Shown here piece after piece: positions 1 to 64,000 of a stretch of DNA of 64,000 nucleotides (position 1 is its first letter; each line of letters starts with the position of its first letter). Location of the stretch: positions 4,358,282-4,422,281 of the forward strand of contig MU004230.1 of NCBI GenBank assembly GCA_010405405.1. The letters are read 5' to 3'. Under the pieces are notes generated by a model. The model did no database searches, was not told the origin of the DNA, and saw nothing but the letters and a program-made list of their open reading frames with translations. Source of the stretch: Microthyrium microscopicum. Taxonomy: Eukaryota. The translations under genes and the position numbers were made by a program.

Positions 1-2305
1 GCCACGGAACCGCCAACCCTTCTTCGCCGGCGTCAGTGGGAGCTATTGGTAGATGAAGTAGAGTGGAGGTTGTTCTTCTGCAAATCCAGTGCCTGTTGAT
101 TCAACCCTTGCTCGCAATTGGCAATTCAACTGTTGTGTTGGATAGTTCTAAGATCGCACCCTTTGCCAGCGCATGCATTTTTCATGCTCTTGCACTCCAA
201 CGCCCCTGAACCTTTTCATCTCTCCACAACTTCCCCATGGTCGAGCACTTGGATAAGGGACGAGTCCCTGGTTGATCGATTAGCATAAAGAGTTAGTATA
301 CTTAATAATTTCATTCTCTGTTGATCCGCACTTCCTCCCCTGGCGAGTACTCGCCTGTACTATAATATTCCACGGTATTTGAGTAAGGGTTTCTTACATT
401 TAGAGTAACACTATCATAATTCATCATGAGTTGTAAGTCACTTTGCGGTATCTCTGTCGCAGTACGGAAGACGAAAATCAACTAACAAACACAACAAGTA
501 TAATTGAACTTCAAGGCAGGACAGTTCAGCACGTACAAACTGTTTCTATCCCTGCACTATCCTACCTCACATTACCAGACAGCAGCCTACCTAAGGTAGG
601 TTCATATCCGTTACTTCCTATTGCCGGGCTTGGTTCATTTACGTTCGGGTCTGTTCGATCTATGCCCCAAATACTAGCGAGTTTGCAAGTAAATAGTATG
701 AGCAATCCAACTAAACGTCGCGTACAGGTCTGACATATCCTTGGTGTAGTAAATGGAATGCAACTGTATGTCATGAAAGAGGCAGCCTTGTTACGAAAGT
801 ATCGTACCTCTCCAGTCCGCGTATACCTTTTATCGTCTATCTGTGGCGCCTACTCAGTTTCTCCTCCGGGTAATTTGGCGCTCAATCGGTGGCTACACTT
901 ACTAAAGTACACCACCCTGGCACTCCCACTGTCGACCAACAATTTGACAGACAGCATTTCACGCTACCAACAATCCAATACCTTTTTAAAGTAACTGCAC
1001 AAAAAGCCGAAGAGGCCCCCGGGGGTATAGAGGCAGAAGTCTAGATACAAAGATAGAGGTAGTACGCCGTGCATATGGCCCCACAAACATGTGATATAAA
1101 TGTACATATATCGTATGTCGCCTGTATGACCTTGGTAGGTACAAAGTAGTAGGCATATGCACTGCAGCTGTACCCGACAGACCAGATCCCTGAACAAGGG
1201 TAGCTCATGGCTATGGTGGGGAACAGGGCGATCATCATGCTAGAGAAAAGGACCACTCGGGTCGTTTTTAAAACCAGGAAAATGGCAACGGTGAGCAACA
1301 GTGGGTCTTTGTCGAAGCGGGCCGAATAACCGTTCAAACCGACCATGACGAGTCGACGCAAAGTAAATAAATAAAGACACAAGGCCGAGGCCCATTGGAA
1401 ATATGAACTAGGCAGGGAAGATATCAGGCTAACATACGGAATATGCCACGAATATCGATCAATCCATTTGGCGGTGTGAAAACAGTACACAGTTATCCCT
1501 GTCTTTGTTGCTCGGTAGTTGAATGAATTGTAAGCTACAACTCCTAGACTGAAACTGTGTGACCAGTACCAATTGGTATCATGGTAATCCCTTACATGCT
1601 ATGAAGATATAGCGAGGTCATTCCATGTGTCAGGTTGTTTAATGAGCATTAGATCAAAGTAGTTAACATTGGCAGTGATATGGCAAATGGTTGAATAGTT
1701 TATTTGCCCTCTAGCGTGCAGGCAGCCTAACATCAAGAGATGCAGCGATATATCTAGACGCAATACTCTTGGTAATTCCACACATGAAACTGAATTACTT
1801 ATAACTCAAAGGGGTTGCAAAGGCAAGTCTCCCGTAATATGCCAAGAAAATAGAAACAGGCTTGAACGTAACTACAAGTCCTCCTGATGAAATGAAGAAG
1901 AAGAAGGGGTATTCCTGCTGAGAAATGTCAAACGCCGATTTTTGCTTGGAGTTGAAAACGCAAAAGAGATACGATCAGCCAAAAAAGGTTTGGGCAATGA
2001 GCCATGACCGATTGGTGGATAAAAAAATGTACGCCGTTGAGAGTGATAGGAGTGATGGCTGGATCATGACCCCGACCAGCGAAGTCGACATCGTCGTTCT
2101 CTCCTAACCCAAATCTATTATTGCTCGCGATGCCGTTTTTCCTGCCAAAATAAAATTCCATGCTAATAAAGGACGCGTAGTGATGTTAAGACAAAGGGCC
2201 ACCCAGGTGCAAAATGCGAATCGAAGATATCTTCGTAAGGGAGAGTCGTGAATGTGGTATTGGTTAGTTGAGTCGACCAATCGTCAAAGAGGTTTTCCAC
2301 CTTGG

Positions 2306-4283
2306 TCATATATCGGCGAGGAGTGGTTGTTTTGTTCCGGGCACATCCTCGATTGATTGTTGATTTGTATGCGAGCTGGGAAGGGGAGCGATATCAGATG
2401 ATTCGCGATACAGGCCATCTCCTAGTAGCCGTTCCGACTCATCATCATCGATTATGGACTCCTGTTGCACAGGTTCAGACTCTTGCCCAAGGCTGATAAC
2501 AGCTCCAATTACGGCAACGACTGCACAAGTCCACCATGACAAGCCGGAAATGCCAGCTTTGAGACCAGCAGCTTGTACCATTCCAGCAAAAACGGGACCT
2601 AAAGTTCGGGCAAGACTTGCAGCAGAGGCCACGAAGCCGTTGAGTGTTCCCAAAACATTCTTCGAAGGTGTATGGTTGACGAGCATGATGTTGCTGGATG
2701 GATATGAGAGCGCTTGGCCTGTAACCTTCCACACAAGAATAATACCAATGCCAATGTGCTGAATGAATCCAGGGGCCAGAGTGAGATATGGTACAAGACA
2801 ATAGAGAACGGGATAAGAGAAGATGACCAATCGGAATGTTCGGAGAGGACCTAGTCTGGCGACGATCAAGGGAAAGACAACTAGCTGAGCAATGACTTGC
2901 AGTCCACCTTGAACGGCAAGGATCATGCCAATGGTTTTCGTGGTCAACTCCAGGCCGCCGAGAAATTTGAAGGGTAGGTGAGCCGGAATATCGGATTTAG
3001 GCATGCTAAACAAAATTGGTAAAAGTTGTTCAAACGAAATGGTATGGCTGTTGCACGTGAGCATAATTTCTCTCCGCTAAATGGAGTACTTACAATGCCA
3101 AAACTCCGTATGACATGATTATAAGCCTGATTTGCGGCGTGAGCATCTCTCTTATGGCATATCGCTTTCGTGAAACTGGCAGTGCTGGTGATAGTGCATC
3201 TCCTTGTAACAGCGATGGGGAGGACTCGACGGAATCAAAACTCTTTTTCTCATCTTCGAACGGTAGCATTAGCTTTCCTTCTTCTTGATCTTGGGTGATT
3301 TGGGCTTTGGAACTGAATAGGCCAAGAAACCAGTTGCCCAAAGTTAATCCAACATCTTTCCGATCTTTCTTCTCTTCGTGGGTTTCCTCCAAGAATAGAA
3401 TGCCAAAGATAAAGCTGACTGCAACGCAGGCAGTGCATACTAGGTTGGGGAGTAGGTATGGAAATTTGTCGAAAATTGAGCCTTTGTGGAATGTGTTTGG
3501 ATAGTTCTTCACCGGCTCTGCAAGGGATCCGCCAATGGCTGCGCCTATCATGGAACTAATACTGGTTAGCTAACTCGGAAGGATTTGGAGTTTGAGTTGC
3601 CTTACCCAACGCTCCATACAAAAGGCATAATAGAGAATGCGCGAGCTGCATAAGGTCAGTTGATGTTGCCCAACAAGTCGACCGATATCATTGGGTACGT
3701 ACGTTGGTGCTCTTTGTTGGTAACAACTTCAGCTACGACAGTTGATAGGACCCCGATATTTCTGACGAGAAAGTTAGAATTTTCATTGGTGAGACCTGCA
3801 TGTGTGACGTGGACGTACCCATTCAAGATGCCGCCTAACGCGCGAGCAAGAAGCGCCATTGGCAGATTGGGAGCAAATCCAAACATAAGCATACTGATGC
3901 CAGTGCCAAATATACCGGTCAAAAGAACTGGTTTTCTCCCAATACTATCGCTCAAGCGACCCCAAAATAGGCTGGCCATGAATTCTGCCATGGCAAAGGC
4001 TGATGTTACAATTCCGGCGTAGAAGGCGATCTGTCGCTCATCATCTGTAATGTCGAAGGATTTGACCATGTAGTAAATGTAAGGGAAAATGGACATGAAT
4101 GCTATTGGCTCGCATAATCGACATAATGCTAGGGTATGACCAGTTAGCACACACCGCTTCTAAAGTTTAGTCTTCAAGATTCGACAACTCACCCAAGATG
4201 AACAGTTGTCTTGTTGGAAAAGATTTTGAACTCTTGTTCGTCGCTGGCGACGCCCGCCGAAAGATTGAAGTTCCAAAAGCCAT
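2306..4283 (-). CDS. Major facilitator superfamily transporter (DHA1/TetA-like, YCR023C/ZIF-type), 6 exons
   Basis: ATG at 4283. GT-AG introns at 4129-4192, 3762-3818, 3646-3702, 3556-3605 and 3048-3093 join ORFs 3656-4150, 3090-3551 and 2306-3064 in frame. MFS motif A 'WGRLSDSIGRKPVL'; family motifs 'CRLCEPIAFMSIFPY' and 'FPYLLPNL'; many hydrophobic helices. Confidence 0.93.
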
Positions 4284-7186
4284 CTATGCAATGTTGTTTG
4301 TAGATAGTCGAGTACAGGGATGGATCCAGAGTTGGGAATAGAGGAATTGAGTTAATTTCTTTGCAGCATCTGAGTTGAATAAGAACAAGGATGTTTTCTT
4401 ATGGAATAGATATATCCAGGAGGTAGGGCGAGTAGTTGTTGTGATTGTTGTCAAGAAGTTTTCGCAACTAATTGTGATCAAGGGAAAGGAACGTGGAAGG
4501 ATTTAATAGTGCAATGGAATGTGATGTGGGAGGACAATGAGATCAGTGTGAGACAACAGAGATGGCAAGGCGAAAAGGCCAAGAGAGGTATTGTTTCGCG
4601 GCGGGCAGACAAGTATGTATATCTTTTTTGGCTTTGGGTTTGTGCCTGTTTGGGAAAGGGGGCAAACGAACAATTACGCAGAGGGACAATAGGCAAATCC
4701 GGTCCTACAACAAGGTTCAAGGATGGTTGGCCGGGATAGCTCCCCGTTTCCACAAGATACAACTGATGCTCGCCTCTTGTCTTTTTTCGCCGGGAGGATC
4801 TCACCGGGGAGCTGGTGTTATGTGCCGCCCGGCCATTAAGTAGGATTACACCACTTGCTTTGCAGCTTGAGCCGATGCTGTAACATGCGCCGTGTGTTAA
4901 GCAGCAATCAATTATCAGCATTGCCATGCTGGAGCTGCATGGACAAGCAATGATAGATCGCCTATTCTAGAATCCAGGGCCCAGCGTGCTGCGTGCCAGG
5001 CAAAGCAGCCCCATCACCACATCGCTTCTCAGCCCGTCGGCGTCAGTCGTAGTAGTCAAGACGGCCGGCAGTCAAGGAAGTCGGTCCCAGCGAAGACCAA
5101 ACCAAACCGCGTGGGCGGGAAGGACGATCCAGTACTACTGTTGCTAGTGCGTAACCCCTGAACCTCCTTCGAAACTCAAATCCGAGCAGTCGAGAAATGA
5201 TGGATCGTGATTGATGGAAGCTTTTTAGCTCCAAGACTGACCTGACCCATCCACAGCCCACAGCCCACAGGCTACCAGCCCATGCGCACCATGGAACGCT
5301 GGAGATAGTTTGGGGGCATGAAGCGCGGAAAGCCGCCAACGCCTGGTACTCGTGCAGGGCAACTGTTGGCGGTGCCTCTTGCTGTCTTCGCCTTGCTGCA
5401 CGCTGGCTGGAGCTAGTTCCAACTACTAGTCGTAGTCAAATCTCAAAGGATTCCAACTTACTACTACTCACAGCCGGACTGGAAGAGATGACACTAAACC
5501 TGCACAAGCAGGGAAGGCTTGAAATCGCATTCAAACCCTCGCCTCAAAGTTAGAATTACTTCTAATTCTAGAGCCAGGTCTTGCTGCAGGGCGAGGTCAC
5601 GATGTGCTGTGAGACGACGTCAATGATAACTTCTGATAGCGAAAATTTCATCCAGGTTCGGATCAATTTGGGATCATTTCAACGGTGGAAAGTGGCTGCC
5701 TCGGCCGACAGCTGAAGCGGATCTGATTTCATAGAAACGAATCTTTTCACAACCCAGAGCGGCGCGGTAGTAAGGTGCCATCACATTATTTGACGCCAAC
5801 CTTTTGATCGCAAGAGCAGTCGAAATTTGCTTGTGCTTCGTCTTTGCTCGCTGTGCGCTCTTTGCGCTCAATGATAGCCTTGTGGTTGGGATCGTCATCG
5901 CTTGTTCAGTTTCAGACCAGTGCCACTAAATTGAACAACGTTGTCCCCAAAAGCGGATACTTTGGGAGAGCGAACTTCAAAGGCCACGACTCCTGGATGA
6001 ACTCGTGATCCAATGCTCACTGTCCGGCAGGGGAAAGTAGGGCCTTGATGTGCGTCGTGCCTCCACGCTCAAAAAGCTTCCCCCCATGTCAAGTTCCATT
6101 TGGAAGCACCTCACGCAACACTTCAAGAAGCACTGGAAGTCGTCAAACCAGCCACAAGGCCCGTCTAGCCGGCTAACAAGTCAAAGCGACCGGGGAGGAC
6201 AAGTGGTGCGTTGAGCTTTCGCCAAACGGTGTATTGGACCCGGCAGGAGGTCACCAGAGAGCGCGATCCCGTATTTCCGGATGCTGAGGCGCACGCCAAT
6301 GGCTGGCCCATGGAACTGCTTCCACAAATCAAAAGTCCATGTTACGAGCGTTCCTGTTCGAATTTCGATCCAAGGTCGCGGCCCCTGTAGCGATTCAGAG
6401 CTAGGTCCAAAGCCTCACACCTCATCAAAAAACTCCCCGATGATGAAGCGCAGGAGGCCCCTTGTTGGTTGTCAGCCCTTTCTCAGGGATAGCAGTTGGT
6501 TGTAGAAATTGTTGGGGGGGAAGTTAAGTCAACCGTAACTTCCATCTAATTTGTTGAGCCAACTGCTGCATGCACTTCCCAACTGCATATCGTCCACTTG
6601 ATCATCAACATTGATTAATAGCGGTACTAAATAGCGGTGAGATTCAATAAGGCAAAATTATACTTTTCTGCCTTTGTAAAACATGATGGCTTCTCGAATC
6701 GTTAATTGTGTAAGCTCGGTGAGCGGCCACGCAGCATAGCCATTCCTGCCCGCATGGAATCATGAATGATGAGAGTCGCAAGCGGCCAGAGGTCGAGCTG
6801 GTAGGAACACTAACTGCAGACTGCATATGCAAGGCGAATGCTGGGAACACTACAGCTCAAACGATATTCTGGCTGCCTTTCCTGATATTGAGTTGATGGA
6901 CAAATTAGGGTGCCGTCCAAATCCAATGAAATAGGAGTTACGCCAATAACGTACCTACGACAAGTAGTTTGCTTTGATCAAATCTTGCTGCACCTCTTTT
7001 ACTTGTCATAGTTTATATTCTTTTCCAAGTGATTTTATTTATGGAGCACAGGAGCAAGCAATGCATGCACTGCATCCTGCAAGGTATGCCATCAAAGTCT
7101 CGGGATGTTCCCTCTACAAAGGATATCGTCGGGTCATTCATATCGAGTTGAAACAATCAATGCCTATCGACCCATTTCTCGCAATG

Positions 7187-7395
7187 TGACTTGCAGCGCA
7201 GGAGTCGAATCGGAATCATGGCTACTGATGATGTATTACATTCCGGAAATGTAATACATCCTGTCAATTCCGAGTGATCCTGATTTCCAAGCTTTATTGA
7301 ACACCGCCTCGCTAGCGAGTTATCGTGTAAAGTTCAGTACGGGATCACTCAATCACCCGAATGAGCCCCTGATCATTGATTCCTGAGTGCAGTCA
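7187..7395 (+). other. Intergenic multibranch stem-loop element (candidate structured ncRNA or foldback element)
   Basis: Perfect 13-bp inverted repeat 7230-7242/7248-7260. TCGGAAT 7210-7216 pairs with ATTCCGA 7267-7273. GAGTGATCCTG 7272-7282 pairs with CGGGATCACTC 7340-7350. An outer stem pairs 7187-7206 with 7378-7395. Most non-Watson-Crick positions are G-U on the + strand. Confidence 0.5.
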
Positions 7396-10300
7396 AAAAG
7401 TTTAGTACCGTACTTGTAACCAGGACTTGCGGTAAGCAACCTCCATCATTTCCCAGCTTGGCGGAATTTTCGATATATCGCTTCCAGAAAGTTGTGCCTT
7501 AAACTTGCGACAACCTCAAGTAGTACGAAGGTACGATCCAATTCGCTTAATACGACTCGAAGACACGCCTATCATACATAGAAACATCGCTAGGTAGATA
7601 CGTGTCCTAGTAATGTCTCGCAAGTCTTAACAAGCTGTCGGGCTGGTGTGCTACGGGTACAAGCTTCCAATTCCTTATAGAATTTTCTCCAGATCCGGTT
7701 GAACGTCGAGGCCACCACCGTCTCTTCAAATGCCAATCAAGACCATTATCACACACTACGTTCGGACCTCTCGTTGTAACAGTTAAACGAATATTAAGAC
7801 ATATTGAAATAATGTTTGATGATGACCTGAAGTGTAGGTAGGCTGTGCTCCACAGGATGATGCACTTTAGAGAGATAAATCAGAGTTCATCCCCAGTCAA
7901 ACGTTTCGTGGCGTTAGATTCGTCACCACTAAGGTCGCTTCATCACACATGAGAGTGCAGTCACAACACCATGAACTACGGCCAATTGAATTACTGTAAG
8001 AAGCCTTGTCATCGCACAACACAATTGTCATCAGGAGTTGAGTACCCAATAATATAATCATACCTCGGTCCTGCGCACAAAAATCCAGCGGCTGGATGAT
8101 CCAGCTGTGGCTAAAGATAAACCGGTCCTGGTGGAGATTAACGCCCGCGGAGCACTCCCGATTCTAGCGGACCATCGGGCCGGCCTTGTCGTTGGCGAAT
8201 ATTGTCTTTTCCGCGCACGCCTATTTGTTTAAAAAGCGGTGGCTAATTTGTCTTTTTTGTTATTGGTCAAAGTGCTTTTTCTTTCACCCAGTGTCTTGGA
8301 TTCTCAACCCCAGCTCTGTCACAGCTTGCGTGGCGCCAGAAGGCTGTCTGTGCCTCATCTTCAAATAACGTGCGGTATTTATTTTGCCAGCTCGCCTTAT
8401 AGCAAAATATTTCTATATCCCAAGCCGCCAAATGCGGTCCTTGTTTTAGGAATCTGGAACAACGTGGGTGATTTTATGGAAGCGCACTTCGTCAAAGCAA
8501 AAAAGCAACCCTCGATTCAGGCTGAAGATCTCAACCATGCTCGAATCGACCTATCTAACCACCCTGTTAGACGCGGCTCTGTGCCTTTCACCCTGTGGTC
8601 GCTCGCGTGTCATCTCTCGTCCAGGATATAAATGCGACCGCTTGGCTAGATGCTCGCACATGAACCCGTCAGGCCTTCTTCAGCAACCTCCGGTCAAGCG
8701 AAGCCCCTCTTTGCTCTCAGTGGTGCCACGCAGCATAGTTTTCTCACAGCAAAGAAGCGGTGGGGCCTGCACACAAGATTTGTGCGGCAACCGCGGGAAT
8801 CTCAAGTATTCGGACCGAATGAACACATGGCTTTCATATGTCGTGTAACAATCGTTTTCTCAGGTCGACTGAGAGCACGAGGTCGGATCAATGGAAGGAG
8901 AAAAGAGAAAATGTGATAATGCGGGAGGAAAGAGGATTTTTATACTGACCGAGAACCCTCGGGCTGTGCCATCATTACACAGCATATTGCTAAAATCAAA
9001 AGTACGAAGTGTACCTTGGCTCTTGGTAGGGCGATGTTTGAACGTGACCTAGTTTGAGGACTATTCCACCAATGGCCCGGGCCGATATGTAGGAAACTGC
9101 ATGATGGATTCACTGGCATCGTTGCTCCTTCACCTGCATGTCTCGCGCATGCTCGCATTAGTGCAGAGACAGCGAACTCACGCCAAATCTGGCTGTCTTT
9201 ATGCCAACCCCACGTTGATGACTGGCTGCATGCGGACAGTCAGTCTTCCATGGAATAGAGAGAACATAAAATCGAGGTTTGACGTAGGCTGGTGAGTCTA
9301 TCAACGACTTCTTCACAAGCCGATGTGACGATCAGCACAATGCTATGCAGACAGAACAGACAAGTTGATCCCGCTTCTGCACACACTTATCACTTAAGAT
9401 GAGTGACGTTGTAGTTGCATTAAATGCATGTACCTTTATCACTATACAAGTTTTTGTACTGGTTTAAGTCACTTGTCCTATTTATAGCTCGAGCTAGTAT
9501 AATGAATTCAACTTCGAGTCAATGTCTAAGCTGCCCGAAATACTGCTTTGTATGAAGTATCTGTTAACTGAGACATACATCTCTTTCATCGCTGCCGCGA
9601 AGCCCTGATTTGCCCCGAAATGTACGAGGGATTTCGTTTTTTGTTATTGGTACCTAGCTTCGTGTGTAAGAAATCTAGAAAGCTGCAGCTGTTGTTATAA
9701 GTTTGTAGGCTATCAATCAGTCCATTACAGTACGCTTCACCGCTCTACGTATATCATTTATCAGAGGTAAAGTACCCAGTGAAGAAAACTAATGTCATAC
9801 AAATCAATAAAACCCAAAACTTTCTCAACATTGCTCTACAGGACTCATCGAGGCAGCTTGATGACACGATGCTATATCTCCCAAATGTGCTCAATAGGTA
9901 CGCACCATCTAGATCTACCTGCCTACCTAGGTACCTACACGATTCTGTTTCACGGCCTCCAAGGTCCCCTAACTTCCAGGCTGAGATAGGAACGGGAACG
10001 TGGTCGATACGTAAGCACGGTCGTCTGTATGGTGAGCTACCTCTGCTAAGTTCTCAACCAGCAGAGTTGCCTCCTTTCCTCCACACCCACTTGCGAAAGG
10101 CCCATATGTTTTTCTGCGCTCTATCTTGACATATTTAATGTAATTCATGTCACTGTATATTTCATCACTCAACTCTAGGCACATTGCCTTGTTTTCGTAA
10201 CAATGAAGCTCATTGGCAAGTGATGGTCCAGGACGACTTCACGTGAAGTTGATATTGATACAACTAGCAAGAAAAAGCAATTCTTGAATCGCCATGAAAC

Positions 10301-11537
10301 ATCTACTATAGAATGCTTGTACCAACTCAAACCTTAAAATGATACACGCGGAAGATCTCAAAGTCATAGAATGGAAAATTCATTCTTGTAAACTCCTGAT
10401 ATTCTTACTTTAGACACCGATACTCTCAAACGATCTAGCATCTCCCTTTGGAAGACGCTTCCCGCTGAATTAGAGAACATGATCCCGTCTCTTCCAGGCC
10501 GAAAAGGCTAAAGCCTTTACTACTACTTCAAAGCGATGGTAAGAATTCCAATAGTCCACTTCAACTTTCCGCTGCCACAAACTCAAACCTCAGCAAACCA
10601 TCATCTAACGTCCTCTCACGAAACCTTTGAAGTTGGAACCCGTCACTCTCAAGCAGCCGCCGATTTCGCACCAAGTACCGAGAAACCCAACCAAAAAAGA
10701 AAAGGGGCATGACCTCTTTAAAAGAAATCAAAAAAGCTGGGGACGCTAAACATATCCACGGCTCTGGTCCACTGATCCAGGTACTAGCCCCAGGAACAAG
10801 ACCTCCAAAATAAATAAATAAGGGGCGGTTGGATCAGGATGAAGATACTTAGCGCGGGCCGGGGATTTTTAGCAGGTCGTCAGTCGTCTCCCCTTTTGTT
10901 TGGTGCGGAAGTTTTAACCGCTAGTGTTGCTAATTAACCTTTTCTAAAAGGTAGCAGTTCTGCACAACCCCCGGGCGCCCCTTGATTTTTTAGTGCTGGT
11001 GGAGAGGCGAACGTGGTTGTCTACCGTTAAGCGCAGAGGAAGTGCTGTTTATATCCACTTGCTTATGGAGGGCTGCGCTAATCATGGAGCGGTCGGGTGG
11101 TTCGGGTGTACCTGACGTCGGTCCCGAGGTGGCGAGAGGGATAAGGAGGTGGAGGAGGACATGTAAATGACTACCGTAGGTATACAGGGTAGGGAGGGTT
11201 GATAGCGAGATAGTTCATGATCAGCTGGCTCATGTTCGAGATGTGCAATACTCATTGAGAGCGCTGCGTTTTCAGGAGTATCAGTAAAGACGATAGCAGA
11301 GTCTAATTGCATAATCTTGAATTGAGTGAAGACGTGAGTAGATTCTAGAATGTAAACATTGTGACAATACAAATTAGTCTTTCCATCTAACCACACAGTC
11401 TAATGATCCGCCCACAATATAACTATAAACTAGAAAATACACCGCTTGGAAAAGAAAACAACTCGCCCCGGAGCCATGCGTACAAATGAAAAAGACGAGG
11501 CACATAAACCCCAACGGACCTCTACATCCAAACCGTA

Positions 11538-14500
11538 TTACGTGTGCGCCTGCTTCTCTATATCTTTTTCTACTTCACCCGCCTCAAGCTTCTTGTTCTC
11601 AGGCGGCGTTACTGGATCTCTTGAAATTTCAGCTCTGCTGTCGAGCCCGTCGTCACTGCTCTTGTCCGCACTCATGTGCGACGCTGCGCCCTTTGCTGGC
11701 GCAGCTTCTTCGACTGTGCGGGCACTCTTCTTCGGTACTCGCGCGAGCCAGTATAGGAATAGCGCACCGACGATATTGAAGATGACAAAGGCCCACATGA
11801 TGCCAAAGTTGCGCCATCTGTCCTCATAGCGACTGTTGACCTGTGCCAAAAATGTGTTGCTGTCACTGATACTGCAGAAGGCGCAGGTATCCGTCGCCGC
11901 TGGGTTTTGGAGATAGCCACCAGCACTTGAAATCCAGGCCTTCATGTAGTCGCCGCAGTTTTGACCAGAGGGCGGTGTGAACATGAGGTATTCGTAATCG
12001 AGGCAGGTGACGGGAGCATTGGCGGTGCCGACACTCAGCATGGAGCTGGCGAGGTAGCTGAAGGGCGAGACATAGTACATGAATTTCCAGAAGCCAGGGA
12101 GGGCGGTGGGCGTGGCGAGGACACCGCAGAAGATAAGGATGAGGGAGAACATGAGATTGGCAATGTTGCCGCCTGCTTCGGCGGTGTCAATGGCGGCGAT
12201 GCAGAGATGGCCGAAGGTGGAGGTGAAGATTAGGAAAACCCAGATGAGGAGGAAGAAGAGAGCGCCGCGTTCGTGGACGGAGTTGGTTGGGATTGCGTTA
12301 TTGTAGAAACCGACGGGACTGGAATTTGTTAGCTGGGCATGGTGCTGGAGTTTTAGGAATACTTACTAGTACCAGCAGAAGTACATGATAACTGCCATTA
12401 GTGTTTGCCAAGGGAGTTCAGCAATGATGTTTGAGAGCATGAATGCCTTCCAGGAGTACGTCTTTGAAGGTCTCTCGCGGACTTCGTACAGAGCTCTTTG
12501 CACGACGAAATGCGGCATGAGCTGTTGAATGAGTTGACCAAAGATGGTGAACAACATGAAGATGGCGAACATCTGATTTTGTAGACCTTGGATAGACAGA
12601 GTAGCCTTGAAGAAAGAGAAACCGATGAAGAGTGCAGAGAATGTACAGAGGGATGCTTTGGCGTAGATGTAGTTGGGAGTTCTCCAGTATTGTTGGAACA
12701 CACGTCGTTGAACAGCAACCATCTGAGTTGTGAATGATGCAGCAAACTCCGAGTACGAAGCCTTATCCTTTTTCTCATTCTTCGCGGCCATGAGTTGTGG
12801 GCGTTCTGTCTTGATGTTTTGGAGCTCGCGTTGTACATCCTCATATTCTGGGCTGTTGCGCCAGGCTTGAAACCAGTCAACATCACTGGAAGAACCTGGT
12901 GCAGCACCAATGACTTCGAGCATCCATTCAGCGGGATTGGCATCTGGTGGACAAGGGATGCCGCCGTTGCGTTCAAAGTATTTGATCAAAGTCTGGGAGT
13001 TCTCTCCGATTTCTCCAAAGTAGACGGTTTGGCCGCCTCGCTTGAGGAACAGAAGTCGGTCGAATCGTTGAAACAGCATGGCAGAGGGTTGATGGATGGT
13101 GCAGAGAATAGCTTGGCCGTTCTTGGTGAGTTTCTCCATTAGATCGCAAATAGCCCAGGAAGTCTGAGAATCAAGACCAGATGTAGGTTCGTCGAGGAAA
13201 AGTAGAAGTTCTGGCTTGGCAGCCAACTCGACACCGATAGTTAGACGTTTACGTTGTTCGACATTGAGACCTTCACCAGGAACACCAACGACAGCATCGG
13301 CATATTCCTCCATGTCAAGTAGCTTAATGACCTCATCAACGTAGGCCAATTTCTCTGCGCGAGGAAGATGCTTTGGCTGTCGAAGAAGAGCACTAAAGTT
13401 GAGGGCTTCGCGAACTGTACTGGTTTGAAGATGTAGATCTTGTTGCTGAACATAACCGGTCTTGCGTTGGAAAGAAGTGTCCCGCTGCAATCCATCAACC
13501 AGCATCTCGCCCGTGACAACACCCATAGTGGTACGCGTGGCGAGAGCATCCAACAAAGTAGTTTTACCAGCGCCAGAGACACCCATCAAAGCAGTCAGGG
13601 TTCCAGGCTTGACCCAACCGTCGACATGATCGAGAATGACACGGGTTTCCTTCTTGATCGGGACACTGTAGCAAACGTCCTTCCAGGAGAATACGGCGGT
13701 TTGTTTCTGAATGCCTTCGAAAATGGTTGTTTCTTTCTTCAGAGCGCCGACGGAGCCTACTCTTTCAAGTGCATTTTCTTCATCATCTTTGCCCCGTTTT
13801 GGCAAGCGAGAGCGAGGCCAGACCAGCACTTCACCCTTGCTCTTCTTTTCTGAAACGAACTCAGCTGCAACAAGGTATGCGACCATAAGACCAATCATGA
13901 AAGCAAGCATGATGCCATAGTTGCGCCATTTGTGTGCATGGTAGTACGCAAATGATTGGCCAATATAATCATCACCATTGACTTTCAAGGATCCTTCTAC
14001 TGATCCGGTGACGGTGCAAATTTTGTGGTTTGGAGTCGTATCGTAACCCGGCCCTTGGGGAAGAACATTGGAGCACGAGAAATTGCGGCCGTGGAATTCG
14101 TTGACCATCAGAGACTCGAAGCCATAGGCTACAGGATCAAGGTAGTTGATCCATCTTGACCACCCAAGCATGTTCTTGATGGGAATGGCAAATCCAGTAT
14201 AAATGATAATAGCCAATATGAGTATACCTGCGGGAGCCAGAGCCTGGGACAGAGATCGTGATACCGACGCAATGAAACGGAACAGCATGGACATGACCAG
14301 GGTGAGAGTGAAGGTGGTGAGCAGGAAGAAGAAGAATGGGCCTGGCTCTCTCCGAAGGTTTACCATGAAGTACAGTACGACGTTGAAGAATATAGCGTTC
14401 AAGACTTTATATGGCAGATCCATGAGCATACTTGCGAATGCTTCCGCAGAAGGATGGTACAGTGCGTATCTGGCATGCTTTTCGACAATAGGCCGTTGTG

Positions 14501-16403
14501 CGTAAAGGGTAAGAATCTGGACAAAGTATTAGTAAATTCTGTTGTCAGAATTAGACTCGGTACTTACCTCGAGAGCGGAACCGAATGCATTCATTAAGAT
14601 GGCAAAGAACAAAACAGCGCCTCTTTGGAAGAAGCTGTTGGTATCAGGCTGAAGGTTATAGAAAACACTGCTAATGACGAGGGCCATAATAGAGTTTGAC
14701 AGGGCTTGGACGACTGTTACGCTTGGATCTCCCTTGAATCGTTGCCAGGAGCGCCACAAGCATAATTGGACTTGTTGAACATATGATAGGGTGAATGGAG
14801 AGCTGACGCGCCTAATGCTATTGTTAGCGCATGCTGTTTTCTCAAAATATTGTACTTACTGTCTCTTCGACTGCTGAGCTCGTCTCGATTGTTTGAACTT
14901 TTCCAAGTATTCGCCATCGATGGCATATTCCTTATCATACGCATCGAGCTCCTCCACCAACTTTGCCCTAGGGGCTGAGGCTTTCCACGCTCTGGCAAAG
15001 TCATCCGGAGTCTTTGGAACTCTGCTTTCCCATCCTTCACGGACAACCCGCTCTTGTGGACTAGTCATGGATGTCAAGAAATCAGGGACTGTTTGTCTAT
15101 CCGGGCAGTAAAATCCAAGGTTGATGAAATACTGGAGAGCTTCGTTGCAAGGTCCAAAGTAGATCTGACGTCCTTCGTAAATGACCAGGGCCTTATCGAA
15201 ATTTTCAAAAGCCGATTGAGGAGCCTGGTAGATCGAAACGAGTGCAGCAGTGTTCATGACGTCGGCATTAATTTTCAAAGTTTTACAGAATTCTACAGCG
15301 TTGGCACTGTCGAGACCTCGAGTACTGTTATCCCAGCACTGGAGCGGAGCGCCGGAAAGAGTAGCTTCGGCGATGGTTACTCGCTTGCGCTCACCACCGG
15401 ACACACCACGAACGTATTCGTTACCAACGATTGTATTCGCAGTGTGGCTGATACCGTACATGGCCATAACAACGTCGCGACGATGATCGGCATATACATG
15501 AGGAGTGACGCCTCCGGGGGCATGACGAGGAGCGCGAGCTCGAGCGGCAAATGTGAGGGTGTCTTTGACGGAGAGTTGTGGAAAGTGGACGTCGATTTCG
15601 GCAGTGTAAATGGCTTCACCGCGGAAATTCTTGTGCATTTGAGCAGCGCGAATACCTATACGCAAATATTAGCATGGCTTATTTCAGCACCTTTTCGAAA
15701 ATGGCTGACCTTGATAGTTGATATACGAATCCTTGTCTACATTGAAACCATGAGTTTCCCCAGAAATCGTCTTCAAGAAAGTCGTGCAACCGGATCCGGG
15801 CGGACCCAGCACAACCAACATTTCACCGGGTCTTACGATACCCTCAAAGTCTCGCAAGATGTCGATACGTCGTTGCTTGCGCCCTAGAAGAGTTCGAATG
15901 CTTCCATAGGCCTGTATCCAGATACTGCTGACTGTCTTTTGGAAATCTGTCTCGGCACCAAATCCGTATACATTCATATTGCGATAAGCGACACCTGCAG
16001 TGCGAAGCGGGTTGTTTTCATCTCGCGCCTGCAGGTTCATGAGCGCTTTCGCCCATGCCTTTGCATTGAAATTCTCGGAATTTGGATTCAATTTGGAATC
16101 TGGTCCAGCTTCTAATGGATTGTTGTCGATTTCTGAATAACTTGAGCCCTGCGTCATTTTCCGAGCCAATCCATGAATTTCTTTGTCGCGTCGCACATCT
16201 TCCTCGTCTGGAGTCCGAGTTACATCTTCATAACCACCCTCTGTTTTCTCAGTTGGACGCGACCGTTGGCGATGCATGCCAATTGGCGTCTCTGTTTCTT
16301 CAGCACCTTGACTGGGCCGTCGTGCATTGTGAGTGGTAGGGGCACCCGAGCGCTCCATTGTCGCGTCGTTGTTATTTGTGACTCCACTTCCAAGAAAGGA
16401 CAT
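11538..16403 (-). CDS. Pleiotropic drug resistance (PDR/ABCG) full-size ABC transporter, Pdr5/Cdr1/Atr-like, 5 exons
   Basis: Introns at 15656-15709, 14812-14859, 14517-14567 and 12319-12366 join the ORFs in frame. NBD1 has the PDR-typical degenerate Walker [10 protein letters not shown], signature [13 protein letters not shown] and [13 protein letters not shown]2 has [23 protein letters not shown] and [10 protein letters not shown]. Domain order is NBD-TMD-NBD-TMD. Confidence 0.97.
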
Positions 16404-18567
16404 GTTGGAGTTGTGTTTTCTGCAATTGCAGAAGCAAGGCGAGCAGAAAGTAGCTCTCGAGGCGGGGATAAAACTACACCGAGCGACAAAACAGCGTGGG
16501 CTCAGCTATCAATGAACTTTTTGGCATCCAGCAATGTTTATTTGGGGTAACCTGGTTCGAAAGTAGCACAACAGGGCTTCCCGGGCGCGTGGGAGCAGCG
16601 GGCCTGGGACAGGGAAAGAAAAGATTAAAAAAGGTAAGGTCCGAACGCAATAATAACTTAACAAGGAGCAAACGGTGACGAAGGCCGAGAGCTCAACTTA
16701 TTTTGGCGACGGATATTGCAGCACTGGTTAATCGGCTCTGCCTCCCATGTACTTGTGCTAGGCTGGACGGTCAATTTCCGAGGCGTAGCTGGAAGATGTT
16801 TTGAGGTGAATGGTGATGGTCGGCGAAAACTCCAGAGTTTAGGGACCTGAAAGGAACAGTCGGATGCCAGGAGATAGGACAAACGAGAAACAAAGGGTCA
16901 AACTGGAATGGGGGAGAGTTGAGAGTTTTGAGGTAGAGTTGCTTGATGCTTATGGGTCACTGGCCACTGGCCAGGGGCCATGATGCAAGTCAACAAAACG
17001 TTGTGACGCTCCACTGACTTTGGAGACACTAGTTCGGATAACGGGTATCAAGCATCCGCATCCGTGAGCCTTCCCTTCCTTCGTTCTCTACAGATTCCTT
17101 GAAGGCGTCGCTTAAGGGTCCATAAGTTATAGTAATTTTGTCTATGCTAGCTGCTACCAACGCCAATGGGCTGTTCAATTTCGGCTTCCATTGTCTTGGC
17201 TATCCAATCAAACTCGTAGAAAGCCGACAACTGTGGAGCCTCATTCTCTTTTGAGCATGTAAACGAGGGATAATTGCTTGGCTTTGCTGACCTCATCCAA
17301 GCGCATTTGTCTTCCTCTTTCGGCCTTCTAGAAACGGTTCTTGAAATTATACCGTGCCGACTGCCAGTGAAACGATCCATATCATTATGGCTCATTCCCG
17401 CCAAGCCTCTCAAACAACTGCCATGATACCCATATCTTCATACGGATAGCTACATCGATTGACCAGCCTCTAACCTGGTGATAGGGTCTCTGCTGTGCTA
17501 CCTTTTACCAGTTTTCGCTTTGTTCCCAAGACACTAAGAATGCAGCTATCTGGTCCAGTAACTCCAGTCCGGAGTGCCGGGAAAGTACCTACCTATACAA
17601 TGCGAATACAGGGCGAACCTTTGACGTTGATGATCAACTTCCGCGTTTCTAATAGTGGCAAGCGCATCTTCACTTTTCACGGAGAGAAACAAAACATGTT
17701 TCCGTCGTTGCCGGATGCTCCCATGGAAGTTCCTAGTGTTGAAACCACTAGTATTCTTAGTTTCAAGGGATTTTGGGAATATATCGAATATAAAATCCAG
17801 CGAGATGGTACTTGATTGCAAAACCCTACAACCACCCGTCGTCCCTAGACATATGATAATGACGGCACTTTTCTTGCCTTAAATCAGTCACTTCTGATAT
17901 CTGTTTCGGTGAGAACCATTGATCTGCACCAGATAGGATTGAGTCAGCATAAGCAGTAGGAATCCGAGATACGAGTGGAAAGCCGCTAGCATCCGCAGGA
18001 CGGAGCTCTAGCTTTCCCGAGCCGAAACGGCTGCTAGGGACATCTACGCCTCAGGATAAAAACTCTATCTCTTTTTCTCAGATCACGTCGAGTCAACTTC
18101 ACGATAAAAATCAAGACCTTTGTCCCAACGCTCCGGGGGCCCATGTAGTAGTTTTTGTACTCTTAAAAGTCCTTCCTGGACCCTGTTGCGGCCTGCAATT
18201 CGTGATTCCCAATCAGATACCATTAACACAAGCCCTGTAGCTCAAAAGGATTATTCAAGCATGGTCACAGCCAATGACTAGAATTGACCCCAAACCTCAA
18301 CCTCTAATTGCCAAGTATCCCAGAATCCTGAATCTGCACATCGACACATTGAGTCCAGCGATCTCGCTATCACCCCGCTAGATCTAAAGCCTCTAAAACC
18401 GTCTCCGTGGACTTACCAAGCCAACATCCAGTTGCTACTAACCACTATCTCAATCCAACGTGTCAAACCAAAGCATTCCACGGCAACTAAATTCTCACCG
18501 TCAGCACACAACCCGCCAGCCCGGCACATCGACATCAGCCTTCTTCAAGAACAACACCAGCAATACC

Positions 18568-19041
18568 ATGTCCACCACAAGCTCCCTCTTCAGCCTCGGC
18601 CTAGCCGGCCCAACCCTCCTCTCCCTCTCCCCCATCGTCGTCGCCACAGGCGCCTTCGTAATGGACTACAACGAAACACACGTCTACAACCCCAACTGGC
18701 CGCCGCACGCGCGCTTCCACAACGGCCAAACAATGAGTATGGGCGTCGTCCTCGCCGCCGGTGCACTCTACTATACCTGGCGCGCACCTCTGCTCAACAC
18801 CACACCCGCTACTGCCTCATCACAGGCTCGCGTTAAAGACCATCTGCTGGGAGCAGCGTTGTGGGCGACGGTATATGGCTTCACGGGTCTAACAGCGATC
18901 CTGTATCCGGGAAGTAAGGGTGTGGATCCAGAGTTTGGCGAAGATACGTTTCCGCAGAAGTGGGTATTTGGCGGGGCGGTTGTGGTGGCGTGGGTGGGGT
19001 ATGCGCTGGCGCTGGGGAATGTTAAGGAGAAGGTGCTTTGA
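18568..19041 (+). CDS. Small intronless membrane protein, DUF6640-like (157 aa)
   Basis: ATG in ACCATG context at 18568. Contains 'DYNETHVYNPNWPPHARFHNGQTMSMG', which I recognise from a family of fungal and bacterial 4-TM proteins, plus 'LYPGS..DPEF' and four hydrophobic segments. Confidence 0.8.
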   Translation: MSTTSSLFSLGLAGPTLLSLSPIVVATGAFVMDYNETHVYNPNWPPHARFHNGQTMSMGVVLAAGALYYTWRAPLLNTTPATASSQARVKDHLLGAALWATVYGFTGLTAILYPGSKGVDPEFGEDTFPQKWVFGGAVVVAWVGYALALGNVKEKVL

Positions 19042-20351
19042 ATCTTGATATACGGGTTGGTGGTTACGATGGGAGAGGATTGGGTATTGGGGAAAAGTTT
19101 AATGGTGGTTGGTACGGGCATATACCTTACTGAGAGATGATGTGTTAGCTCTGTGGGGAGAAGGTTTGGAGATGCGACTGGTTGTTTGGTAACTGCGGCT
19201 GCATTTTGTAGCGCCGAATAGGTGCATATATGCACGAGTTTATTTTATTTCAAGATCTAGATTCTTGATAGGTTCTATAATGTGACTGATAATGGAGACG
19301 AGAGTCACATGTGCTAGAAGTATGATGCGTCTTAACTGGCGTGCTATTACCTCCAGTCATCATTGAACTCTACTCTATTTTCTTCCTACATAAAGAAATG
19401 CGGACAGCTCGCATTCGCAAAGAATCAACATACCTTGGCCTCGCCTAAGTAAACGAACTAGCAATCTACGTCATGGTTCAATTGCCGAGTCGCACACGTC
19501 AAACCAAACCCAGAAAAGAGTGAAACGAAACGAGGATATGCCTGTCTAGCGTTTGCGGCTCGAGAGTTTGAAACATGCAACACATGGAAACACAACATGG
19601 AAGGAAACGCTCGGGTCCAGGCACAAGGAGCTGGGGTACAGCAGCATTGCATGTGCTTTGAATAACCGGAAATCAGAGGGACGACAAGCAACAACAACCC
19701 ACCGACTTGACCACCAAGATGTCAAATTTATATTGCAATATGCCCTCAAGCCTGGTTTTGCAAATCTTAAGACAGGCCTCGATAATAATAACAACACAAA
19801 TCAGGCTAGACGAGATCGACAACTAGGTTCATTGACATGCTCCATCGGGCCAGTTGGCTGTACTCGGCAAGCAGAGCCTCTTAATATAAAAGGGCCAATA
19901 TAGGGAGGTACGCGAGCAAGCGATGTACGTATAGACGGGCTAACTCGGGATCCAAGAATAGCAATTGCATGCGTAGCGATATCAAACACACACGTCCTCT
20001 CATAAAAGCAGTGAAATGAAGATTTGCTAGCAAATTAAGCACGTGTTGTATTTTGCAACTAACAGTATCAAGACATCCTGGATCCAGTCCACAAAAGACT
20101 CCTACGCTGTGCTAAAGTACTTGTCTGCCTAGCTAAGCAGATCCAGGTCTAAAAATTGTAAAGGTAAACAACAATGGTTAGTGGTAGAGATATGCGGCCA
20201 CAGTCTTCCGTACCGGCTCTTCGACGGCCGATCGATCCATGTAAGGCATCTGTATCTACGCATCTTCCCTTCCTCGTCCGTGTTCTGGGCCCTGGCTGCG
20301 CTTTCATTTGCATCTCCCGAAGAAGATCTATCGCGCAACTAGGCCGAGATG

Positions 20352-23110
20352 TTATGTCTTGCGTGACTTTCTGACACCTGCGCCCCCTGCGACTGGTAAC
20401 ATGCTCGCTCGCCGCGCTTTAGGCTTAGGCGCGACGGGCTCGTCAATAACTACAGCGACACTTTTGACGCTCGGAGTGAGATTCAGCTTCTTAGGCGGAG
20501 GGATCCGGCTCTTGGCGGCTTTGGCTGCTGTTGCGGCCGTTTTGATGCTCTTGGTGGGTTTTGGTGCTGGCGCTGGAGTCTCGTTGGTAGTTGCTTCGGC
20601 AACTGCCAACTGTTTTTGCTCGGCGACTTCGTCTGGTAAGAGGGTGGATGCGAGGACTCCTTTGGCTGGCGTGCCATTTGCTGCCCCAAGACCGCGAAGA
20701 CGGCGGACAGAGTTGGTGGCTGATCGGGTTTGAACTCGAACGCGTGATGGCTTTGCTGGTGTCACGACCGCTGTAACAGGATTGTTAGGGTCTATCGGCT
20801 CTGGGGCTTTTTCATTGAAGAGCAAGGGTTCTTTTTCAGGTTGGCCTGTGGCTTCGTTCAGAAACTCCATGGACTCGCTCCAGCGAACACCTTTCTGGCC
20901 CGCTTCGACAGCCTTGGGCTCTGGGGTGGTGCCATCTTTGCCAATGACGGCAATGTCTGCGCCCCATTTGACCAGACGATCAGGGACAGATAGAGCAGGG
21001 CCTTTGTTCTTGCGAGTATTGCGACGCGTTTCGAGGACGAGCAGTTGGTTTTCAGTCTTGGTGAGCGACAGAGTCATTGTCTCGTTTCCGCGCACCGCTA
21101 CCATATGAGGTGCAGAAACGTTGGGAGTAGTACTCGCAGAGCGCGTTGTACGGGCCCGTCCACTTCGGCGTGGGGAGGGAGGTTTGGCTGGTTCAGCGAA
21201 CAAATCGTCAACTGATGGTAGAACAAATTCTGGCTCTGGAACGACTTTGGTTGGAGACTTTTTCAAAGATGTTGAATCCTCAGTAACACTCTGTAGCAAT
21301 TTATTGGGAGAGAATAGGTTGGTGCCTTTGTTTTCTAGTGGAAGCCGCCCAGGAGACGCCAGTGCTATGCGTACTGCATCTGAATCACGTCGATTCTGAA
21401 CCGACTCTCGCCGCGTGCAATTATCATCCACAGCGTTTGGTGCCGGTTTGTTGGCTTTGCTTGCGGCTGTGCGATCTAAAAATGACTGAAGGAAGGCCTT
21501 ATCTTCTTCCAGATGTTGAAGTGATGTAATTGTCATCGTTGCTGTCACGTCTTCTTCTGGGGATGGAGTTTCTGCATTGTCAATTTCTATCGCTTCAGGT
21601 GTAGGCGAGCTTGGTGCACCCAGGTTTTGTTTTTGATCGGCTTCGTTATGAGCTTGAGTACTGGGCTCCATGTTCTCCTCACTGGATTCGAAGAGGTCGT
21701 CAGAGATGTGTCGTAGAGGGGACATATCTGCTTTTGACTCGTCTTCAGTTACCACTAAGTTAACATTGACATGGTCCAGGGGTAGAGGTGCGGCGCTTGC
21801 GATGTGTTGCTCTGCTGAATCTTGTTGGATTATGACGGCTTTGTTCTCAGCAGATATTTGAATAAGAGATTCGACAAATGTCTCAGAGATCTTGTGGTCG
21901 ACGTCAATTTCCGGTAGCACACTAGTGTTACCAGAATCATCTTCGCTCTCATGTGACACTTCAACGCGCGTTTGATTGCTGATGAGTGATTGGTGGGAGG
22001 GTTGAGCGGAACAAGACTCGGCGACAGACATATCTATGAGATCGCTATTATCGACCGAGCTTAGTAGCTCATGGGCCTGTTGTCCTTCAACATGATCTTC
22101 CGGAACCGAATAACCTTCAAATTCTACGTTGTCTGGCACATTCGAGCTTCCAGGATTGTTCGCCATCGATTTCCGCCGGCTTTTACTGGGGTCCTGTGGT
22201 GAAACCGCCAGAATTTCGAGTTTTGATGTCGCCTTCATGATCTTATCAACTTCAGTCGCATCGTCGATATCCTTGGTAAGAACAAGATGATCAGCTTGTA
22301 TCTCAGGATCGCGTCGAGGAGTGGGACTCAGAGGGTCTGTTCCAGTAGTAGCATAATTATCCGCTATTGTATTTTTCTTCACTTCTTCCGCATCATTCTG
22401 ATCAATCAGCTCTTCTCCTACAAGAGCATCTTCTAAAGTGTCGTCAAGGTCATTTTTTCGACTATCTTCCAAATCAATAGCGTTAGCATCCATCATGGCT
22501 ATATTCAAGTCATCTAAAGAAGAGTTATCGATCGTATGGTCCGCGAGATGGGCTGATGTTGGGTTTAGGCTTTGGGCTCGTTTTCCTAGCGATTGTTAGA
22601 CACTTGAATCATTAAAAGAGCGCGAGCAGCCAGGAACATACTCGGTAAATAGGTTCCTCTCTTCTCCCACTTGGTCGCTACATATGTTGGCGAGGACAGC
22701 ACTCCTATGATACCAACAGCAGATTCTTCCGCCTCCAGGTCGTCATTTGGTGCGCCAGTCCGCAGCTTCTTCAATGCTCTTTGAGGCGACTGTATAGCCG
22801 GGATGTCATAAAGGTCTGCTCGATTTTGGGGCTGTACGGTATGTCTTCGACTATTTGAGCCAGAGGGTTGTGATGGGAAATTGTGCGCCTTCCAGACTTT
22901 TTTGAAGCGGCTATCTTCGCTGACTGGCGGTTGAGGCACACGTTCCCAAGCACGCGGGATATGTCCAGAGAGTGTAACTCTTGTGGTGTCTAAGGTCTCG
23001 GCTTTTGAGGGTGTCCAGGCAAGGTCGACGGCTGCTGGATCAGGTTGTACTTGTGGTGGTTGGATGTTGTTGACGCTCAGTGGCGGGAGAGGGGACTCGG
23101 GGGAGCCCAT
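20352..23110 (-). CDS. Uncharacterised low-complexity, largely disordered protein (~900 aa), 2 exons
   Basis: ATG at 23110 (MGSPESP). Intron 22586-22641 (GTATGT...CTAG) joins ORF 22586-23170 in frame with the 718-aa ORF. Acidic S/E/D-rich middle and basic K/R/P-rich C-terminus with 'TRRNTRKNKG' and 'KGVRWSE'. Confidence 0.8.
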
Positions 23111-23466
23111 GGTGGTTGTAAACTTTGTGCCAGTCGAATACAGGGAATAGCAGCCAGCCGCGCAAAGCAAACGCTGTCGAGAATAATGTGGTCAAGGTAG
23201 GTTGTTTGGAAAGTTGGAGTTGGGGAGAGCAGTTGCAACCAGGAGTGCAGGGTTATGTTGGTTGAAGTAAACAAAGCCTACAACCAATCAACGAACGCGC
23301 TGTAGGTGCACGGTGAAATCTCGGCGCCTGTTTTAGATCTCGACTTTTTGAGGCTCGAACCAAATTTCTAAACGACATCAACTATCCAGTTGCAACATTA
23401 TTCACTGTTATTGTCTCAACTTCTGCTCGATTCCTGGCATTGATTTGTCGGGCTCACTCGCTCACG

Positions 23467-23886
23467 ATGGTACCTAAGCCTGTTACCGGTGCTGTTAGAA
23501 AAGCTAGCATCCAAAAGCTCGCTGTTGACAAGCTCGTTGTCAAGAACTCCAGCGTTCGCGAGCAAAATCCATGTACAACAGTCATGACTGCTATGCTTGG
23601 TACGTCCTACTGCTCTTCGATCTCATAGAATTGAAATCCTAATGTATTTCCCAGGCTGCTGGGCGTCCCAAGGCCAAGTTGCTGCGAATTGCCTGGCGCT
23701 TGAACAATCATTACGGACATGCATGGACACGAAGGTAATACCTACTACCTCGCCCAATAGAGTAATCGACAATCCATACTAACGCAACCGTAGGGCATTC
23801 AAAAAACGCGAAAGAACCCGATCAATCAACAACTATCCCAGTTCTACAAGAGTTTCCGAGGACCAAAGCCATCAAAGAATCACTGA
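23467..23886 (+). CDS. MRP10: Mitochondrial small-subunit ribosomal protein mS37/Mrp10 (CHCH domain), 3 exons
   Basis: Introns 23600-23654 and 23735-23793. The spliced product contains 'NPCTTVMTAMLGCWASQG...CLALEQSLRTCMD...NPINQQLSQFY', a twin Cx9C motif typical of Mrp10. Confidence 0.9.
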
Positions 23887-24374
23887 GCATCTTTGCCGTT
23901 TCTGTTTTGCATTTCGAGGCGTTTAGGAGGAAACAATCATGCGCTTAGGCATGCACGGGATCTTTTGGCGCATTTATACCCCTATCTGCTAGCTGGTGGT
24001 ATCGAGACAGTTATGGAGCTCAACGGCACCTTGGAAAGAACCGTCCAACTATATGCTGGACGATCCTGGATTCTCTTCACGGTTTTAGGATGTCTGCAAC
24101 TCTTCCTTGCATCATACTCGGATCACGACGTCGATCCATCATGAAGAAGGTACGATACTGATCATTAAGGATATCCATTAGATTTTGTACATTATGTAAA
24201 TATAACACCAACGACCACCAGCGATGCCATTATTGAACCTCAAATATGCAACTAAACTTTGAGGGACCGATCGATTTGCGCAAACCCCGACACACTTACC
24301 AAGAGCAAAGTTTGTTTAAAGTTTGTTTATCAAACATATCTCGAGTCTGAACGTAGGAGTCACACAGCAGAAAT

Positions 24375-26679
24375 CTACCGGCTCCAAATTACGCAATTGA
24401 CCCCCAAGCCATACTCAGCACTTGCAAGCTCCACAGCACAGGAAAAGCAACACTCTTCGCCTAGCACATCTCTTCGAACAATAGCATGGCGGCCAGTCTC
24501 AGCACACCAAGCTCGAGCCACAACTTCGTCTCCTTCTCCAAGCGCATTGATTATGAAAACACGATTCACCGTGGGGTAGAAACCTTTCAGTTGGCTCACG
24601 TAGACAGCGTCTCGAAGGTGCATTTGTGCTTCTCTTCGGAATGACGGATGCGACCCTACACACGGTGGGGCAGAGACAAACAATGGGTTGGTATACAAAG
24701 TATAGCGCACTGGTTCGCGACTGATCTCAAAATCCAGACTTGCTCGATATGTCTCCTTTGGTAGAGTAGTATCCTCCTCTACCACCGATAGAGGAGTCGG
24801 AATCAGTTCCAGGTTGATTCCTTTGAACATGCAGGGTGTTGCGTTCATTCTCGGCGCAAGTGGCTCAGGAACGATGTATTCGCCAATGTCGCCAACGGCA
24901 TCGATCATTTGCGTGGTGCTTTCTCCGCTACCACCCATAAAACCATATGACTCCCATGAGCGGGTGCTCCTTACGAGGGGAGCCGATTTGTCGATGCTGC
25001 GACAATTTAGCCTTATCCAACCGGTCATCCGTCTATTTGGCAGTATTCGGGGAGCAGGACACGGTCCAATCCAGCCAGCAACAGAACGCGCGTGCCTGAG
25101 TCCACCGAGCACCCTCCCTAGAGCAGTGTTTTGCGGCCAGTAACTGTTGTCTTTGACACAAAGCCCGTTCTCGAAATATGGCGCGGCATTCAAGTGTCGA
25201 ACAGTAGGCGAAACATCCACCAAAACAGCCATTAATCGATGTCGAAAAATCTTTCCTGGAAGCGACAGGCCATAGAGCCAATCACATACGTCCCAGCTCA
25301 GGTCTGCGGTCCCGGCACTGAGATGCGTATAGGCGCTTTCGATAGAGGCTCTTGCTTCGTCCATGTATGGCCATCCTATTGCTTCTGCGAAGCGTACCAC
25401 ACCATCGATTTGACGTTGATGGTTTTTGGCGTAGAACGAATATTTGATCGGATCGTCCTTTCCTGCCTCTCTTAGATTTATGTCTACATTGTGCGTGCAT
25501 AGACGAGCGAGAAGCATCATCGTCGAAATATTTGGCGTGACGACATCGCGGTAACATGCAACGAAACCACGAGAGCATGATCCGGCTGGCTGCTGTCGAA
25601 TCCGAATCAGTAGCTCTATGCCCAAGCACATCTGATACAGGCTACTGCGGAGCAAGGCGTCGGAGCCTGTAGACTTTACATTCAACAGTCTGTTCGTAAA
25701 TGTCCTGGTCACGGATAGATCAGGAAACCGTGTCGGATCTTCTTTTGTTGTTCGAGTTATCATCCCGCAAATCGTCTCAATTTGTTTCCTACGATTGACT
25801 GCAGCTTCGGCTTTAGTGTTGGGAGTGCCAAAGCCAAATGACTTGGCATCAGACCTACATATCGTTAGTCCTTGAATCCTCATAGACCAATCTTGTTCGT
25901 AAGGACTTACCGAGATATGCCAAGTATTTCTAGAATACCTTCGTTATCTTCTTGATACTTGGACTCACCGAGGAAGTACAGTCTAGCCACGACCTTTTCA
26001 GCCGGAAGATCTGGCAGTGCAACATACAATGCCGGTGTTTGATGACTCAGTGCAGCATCTTTTAGCACATTGACCCGATATTCTTCGCAATAACCTTGAA
26101 CAGAAATGGTGCCAGCTATCTTGCCTGCATATAATTCTGTCGATTCACAGTCGTCGTCAGGAAAAGTACTTCCAGGATATGTATTGTCATTCACTGGTAT
26201 AGTCATGCGACCTTCAAAACGCAATTAGCTCAAAAAGTATTTCGAGTAATGGAGGTCTTACTATGAGAAGGGTGAATGAATGCTGATTTTGCCTTCTCTT
26301 TGAGCTCGCGCACTCGTATATCATCTTTCTCCAGACCGAAATACGACAGCTCTGGAACTTCTACTCCATGCATATTCGTCGTCATACGTATCTGAGCTTT
26401 TCCCTTCCACCTGGACGCCAGATGTGAAATTGCTTGAGCATGGCTTTGGTTTAGCTGTTCCAGTGTTGTGCTGGCAACGTCCGAGTAATCTGGAGGTGGA
26501 TCTTCTGGGTCATCAATCTGTTCTGTCTCGGTATAAGTTGGAACTGAGTCTGTTCCAACAATTGCATTGGAAGAGGCCTCATTTTCAGGAGGCTGGGATT
26601 GGTTATTAGCTTGACGCAATGTCAAAGCATCGAAGTGAGCATTGTCCGCTGATGCTTCGGCCTGAACTTTTTTGGACAT
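24375..26679 (-). CDS. Uncharacterised ascomycete protein (~730 aa), 3 exons
   Basis: Introns 26212-26261 and 25855-25910 join ORFs 26230-26679, 25907-26224 and 24375-25883 in frame. N-terminal PY-like motifs (PTYTE, PPPDY). C-terminal 'EVVARAWCAETGRHAIV...CCFSCA' motif that I recall from fungal hypothetical proteins. Confidence 0.8.
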
Positions 26680-27545
26680 GATGTTACTTATTTGTGAATG
26701 GATGAAATCGAACTCAGACAGGCAAACGGCATGATTAAGAAGAGGGAACCTTTATATTCTTTGATGTGGCAGTTATCAAAGCCACAGGCACAGCATAGCC
26801 TGGCACTTTAATATTGGGGCCAAAATGTTGATTCTTGGATTTCAAGTGTTCATGTGGCTGTGTTTTCATGCCGCCATATGGTACATGCAGACTTTAGCAT
26901 TCAGATCGCTTAGGGATAGATAGTTCAGCTCGAGGCCGGTACTTAGACAGGAACTATGGCTGAACCTTGTTGTGGAGGCTTCGAAGTTTATCTCATCGAC
27001 TGGTGGCTAAGAGGCAAGTCAAAACATGCGATGCGAGATCTTGGAGGCCGGACAACCTCTAGAGGTTCTACTGAAGAGTATGCTTAAGCTGCTTCCATGG
27101 TCAGAACATACTCACCACAGTACCTAGCTGATTTGACAGATCCTGAAATTCACATCTCAATATCTCGCCTTTGCAAGCAAAAGAAGCGACTTGTTCCCGA
27201 TGATTCACTATACTCGAATTAGAGTCGTCACGGCTTCCACAAGTCGGGAATACCGACACTGTAGGTTCAGTTTGGACGCAAAGAAATACTAGCCCTGAAA
27301 AGACTCAGAGAAATTGACCTTAAAGACCTCAAGGGGAACTCTTGCCAGAGCCCACACGTGGGTTAGAGTTCAACAAGCACATCGTCTAGCCTATGGTATA
27401 ATTGCTTGTTAGAGCTCAGCCTGATCAAGAGCAGTAATAAATCAAAGTCTTGGTACATGAAAAGCACTAACATCTATCGAACTCAAGGGTAAGAGCTGCA
27501 GTATCCTATATCTCCATCACATCGCAGCCACCAACATGCCATTCT

Positions 27546-29293
27546 CTAAGGCCAAGACTTGACGTGCTTAGTTGAGAAAATGATCTGGTCCTCTCCAGCT
27601 TGCTCAGCGAGATCCTCTTTGGGGTCGCAATCGAGATCTCCCTCATCGTCAACCCCATCGTCAACCCCATCATCAACCTCATCGTCAACCTCATCGTCAA
27701 CCGTGCGGTCTTCTTCCTCCCCTTCATCAAGGCCTCTCGCATCGTATGCTTCAATAGGGACTTCAGCCTCGTAATCAAACTCGTCTTCAGACGCTGAGTC
27801 TTCATAAGTGGCTCGTTCATAAGTCAAACGGTTAGGGCAATCGTGCGCCAAAGGAAATACGATTGCTGCGGAACACCACCAACAAAATTGTGCGCTGCAG
27901 TGAGTACCTAGAACATGATCAGTCCTACGACCTTTCAAGGAAAAGAAAATACCATATAGAAACTTACAATACATATGACTACACCCTCCGGACTTTTTGA
28001 TGGGAACGCGACATTCCGGGCATGGCTTGGTTTTTTGTTCTATCAGTTCTGTACTAGCCAGATTTGTTTCGTTGATGGCCCTGCTGTTTTCATATTCTTC
28101 GCATGTCATACCTGTATGCCAAGATACTTGATGATAAAAACACATCTGGAATCCGCACTGCTGACAGACTTGGGGCATCGTCTCGTCGTTGCAATCGTAT
28201 ATTGCGCCAGCTTCACAGCCTGAGCGAAGACACCAACGAAAGTTAAGCTCTGTAGAGAGATACTTCTGTAACTGTAGATTGTTGAGACGCTCTATGAGAG
28301 CCTTGGGCATGCATATACGCAGTTCTGGCTCTATCAATGGCTTGGAACATCCTAAGCATTGTAAGCGATCGCACCCTAAGGCTCCTTCTTCATCGAGTCT
28401 GTACTCGAGATAACCTCGATAGCAAGCTATGCAAAAGTGATCTTTATGGTCGCAGTTGCTTAGCGGACGAGTTGGAAATCGGCATAATTGCCAAATGTTT
28501 GGAGACAGCTGCGTTTTCAGCATATCTTCTGGATCGATCTCAGTCGGGACCTGGAGGCAGCCTGCACAATGTCGAAGCTTTTCATCGTCATCCGTTATGT
28601 AGCATGTTGGTGTATCTTGGATATATTAGTTTGTACTCGATTGTTGGGGTTTTCTATATGCTTACTTGTGCCATTCCATTGTAAGTATAGTCTAGAGATG
28701 TACGTTAGCATGGGCACACAATCAATTCGGTGTAGCTCTTGGACTGACTTGGTATTTTCAACCCCTACAAAAGGGGAATCTTCTTGACGAACTGTATATC
28801 GCAAGGGTTTAGATATGCCCTTCCCAGTGTCTACTGGCAAGCTGGAGAAGTTGACGTCACCCAACTTGACAGCACTGAGTTTATCAGAAGCATGAGGACT
28901 GAGCAGACGCATGGCATGCTCCTGCTGTAGCTCTGCTGAAAGTTGTCGAATGCTCGTTGCTCCACGATATCTGAGGAGAGATTGTTAGTCGAAGGTAAGA
29001 TTTGTGGAATTCTGAACCTACGCCTCCAAGATGGTTTGAACCTCCAGTGCCTCCATGTTTTTCAGAATCGTATCTAGCTGCTCGGTGCCCATGCGCTTCT
29101 GGCAGGTTAAGACTGGACAGCACATCCATTTCGACGAGTCAAGATCTTCAATTTTCCATATCGATCCAACCAGCTGATTGTTGAGATAGCTTCGCCAGCA
29201 TGGTGTACATATCCATGATTTACAGCAGGTCGCTTTAGCTGCTGTGGTTTTGTTTTGCTTGCACAAGTGACAGGAGATCGTGAGCGGCTCCAT
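27546..29293 (-). CDS. RBR-type (RING-IBR-RING) E3 ubiquitin ligase, paralog A, 5 exons
   Basis: Introns 28971-29021, 28692-28748, 28616-28665 and 27908-27967 restore one frame colinear with paralog B. RING1 (CAGC...CDH...CIAC...CLGC), IBR (FRWCLRSGC...CQQC..MCFYHQVSWHTGMTC), RING2 with the catalytic motif KSGGCSHMYC, and an acidic tail. Confidence 0.88.
27641..27702 (-). repeat. 12-nt coding tandem repeat (~5 copies) encoding VDD(E/G) units in the RBR acidic tail
   Basis: + strand unit CATCGTCAACC(C/T) is repeated; the protein reads VDDEVDDEVDDGVDDGVDDE. Confidence 0.85.
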
Positions 29294-30368
29294 ACTAAAG
29301 CTGAGAAATTATTTTCCGAGAAGGCAAAGGCGCGATTTTGCTGACAGACGTACGCCTAAGTGCGGATTGTGTGTTGTGTGATGTCGAAGATAGAGTATAT
29401 AAAACGGATGTGGAAGTAATTGTATAGAATGAGGGAGGCAGAAGAAGGCTGTGGTCTGAGGGATGGGTGGGAGCTTAGCAGGTTGAGCAAGTTGAGTTTT
29501 GACAGCTGGAAGAAATACAACCTTTGGTTGCAGTGGAGAGCTCCTGAGGTGACATTGTTGCCTGTTCTGTAACTGCAATATGATGTTCTCGAGGTAGATT
29601 TTGAGGCACAACAGGCAGGTGCCATCGGCATCTTCTGTTAGGTTAACAGGCCACGCTTTAGTCTAAACCTCCAAAGCCATTTATAATAGAGAATGCAAGG
29701 AGGTAATCTGCTTAAGCCTATAAGTTACTTCGAGGATATCTAGCTGATTCTTCACCCATTCCCTTGAATTCTGATGCCAGTCTCGACTCGCCTCTTCTGC
29801 TCATAAATGACAGAACCAAGTGACTCTACGATGACAGTGCACCAATCTTAGGCGACCAGCAATATAGTTACAGTTTTGAATGCTGTTAGAGACTGAAGCT
29901 GGCTCGGACCTCGCTATGAAGACGTTGAAACCCATATAAGAAACCTAACACCAGACAATCATTGACTTCTTTGTTCGAATATGCGGTTCGAGCCAAACAT
30001 TGAACAAGGAGCTTTCGAATATGCATTCAACTGAATCAGGCGACTGTGCTTGGAATTCCTGGGAGGTAGTGCTTTCAAGTTTCCACGAAGCAGTATATAA
30101 CATCGTGAAGACGTACGCGGTGTATATAGTCTGGATGAGGATGGGTAACAATCTGATACCACTTAATATGGTATTTATATCCTAGGTATTATTCATGTTC
30201 CAGAGCCTATATTGTTCTTTAGCCACTCTTATCAAAATAGCGAATAACATCCTTGTCATTGTTTAACCTATTACCTAAGTCGTCGCTTATGTATCAGCGA
30301 AAGCTATCAATGTCCCGATTTTTCATCACATTGCTAATCAAGCACGTATGCCAAATGGGATCCGTATC

Positions 30369-31951
30369 TTACCACTCGTAAGTCCAAACGTCCGTATCAA
30401 CTTTGGTATCGAAATCATCTTCATGCACTTTATGTTCTTCAGTTTCTTCACCATCAATGTTATCTTCCTCGGTTTCTTCCCCGTCATGGTCATCTGCTTC
30501 AGTTTCTCCCTCATCATTGTCGTCTTCGTCATGGTCTCTCACCTCAAGTTCCTCTAAATCAACCTCTCCATAATCATCATCATAGTAAGCACAATGATGA
30601 TGTTCGTCGAGAATTATCCCGGAACACGTCCAACAAAAGTTTGTTCCGCAACGAGTACCTGTAAATCTGGTCAGCATCGATACCATCATAAACATACAAA
30701 TAAGGACTCACAGTGCATATGACTACAACCCTCATTCTTTTGGATGCGAAGCTGACAGGTCGGATTGGGGCAAATCTTGGTTTGTTCCTTCAGTATTGTT
30801 AGGCTGACCATATCAAGGTAACTTGAGTCTCTAGATGCCATCGTACTGTCGTACTCTTTGCAAGTCAAGTCCTCATGCCAAGGTATTTGATGGTAAAAGC
30901 ACATCTTAAATCTACAGTCCATGCAGGTTATATACGCTGTGCATGTTTTACACGCTGCTGCTGCGTTGTCATAGTCGTAAAAGGCGCCAGATTTGCAGCC
31001 TATACGGAGACACCAGCGAAAACCAGGCTCTCTGGAGAGCAAGTTATGCAATCGGAAGTTATCTAGGCGCTCCAGAAAGCCTCTCGGCATTAAAAACCGA
31101 ATCTCAGTGCCATTGAGAATTCGAGAGCATTCTGGGCATGGTAACCGATCGCATCCAGGCGCGCCGTTTAGGTCTAGCTGAGTCTCTATATATTCCCTAT
31201 AACAGGACATACAGGCCTCGACTGGGTGTTTGCAAATGGAACGTGGAATCTTGGGAAATCGAGACAACCTCCAAAGTCTAGGATAAACCTCCCGTCGGAG
31301 TAATACGCTATCAGGCTGGACCTCAGTCATGGTTTCGGTGCAGATTGAGCATTCTCGAACTCGGCTCTCTCTATCGTATAGATCTGTGATATAGTAGCAT
31401 ATTGCAGCATCATCACCCTTCCATTGCATGTAAAGTCGGTTGTCTTCAACCCATGACAAAGAAGAGTCTTCTTGCCGTATTGCATATCTTAATGCTCTAA
31501 AGTTCTCGTTGCCAAGGTCTCTCAGACAATCGGGATAGCGAAGTTCGCCTACATCAATGCCAGCAAGCTGAGGTATCATTTTTTGTAAATTTAACAAGAT
31601 ATGTCGAATGACTGTTGCACCCCAGTGCGCTTCCTTTACAAACTTATTAGTCCATACATCCATTTCTTCGAGTATGGCATCGAGTTGATCGCCCCTTTCG
31701 ACTCCCATCTCTCGCTGGCAAGTAGCAATCGGGCAACACATCCAGTCTGATATGCTCAAATCATCATCGGACGAGCTAGGATCTTCACACATCCATACTT
31801 GCTGCTCGAGTTGGTACTGCAAGAACCTTCGCCAGCAATCTGAGCATATTGGTGTTCCGCAGCATACCGCTTCTGTGACCGTGTCTGGGCAATTTCCACA
31901 TAAGTGGCAGCTGAACGTTAGCGGATTTGCCTCGAAATCAAATGTTTCCAT
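30369..31951 (-). CDS. RBR-type E3 ubiquitin ligase, paralog B, 2 exons
   Basis: 421-aa ORF plus intron 30659-30711 (GTGAGT...CAG), at the same position and phase as the last intron of paralog A. RING1, IBR (FRWCLRIGC...MCFYHQIPWHEDLTC), RING2 KNEGCSHMHCTRCGTNFCWTC, acidic tail. Confidence 0.92.
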
Positions 31952-32262
31952 TTCGGTGGTACTCTATGTGTGGCAACTCTTCAATCGCGTCTAACAGAAG
32001 TAAAAATAGTAGTACAAAGGTTATATCTGAACAAAGGCACAATACCGCATTGAGCACCCGAAGTATACAAAGAGCATCCATTTTGCAAGACACGAACTCG
32101 ATGCTTGAGTAGGGGAATGGAAAACCTGAAAGTCAGATTCATATTCTCGTGCTCAAAGTAAATAGAAAATGACCGACGGGTGAGGCTTTTGAAAGATATA
32201 GTTTTTGTGAACTCAGTGAATGGAATATTACTTACTATACATCATTCGCCTTACTCTATACT

Positions 32263-33941
32263 TCAATCCCACCAAAAGCTCACACTGAAGCTGGGACTTA
32301 GACTGCGAACGTAATGCCACCATCCCTTGGGAATATAAAGACACTCTCCCGGGGCTAAAATACCTTCCAGATAGGCCGCGTTTCCAAGCAGTGGAAACTC
32401 TTTCCCAAACACTTTGGCATTGGGCTCGTCATCGTCATCCACTTCACTATTAGCCTCTTCGCGATCATCCTCCTCTAAATCAGTCGCATCCCATCCTGTC
32501 CACTCCTCGTATATCCGCATTCCCATTCCGACGTCTACGGAGCTGGTATTGGACATATTGATTCCATTCTCCATGCCTCGTGGATACAAGCATTTAGCCT
32601 GATCCGGTGCAAATAGCCTCACATATTTGTATCCAACAACCTGTGCGAGGATGTTGTGATGCGGATCTGTATGCGCGGGCGACACAGTATGTGCTGGGCC
32701 TATCCATGCATTTAGCTTCGGCTCTGCGAGTTCTTGCACATCTTGAGCAGTGTCTGGTGGGGATGTCCAGCAGTAATCTGGTATTGCAATATCTTTGCGT
32801 AGCTCTGGTACCTGTGAGAACAGGTCGTGCTGTGCAAGGTAGCCACGCTTGGATGGCGGAACGTTGGCAGTGAACATATTGGCTTCCAGAAACTCGCGGA
32901 CGGACATCATTTTCTGCGTCCAGCCCTCGGAGGTGTAGCTGCGGCCTATCTCGACAGGTACCAGGCGACGGCCACCAATGGTGTGCTTTAGAAGATAGGC
33001 TGGGTTATCCCAGGGTCGGTCGCCGAGAGCCGGCCAGTTATTCAGGCTGTTGGATATGATTAGAGGCTGTGGACAGCCTTGTTCGATATTAGTGGAATCT
33101 AGGTGAGATTGAAATGCTGCGAGGGAAAGATCATTGGCGCGTTTGATGGGGTGCTTTATTGGAGGATGGGCTGATGTTGAGCCCGGTGCATATTTTGAAG
33201 GAACTGGACATTGTTTTGCTGGTTGGTCGCTCTCGCCGTTCAGGGCGCCCATCTGGACTTCTATGTCGAGTGCTAGTTGGCCCAGATCAAGAAGAAGCTC
33301 CTCTATGAGAAGTTTGCGCAATGGCGCGCCTGTCATGCTCTACTCTCTATTAGTAAAAGTTGCAGAACGGAATGAATACGTTTGACCGAATATTCTCATT
33401 CACTCCGATGTCTGCCACAACACTTCTAGGGAGTGGCTGCTGAGTTCCCATCGCATTCGCTAATCTCATTAGGGTCATCTATCTTCAAAAAGTGCTGTGG
33501 CAGACATCATGATCGATGGCAGTATCCAGCTTAGTGGTCCACGTATTTCGACACCTGGGCGTTCTTACAACAGCCATATCAAGATCGCCAACAGCTCCGT
33601 CTAGCAGCTTCCAGCACCTCTCAAAATTCCCATCAGGATTCTCTAAAAGACCATCGAGCTGTCGTAAAGTGTCCTTCACTTTCCAGAGATTTGCATCGCA
33701 ATACAGTCTCCTCCAGCATATAGGAACTTCACTGAACGGATATGCATTGATTTTTATGCTGGCTTGTCGGATAACCTGGAATAATTAGGCTCAAATAAGG
33801 CAAGCTTTTAATGCTCTAAAGAGATCTTACCTCGACTGGTATTAAGGGTAGTGCACGAAGCATGGCATATCCACATTGCTTGATTGGATCATTTTCTAGG
33901 TTTTCTTTCAGGACATCCAGTAGAGACTCAGTCTTTAACAT
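32263..33941 (-). CDS. JmjC-domain 2-oxoglutarate/Fe(II) oxygenase, JMJD5/KDM8-like, 3 exons
   Basis: ATG at 33941; introns 33776-33830 and 33340-33568. Motifs 'AYPFSEVPICWRRLY', 'LDMAVSMTGAP', 'GRRLVPVEIGRSYT', 'GYLAQHDLFSQVPELRKDIAIPDYC', Fe ligands 'SPAHTDP...WWHYV', C-terminal 'SFSVSFWW'. Confidence 0.93.
33340..33568 (-). mobile_element. 229-nt structured spliceosomal intron, candidate introner-like element
   Basis: GTAAGA...ACTAAT...TAG. A 21-bp stem (33407-33427/33488-33508) and an 11-bp stem (33368-33378/33397-33407), with G-U pairs on the transcribed strand. Shares CGAATGCGATGGGA with intron 44161-44510. The intron itself is well supported; mobility is inferred. Confidence 0.5.
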
Positions 33942-34424
33942 GGCTCGGGAGGCTGAAGAGTCGTGTAACGATGTAGATGAATGAAATTGAAAGATGGACG
34001 GAGCTCGCGTCACGTTGTCAGGCGCGGGACAGAAGTTGTGGCAGACGCTATCAAATAATCACCACTAGCCAGCCATGGTTGAGCATTGCACCTGATTACC
34101 AGGCGTTATGCTTCGTAGAATTCGTAGAAGATCGAATTGCTATTTTTTAGTGAAAATAATAATGTAAAGCAATTGTTTAAGTTCCTCACTGGCGCTTATC
34201 ACTTTCACACGAAGCATAGAATAGCCAAAATACAGGAATTATTTACATTGCAATAATCAAGGGACTAATCATTGATCCACCATTTTTATATCAGGTGGAC
34301 CAACGAGCCTTTTGGGATATCGAGAGAAGCTCAAACGGCCGCACCAATATAATACAAATACAATAGGGTTTGGAAATACCCATCTTGCCACAAAATCCAT
34401 CAATGCAATCGGTCGTTCCATATC

Positions 34425-37400
34425 TTACTCTGGTGGAGCCAGAGCCTCCCACAATCGTTCCTCAACATTTTTCTCACCAGAAGAGCCAGTAGCCGCATTA
34501 GCACCCGTCACACCAACTCGTGGGCCACTGGCACCCAACGTTGAAGTGCCGCCGTTCGCGCCTACATTATAGACACGTGGAGGGACCGGCTTGTACGGTG
34601 GACGTTGGCTGGGTGCTCCAGAGCCATTTCCATACGGAGCAGAACTAGAGCCTGGAACGTTATGCGGCTGGACATAGTTGGCCGCCGGCATGCCGGCGAA
34701 TACGCCAGGTCCGCCAGGTCCAGTTGCGATTGGGCGAGCAGGTGGTGGATAAGGCTCTCCTCGAGCTTTGGCTTCGGCTGCCTCCCGCGCACGCTTCTTC
34801 GCTTGCACTAGATGTCCCTTTACGCCACGCAAGTATTTGGTCGCGCTATCCACGAGGGTTCGGTCTTCCGGGCTATCTCTGAGCTGATCAAGCAAAAGGC
34901 GTACCATAGTTTCGGACTTGATATGCGGGCACGTGCGGGCGACGCCATAGTGAGATGTGCCACAGAGTGGGCATAGTTCAACGCCGGCGATCTTTAGCGG
35001 GCAGGATCCAGGTGGATGAGAGTTACCGCAAGGAACACAGATCTGATACTTTGGCACCATGCAGGCTTGATGACTGTTCCAGGTGGCTGGAACTTTTTGG
35101 TTGTTGACTAGCACATACGGTTCGCCGTCATTTGGCTCGAACTGCTTTTGGTAGACTGTGGCCCGCTTCCATAGGTTTTCTTCCGGCTTTCTGCGAGGGA
35201 CAACAGGCTGGGGTCTAACCGGCACTGGTGGTCCATCGATGTCCATACGGTCCGGGTCATGGTAGAGTGTTTCAGGTTGTGGTTGCGGGACATGAGGAGG
35301 GGGCTCAGACACCATGGGCTGCCATCGAGAAGAGCCGCCTGGACGGGCTGGCATACCGAACGGTAGCTTTTTAGGAGATGGACGATCTTGAAATTGTGAG
35401 GCACCAACGATACCCGTCGGGCGTTGTTCGGCCGCGCGATGGCCTATGTCTCCAATATCAGCTGCATCGGGCATTGGAATGTCTGGCTCAGGCTCTGACT
35501 CTTCGCTTTCATCTGCCCGGAAATCAGTGTCAGAGTCGTATTCCGTTTTTCGAGCACGGTTGCGTTTCGCAGGCGCCGCAGGTCGTGCAATTGGTTCCTT
35601 TCCGTCATCAGCAGCCTCAATTTCGTTATCATTATCATCGCTAAAGTCTAGGCCTTCTCTAAACGCCCGGCGATCATCCGTGTCGTAATTGATAGGAGCC
35701 TCCAGGAATGTTAGTAAGTGGCTAAAACTATGGTGAGAACGACTTACATTTCGAGCTCGTCGACCGCGGCCCAGCGCCTCTGCGCGCGCGGCCGCTTCAG
35801 CAGCTGCGGCAACCTCTCGCTCCTTGAGAATTTTCTCCCATAAATCCGGATTTGGAGGAGCTTCCTCTTCAGACGACGCCATATCATCTTCAACAAGCTT
35901 CTCTTGATCATTAGCCCATACTCTCGCGAAGCTGAATTGAGATTCAGCAGAATCGCTTGGGCCTGACTTGGTGTTTTCCATTTGCGTTCTATCAAGAAGC
36001 TTTTCGATTGAGTTGTCGTCAAAGCGAATGTCGTTGTCTTGGTTATTGTCATCAAAGAGCTCTGCTGCGCCATGGCGTAGAATGCCTTCGACATCTTTCT
36101 CTGCGAGATCCTCAGCATCGAGTTGATCAACAACGACATGGTCCAGAGCAATCTTCTTTCGACCGATTTGAACGATCTTTTCTTCCACGCTTGATTTGGT
36201 CATGAATTGGAAACAGAGAACCTTTTTGGTTTGTCCAATACGATGTGCTCGGGACAGGGCCTGAATATCTTGATGCGGGTTGAAATCGGGGTCGAGAATT
36301 ATGACCGTATCGGCGGTTGCCAGATTGATACCAACGCCACCAGCACGTGTGGATAATAGAAAGGCAAATAGGGTTGAATTAGGAGCATTGAACTCGTCAA
36401 TGCGCTTCTGTTTCTCCAAAGAAGCCACCCTACCGTCAAGGCGCTGGTGAGGCATCTCCATTCCGTCTAGGAAATCCTGAACTACGTCAAGCATGTCCAA
36501 AAACTGGCTGAAGATCAAGACTCGATGTCCACGCTCCTGAAGCTTGGGTAGCAGTAGTTCAAGCAGTTGCAACTTTGACGAAGCATCCACGAGATTTCGA
36601 TGCAGAGCAGACTCTTGGACATTTCGTTCCTCAATCTCTCGACTATACACGAAGGGATGGCAGAGACATTTGCGGAGCTGCATCAATATGTTGTTCAAGT
36701 TGGCACGTTCGCCTTGCTTGAGCGTATTCTTGGTGAACAGTGCCCGCAATAACTCTGGATTTTTGGCCATGATGGATTTGTACAATTTCTTCTGCAGAAT
36801 AGACATGGAGACTGGCACAATAATTTGAGCCATTGGTGGCAAGAATGTAAGAACTTGGGCTTTGGTACGGCGAAGAATGTATGGCCGTATGAGATCGTGT
36901 AGCGAGGAAATATTGGCGTTGTTCATGTCCGCATATTGTTCTTCCATCTCAGCCGCTTTGATATCATCGTCCAAAAACTGCAGCAGGTTGAAAAGCTCAC
37001 GAGCGTTATTCTGAAGTGGAGTACCTGTGAGCAAGATACGAAACGGCACCTTGAATGAGGATAAAGTCCCATGAATCTGGCTTTGATCGTTCTTCAAGCG
37101 TTGACCCTCATCGACGATCATAGCTTGCCATTGCACCGACTTGAAAAATCTCCGGCTAGCATCGTCATTGATGGCTTCGTATGAGGTGACAACAACATGG
37201 CAATGAAGATCTTTGGACTTTTCTGGATATAGCTCGTAGTCATAAGCTTTTTGACGAGCAAGACTGGATCCGTAGTAAGCAACAACTCGTAAGGATGGTG
37301 CCCATTGTTTGATTTCGCGACGCCAATTTGGGCAGGTGGAATTAGGTACCACGACCAGGAATGGGAAGCAGTTATAGTCTTGAGTCATCATAGCCATGAA

Positions 37401-40015
37401 AGCAATGACCTGAATTGTTTTTCCAAGACCCATCTCATCTGCCAAGATGCCATTCTTCTTGCGATGCCACTGATAAAATATCCAATTCATGCCCTCGATT
37501 TGGTATTTCATCAATTCTCCACCAGTCACGTTTTCAGGTTGTTCGAGCTTCTCAAGAATCTTGAAAGGTTCCTTCCGCGCCTTCTCAAGGCGAGCTCTCA
37601 TGGGTTGGCTTTTGGGAATATGCGTGTAACGACCGAGTACCCAGTCATTGTATGCGGTGACGAAATCGCTCCATCGCTCTGCCTCATCAGGTTCAGGCAC
37701 AACTTCCCAAACAGCATCCTCATATCCTAGGCCTTTGTACTTGATTAGCGCCTGATCGACTTCTCGGATTCGGGCGCGATCAATTTCATCAGTGCGAATA
37801 TCAATGACGCTAGAGTATTTGACATCCAAGACGATGTCGATTCTCAAATACTCCTCGGGTACTGCGCTGTCGGTAGTGGATTTCGGGGATGGCTCTCGTT
37901 TGTAGAAGGCTTTGCGCATGGAATGTGTGGCCACACCCCAAACCCAGGCACCTGACATCCACACAACCTGGAAATAGGAGTGACCCTCCCACTTTACCAA
38001 GTATTCCTTCTCGTCTTCTTCAATGTGTTCAACAGGGACACCAGCCTCGTAAGCATCCATGTCAATAGGACGCCAAGCCACAAGAGTTGACACCTTCTTG
38101 TCTGCAGTGTTGTGACAATCAAGACATTTCCAATCCAATGCATATTCTTGAAATCTTGAATCAGCCCGCTCAGCGTCGTCCGGAATAACCATATCGTAAC
38201 GCGATCGAGATGGCAAGTGTTGGAAATGCCACGCTCGATAGCAAGCAACGCAACGAAACATGGGTATCTTTGGATTATTCACAAGGTTTTGAGCAACGTG
38301 AATGATCGGTTCAACCCCGCCATTCTCTTCTCGCTCTCGCTGCTCTTGCATTGGGGTCTTGCGGTCTCGGAATGGAGTGCAAGAAGCGCCATTGTTCTTG
38401 CAGTCCTGGCACAGTGCCGCATTTGGAGCCGTTGGGTCCTTTCTACGAGTGGTATTGATGCATCGGCGACACTGTAAAACAAAGTTTTCATCCCCAATTT
38501 TGGTGACTAGGTGATCGCGACCTCCACGAGTTCCGAGACAGTTCTTGTGATAGGAGAACGAGCAGCCCTGACAATAGACCATGACACCGTGCGAATTATC
38601 CGAGTTGCGACATGTATCGCAGAATCTGAGATGGCGGGCTCTGAAGGGATCTCCGTTGGGCAGAGGTTTGAAGACTTCCTTGGAAGCGCTCGCGAAACGA
38701 GCTATAGGTTGCTCATTCTCATTCCCGTCAGAAGAGGAACGAAATATATCTTCCTCGCCGACCTCTGCCATATTGACATCGTGTCGATTGCGATCGGATT
38801 TTCGAGTTGGAGCATGTGATGTTCCATTACGTTTTCGTTTGCGCTTAGCACTAACATCAGATCGAATGATACCGTAGCTCTTGTCGTCCTCCTCAGATTC
38901 GTCCTCAGATTCAGATAAACGATGGGCAGTTGAACGCGCGACTTTCATCTGGCGTCTACCCTGTTTTCCAACACTGACGAATTTGACCTGTTGCTGCTTT
39001 TTCTTGTTCCGCTGGACTCGTGAACTACGTCTCGGCGCGTCGCTGTCTTCTTCCTCCTCGGAACTGCTTTCTGGTGGGCTTCTTACGTTGCCGCTATCGT
39101 CGGTGGAAGAGTTCATTGTACTAGATCCACTGTTGTCCAAGAAGAGCTGTGGTCGCTTCGCCTTTCTCCGTGGAGGGATAGATACCTGCCCTTGGAAGTC
39201 ATCCTCATCATCCTCGTCGCCTAGATCCACGGAATCCCAATTCTGAAAGCCTTTGGGGCGTTTGACTTGTGTGCGGTGTTGACGTGTCGATACCATTCTT
39301 ACGGAAGAGTTGTCTGAATCGTAATTGTTGGTACTGAGATCTCTAAAGGCGCTAGCCCCGTTTTCGAGTTCCAGTATGGTGTTTTGTGAAAGCTGTAAAG
39401 TTAGGAGGTTAGCTTGGTTGTATAAGGAGGTTGTAGCTTTGAGTATTAAAAGTGATTATAGAGCTGAAGTAACGGGCTATTATGTTTGCGGATCAAGATA
39501 CAGAGGAGGGTCGTGGAAGAAGAAGAGTACAAGATACAAGTCTCCAGCTTTTAAGCTTGTCAAAATAAGAAGGGGCTCCTGGAAAGTGGAGAGTGAACAC
39601 AAATTGTGAAGGTATGAAATGGTGAAGCTCTGAGTTTATGAGGGGGATATGTACTTACTTTCTCTGTATGGCCATCCTCAAACTTGACTTTGAACATTGG
39701 CTCGCCTCCCCTCTTTCGGCCTGATCGTTTAAGAACCTTCCATACTGTATTCTCGCCAGGTATCTCCACAAAGTCTTCCGAATTGTCTACGATCGGCAGG
39801 ATGACTTGAACTCGTCGCTTGTATGCAGCTTCCTCCGTAGGCAGGTTGATGGCGCTCCAGCCTGCTTGCGAGGTAGCCACCACTGGGCTAGGAGAGATTG
39901 ATGGTAACTTGAATTGTATGCCATCTTCGTCATCTGTTGAGTCGACGGAGACCGGGACACGGTCACTGTCCACGGACATGACCAGTTTCTTTCGTGAAGG
40001 ATGACCTGGTGGCAT
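34425..40015 (-). CDS. MIT1: CHD/Mi-2-type SNF2 chromatin remodeller, Mit1-like (PHD, chromodomains, helicase, C-terminal Zn finger)
   Basis: Exon 1 (39659-40015) joins the 1623-aa ORF in frame through intron 39393-39658; probable in-frame intron 35700-35747. PHD 'CDTC...CQGCSFSYHKNC', chromo 'EYLVKWEGHSY' and 'IKYKGLGYEDAVWE', ATPase 'LADEMGLGKT', 'IVDEGQRLKN', 'QALSRAHRIGQ'. Confidence 0.9.
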
Positions 40016-40472
40016 TCTGGTTGCAGGAACCTCTGACCACTGCGCGCGTGATGTGTTGGACGTCTAGCAGTATTGCGTTGGGATTGAAGAGTTGGTCGGC
40101 GCGGCGAAAGCAGAGGAAGAGTAAGCGAGCATAGTTTGTAGCAGGAATTGAAGATTGGCGCAGAGTACAATAGATTGGTGAAGTTACCTCTGATGAATAG
40201 AAGTCGCGTAGCTTAGCCCTAGCCCTTCCTGCGCGCTCCACGTCTTAGAGATGGAACAAGGGGCCATACATCAGCCAGGGGGGTGATCTGGACTTCTAGG
40301 CGAAAGCCTTCTTGTTTAATCCAATTAAACACGCCTAAAACCATCAAAGCTTTGTCTAGCGTGCCCCTTTCGACGATTCCCAATTAGGCTTTGGAAATTA
40401 TTTTTCCAAACTTCAATCGTAAGTCTGGCTTTTGAGTTGTTTATTGCTGCGCAACCAGTGATAATCGCAAGT

Positions 40473-42699
40473 ATGATAAGACTCGTAGCTAGGTACAATC
40501 CTACTGCTGTTAGACATTCCCTCAGGCTTCCTGTATCTTCTGTGCGACTCTTATCCGTCAATTCTGGAATCAATCAAGGCTTGCGCGCAGAATCCAGATC
40601 TCGACGACCATCAAGGTCTTCGGACCGCACCACCAGCGCTGCTCGCTCGAGGACGCCTGGACGAGAGGAACGCTTTCCAAGGAAGTTTGGCGGAGGAGAG
40701 TCCAGTGGACGAAGTCGTCCTTTTCGCTCCAGATCTGACGCCCCAGAAGACTCGCTTCGTAGGCAATCTCGAACGTCAGACTCAGAACCCAGGAAGCCAT
40801 ACAGGGATAGTGATCGCGAGAGACCCGAGCGGCCAACCTCGAGATTTCAGAGAGATCCCAACTCCAGGACCTCACCATCCAAGCCATGGCAGTCAGAGGG
40901 TTCACGATCTTCAGCCCCAGATAGAAGCCGTTTTTCGCGGTTTGAGGGCTCTTCGGACCGCCCTGACAGGTCTTCGTCACGCTTTGAGAAACCATCGAGA
41001 TCTGAGGCTCCAAGTTCACGATTCGGAAGGCCATCTTCCAACACCAGGTTCGAAAAGCCGGCATCGAGATTTGAAAAACCAACATCGAAGTTCGGAATGC
41101 CACCCTCGCGGTTCGAGAAGCCAGCATCAAGATTTGAGACGCCGACGTCAAGGTTTGAGAGGCCGACATCAAGATTTGAGAGGCCGACATCGAGATTCGA
41201 GAAGCCAACTTCGAGATTCGAGAGACCTTCAAAACCCGACCGCTCAGAATCACGATTTTCCAAGCCATCAACCCGGGAACAATCGGGTTCTAGATATGAG
41301 AGACCTACGAGGTCTGCAAGAGATGAGATTGAGGAGGAAGAGTCTGAAGATTTTGAGGCGTTGATCCCTGAGATAGACGATCAACCATCACGAGTACCAC
41401 GATCTCCTAGGCCTTCGCGGACTCCGACTGCAGACAAATATGGGAGCAAGAGACCTCGCTCAACTCGGGTCGAGGAGCAAGAGGATGATGACAACCTCGC
41501 TTTGCATTCTGAAACATCCCCCTCTGAATTGAGACCAGGAACCAAAGCACCAAATGGCATGCCAATCACCACTGCAACGTCCGAGTTCGTATTCGGCCGC
41601 AATGCCGTTCTGTCTGTTCTTAGAGGAGGCAGACGAAAGATGTACAAGCTATACATCCATAAGCGAGCCCTAGGAGACGAAAAGGATGCGCAGGAGTTTT
41701 ACAAGGAACTTCGAGATCTTGCACACGAAAGTGGCATAGAAGTGACCAAAGTTGGCCAGGACTGGTTGCCACTCATGAACCACGTCGCCAAAGCAAGTCC
41801 TCATAATGGATGTATCCTCGAAGCAAGCCGATTACCTACCCCAGCTGTGACACATCTGGCAAAATACGACATGGAGAAGCACCAAGATAGCTTCATTGTC
41901 AACGTTGGACCCTCCTCCCTGGCCAAAGTTGACCGTCCACGAAAAGCTACGACCAATCCAGTGGTAGTCCTTCCATGTAACCTGGTATGTTCAGTTATTG
42001 CTCTTTTGACATGCCGCAGATTACTGATCCATATTCTATAGACCAATACAGCCAATCTGGGAGCCATGCTTCGATCAGCCTACTGGTTCGGCATCGACGC
42101 AGTTGCTCTTCCAGAGCGTGGAAGGTAAGAATAGAAAGAAATATTTATTATGGTTACTAACACATCTCAGTGCTAAAACTGACACTACAACTCTCAAAAC
42201 ATCCTCCGGAGCCTCCGAAGGTGTGAATATCTTTACCGTACGTAAGATTGAGGATTTTGTCACCAAAAGCAAAGAGGCCGGCTGGGAGGTTGTCAGCGCC
42301 CTCCCTCCAAATCCCAAACAGCGTACCAATGAGGCCAAGTCTACCATCCCCATTCCATCCGCGGACAGCCAATTAGCAAAATTACGACAAGAACGGCCTG
42401 TTTTATTGCTACTTGGAGGAGAGGAGCACGGTGTTCCATTTGACCTCTTGAAGCACGTGCAGACCAAAGTCAGCATTGCTGGTGGAGAGGACGATAAGCT
42501 TGGGGTGGACAGTCTCAATGTCAGCGTTGCAGCATCACTTATTTTCGCGGAATTGGCCAAACCGACTCGTGTCGGCGCTGTGGCTAAGGACGACCTGGAA
42601 TCTGATACTGGAACCACCACAAAGGCTGACCAAGAAGAGGTCATATTCGAGATTGATGATTCGGAAGAGCCAAAAGTCGCCGCAGTGGCATCACTATAA
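40473..42699 (+). CDS. MRM1: Mitochondrial rRNA 2'-O-methyltransferase (SpoU/TrmH family, Mrm1/Pet56), 3 exons
   Basis: R/S/L-rich mitochondrial-type presequence and 'EFVFGRNAV'. Introns 41985-42041 and 42125-42170 give the SPOUT motifs 'NLGAMLRSAYWFG', 'LLGGEEHGV' and 'VDSLNVSVAA'. Confidence 0.88.
41043..41231 (+). repeat. 21-nt coding tandem repeat, 9 copies, consensus SRFE(K/R)P(T/A)
   Basis: Protein reads TRFEKPA SRFEKPT SKFGMPP SRFEKPA SRFETPT SRFERPT SRFERPT SRFEKPT SRFERPS, with synonymous divergence between units. Confidence 0.92.
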
Positions 42700-43690
42700 A
42701 AGCATGGAATCATTTTTGGAAAGGTCTTGGTTTGTTTGGGTTTGAGCATAGCTTGAGGAGGCTTCATTTCGCATTTGAGAAGTTCTGATACGCATTTGAA
42801 GGAGTTGGGAAGCGATAGAATCAGTTTTCTTGACTCCAACTTATGATACCTTGTACAACTACCTGTTACTCTACTCTACATCATGGATTTCGGCGCTCTC
42901 TGTTTGTATATTCATTTCATTTTTGTAATATCACTGTACATTACCTCGAGCATCTGACCTGTAAATAGAAACTCTGGGTCCTTGCGTGTGGACGTCTCAT
43001 GCTCAACTATATATTTTCACTATGGCACCTGCGGCCAAACTTCATGACAAGCTCGGAGTGTCTGAAGAACATCACTGACACATATGACATGTGCGCAGCG
43101 AGTAACCTTCCCTTCTGGCTATGCCCCTTCAGCAATAATGCAAATTGCAGGATGACGTTGTTCTATTTTCTCGGGTCACATCGTACCAGATGTCCAATCA
43201 AAGCATATATCAGAACACTAAAGTGCCATAAGACTGGTAAGTGTGATCTCCAGTATCACTATCTTTTATCACATTCGAAATCACTGACCTTTATCACACC
43301 TTGAAACAGGTCGCTAGGCGCATCCTTCACCTCATAAAGGGCAGCTTATCCACCCGTAACGACATCGCCGACCCAAACTGGCATAACATAGGTCAAGTAA
43401 GCTTGGGCTTAGCTGTCTTGAGCAGTATTCAACAGGTGTAGCTTCCTTGATAGCAACCTTCACGTCTCCTAGGTGACGGTGGGCACGTGTCGGTGGTAGC
43501 ATAGCTCTGTTTCCATCACTTTCCGTCAACCTCGACACCTGACCACCGCACAAACACTTGCCCATAAAAACTTTTGTCTCAATCGCTTTCCAGTTCAACT
43601 ATATACCACCCATCAACAACTGAACAAAAATTGCATCACTTCCTCCTTAGACAACTTCGACAACCCGACTTACACCCAAACTCATTCATC

Positions 43691-45007
43691 ATGTCAACTC
43701 CAAAGAAGGAATCCACCTCGTCTCCGGTGAAAGGCGCTATGTCGTCTCCAAGCAAAGCCGTTCCGGCCTCTCCTGCCATCAAGCGAACTTACACGCCTGA
43801 TGAAATCTTTGCCATCGCAGTAAGTTGCACTGCCGTTGTCCTAGTGATATTGGCGCGCGTCGGGCTCAACTTTTGATGCTAACATACTCCAGGCCAGTGA
43901 CCCAGATCGGCAGTACTTCGTCTGCGAGCATCCAACGCGCTGCCCGCATCAAAGCCAGATCCTCGTCGGTCAGGAAGGATCTCGCGGGGTCGTCTCTGAT
44001 CTCTTTGGCCGCAACAAAGGCGCGGCGCTTGCCCAAAAGCGCCAGATCATCTGGTGTTTGCGGCACTATCAACTCGACTGCCAGAACAACCCTCAATGGC
44101 AGTTTCAACGTCTTGAGCTGGCTCGCGACCAGCTAGTCCGAAATGAGGAGGATCATCCAGGTAAGATTTCCCCGTGTCAACCCACATTTCTTGACGATAT
44201 CCGATAAAACGAAAAAAACATCACATCTCCCATCGCGCTCGATGGTAGCCATCGAGTGCGATGGCTGTTCCACGACTCCAGCTCGCAGAGACTTGGTGGT
44301 CTTTTCGGCTTCATTTTTGAACGACATGTGTTCGAGCCCAAAAGACCATACCTCCCATCGCACTGGATATCTACCATGAGATATGTTCCTGATCGAGTGC
44401 TATGGGACCCATCGAATGCGATGGGAGTACTACGTGATTGCGGCATAGGGGCCGGATGGTCTTTTCAAGCGTTTTGCCTCTGTTCGTACTCTTATACTAA
44501 CCAATTCCAGGCATCACCTATTGGATCACCCTGAAGAAAAACCAGGCCGAGCGTGTTCTCGCCTACATCAATGATAAACCCGATCCAAAATTTCAACATT
44601 CAGCATCAGGAACGATGAGAGGGAAATCATACAATGCGCCTCTCAACATCCTGATGCACATCCACGCCAAATTTGTGGGCAAGAATCGCAGTGTCCAGGA
44701 CTGTCGGGATTTGCTGGATTGGATTGCGGAGAAGCTCCGCAGCAATCAGATCCGTCAAGTGCCTCACGTCGAAATGATGCCGTTCCTTCTCCCTGCCAGC
44801 AAGATGGGCGCCAAGGATGCTTGTGCCCAGATCCTGGCTCGCAAAGAGGACGGACAAGACACAGAATATGACGAGTGGAACGTGGAGGACCAGGCGGACG
44901 ATGATGAGTACGAGGGAGAGGAACTAGACGCCGACGAGGAGGAGTCTCAGGAAGACGGCATCAAGGAAGAGCGTGAGGGTGGAGGAGAAGTGGAGGAAGA
45001 CATTTGA
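43691..45007 (+). CDS. Uncharacterised ascomycete protein with a Cys/His 'FGRNK...C..HYQ' domain (ORP1-like family), 3 exons
   Basis: ATG at 43691. Introns 43820-43892 and 44161-44510 give a continuous frame. Exon 2 reads 'FVCEHPTRC...RGVVSDLFGRNKGAA...IWCLRHYQ', resembling the fungal 'RKVVSHIFGRNK...CRKHYQR' motif. Acidic tail. Confidence 0.75.
44161..44510 (+). mobile_element. 350-nt highly palindromic spliceosomal intron, candidate introner-like element
   Basis: CAG|GTAAGA...ACTAAC..TTCCAG|G. TCCAGG direct repeat at both junctions. Hairpins at 44230-44245/44249-44264 (16 bp), 44297-44305/44340-44348 and 44352-44362/44417-44427. The palindromic module is duplicated internally. Confidence 0.55.
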
Positions 45008-46553
45008 TGCTTCCTTCTTGAAGTAGGGTTGTACGATAGGCGATTTACATTTGCTGGCGCGAAAGGCCTTGGAAACGGTTGAGCAGCATCGTCCTGTCAG
45101 CAAGACGTCTTGCTCATGCATTGTTAGACTACAGCATAAATACTTGTATCCGTTTGTGTATTTTCTTGTCCCAATTTTCTCTATCACTGACAGCAAATGA
45201 CGGCATAGCTAATTGGTTCCTATACGGTTCGAACTGCAGCATATCGTTGATAAGGAGACAAACTATAGGTTTCATTTTCATCTGCAATTCATGCTTCTGC
45301 ATCTGCTTCAAGTCCAGGATTCCACCACCCACAGAGCCGGCATCCAATGGCATTGATGAATAGAGGTATGAGCCCAACTCAAGGCACATCATTAGCCAGA
45401 AACAGACAGATAGAATCGCTGCGTCACATCACTAGTTTTCTGATTACTGATCATATCTAGAGGCCCTTTCAACGCACGGTGTAGCAGCCAGAACAGGTCT
45501 GGATTAGGAAATATCTCAGAACCGGTGCGTGACAACATCGAGTGCCCTGGAGTATTAGGAATCATTTTGGAGGAACGAGACGTCGCGAATGCGTTTGCAG
45601 ACACCAAATGCCCATGAAGGTTGGAGAGCAACACCATGAAGTTAGGTAAAGGCAGTGCCAAGCATCACGAACTTCTTGATTAGGAATAGCTTGTGCCGCC
45701 ACGAGAACCAGCACTAATCAACGTGGCTTTACCTCTTCCATCAGGCTGACCTTGCGTTTCCATGCTTTTGACACATTTGACCTTTGACCTGTTATTTTGT
45801 CACCTGCATACTAGTCATTCGAAAGCCATCATTCTGTTCTCCGCAACTGGCTAACTCAGGAATGAAACCACAGAGTTGTGAATATACCGGCCAAGAAGCC
45901 GTGATCGGCTAGAAATACTAATAACTCTCTTAGTAGTCATATTTGCCATAGAAACAGTCGGGTGGTAAAAAGAAAGATAAAGGCGCACGAAAGATGGGGC
46001 GAATCTTACGAATATATCACGATCCTTGCGCCGGAAACGAACCAAAGAAACCGGAGGCAAGCGTAATCGCAACAGCGTTGATTTGTGAGAGGAGACCAAC
46101 CACATGGCCAACCATGGTGGCAGCTGGGTCTTTCCGGAACCGAACGCTTTGTGGCCCAGTGAATTAATAATCATACACCCCAGCCTGCATAATACTTACC
46201 GGGAAACCGCTTTTGGGTCTTGAACAGACCCACCCAATTATCTGGAGATAGACTATGCGCAAGGCATAACTACAGACCCAATTCCTCCTTTTATATCGCG
46301 GTTTAAACACGCTCAGTGTAGTCGAATTTCAGCCTAGATCTGCCGCTTATTACCCCACATTTTACAACTCCTCCCCACTCTTCCTTGGTGTATCATTTCT
46401 CAAGTCCCTACCGCTGATACGCTCGCCTTATTGGCATCGTCCTTACACCAAAACTGGCAGCAGTTCTCTCAAGCTATTTCTCCTATTTTCGACTGACGAT
46501 TTGATCTCTATATCTACCTGAGCTTTGAAGAAGGACTTCTTCGTGACGTCACC

Positions 46554-47397
46554 ATGGCTGGAGACAACTACGGAGTGACTTTATACACCTACCACGGCTG
46601 TCCTTATGCGCACAGGGTGCATATCGCACTTGCCGAATTGGGAGTAAAGTATGAAGAAGTCATTATCGATCTCGACAAGCCACGCGAGCAATGGTACTTG
46701 CAACAAGTCAACCCTGTATGCATTGCCTAACAATTCCACTCTAGTCACTGACCAATATACAGAGAGGCCTTGTGCCGGCGCTGAAAATATCATCTTCGGC
46801 GCTTGGCGGAGAACATGTTCTCATTGAATCTGAAATCATCGTTCAGTTCCTTGCCGATGTTGTCCCTGGTGTATTGGCACCAGCCTCGAATACTCCGCAA
46901 GGCGCCATCGCCCGCGCTCGCATCAACTATTTCATCGATACCTGGAATACCAAGGTTGGCAGCTTCATGTTCAATCTCTTCCGGGTTCAGACCGACGTAG
47001 AGCGCGAGGCCTGTAGCAAGGAGTGGATTGCTGCTATTAAGAAGGAGATTGAGCCTCTACTATCTGATGCCAAACCGTTCTTCGGTGGCAGCCCAAGTCT
47101 TACCTTGGCCGAAGTAAGTTCATCATATCCGTCCTTGGGATCTTCGTTCTAACCTGCGTTCAGGTCAATGTGGCACCGTTTGTTCTCCGCATTTATGCCC
47201 TTGCGGGTGCAGACGTGCTACCCAAATCGTTGACTGATGGTCTCGATGGCCTGCCCAATTTCACCAAGTGGGCACAAAGTGTTCAACAAGTTCCCAGTGC
47301 ACTCAACATCTGGGACGCGCCCAAAGTCGTGGAGCGGACTAAGGAACGTCTGGAGCGCATGAAGCATGCCAAACAGCCTCAAGCTGCCAAGGCCTGA
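46554..47397 (+). CDS. Glutathione S-transferase (Cys-type, omega-like), 3 exons
   Basis: Introns 46716-46762 and 47114-47163. Motifs 'GCPYAHRVHIAL', 'VNPRGLVPAL', 'ESEIIVQFLAD', 'PFFGGS..LTLAEV..APFVLR'. Confidence 0.93.
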
Positions 47398-47897
47398 AAG
47401 GCTTTGCGATCGATTGTTTACTTTGCTGCCTATCTGGGATGATCAGATGATTTACGGCTGACTTGGCTTTGTGAAGTGTGTCTGCTATGCTTTTATATCT
47501 ATGGAGTTGAGCGATTGCATTACTGTTACTTGCGCAATGCGTTAATTGAGCACAAGGACTGACGAGGTAGTAACACCAAATGATATTTATATACTAGGTC
47601 GAAGGACAAATGTTCTTCTGATGTCTAGTGATGCTCGGGATATGCAATGTTGCAAACAATCGTTGATGACGTTACATGTTTTATTCCTTTCTTTCCTCTA
47701 TCCCACCATCGCAAAGCCAATACACCATTTCGTCCCATCCATTAAACAACAACCCGTATAAAAAGACAAAAACAACGGAGGTATCAAACACCTGGGAATG
47801 CATGTCTTCGTGAGAAGCCTGGTCTAGTTGTGAATGACAAAAGTAAGTTGAAAATAAAACAAAGATGGTAGGAAATCGATCGGCGTAGCGCACAATG

Positions 47898-49475
47898 CTA
47901 CTTGGACGCCCGTCGAGCCTTCTTGCCGGCTGGAGGTTTGCTGTCATCTGCTCGGATATCAAGCAGGACATTGGCAGCACGAGCGTCTGTGAATCGAAGG
48001 CCCTTGTTCTGGGGAGATACAATGGCAGGCTGTGGATCCTCAGCCATAGCAACGTCTGGAGTTTCCAACTCGTCTTCCTCTTGCGATGAGTGGCGACGTT
48101 TGGTGGTTCGTGAATGGAGTACATCCGCCAACACCAAGGAAGATGCCGCTGGAGGCTCGCCAAGAGGAGTCGTGGAACGCGTATGCAGAGCGGCAAGTGT
48201 CTCTGCTGCTTCCCTCTCGACTTGTCCATATCTCGCGCTGTGTAGATTTATGGGTGTCCAATTCGTCTCGCGAAATACAGGGCGGTCGGAAGAATCGAGT
48301 GGTGATGAGCTTGGATGCTGCGATCCTTTGGCGTGGCCAGTCAAAGGTCTGCTTTTTGGGCTAACCTCAGGACTATACAAGGTCGGCTGGACAGGTGTGG
48401 ACGACTGCGAGACGATTGATTCCCCGTAGGGAGATGCGGCAGGTGTCAAACTAGAGGCATAACCGGTCATCGTTCGGTAGTGGCTTGCGATTCCAAGGCC
48501 TTTTGGACTAGAAGAAGGGCCCGGGGTCCATTCTCGGGGATTTGGTTGACGATTGGGCGTGAATGGTGTACGAAGATCAGGACTTGCTGATTTCTTCGCT
48601 TCCGCAGCGGCGAGCCACTCGTTGGCCTCCTTGATACAATCTTGGACGATAGACTGATCGATGTCGAAGCGACTGAAGGCTTTGTGCCCCGGTGGAATAC
48701 AAAGCTCCATGAAGTCTTCTCCAAAGACCGGTACCAGGAGGAAACGTATGTTGAAGCAGAATGTAGCGGCGAGAGCTTTCGCAGCCTTATACGGTACCCA
48801 ATATCCTTGAGCCTCCAGGTTGCCTCCTGTGATGCTATGGCTTATTCCCTTGAGACCTGGTGTGGTGTTGAGTGCCTTGTTGGGAGTTGTCTGCAATTTG
48901 TTAGTTAGATTCTGCTGAGCGAGTACAGTGACATACCTTTGGAAAGCCACAAGCTTTGAAAATGTTGGTCATACGGACCAGACCATTCATATAATCCCAG
49001 TAGATGAAGAATTTCTTGTTTGGGTCGAGAGAGTCTGGAAGCTTGAACTCATACACGAACACTGGCAAACTCAGCAAACGGAACTGGAGCATGACACTCA
49101 ATTGACCGGGTCAAAGTGCTTACCTTCAAACGCGCTTCTTCCAGTTAAAGCCCCAAAGCGCTTCTTCTCGCTTGCATACGGTATGTGTGATGCATATTCA
49201 ATAATATTGCCTAAGGGAAACACGCTGTGTTTCTTGTGCTCTTTATGAAGTAAGCTTCCCACGGGAGCATCGTGCGGTGGATAGTTGATAGGCTGCTTGG
49301 GCCGCGACGTCCGATATACAGGCTGATCTTTCGCCGACTTCGTGGTTGGCTGGGCTGCGATGTATGGTGGTAATGGTGCTGGATGCTGATATTGACTTTG
49401 TAGTTGTCGTAGCTCCTGCTGTCGTTCCCGTGGTCTCTCTGGAGCAGAGGGGTTCAGTAGATCTTGGATGTTCAT
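47898..49475 (-). CDS. APSES/KilA-N DNA-binding transcription factor, Xbp1-like, 3 exons
   Basis: ATG at 49475 (MNIQDLLNP); introns 49062-49123 and 48891-48936. Motifs 'HIPYASEKKRF..LTGRSAFEVF.YEF', 'WDYMNGLVRMTNIFKAC', 'HSITGGNLEAQGYWVPYKAAKALAATFC'. Confidence 0.88.
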
Positions 49476-52400
49476 AGTGTCTGGGTAAATATGTTGTAAA
49501 TTGGGATTGGTGGTTGATGGCATCGACGTCGAATGGGTGGTAGGCTGGTGGAGGAAGAAGCAGACTCGCAACCGAGCCAGGAGATTAAATAGTGCAATAA
49601 GCCAGAGCAGTGTCACTTTTGGAGGCCGACAAGTCAAGGAAAAGAATGATCTCCTGAGAGTCTGTGACCCTTTGTCAGTGGGATTCCTTGCTCATCTGAT
49701 TGTATTTTGCGATGATGGTCACTCCGTTGAAAACCAAGCATCGTATGCCCAGTGCCGACGAGAAGTTCTCTCAGTGACTTGAAGTAAACGCATGACTGGG
49801 GGAGTAAAGACTTACAAGATGTAGCCTGGGCCAGTTCGTGACTTTGCTGGGAAATGATCCCTTGGCCGCTGCGAGTAATAGTTCGAGCCTTGTATCACCC
49901 GCTCAGAGCTTTTGGCGTCCAATTTACCAGATTTCGTAAATTTTCATCCAAGTATCGGCCTCGATCTATTGCTATAGAATGAACTGCCGCTCAATAACAG
50001 GAACCAATGGGTTTCGCAGCTTATCCCTTGAACTGTAGATTGAAGTTTCTACTAGCGGATAGTCTCCTCGAGGCCACTGCGTTCGATCCTGTTCCTAAGA
50101 CATGTCAGAGAATGTGATATTAAATGGAAACCCAAAAAGTGACTTCAACTTTGGGAATTTTTCGAAAGATATCAAAGATGAGCTCCATGATACCCTCAAG
50201 AACAGTAGTAGCAATGAAGCACGTTTTGTGATCTAGCTAATCAATTTGAACTTACGGGGAATTAGGTAGTAATTAGTATGAGTGTAACTACACCAAGGTC
50301 GGCGTATATCGGCGGTTGATGGTAGGACAGCAGTCCAGGATAAAGTAAAAGGCTCCAACGTAGATGATGAAGAGATCTGAGTCTTAACAAACTGCAAAAC
50401 CAAAAGTGATGTGGAACGTTAGACTGTTTGAAGCTGCCGTCGATTCGAGATGGAAACCAGACATGGGGAAGAACGACATCAACCAGCTGGGGAGTGCCAC
50501 GGCGACCAAGCCCCCCAATGCCCACTGCTCCTAATACTTGAGCAGAGCGGTAAGAAGAGAGGACAGTTCACGAGGAGGTGGGTACCCAAACATGGTCTCA
50601 GGAACAAAGGAAGGCAAAGGAAAGCCACTGCACCAAAGCGCAGATAGCAAAATCCAAGCCGGACCTGTCAACAGACCAGATTTTTGAGGAGAAAACCAAT
50701 CAAACTTGTGGAAGTGTTTGGCTCCCTGCTCCGAGAAATGGCGTTTCTGCACCTGGGGATACACCCGCGGGGAGGCTACAGTGGAGATATCTGATCAATT
50801 GATAGCCTGAGCAGTTGATGGCTCCTTTCTTCTGATCATGTACTGTTTGATGTCAGAGTATCTCCATGTCCATTGCCCAAGAACATAGAATTTGATCTCA
50901 CTGTAGGCAGTAATAGATATCAATCGACTGTTCAATTAACAGTCATAAACGACTTGTGGAAAGACACCGACAATACAAAACGCTTTCAAGGTCCAAGCAT
51001 CGAAATTGCAAACGTAAAGTCTCGGCTTCTGGACGTTGGCGGCTGGGACGGATATGCGCGTTTGCATCCCAGCCATTCAAGCAATATAGCACTTGGATCG
51101 ATCTGACGAACTCAATTCGAAATCCTCGAGCGTCTCCGTAGAGAGACTCGAGACCCATGAGACCAGAAAAGCTCGTAAGGCTCAATCTATCAGAGCACGA
51201 GGTGTACAGACATAATCCTGACACTGATACACAATAACGGTCGGCAGAGCAATATGGTAGGACATAACCAAGGCAACCCAGAACTTCTGCACCAAATCCA
51301 AGTGACCCCTGCCTACAAGGCTGCCTTTTCCTTGCTGGAATTCTCCAGTCTGCGAGGCAAACGGTTACCTGCAGTAGTAGAAAGCATCAACAAGGACTGG
51401 ACCAGTATGCTTGCTCTTATGCTCGACTGCTGAGAGGAAGCGCAATGAGACAAGCCGTGATGTGTTGACAGGGAATATTGGCTTACTGGTTATGTTTAGG
51501 GGCTTCGCCTCACACAGCTCGAGTTGCAATCGTGATTGCGACTTCCAAGAACTATATCTGCCGTTCAAAGTTTCTGGGTCTCATGGTCACTGGCCTGGTA
51601 TAAATTTGATCAACGAATGACAGAACTGAGAATTCCACTAAATGCAGACAAATATCTGTTGATCATACAATCTCAACGTGGGCAATGTCACACGAATTCG
51701 GGGACTTTCGCGATATGTACCGTGTTCCCTCTGTGCTGCCTAACACTGAGCACCAAGAAAAGCATTTGAAGACCAGACCAAAATGGATTAGCGTTGGAGA
51801 CAATAAAGCCAAACTTCGAGTTTGATAACTCGTTCAGAAGTAAAAGTTGTCTCTGTTAGTCGAGATGTTGTTGTTTTGCTACCTGGTTCTGCCATTCTTC
51901 TGCCGTAGACCAGACGGCGAACGACGGAGACGACGGATATGGCTCGCAGCCGCGCAACTGATAGGCGAAATGAGATTCTACTCGCCGTCTAGTATCGACG
52001 TCGAATCATATATTCATATTGAAAATCCTTTTCTCGAGGTAAAGCGGGTTGTAGCACTGCTACCCGGTTTACCTTTCATTTGTGATACCAAGCTGTCAAA
52101 ACTGTCAAGCGGATGTACAACCCGACGGAGCTCAGGCAGATTCAGAGTTGGGTGGAAGTATTTATTGCATGTTTGGTTTCTGCTAAAAGAGCACTTGCAT
52201 AATCGTACTGCACTCTAATAGATCCTCTCGTGGCTCTATTGCTTGCACCGCCTGCGTCCATCACACAATGAAACCTTCTCCACCATTTCAAGACCAACGA
52301 GAATCACAGACCAATAACACAATCTACACCGACAGCACTAATTCCTTTTCGTCTGCCAGTCAGATCCTCACGTCCCACCGCCTTTTCCCTACCGGCGACT

Positions 52401-53749
52401 TTGCAATCCTTGCGCGGATAGCAGCAGGATCCCGCTTGTCGTGGCCGACAAACACCAGCCGTCCAGTCCTACCAATCACCGAGTCTTATGTCGACTGACA
52501 GCATTGGACCAACTCGTGGCTCAAGACACGCGGCAGCCCTATGGACTAGCTCTTATCTGGCATTCTTCCTTGGTAACGCACCGGTATGACCACGATGTGG
52601 CTCGCTACCAAGTATCTGCTCATTTACTAGCAAACCGAGAGCGCTTGATCATGGTCTTGTAAGGTACTTGTTTGAGGCCAAAAAGGACTCACTGACAAGT
52701 CAAAGGACGATGATGCTCATATGCCGTGAAATCCGGAATCTTTTGATCACGAGGTTCTGTCAGGTACACGAAGGGAAGCTTTCACTCGACTATTGAAGCC
52801 CGACCGGTTCAATAGGCAGAGCTGGAAGTCACTAAGAGATGAAAGCAGGCGAGCATACTACAAATATATCTCATGACATGCTTGGTCTGCTAAGTAGACG
52901 GAGCGATGGGCATCACTGCACTCTAGTGTCCCTGGAGGAAACAATAGCGGGATGCTGTAACTGCGGGAGGAAGCGAAGCTGAAGAGGTTACTCAGTGACC
53001 TCCTCAACGGTCGTTTGCACGTTGAGGCAACCCGACCACCAGACAAGCGAAAGAAATAACAGGACTTAAAAATCCCCGACACCAGGACGTCCAAAGAATA
53101 TGCCGATTGGGCTCATGGCGTCAAGTGTAGTTGTTGTCTGTGTTCGCTGACACCAGCCAACTGATTGCGACCACGGGTCCAAGTAGCAAGTGCGTGAGGT
53201 ACAACATGGTACAGATTCTGACAGCGCAATGTCGCGCGCTATGGTAGTCCCAAAATGTACTGGTGCCAGAGAGATACCCGCTACTTCATCTGAAGCAGAT
53301 TGTCAGATGAACGGACATCGCCGAGCATGGAGTAAAAATAATTGCAAACACAGCCACGGATGAGACGTTGTGTTGAGATTGAAGGATCTGAAAACAAGCA
53401 CAGTCCAGAGTACGGATTGCTCATGCGGCTGACAGTGCTGGTGGCTCAGAAGATAAGTAGTAAAATGCAACAAATTCAGACAATAGCGAAGTAAAATCAA
53501 TAGAACAAGTATTCATTAAGCGGCGGAGCCGGCAAACAGTAACACAGTACAAAGCAAGCAATCGTGAAGTAGTCATCACCCAAGCCAGTAATATCCTTCG
53601 CTATCCCGACTGACAAGCTCGTGACCCAGACAAGCACATTTTCGCCATGATAGAAACCCGTTAGCATAGTGAAGTAGTGAAAATAACACGACCGTCACAA
53701 TGGTCGCACAAAATGCATCATATCAACGCCAGCCATGGGTATTTCGCAA

Positions 53750-56700
53750 TCAATCACTATCATCATCAACCATGAAGGTATCCTCCTCCTCTGCACTCTC
53801 CTCCTCATCTTCGTCTTCATCAAAGACATATTTGTTCTTGGCAGCCTGGCGGCCAGCGCGAGCAGGACGAGCCTTGGCGACTGGGATGTCATCCGAGTCG
53901 TCGTCGAGGATATCATCTGCAAGGAGCTCCTCATCATCCGAGTCGGGTTCAACAATCTTCTTTGCCGTCTTCTTGGTTGCACCTGCGGTAGTCTTGGCCT
54001 GCTTTGCAGCGTAGGCTTTGGCAGCGGGCGATAGCTGGACAACTTTCTTGGGAACAACAATTGGAGCCGCCTTGGCTTTAGCTGCCTTAGTCTTCGCGAG
54101 AGGCTTAGCGGCCGTGCCGTTTGTCTTTTTCGCTGCCGCCTTTGGTTTGGGAGGCGGCATGTCGAAAGAGTCGTTTAGAAGATCGTCGTCATCGTCGTCA
54201 ACCTCCATGGCATCTCCTGCGCGACGAACCGCTGGACGAATAGGTGAGCCAGCAGGGATGAGGCTCTTGTAGTCCGTCTCATCTATACCGTCAGAATCGT
54301 CCGCGAGGTCCATCATGCTTTTGACCTTGGAAATACTACGGGGTGCCAGACCATGACTGCTAGAGGGACGGGCTGTAGTGTTCGAGAACAGAGGGCGCGA
54401 GCCTGAGGAGGTATTTTCGTTGCTGCCGATACCCTTGACCATCATACTAACGTCGCCAAGCATATCATCACCAGTGGACTCTTCGCTATCGCTGTCAGAC
54501 AGTGCGTACTTCTTCGCAGCAGCAGCACGACGCTGACGAACAGGTTTGGTCTCTTGTGCAGCAGACTCGAACATGTCGTCGATCTCGGATAATTGCTCTT
54601 TCTTGGCAGCTGCTTTGGCCGGGGGTTTGGTAGCGATCGTCGTTGGCTTTTCTGCAGAAAGGCGAGCGCGTTTCTTGGGCTTGGATTTGGGCTCCCAGAT
54701 CTTCAATTTAGTATCAACCTCCTTTTCCTCCTTGGCCCCATCAACGGCATCAAAGTCATCGATGTCCATAAAGTCGTCATTGGCTTTTGGTGCAGCTTTT
54801 GGTGTAGGTGGAGATTGAGTCGATTTTTGGAAGTAACTCTCCAACACCGACTTTTGTTTGACGGCAGGCGCCTTGGCTTTAGGAGCAGCTTCCTTGGGTT
54901 TGGCAGCAGGCTTCTTGGGTTTCTTGGTCATGAACTCATCATCGCTATCATCCTCACCCTTTCGCTTGCGCTTAGCAGGTTTACCAGCAAGACCGAGTTT
55001 GGACGAGCCGCGGCGACCAGCACTACGGGACTTCTTGGCTCGTGTCTTCTCGTCTTCGAGCTGGGTGTGCCACTCATTGACGAAATCGTCAAGATCTGTA
55101 GTCCAAAGGTCCTTGGGGCTCAGCTTGATAAGAGTGTCGATTTCGAGTTCCTTGTCGCCAATCTGTTTCATGAGCTTCTCTACACGCTCTTGTGTCAATG
55201 ACCAGATGGCCATGCCCAAGAGGTAGTCAAAGTCAGCAGCGCCGCCAGCCATTTGCTCCTCGTTGTCTGCGGCTTCGTCCTCGTCTTCGACGGTGAGTTC
55301 CTTTTCGCCCGCCTTGGCTGCGTCCTCCTTCTTGGGAAAGGGTTTGAACTTCAAGGAACGAAGTTCCTCTACAAGAACAGCCTTCTTTTTCTTCGACACG
55401 GACAATTTACCATCGATAATCATCTTGATAAAGCGAGCTTGATTGGTAGAACGTTCAAGGTCCTTGTTCATCTCATCAAGGAGGTGTTGCTGTTCTTGCG
55501 TTAGCTATTATTCATCAGAATGCATAGAAGCTACATACCTTGCGTTTCTCGTAAAACTTGAGACGAACGTGATAGAATTCCTCCATAATGTCAAGCGCAG
55601 TTTCGTACTTGTGGATACGACCTTCGGCATCAAAAGCAACCAGATTTGTTGTGCTCATCGTTTTGGTAAGCTTGAAAGTTTCCTCAAGTCCTTTGCTCAT
55701 GGTGGACTCCATATGCTTATCGTCCATCTTGATAACGAAATGTACTGTAGTAGGCGTATTGTATTCTGCGTAGTCTTTGATGAAGGAAGGCACTTTCTCC
55801 GCTTTGATGATGTCTTCAAGCTTATCCTTGAAATCTTGAGTCCAGTATCGAATGGGCAACTCGGTGATTTCAACCTCGTTGGAGCCAGTTTTTTCCGCAA
55901 TACCGGAGAAGGAGTATTTGTTTGCACCGAGATCTTGAACTTCGCCTTTGAAACCACGAAACCAAGGTTGCATAGGAAGCATATCTTCCTTGCATGTACC
56001 TGACATCCGCCGCTTGAGGTTGTCAACGATGTCCACAGGGTTGAAATTGGGAATAGAAGTGCTCCAACCGGTACCAATACCATCAGCTCCATTGAGAAGG
56101 ACAAGTGGAACAATGGGGACATAGTTGAAAGGCTCAATAGCCTTGCCATCGTCGAGATGGTAGTTCAAGAGAGGAGCGTCGGCTGCGTGGAAAATGCGAC
56201 GCGCAAATGGAGAAAGACGCGTGTAGATGTAACGAGGGCTGGCCGAATCTTGGCCCCCTAGGCGACGACTACCAAAGTTACCGCTTGGCTCTAGGAGATT
56301 GATGTTGTTTGATCCAACAAATGTTTGAGCTAGACCGACGATGGTTTGCTGAAGTGAAGTTTCTCCATATGGGTATGCAGTCATTCCAGAGACTGTACCA
56401 GACAACTCGACAACCTTTCGATCCTTTTTTAAGTTGATTCGGAAACAGGTGTACATGACCTTGCGTTGGGAAGGCTTCAGACCATCGATGACCGAAGGAA
56501 TGGATCGCATGTTATCAGCCATGCTGAACAAAATGAGCTCCTTGTTGACAAACGAATCGTAGGACAGAGTAGGAGGTCCCATATCTAGAAAAGTGCCTGG
56601 GACAAAATCACGTAGCCAGTTCTTTCGAGCATCTGCCTTTTTCTTCGAGAAAGCCAAATCGATCATTTGAGCCTCATCCGGCTGCATGGCTTCAAACTCT

Positions 56701-58984
56701 TTCAGATGACGATCCAGGTCGCGGAAGTAGGATTCAGCTTCTTCTGTCGAGCTAGTACCCAATCCTTTGTAATACTTGTGTTCCCAAGTGCCATTTCCAG
56801 GCTGTTTACGCCAATCTTCATATTCGGGCATGGTATAGAAGACTTTGGACTTGGTTGGATGCTTTGCATCTCCTTTCCAGCATTTGACGATTGGAGTGAT
56901 GAACACTTGCAGAAACTTTTCAATCTTCAGTAGACTAGGGAATTGTGTCTCCAAGAAATTGATCAATAAGCCTTTGATATGGCTACCATCGTGATCCTGA
57001 TCAGTCATGATCATGAGATGTCCATATCGCAAGCCACGGGTATCAGTGTACTCTTTTTTGTGTTGAAGTCCCATGAATTTTTTGATATTCTGAATTTCTT
57101 GGTTTTCGGTGATCTGCTTGATGGATGCATCTCGAACGTTGAGCAGTTTACCGCGGAGTGGGAAGACGCCGATATGATCGGGATCAAGCACAGCTCGACC
57201 TGCAAGCGCAAGGCCGCTAGCAGAATCACCTTCTGTGAGAATGAGGGTACACTTCCAACCATCTTTGGTACCAGCTTTGTTTGCGTCGGTTAACTTGGAG
57301 TTGTTCATGCGTGCGCGCTTGCTACCATCAGACTTGGCCATCAGTTGGTCGGCCTTTCGAGCAGCAAAGTCCATAATGTTCTTCATGACGTGTGTCTTGA
57401 GAATTTTCTTGAAGAAAGCGTCGCTCAGAGGGCATTTGCTGCCAAACTGGCCTTGCTTTGTGGTGAGCTGCTCTTTGGTCTGCGATGTGAACGCTGGGTT
57501 GACAATTTTGCAATTGAGAAAGAGGAAGATATGATTCGAGATTTGAGCAGGTTTCAATTGAACACCCTTCTTGTTGTCCTTTTTGAGTTGTGCCAGCAGC
57601 TTTTCAATGATCTGATCTGACACGGATTTGACATGCGTGCCACCAAGTGTTGTGGCGATAGAGTTTACAAATGAGACTTGTTTGAAAGAGCCATCAGATA
57701 CTGCGAATCCTACAGTCCAACGCTCGTTGGGGGTATCCACGACGATGACTGGACCTTTGTCGTCCTCGGCATCTGGGCCTTGTTCCGCTTGTATAGCCTT
57801 GGTGTACATGCGCATGTAGTCTTGGAAATTCTTGATTTTGATGCGAGTACCATTAAGTGACACTCTGACACCATCGCATGTACCGGCCATGTCGTAAATT
57901 CGGCGTTTGACAAGAGCTTCAAAATCATCGTCCATACCTTCCATACCAAACTTTTCATAGTCGGGGTGGAACGTGACCTTGGTGTAATCCTTGCCAGAGA
58001 AATCGGTGATTTTGGCCTTGCTCTTTTTGCTCATGTTGTCATTCCACGTCTGCTTGTACTTCTTCTTGCGCTTAGAATCGACCGTCTCGAGAGAGAATTC
58101 GGTACTGAAGACGTTACACAGCTTGGCGCCGTAACCGTTGCGACCACCGGTAACCTTGGCTTGGTTGTCATCATAATTGGACGACGACAGAAGATGGCCA
58201 AAAATCATTTCCGGAATGTAGATGCCTTGTTGCTTGTGAATTTCAATGGGGATACCTTTTCCATCATTTTGGACGCTAATTTCTCCCTTTTCACGGTCAA
58301 CAGTAACCTTGATTTCGCTCATGGTCTTGTCGTTTTGCTTGTTGTCTGCGGCGTTGACCAAGATTTCATCGAATATCTTGTAAAGACCTGGGACATAGTT
58401 GACCTTGCGGAATTCCATTTGATCGGACTCTGAGTTGTACACCCACATCTCTTGGTCCGTCCGCTCTACCGAACCAATGTACGTATCAGGACGAATGAGA
58501 ATGTGTTCGAGATGTGAAATCTTCTTGTATTTGTCGCTGGCTTCAGCGGGGGCTTTGCCCAACTCGACGAGTTCGCCGTCTTCTGCCATACCGAAGCTTT
58601 CGTTTGCAATTTCAGCGAGAGGTTTGCCACTGAACTTCTTCACGGCGGGTGCCTTTTTGGCCTTTTTCGGAGGAGTATTGGAAAGAAGGGAATCGTTGCC
58701 GACGGTGGCTTCGTCTTCGTCGGAGTTCTCAATGTCAGAGTCTAGTTTTGCGCGTTTCTTTGAAGCGGCAGCTTTGGATTTTGTAGTCGCAGGCTTTTTC
58801 GCCTTTGACGCGACTGCGGCCTTTTTAGGCATGGCTTTTGGTTTCTGAGATTTCAATAAGCACCAGTGAAATTGATGTAATGAGTAAGGAGAATAATCTG
58901 AAAACTCACCTTTTCCATGACAAAGTCTGAACTTTCCGCTCCGTCTGAAAAGACAGAATCCTCAAGGAGAGACTCGTCGTCCAT
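53750..58984 (-). CDS. TOP2: DNA topoisomerase II, 3 exons
   Basis: Introns 58845-58909 and 55490-55538. GHKL motifs 'EHILIRPDTYIGS', 'FDEILVNAADN', 'GGRNGYGAK'; TOPRIM motifs 'LTEGDSA', 'PLRGK', 'MTDQDHDGSHIKGL'; catalytic 'SPRYIYT'; charged C-terminal domain. Confidence 0.98.
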
Positions 58985-60490
58985 TATGGCGGGTGCGACG
59001 CGCTTCGCAAAAGGAGATAGAGCGTTTGACAAAAACAATCCAGGAAGAGAGGGCGCGAATATCAACGAACGGCTGAATCGGGTAAACGAAGTGAGGGTTG
59101 AAAGTTGAATGCTCAGAGAGAATGGTGGGAGCGTGTAGTTGGGGGGAGTAAAGAGTTCGAGATGGAGTTGGGGTTTGTTTACGAGGGAGTTGCTAACGAG
59201 TAACGACACGAGGCGTGCCTGCCGCGTTTTGAGTACAATGGATCCGTGCATGTGGCGCATGGCGCTTGCAGTTGTGGCGCATGATGTTTATATGTGGCGC
59301 AACCACCAAAAATCCATCATCACCCAAATTTCACTCCGTTCTTCTGGTTTTGGTAATGTACTGCTTTCGAATAGCTTTAAGACACTTGCGGCATTAAAAT
59401 ATAGTGTGTGGGTTAAGTTCAAGGTCAAGATCGGCCCTGAGCTAACACTTGTGCCGAGCTCAGGCTGCTGTTCGTATACAGGTACCTAGGTACCTACTCT
59501 TATCATTCTTACAAATAGCGTTACGTGGAATGAACTCTTTCAGTATTTACTTCTGGTAATCTTTGACCCCAAGTCTATACATCGTCTACTATGGTAATGG
59601 CAGAGGCTATCATACCAAGCTGACTTCAAAAAATCTTTCCAACAACATGCTCCATACTTATGCTTGATTCAGGGAATACATGTTCATGTCTGCGTCCACT
59701 TGCAGATTGGTGCATTTCAAGCAGCATCCGCGTGGTAGTCAAACACCTCAGCCAGCTTTTCATTATATCTTACCACCCCTACGAGGAGGCGGAACAGTAA
59801 ACATGTACACCTCCACTTGCTTGAAGCCCTCGGTGGAGTGAGCAAAGGAATCATAACACAATGACCTCAAGAGAACCGTGGTTTCGTGCATCTCGGAGCT
59901 AGTTAGCTCATCTAGCTAAGCAGTGACTGCCAGCCATCATGGAGTTACATCAAACCACATAGGAAAGAAAGGGTACAAGTATCGGAGGACAGAAAAATCA
60001 TAGGAGGAGAGAAGGAGAAGTAGCAGTATGAACGCTTTCAGACACCAAACAAGAACACTATAAACAACACTTGACATCTAAGTCATTGAATCAGGTAAAA
60101 AGTACTCCATGAATGGCAATATTCTCACATGAAGAGTCCACAAACACTCGAGATAATATGGCTAAGATGCGTAAAAGTCTCCAAACAGCAAGTCTCACTA
60201 TGTTCCCAAAGTCCAACTAACATGATAGATAATACAAAGATTCAAACATCTCAAAGTAGTGCGCATACTAGAAACATGAAAAGTTTTGTTGGCTACAAGA
60301 GTGATAGCTATGAGGGAAATGTTCCAATCTCCAGCCTATCAAATGTTCGGAAAGAATGCTTTGAGAAGAAAGACTATGGTCTGATGTCACCTGCTTTAGA
60401 TGAGTGGGATTTGTGAGCGATTCTCGGAACGGAATGTGAGATGATCAAGTCGCTGCTGATATAATATCGAATTCGGTCTGAGTTGTCCAC

Positions 60491-61738
60491 TCATTCGTTG
60501 GGACGGGGACGCTTAGCTCCGTGTGGATTGCCCCATTGATTGCCGTCATTGGCTTGTCCCTGGTGGCCTTGGTGGCCTCCTTGAAAGAAGCCTGGGTTGA
60601 AGTGCTGCCCTTGAAAGCCTCCTGAAATCACGTTAGCACCCTATGATAAAAGAGTCAGAATCATATTTACCACCCATGGCTCCCATCATGCCGCCTGGCA
60701 TCCCCATGCCGCCCATTGGCATACCGGTCATATTCATGCCGGCCATTGGGCCCATCATGTTCGGAGTTGGACCACCCATACCTCCTCTTCCTCGATTTGG
60801 AATTCCACCACCTCGCATGCCACCCATCATGCCACCACGATTGAAGCCGCCGTTATAAGGAGCGCCATATGGCATTCCCATGTTGCCGGCTGCCATGTTG
60901 TTGATGGGGGCCATGCCAGCGCCAGCAAAGTTTCCGCGGTTATAACCACCCATTCCACCACCGCCACGGTTGTAGCCACCACCACGATTCCCACGATAAG
61001 AGTTACTACCGCTGCTGAAGTTGCTGTTGGTCGGACTGCCACTGTACCCGGATGTCGAATTGCCAGAAAATGTTCTCTCTGGGCGGGAGTCGTGGTTACG
61101 CTTAGAGTTGTCCTTGGGTGTCGTTTTATAGGGATTGGAACCGCCGTGGTAGAAAGTTGCGATGGGCTTCTTAGGGTCATTTGGGATTTCTAGTGTGTCG
61201 ATTTGGCGCTTTACTGCAGTGGCCGCTGCTTGTGTCTCGAATTCTACGTAGACTTGTCTTGAAGTAGTCAGAATGGTTATTTCATGCATGGTAGGTTTAA
61301 AGTTCAGTGAGGAGCTTACCCTTTAGATTTCCCATTGACTTTATGCTCATTGAAGGTGATTTCTTTGAGTTCTGATTCGGAATCAGCTAGAACGCACCAA
61401 CCTCTGACATGGTCCTCGGTGATCCACCAGTGTAGATCCACTATCTGAACAGCATGGGAGGCATTGGGGTCGACTACTCGGTCATCTGCTGTACTCTTAC
61501 GCTTAACACCTTGCTGTGGTGGATTGGTCTGCTCTATAGATGCTGAATTTGTTGTGGTGTCCATTTCTTCTGGCTGGTTATTTGTTGCCTCCGTGGGAGC
61601 CGCATTCTGAGAACCATTCTGGTTGGTTGCCGCTTGAGTATTCGATTGTTCGGTTTGCCCTGCGCCATTATTCCCATGTTCTTCCTGGCCGCCTTCATCG
61701 CCGTAAATATCGAGTTCAAAATTATCCTCTTCCGCCAT
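60491..61738 (-). CDS. RBP35: RRM/RGG RNA-binding protein, CFIm68/CPSF6-like (Rbp35 of filamentous fungi), 3 exons
   Basis: Introns 61258-61319 and 60622-60670. N-terminal 'ELDIYGD', CPSF6-type RRM 'LHWWITEDHVRGW...ITFNEHKVNGKSKGQVYVEF', RGG boxes, M/N/G-rich region, C-terminal 'WGNPHGAKRPR'. Confidence 0.85.
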
Positions 61739-62290
61739 TTTGGACGATTTGATTGGTTGATTTAGCGAGTTGGTTGCAAATGTCTCCCTAGCTCAAAATC
61801 CCATGCACGAAGGCTTTTGAGATATTCTCTTTCGAGAATATATATACAGGCGGGATGTAGGTGACGAATCTCTGTGAGAGACAAACAATGCCATTAGCTC
61901 TAATACACGACTGCCAAATGATTTGAAGCGGCATGATGACCAGGGCTAAAGCCAATATGGTCTGAAAAGTGTGCCAAGTGGGACAAGACAGGATATAACG
62001 GAAATACGTACAGAATGGGTAGACAGCAGACCAAAGAAGAGATGACAGGATTGCTGAGGTTTGATGATAGGAAACAAGAAGGTGAGTGAACAGAGGATGA
62101 TAGAAATCCGTTTTGCAACCTAGAGTGAATCCAAAACTTCTGAAATGTAATATGCAAGTCGATATGACAGAGGAGACAAAGTCAATTGGAAGGACAGGCG
62201 AGTTTCAATGGGACAATTGGTGGAGAAAAGACGGCCTGATAACCAGCAGTTAGTCTCAGCCCAAGAGCTCCGATTCACGAGTAAACAAAC
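61739..62290 (-). promoter_or_regulatory. Candidate long 5'UTR of the Rbp35-like gene with two introns, a micro-uORF and UGUA motifs
   Basis: Putative introns 62236-62290 (GTTTGT..ACTAAC..CAG) and 61872-62011 (GTACGT..GCTAAT..CAG). uORF ATG GGA TTT TGA at 61804-61793. Sense TGTA at 61845-61848, 61904-61907 and 62009-62012. Confidence 0.55.
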
Positions 62291-62992
62291 CTGGTTAATT
62301 GCCAGTGAGGTTTGAGATATAATTCGAGAATCTTAGAAGTGGAATTTTCTAGGCAAGACCTTGAAAGGGACCGGCCGAAATGTGAGTATGTGAGTGCAGT
62401 CGCGCAGCCTACTGTCCAGACGCAAGCTTCACGATCGAGCGTGTAACAGTTGCAGTAAGCCCCAGTAGTCAGAGTCAACGACAATGCGGCTAATATCAAT
62501 GTTGAGTGGACGAATAGCAGGATGATCGAAAGGAGAGCTTTTGGTAAGACGCAGTAAGGTTATAGCTCCGCGCGTATGAATCCAGTTGTAGAAGTCTTGA
62601 ATCTGAAGATAGAGTATAAAGAGGAGGCCGGCGACGAGGGGTTTTCGTTAACAATCAGCGATGATGAGATGAGTGGAAGCGACGGTCTTCCCGTAGTAGT
62701 TAGTGAGAGTGAGAGAGGTGCAAAAGGCGAAGTTGAGATGGGAACTTGGAAGGAGCTGCTGCTGCACGCTTGAGGGTCTGCCCACCTCAACATCCCTGCT
62801 GCAGCGCAACAGCGCTAAACTCTTTTGAAAAATCCTAGAAAGGGTCACTGCTGTGGTCCATGTGGCTTCATGGCCAACAGTTGTTCTCTTCCTAAACACA
62901 ACACTGTTCATCCTTCTGAACATACCACTCCCTCACGACTCTATAATCCAACCTTTTGATCACCATACGCCTCATCGCATCAAACCATCAAC

Positions 62993-63406
62993 ATGTCGGA
63001 CCAACTCAAGGTAAACAGCGCCCGTCTGTTTCTGCGCGCTTTTGCTCGAAGCTAACTTGTCCAAGGAATTCGCTGAGATTCCCCGAGAATTCCTCAAGGA
63101 GGGTACACAGTTCATGAACCGATGCCAAAAGCGTACGTTACCCTTTCAGCGCGCCTTGCGCTTCACCAGAAACACACTCGCGAATGCCCCTTCCAATTGC
63201 AGTTGGCGGTCGCGCTCGCGCAATTATTCAGCTATCCATAGCCATACTTTACATCATCGTATACATCTACTGACCATCCTCTAGCAAACAAGCGTGAATT
63301 CATCAAGCTTTGCCAAGCTGTCGGACTCGGATTCGTCGTTATGGGCGCTATCGGCTACTTCATCCGCATAATCCACATCCCCGTCAACCAGATTCTCGTG
63401 TCGTGA
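62993..63406 (+). CDS. SSS1: Sec61 translocon gamma subunit, 3 exons
   Basis: Introns 63011-63065 and 63133-63284. Product MSDQLKEFAEIPREFLKEGTQFMNRCQKPNKREFIKLCQAVGLGFVVMGAIGYFIRIIHIPVNQILVS. Confidence 0.96.
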
Positions 63407-64000
63407 GAACAGCAACGAACTAGCTGCTCGGAGAAGAGCATGGAGCAGAAGGACAATGCACCTGCGCCAACATCCTCGTTGAATACTCGTCAGGTTCATT
63501 CATAGGGAGAGAAATAATTCTTGGATGGGGTTGGGAGTCTTATGATCAGCATATAGCGGATTGGGCTTGACCGTTTGTACGATATGGTTTTACGCGGACT
63601 AGAAAAGTCAATTCACATATTCTGGGCCACTTCTTTGATGCATACTTGCTTCCACCTTTCAGCTATTGTCAGATTGGTTTTCACTATGATCTTACATTCG
63701 CTGTTTACGTGAACAACGTTCAGAGACCAGTGGCTGATAGCCTAAAAATATACCTTACAACTCTATCGTCATCTGGCCTGCTGCAACAACTTCCTGTTCT
63801 TGATGGCCTGAATTAAAACCCGTCTTTCTCGAGCTTCTGATATAATATGAAGCATCTACAACTCAAGAATGAGCAATAACTGGCTGGGGAGGCAATAAGT
63901 TGTGAAGAAGACGCGTAAGGCACGTACTGTAGATCAAGTAACAAAAGCCGGACATTGTGCTTGAAACTTTTTCTCAATCTGGTGAGATGGGTACGTGCAA

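What the first reader, a model, noticed from the sequence alone, without database searches (positions are those of the whole stretch)
33340..44510. Two long hairpin-rich introns in unrelated genes share sequence: candidate introner-like element family
Seen: most introns here are 45-75 nt, but intron 2 of the JmjC gene (33340-33568, -, 229 nt) and intron 2 of the ORP1-like gene (44161-44510, +, 350 nt) are much longer and fold into long stems. In sense orientation they share the exact 14-mer CGAATGCGATGGGA (33459-33446 and 44413-44426). A crude estimate for two sequences of these lengths, both strands, is 229x350x2/4^14, about 6e-4, ignoring composition and multiple testing. They also share looser blocks: 5' ends GTAAGA..CCC..GTGTC.A, GCCATCGA....GATG.CTG, CTGGATA(T)CTRCCAT, and 3' ends GTTC...ACT.TT..ACTAA. 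In both, the 5' end can pair with sequence just upstream of the branch point (AGAACG/CGTTCT; GTAAGA/TCTTAT). Established: introner-like elements in Dothideomycete fungi are long, stably structured spliceosomal introns that multiply into unrelated genes. Inference: these are diverged members of one spreading family built on a CCCATCGCRYTCGATGG...CCATCGARTGCGATGGGA palindrome.
Basis: partly seen in the sequence, partly recalled or inferred. Interest (0 to 1): 0.8.

Follow-up and report, generated by a model that had tools for sequence, protein, structure and literature searches.

The report
Palindromic repeat inside two fungal introns
Two unusually long, hairpin-rich introns in unrelated genes of a leaf-litter fungus carry pieces of one short palindromic repeat that is scattered through its genome, but nothing yet shows that this repeat makes introns.

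Summary
Both introns are real. RNA-derived contigs skip exactly 33340-33568 (229 nt) and 44161-44510 (350 nt). Both fold far better than shuffles (z -3.3 and -5.2), and they hold the strongest inverted repeats of the 64 kb window. The shared 14-mer is real. It lies in an ~80-nt collinear match, 56 of 84 columns identical, reached by 0 of 500 shuffles. Intron 1 is the only outlier among 2104 window segments.

The shared part is a short palindromic module built on the dyad CCATCG-N4-CGATGG. In contigs of the source genome it recurs at dozens of other sites at 80% identity or more, with sharp ends and unrelated flanks. No foreign piece exceeds 75 nt, and some copies sit in abundant RNA. The 5' ends of the two introns are not alike and the 3' ends only weakly.

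The JmjC intron site is empty in 77 of 77 informative orthologous loci, but the neighbouring ordinary 55-nt intron site is also empty in 53 of 55.

Best reading: a MITE- or foldback-like repeat resident in introns. An intron-making "introner" family is not excluded (about 0.3). The whole genome was not available, so copies could not be counted by location.

The parts
33340..33568 (-). Intron 2 of the JmjC/Cupin_8 gene, 229 nt, GT..AG, phase 0 between V106 and S107
   Evidence: RNA contig skips it exactly. The downstream exon matches Cupin_8 at 1.3e-38. Fold z -3.32.
33446..33525 (-). Diverged copy (about 67-69% identity) of the palindromic repeat module. It ends in the shared 14-mer at 33446-33459.
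   Evidence: Local alignment to 44348-44426: 56 of 84 columns identical in sense, 57 of 83 in antisense, 0 of 500 shuffles as good. It is the sole outlier among 2104 window segments. Without the 14-mer the left block alone is not significant (173 of 2000 shuffles). On its own the segment is not structured (z +0.65).
33403..33512 (-). Local inverted repeat of about 22 bp that gives intron 1 its stability (core arms 33407-33425 and 33490-33508)
   Evidence: z -4.88. No other contig of the source genome matches it. The small extra depth in this bin equals the main contig fitting its own second arm (the second point is my inference).
44161..44510 (+).
   Evidence: RNA contig skips it. Fold z -5.19 in sense and -4.35 in antisense.
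44159..44215 (+). 5' module, also repeated elsewhere. It starts 2 nt before the 5' splice site.
   Evidence: X1 record 2 matches it with 47 of 57 letters alike. Three 'opposite strands' joints link this module to the palindrome in other contigs. Depth at 44207 is about five extra contigs (tables 4, 5, 8).
44227..44264 (+). Palindrome copy A: two dyads forming a perfect 16-bp hairpin
   Evidence: -29.3 kcal/mol, z -9.25. Seven foreign contigs end their match at 44264.
44352..44427 (+). Palindrome copy B, the 76-nt module that is the commonest repeated form. It contains the 14-mer at 44413-44426.
   Evidence: Foreign pieces run 44346/52/53/55/60 to 44404/24/25 with 9-14 differences. Fourteen X1 contigs end at 44424-44427. 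X1 depth rises from 105 to 1640-1732 at 44388-44391. Fold z -4.55.
44227..44427 (+). Composite 201-nt foldback: outer arms 44227-44252 and 44402-44427 (26 nt, 81% complementary), inner hairpin 44297-44310 with 44335-44348
44156..44161 (+). TCCAGG, repeated directly at 44506-44511 across both intron boundaries (possible target-site duplication or splice-consensus chance)
   Evidence: table 5: 'both = 6'. The other eight introns give 0, 4, 1, 0, 1, 2, 3, 1. Sequence read.
44465..44500 (+). 3' block weakly similar to 33350-33385 (-) of intron 1, ending at the branch-site ACTAA
   Evidence: 26 of 37 identical and 7 of 1000 shuffles as good, but not clearly above other intron pairs.

Best explanation
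Both features are ordinary spliceosomal introns made long by repeat DNA.

Intron 2 of the 297-aa gene holds two adjacent copies of a short non-coding palindromic repeat, together forming a 201-nt foldback, plus a 5' module. The repeat's arms are built from the dyad CCATCG-N4-CGATGG. Intron 2 of the JmjC gene holds one old, decayed copy. That copy has kept only the terminal arm (the 14-mer) and a loosely similar left part. Separately, the intron acquired a local inverted duplication of about 22 bp.

The repeat behaves like a MITE- or foldback-type non-autonomous DNA element. It is short, has inverted arms, occurs as dozens of dispersed copies with sharp ends and unrelated flanks, and folds equally well on both strands.

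Shown: the introns, the folds, the similarity, multi-copy status, and presence in RNA.

Inferred:
- The element spreads at the DNA level, with the dyad as the binding site of a dimeric transposase-like protein.
- It persists where it does no harm (introns, UTRs, spacers).
- Inside an intron its hairpins collapse the added length, so that the 5' splice site and branch point stay close and splicing tolerates it.
For: - Splicing is confirmed for both introns.
- The motif CCATCGMRYKCGATGG has 3 hits in the window, all in intron 2, against 0.28 expected.
- In X1, contigs of the source genome, 43 pieces besides the main contig were laid on the 12.4 kb stretch: 3 at 95-99% identity, 17 at 90-95%, 23 below 90%.
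- X1 depth is raised in four bins. Two large rises cover 43978-44805 (402 and 361 against 105). One small rise lies over a helicase segment (128). One at intron 1 (110) matches the main contig's own inverted arm.
- The listed foreign pieces are 57-75 nt.
- Matches stop at 44264 (7 contigs) and at 44424-44427 (14 contigs), with flank agreement of only 0.53-0.58.
- Intron 2 folds equally well in antisense (z -4.35 against -5.19), as expected for a DNA-level palindrome.
- Homology between the two introns is confined to the core. The 5' flanks show no signal (942 of 1000 shuffles as good), and the intron ends are no more alike than other pairs.
- RNA contigs carrying copies reach depths of 428, 276 and 268. 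The gene's own intron 2 reaches about 4, and the two mature mRNAs reach 289 and 684.
Against: - At least three other contigs join a look-alike of the first 57 nt of intron 2 to the palindrome. Two of these similarities end exactly at 44159, 2 nt before the GT, so a module of the repeat includes the 5' splice site.
- A 6-nt direct repeat, TCCAGG, brackets intron 2. This is the largest value among the nine introns.
- The JmjC intron site is unoccupied in 77 of 77 informative orthologous loci.
- The 3' flanks show a weak collinear match.
- Both folds pair the 5' splice site next to the branch site, an architecture described for introner-like elements.
- High-depth RNA contigs could be stable excised introns rather than exons.
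- No target-site duplication or autonomous partner was shown for the element.
Confidence: 0.52

Rival explanations
1. An intron-generating element family (introner or introner-like). A composite element, made of a 5' module starting with (G)TAAGA, the palindromes and a 3' part, inserts into exons. Its own end and a duplicated target (TCCAGG in the 297-aa gene) supply the splice sites. Copies then decay, so that only the palindrome arms stay recognisable. The JmjC intron would be an old member.
For: - The organism belongs to the class in which introner-like elements were described (PMC4457414 text).
- Both introns are long and structured.
- They share a family core.
- The family is multi-copy.
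- Similarity in other contigs ends at 44159, next to the 5' splice site.
- The 6-nt repeat TCCAGG sits at both boundaries, and the exon sequence is seamless.
- The JmjC site is empty in 77 of 77 loci, and the protein alignment is gap-free through LDMAVSMTG.
- There is weak 3' collinearity.
Against: - No foreign piece longer than 75 nt was found at 80% identity or more.
- Most copies end inside the intron, far from the 3' splice site.
- In one contig the 5' module is abutted by another palindrome, not by unique exon-like sequence.
- Copies occur in abundant RNA (all).
- The 5' flanks of the two introns are unrelated.
- The JmjC intron has no flanking repeat ('both = 0').
- The plain 55-nt intron of the same gene is also absent from 53 of 55 orthologous loci, so lineage-specific introns are the rule here.
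- Ascomycete introner families are reported to lack inverted terminal repeats and target duplications (PMC9860276 passages). This element has inverted arms.
Confidence: 0.3
2. Only intron 2 of the 297-aa gene carries the repeat. The 14-mer in the JmjC intron is a chance match or an isolated fragment, and that intron is long simply because of its own local inverted duplication.
For: - Without the 14-mer the remaining similarity is not significant: 173 of 2000 shuffles score as well, and 87 of 3150 background windows do.
- No other contig matches intron 1 at 80% or more.
- Its element-like segment does not fold (z +0.65), and its stem is unrelated to the dyad.
Against: - Pairwise E for the 14-mer is 7.6e-4.
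- The 14-mer is exactly the terminal arm, part of the stretch where foreign contigs pile up most and where 14 of them end.
- The left block lies collinear and at similar spacing.
- The combined score is unmatched in 500 shuffles and in 2104 window segments, where the next best is 16 against 21 and 24.
Confidence: 0.15

Closest known systems
Introner-like elements (ILEs) of Dothideomycetes (van der Burgt et al. 2012, cited from PMC3609843 and PMC4457414; abstract and passages read)
   Same: Same fungal class. The introns are spliced, about 3-6 times longer than the regular ones, and have significantly stable predicted folds. At least one sits at a lineage-specific position.
   Different: [quoted passage not shown] Here the repeated unit is an internal module of at most 75 nt, the 5' ends of the two introns are unrelated, and copies also occur in abundant RNA. 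Whether other copies are introns could not be tested.
Transposon-type introners of algae and other protists (Gozashti et al. 2022, PMC9860276, passages read; Huff et al. 2016, recalled and not read)
   Same: A short non-autonomous element with inverted arms. There is a possible 6-nt target duplication (TCCAGG) that would supply the 3' splice site, and an element end that would complete the 5' splice site.
   Different: The paper states that ascomycete introner families have no terminal inverted repeats or target duplications. For this element, coincidence of element ends with intron ends is suggested only at one end of one intron, and copy number in introns is unknown.
Internally symmetrical sister (stw)introns of Hypoxylaceae (Fekete et al. 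2021, PMC8469720, abstract read)
   Same: Ascomycete introns with long inverted repeats that could form double-stranded RNA, proliferated within a genome.
   Different: Those have 45-55-nt terminal inverted repeats spanning the whole intron, a nested donor, and no flanking duplications. Here the palindromes are internal and there is no stwintron structure.
Fungal MITEs in general, for example mimp elements of Fusarium (PMC3599309, search listing only)
   Same: Short, non-coding, dispersed copies with inverted arms, in and near genes.
   Different: No sequence relation was tested. For this family no target-site duplication and no parent transposase are shown.

Membership tests
Introner-like elements (Dothideomycetes) | Is a spliced U2-type intron with canonical signals | tested here: met
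   RNA contigs skip both introns exactly. Both have GT..AG ends and an ACTAA branch motif.
Introner-like elements (Dothideomycetes) | Longer than regular introns and with a significantly lower folding energy | tested here: met
   229 and 350 nt against 46-73 nt for six of nine confirmed introns. z -3.32 and -5.19, while the control long intron gives z +0.66.
Introner-like elements (Dothideomycetes) | The whole intron, splice signals included, is the repeated unit, in many near-identical copies | tested here: not met
   The longest foreign pieces in source-genome contigs are 57-75 nt at 80-90% identity. Most end at 44264 or at 44424-44427. The two introns share only about 80 nt at 67-69%, and their 5' flanks are unrelated. 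Heavily decayed members cannot be excluded.
Introner-like elements (Dothideomycetes) | Copies lie as introns in unrelated genes (strong bias to genes) | not testable with these tools
   No whole genome is held. Only two copies in 64 kb were seen, both in introns. Some copies sit in RNA contigs of mRNA-like depth.
Introner-like elements (Dothideomycetes) | Marks a gained intron position | tested here: inconclusive
   The JmjC site is empty in 77 of 77 informative loci, but the plain 55-nt intron site is also empty in 53 of 55. The 297-aa gene has only weak homologues (best E 7e-9) and no orthologous DNA.
MITE / foldback-type non-autonomous DNA element | Short, non-coding, with inverted terminal arms | tested here: met
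   Modules of 38, 76 and 201 nt. Arms of 26 nt at 81% complementarity, and a 16-bp perfect hairpin. Both strands fold equally well.
MITE / foldback-type non-autonomous DNA element | Dispersed multi-copy with defined ends and unrelated flanks | tested here: met
   43 extra pieces in X1. Match ends pile up at 44264, 44392 and 44424-44427. Flank agreement is 0.53-0.58.
MITE / foldback-type non-autonomous DNA element | Target-site duplication | tested here: inconclusive
   TAC flanks copy B on both sides, but intron 1 and the reverse strand show the same TAC, so it may be part of the element. TCCAGG brackets the whole intron.
MITE / foldback-type non-autonomous DNA element | Related autonomous transposon with matching ends | not testable with these tools
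   This needs the genome. The 64 kb window holds no further copy.
Transposon-type introners | Element ends coincide with intron ends, and the duplication supplies a splice site | tested here: inconclusive
   Similarity in two other contigs ends at 44159, and TCCAGG repeats at both boundaries of intron 2. The 3' 83 nt are not seen repeated, and the JmjC intron has no flanking repeat.

The most novel reading that the evidence does not exclude
This is an intron-making DNA element in an ascomycete. A composite foldback element, with arms that are arrays of the dyad CCATCG-N4-CGATGG, inserts into exons, duplicates a 6-nt target ending in AGG, and so creates both splice sites. Its hairpins bring the 5' splice site next to the branch point. 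That would be a transposon-type introner with inverted repeats and a target duplication in the one group (ascomycetes) reported to have neither (PMC9860276). It would also link Dothideomycete introner-like elements to DNA transposition.
Probability: 0.25. Interest if true: 0.65.

Novelty: new member of a known kind. Interest (0 to 1): 0.38.

Why it matters
How new spliceosomal introns arise in fungi is still open. Dothideomycete introner-like elements have been read as RNA-based elements, because they lack inverted repeats and target duplications.

This locus gives a concrete case to test. It offers a palindromic, DNA-like repeat family in two long spliced introns of a Dothideomycete from an order with no close sequenced relative. 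One repeat module includes a 5' splice site, and a possible 6-nt duplication sits at the intron ends.

If a genome census shows that copies are whole introns, it would tie fungal intron gain to DNA transposition. If not, it is a clean example of how repeats lengthen introns and of how hairpins may make that harmless.

Tried and rejected
- **Whole genome:** none is held, so the copy census was not possible.
- **Metagenome scan:** a 21-nt arm pattern gave 0 matches.
- **Orthologous loci:** the dyad motif is absent from all 80 fungal loci fetched.
- **Earlier findings of this scan:** nothing on this genome or this sequence. The 'introner' look-up returned only other organisms and did not change my reading.
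- **Rfam:** no family at gathering score in the window. At E up to 1 only one chance-level hit in intron 1 (E 0.73), and none in intron 2. An intron-hosted snoRNA or other known RNA is therefore not supported.
- **RNA runs:** no listed holder is on record as RNA. X5 is treated as RNA-derived only because its contigs skip nine GT..AG introns.
- **X6:** it turned out to be the same organism at low depth (10 of 21 pieces at 99% or more), not a sister taxon, so it gave no presence/absence test.
- **Orthologues of the 297-aa gene:**
  - No Pfam match for its exons or its homologues.
  - No longer homologue at E up to 1e-5.
  - 19 weak representatives, best E 7e-9.
  - The large records behind the loci are not held.
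  - The position of intron 2 in relatives therefore stays unknown, and the 'ORP1-like' label is unverified.
- **Pfam scope:** full-length spliced proteins were not scanned. Single exons were.
- **HSPs starting at residue 37:** I first took these as a shared intron at the 55-nt site. The DNA upstream runs on as coding sequence, so I dropped that idea.
- **Protein atlas:** gave no taxonomic help.
- **Literature:** a full-text search for the species name returned 22 papers, 20 of them listed, and none of the listed titles concerns introns or repeats. The species name does not occur in the main text of PMC9860276. Its supplementary tables were not seen and may list it.
Full report
**Observation**

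The two intervals are as described. Intron 1 is 33340-33568 on the minus strand and is 229 nt long. Intron 2 is 44161-44510 on the plus strand and is 350 nt long. Both have GT..AG ends and an ACTAA branch motif.

Contigs of run X5 skip nine GT..AG introns in 32800-45200, including exactly these two, so both are spliced in vivo (table 5). X5 is labelled RNA only as a guess, and its spliced contigs are what shows that it is RNA-derived. The nine confirmed introns measure 46, 48, 55, 57, 73, 73, 229, 266 and 350 nt. There is therefore a third long intron, 39393-39658 on the minus strand. It is unstructured (z +0.66) and served as my control.

**Host genes and organism**

The exon after intron 1 encodes a Cupin_8/JmjC domain (E 1.3e-38). 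It is 100% identical to a 464-aa protein that NCBI names as from Microthyrium microscopicum. That species is a Dothideomycete of the order Microthyriales. The next-best homologues are only 51-54% identical.

The other gene encodes 297 aa by my spliced model. It has no Pfam family and only weak homologues, best E 7e-9. The label 'ORP1-like' is unverified.

**Structure**

- Intron 1 folds at -69.5 kcal/mol (z -3.32) and intron 2 at -120.2 kcal/mol (z -5.19).
- The strongest inverted repeats of the whole 64 kb window all lie in these two introns.
- Intron 2 folds equally well in antisense (z -4.35), which is what a DNA-level palindrome does.
- Intron 1 is more stable in sense (z -3.32) than in antisense (z -1.29).
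- In both MFE and centroid folds the GUAAGA 5' end pairs with the sequence just upstream of the branch site. I did not test whether that exceeds chance.

**Similarity between the two introns**

The 14-mer is exact, with pairwise E 7.6e-4, and occurs nowhere else in the window. It lies at the end of a collinear alignment of about 80 nt, intron 1 positions 43-123 against window 44348-44426.

- 56 of 84 columns are identical in sense and 57 of 83 in antisense.
- The scores are 21 and 24 against 11.6 +/- 1.7 for shuffles, and 0 of 500 shuffles reach them.
- Among 2104 segments of 229 nt covering the whole window on both strands, intron 1 is the only outlier. The next best score is 16, with mean 9.5 and sd 1.75.
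- The control intron shows nothing.

Most of this signal is the 14-mer. Without it the left block (22 of 29 identical) is matched by 173 of 2000 shuffles and by 87 of 3150 background windows.

Outside the core, the 5' flanks are unrelated: 942 of 1000 shuffles score as well. The 30-nt 5' ends score 5, where the best of 36 intron pairs scores 8. The 3' flanks give 26 of 37 identical, ending at ACTAA, and only 7 of 1000 shuffles match that. However, the unrelated pair i266/i350 scores 11 against 12 for this pair, so this is weak.

**What the shared part is**

Intron 2 contains three exact instances of the dyad CCATCGMRYKCGATGG. The window has no others, and 0.28 are expected. The dyads are arranged as follows.

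- Copy A (44227-44264) is a perfect 16-bp hairpin with z -9.25.
- Copy B (44352-44427) forms two hairpins with z -4.55.
- Outer 26-nt arms make 44227-44427 a 201-nt foldback, with a further hairpin inside.

Intron 1's element-like 81 nt keep only the terminal 6-bp pairing (z +0.65). That intron's stability comes from a different stem of about 22 bp, 33403-33512 (z -4.88).

**Copies elsewhere in the genome**

No whole genome is held, so I laid Logan contigs of four runs on 32800-45200 at 80% likeness or more.

- X1 and X3 may be the source of this DNA, so they are not independent support.
- In X1 one contig covers the whole stretch with 0 differences, and 43 further pieces were laid: 3 at 95-99% identity, 17 at 90-95% and 23 below 90%.
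- X1 depth is flat at 104.9 except in four bins.
  - 43978-44391 reaches 402 and 44392-44805 reaches 361.
  - 37354-37767 reaches 128, over a 35-nt helicase segment.
  - 33214-33627 reaches 110. I attribute this to the main contig fitting its own inverted arm, which is an inference.
- At 44388-44391 depth reaches 1640-1732, about 15-16 extra contigs.
- The table keeps the longest pieces, and the foreign ones are 57-75 nt with 9-14 differences.
- Matches stop at 44264 (7 contigs), start at 44392 (5 contigs) and stop at 44424-44427 (14 contigs).
- Flank agreement is only 0.53-0.58, which means unrelated flanks.

The palindrome module is therefore a dispersed repeat with sharp ends. No part of intron 1 is matched by another contig.

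The first 57 nt of intron 2 are also repeated. One piece covers 44159-44215 with 47 of 57 letters alike. Three 'opposite strands' joints tie this module to the palindrome in other contigs, and two of those similarities end exactly at 44159, 2 nt before the GT. In one of them what lies beyond is another palindrome, not unique sequence.

**Copies in RNA**

In X5 at least eight contigs end their match at the palindrome arms. Three element-bearing contigs have depths of 428, 276 and 268. That is comparable to the two mature mRNAs (289 and 684) and far above the gene's own intron 2 (about 4). Some copies therefore sit in abundant RNA. They may be exonic or UTR copies, although stable excised introns cannot be excluded.

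**Intron boundaries**

The boundaries of intron 2 carry the direct repeat TCCAGG at 44156-44161 and 44506-44511 ('both = 6'). The other eight introns give 0, 4, 1, 0, 1, 2, 3 and 1, and the JmjC intron gives 0.

**Orthologues**

Junction V106|S107 lies in the conserved motif LDMA(L/V)I(L/M)TGAP. A metagenome scan with that alignment returned 80 fungal loci, 36-51% identical, on contigs of up to 1.77 Mb.

- In 77 of 80 loci one tblastn segment runs through the junction, with no insertion or stop inside the motif.
- Three loci (L015, L070, L078) do not reach the junction and were dropped.
- The 77 loci fall into 56, 48 and 23 clusters at 95%, 80% and 60% identity.

The 229-nt intron is therefore specific to this lineage. 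The control matters here. The ordinary 55-nt intron at E37|V38 is also absent from 53 of 55 informative loci, and L062 and L063 have a 17-residue in-frame insertion there. Lineage-specific introns are thus the rule in this gene. With no relative closer than about 51% identity, the gain cannot be dated or tied to the element. No orthologous DNA could be obtained for the 297-aa gene.

**Interpretation**

I rank a MITE- or foldback-like palindromic repeat residing in, and lengthening, two real introns first (0.52).

- Shown: splicing, folds, core-restricted similarity, dispersed multi-copy status and RNA presence.
- Inferred: DNA-level spread, the dyad as a protein-binding site, and tolerance in introns because hairpins shorten the effective distance from the 5' splice site to the branch point. 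That effect is known from yeast introns, which I recall and did not read here.

The introner reading keeps about 0.3. In its favour are the 5' module that includes the splice site, the TCCAGG repeat, the seamless lineage-specific JmjC intron and the weak 3' collinearity. A chance or fragment origin of the intron 1 match keeps about 0.15.

**Comparison with known families**

[quoted passage not shown] They are about twice as long as regular introns, have lower folding energy, and decay quickly (PMC3609843 and PMC4457414). Length, structure and splicing are met here. The whole-intron repeat unit was tested and not met at 80% identity. Gene bias is untestable with these tools.

Gozashti et al. 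state that ascomycete introner families have no terminal inverted repeats or target duplications (PMC9860276). This element has inverted arms. It is therefore either not an introner or an unusual one.

The symmetrical (stw)introns of Hypoxylaceae (PMC8469720 abstract) are the nearest ascomycete analogue in shape but differ in anatomy.

**Limits**

- Copy contexts were not seen, because contig sequences are not returned.
- Counts come from assemblies that break at repeats.
- X1 and X3 may be the source of the window.
- The supplements of PMC9860276 were not seen.

Noticed in passing
window 39393-39658 (-): A third long intron (266 nt), upstream of the start codon of a 1758-aa chromodomain/SNF2-type helicase reading frame. 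It is pyrimidine-rich and unstructured (z +0.66), so long introns here need not be hairpin-rich.
   Followed up: partly
window 37417-37452: A segment of about 35 nt inside the helicase gene is matched by other contigs in all four runs. X6 depth is 14.8 there against 4.4 or less elsewhere. It is probably a conserved helicase motif shared with other genes or organisms.
   Followed up: no
window 43691-45004 (+): The gene called 'ORP1-like' has no Pfam domain and only weak homologues (best E 7e-9), which share an FGRNK...WC..HYQ-type stretch with its second exon. It looks like an uncharacterised fungal family with an acidic tail.
   Followed up: partly
window 43237-43309 (+): One RNA contig runs from the upstream methyltransferase-like gene into the 297-aa gene and skips a 73-nt GT..AG intron between them. 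This is either a UTR intron or read-through or overlapping transcripts.
   Followed up: no
window about 40473-42000 (+): The N-terminal part of the upstream reading frame holds a run of near-identical peptide repeats of the type SRFE(K/R)P(T/A)S.
   Followed up: no
L062 and L063, at the residue 36/37 equivalent of the JmjC protein: A 17-residue in-frame insertion sits exactly where the window's gene has its 55-nt intron. It may be a 51-nt intron read through by tblastn, which would be a shared or parallel intron position.
   Followed up: no
L001-L003, between query residues 89 and 95: The tblastn match breaks with a frame change and 46 nt between the segments, so an intron at a different position in these orthologues is likely. 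This also shows that these contigs are genomic DNA.
   Followed up: no
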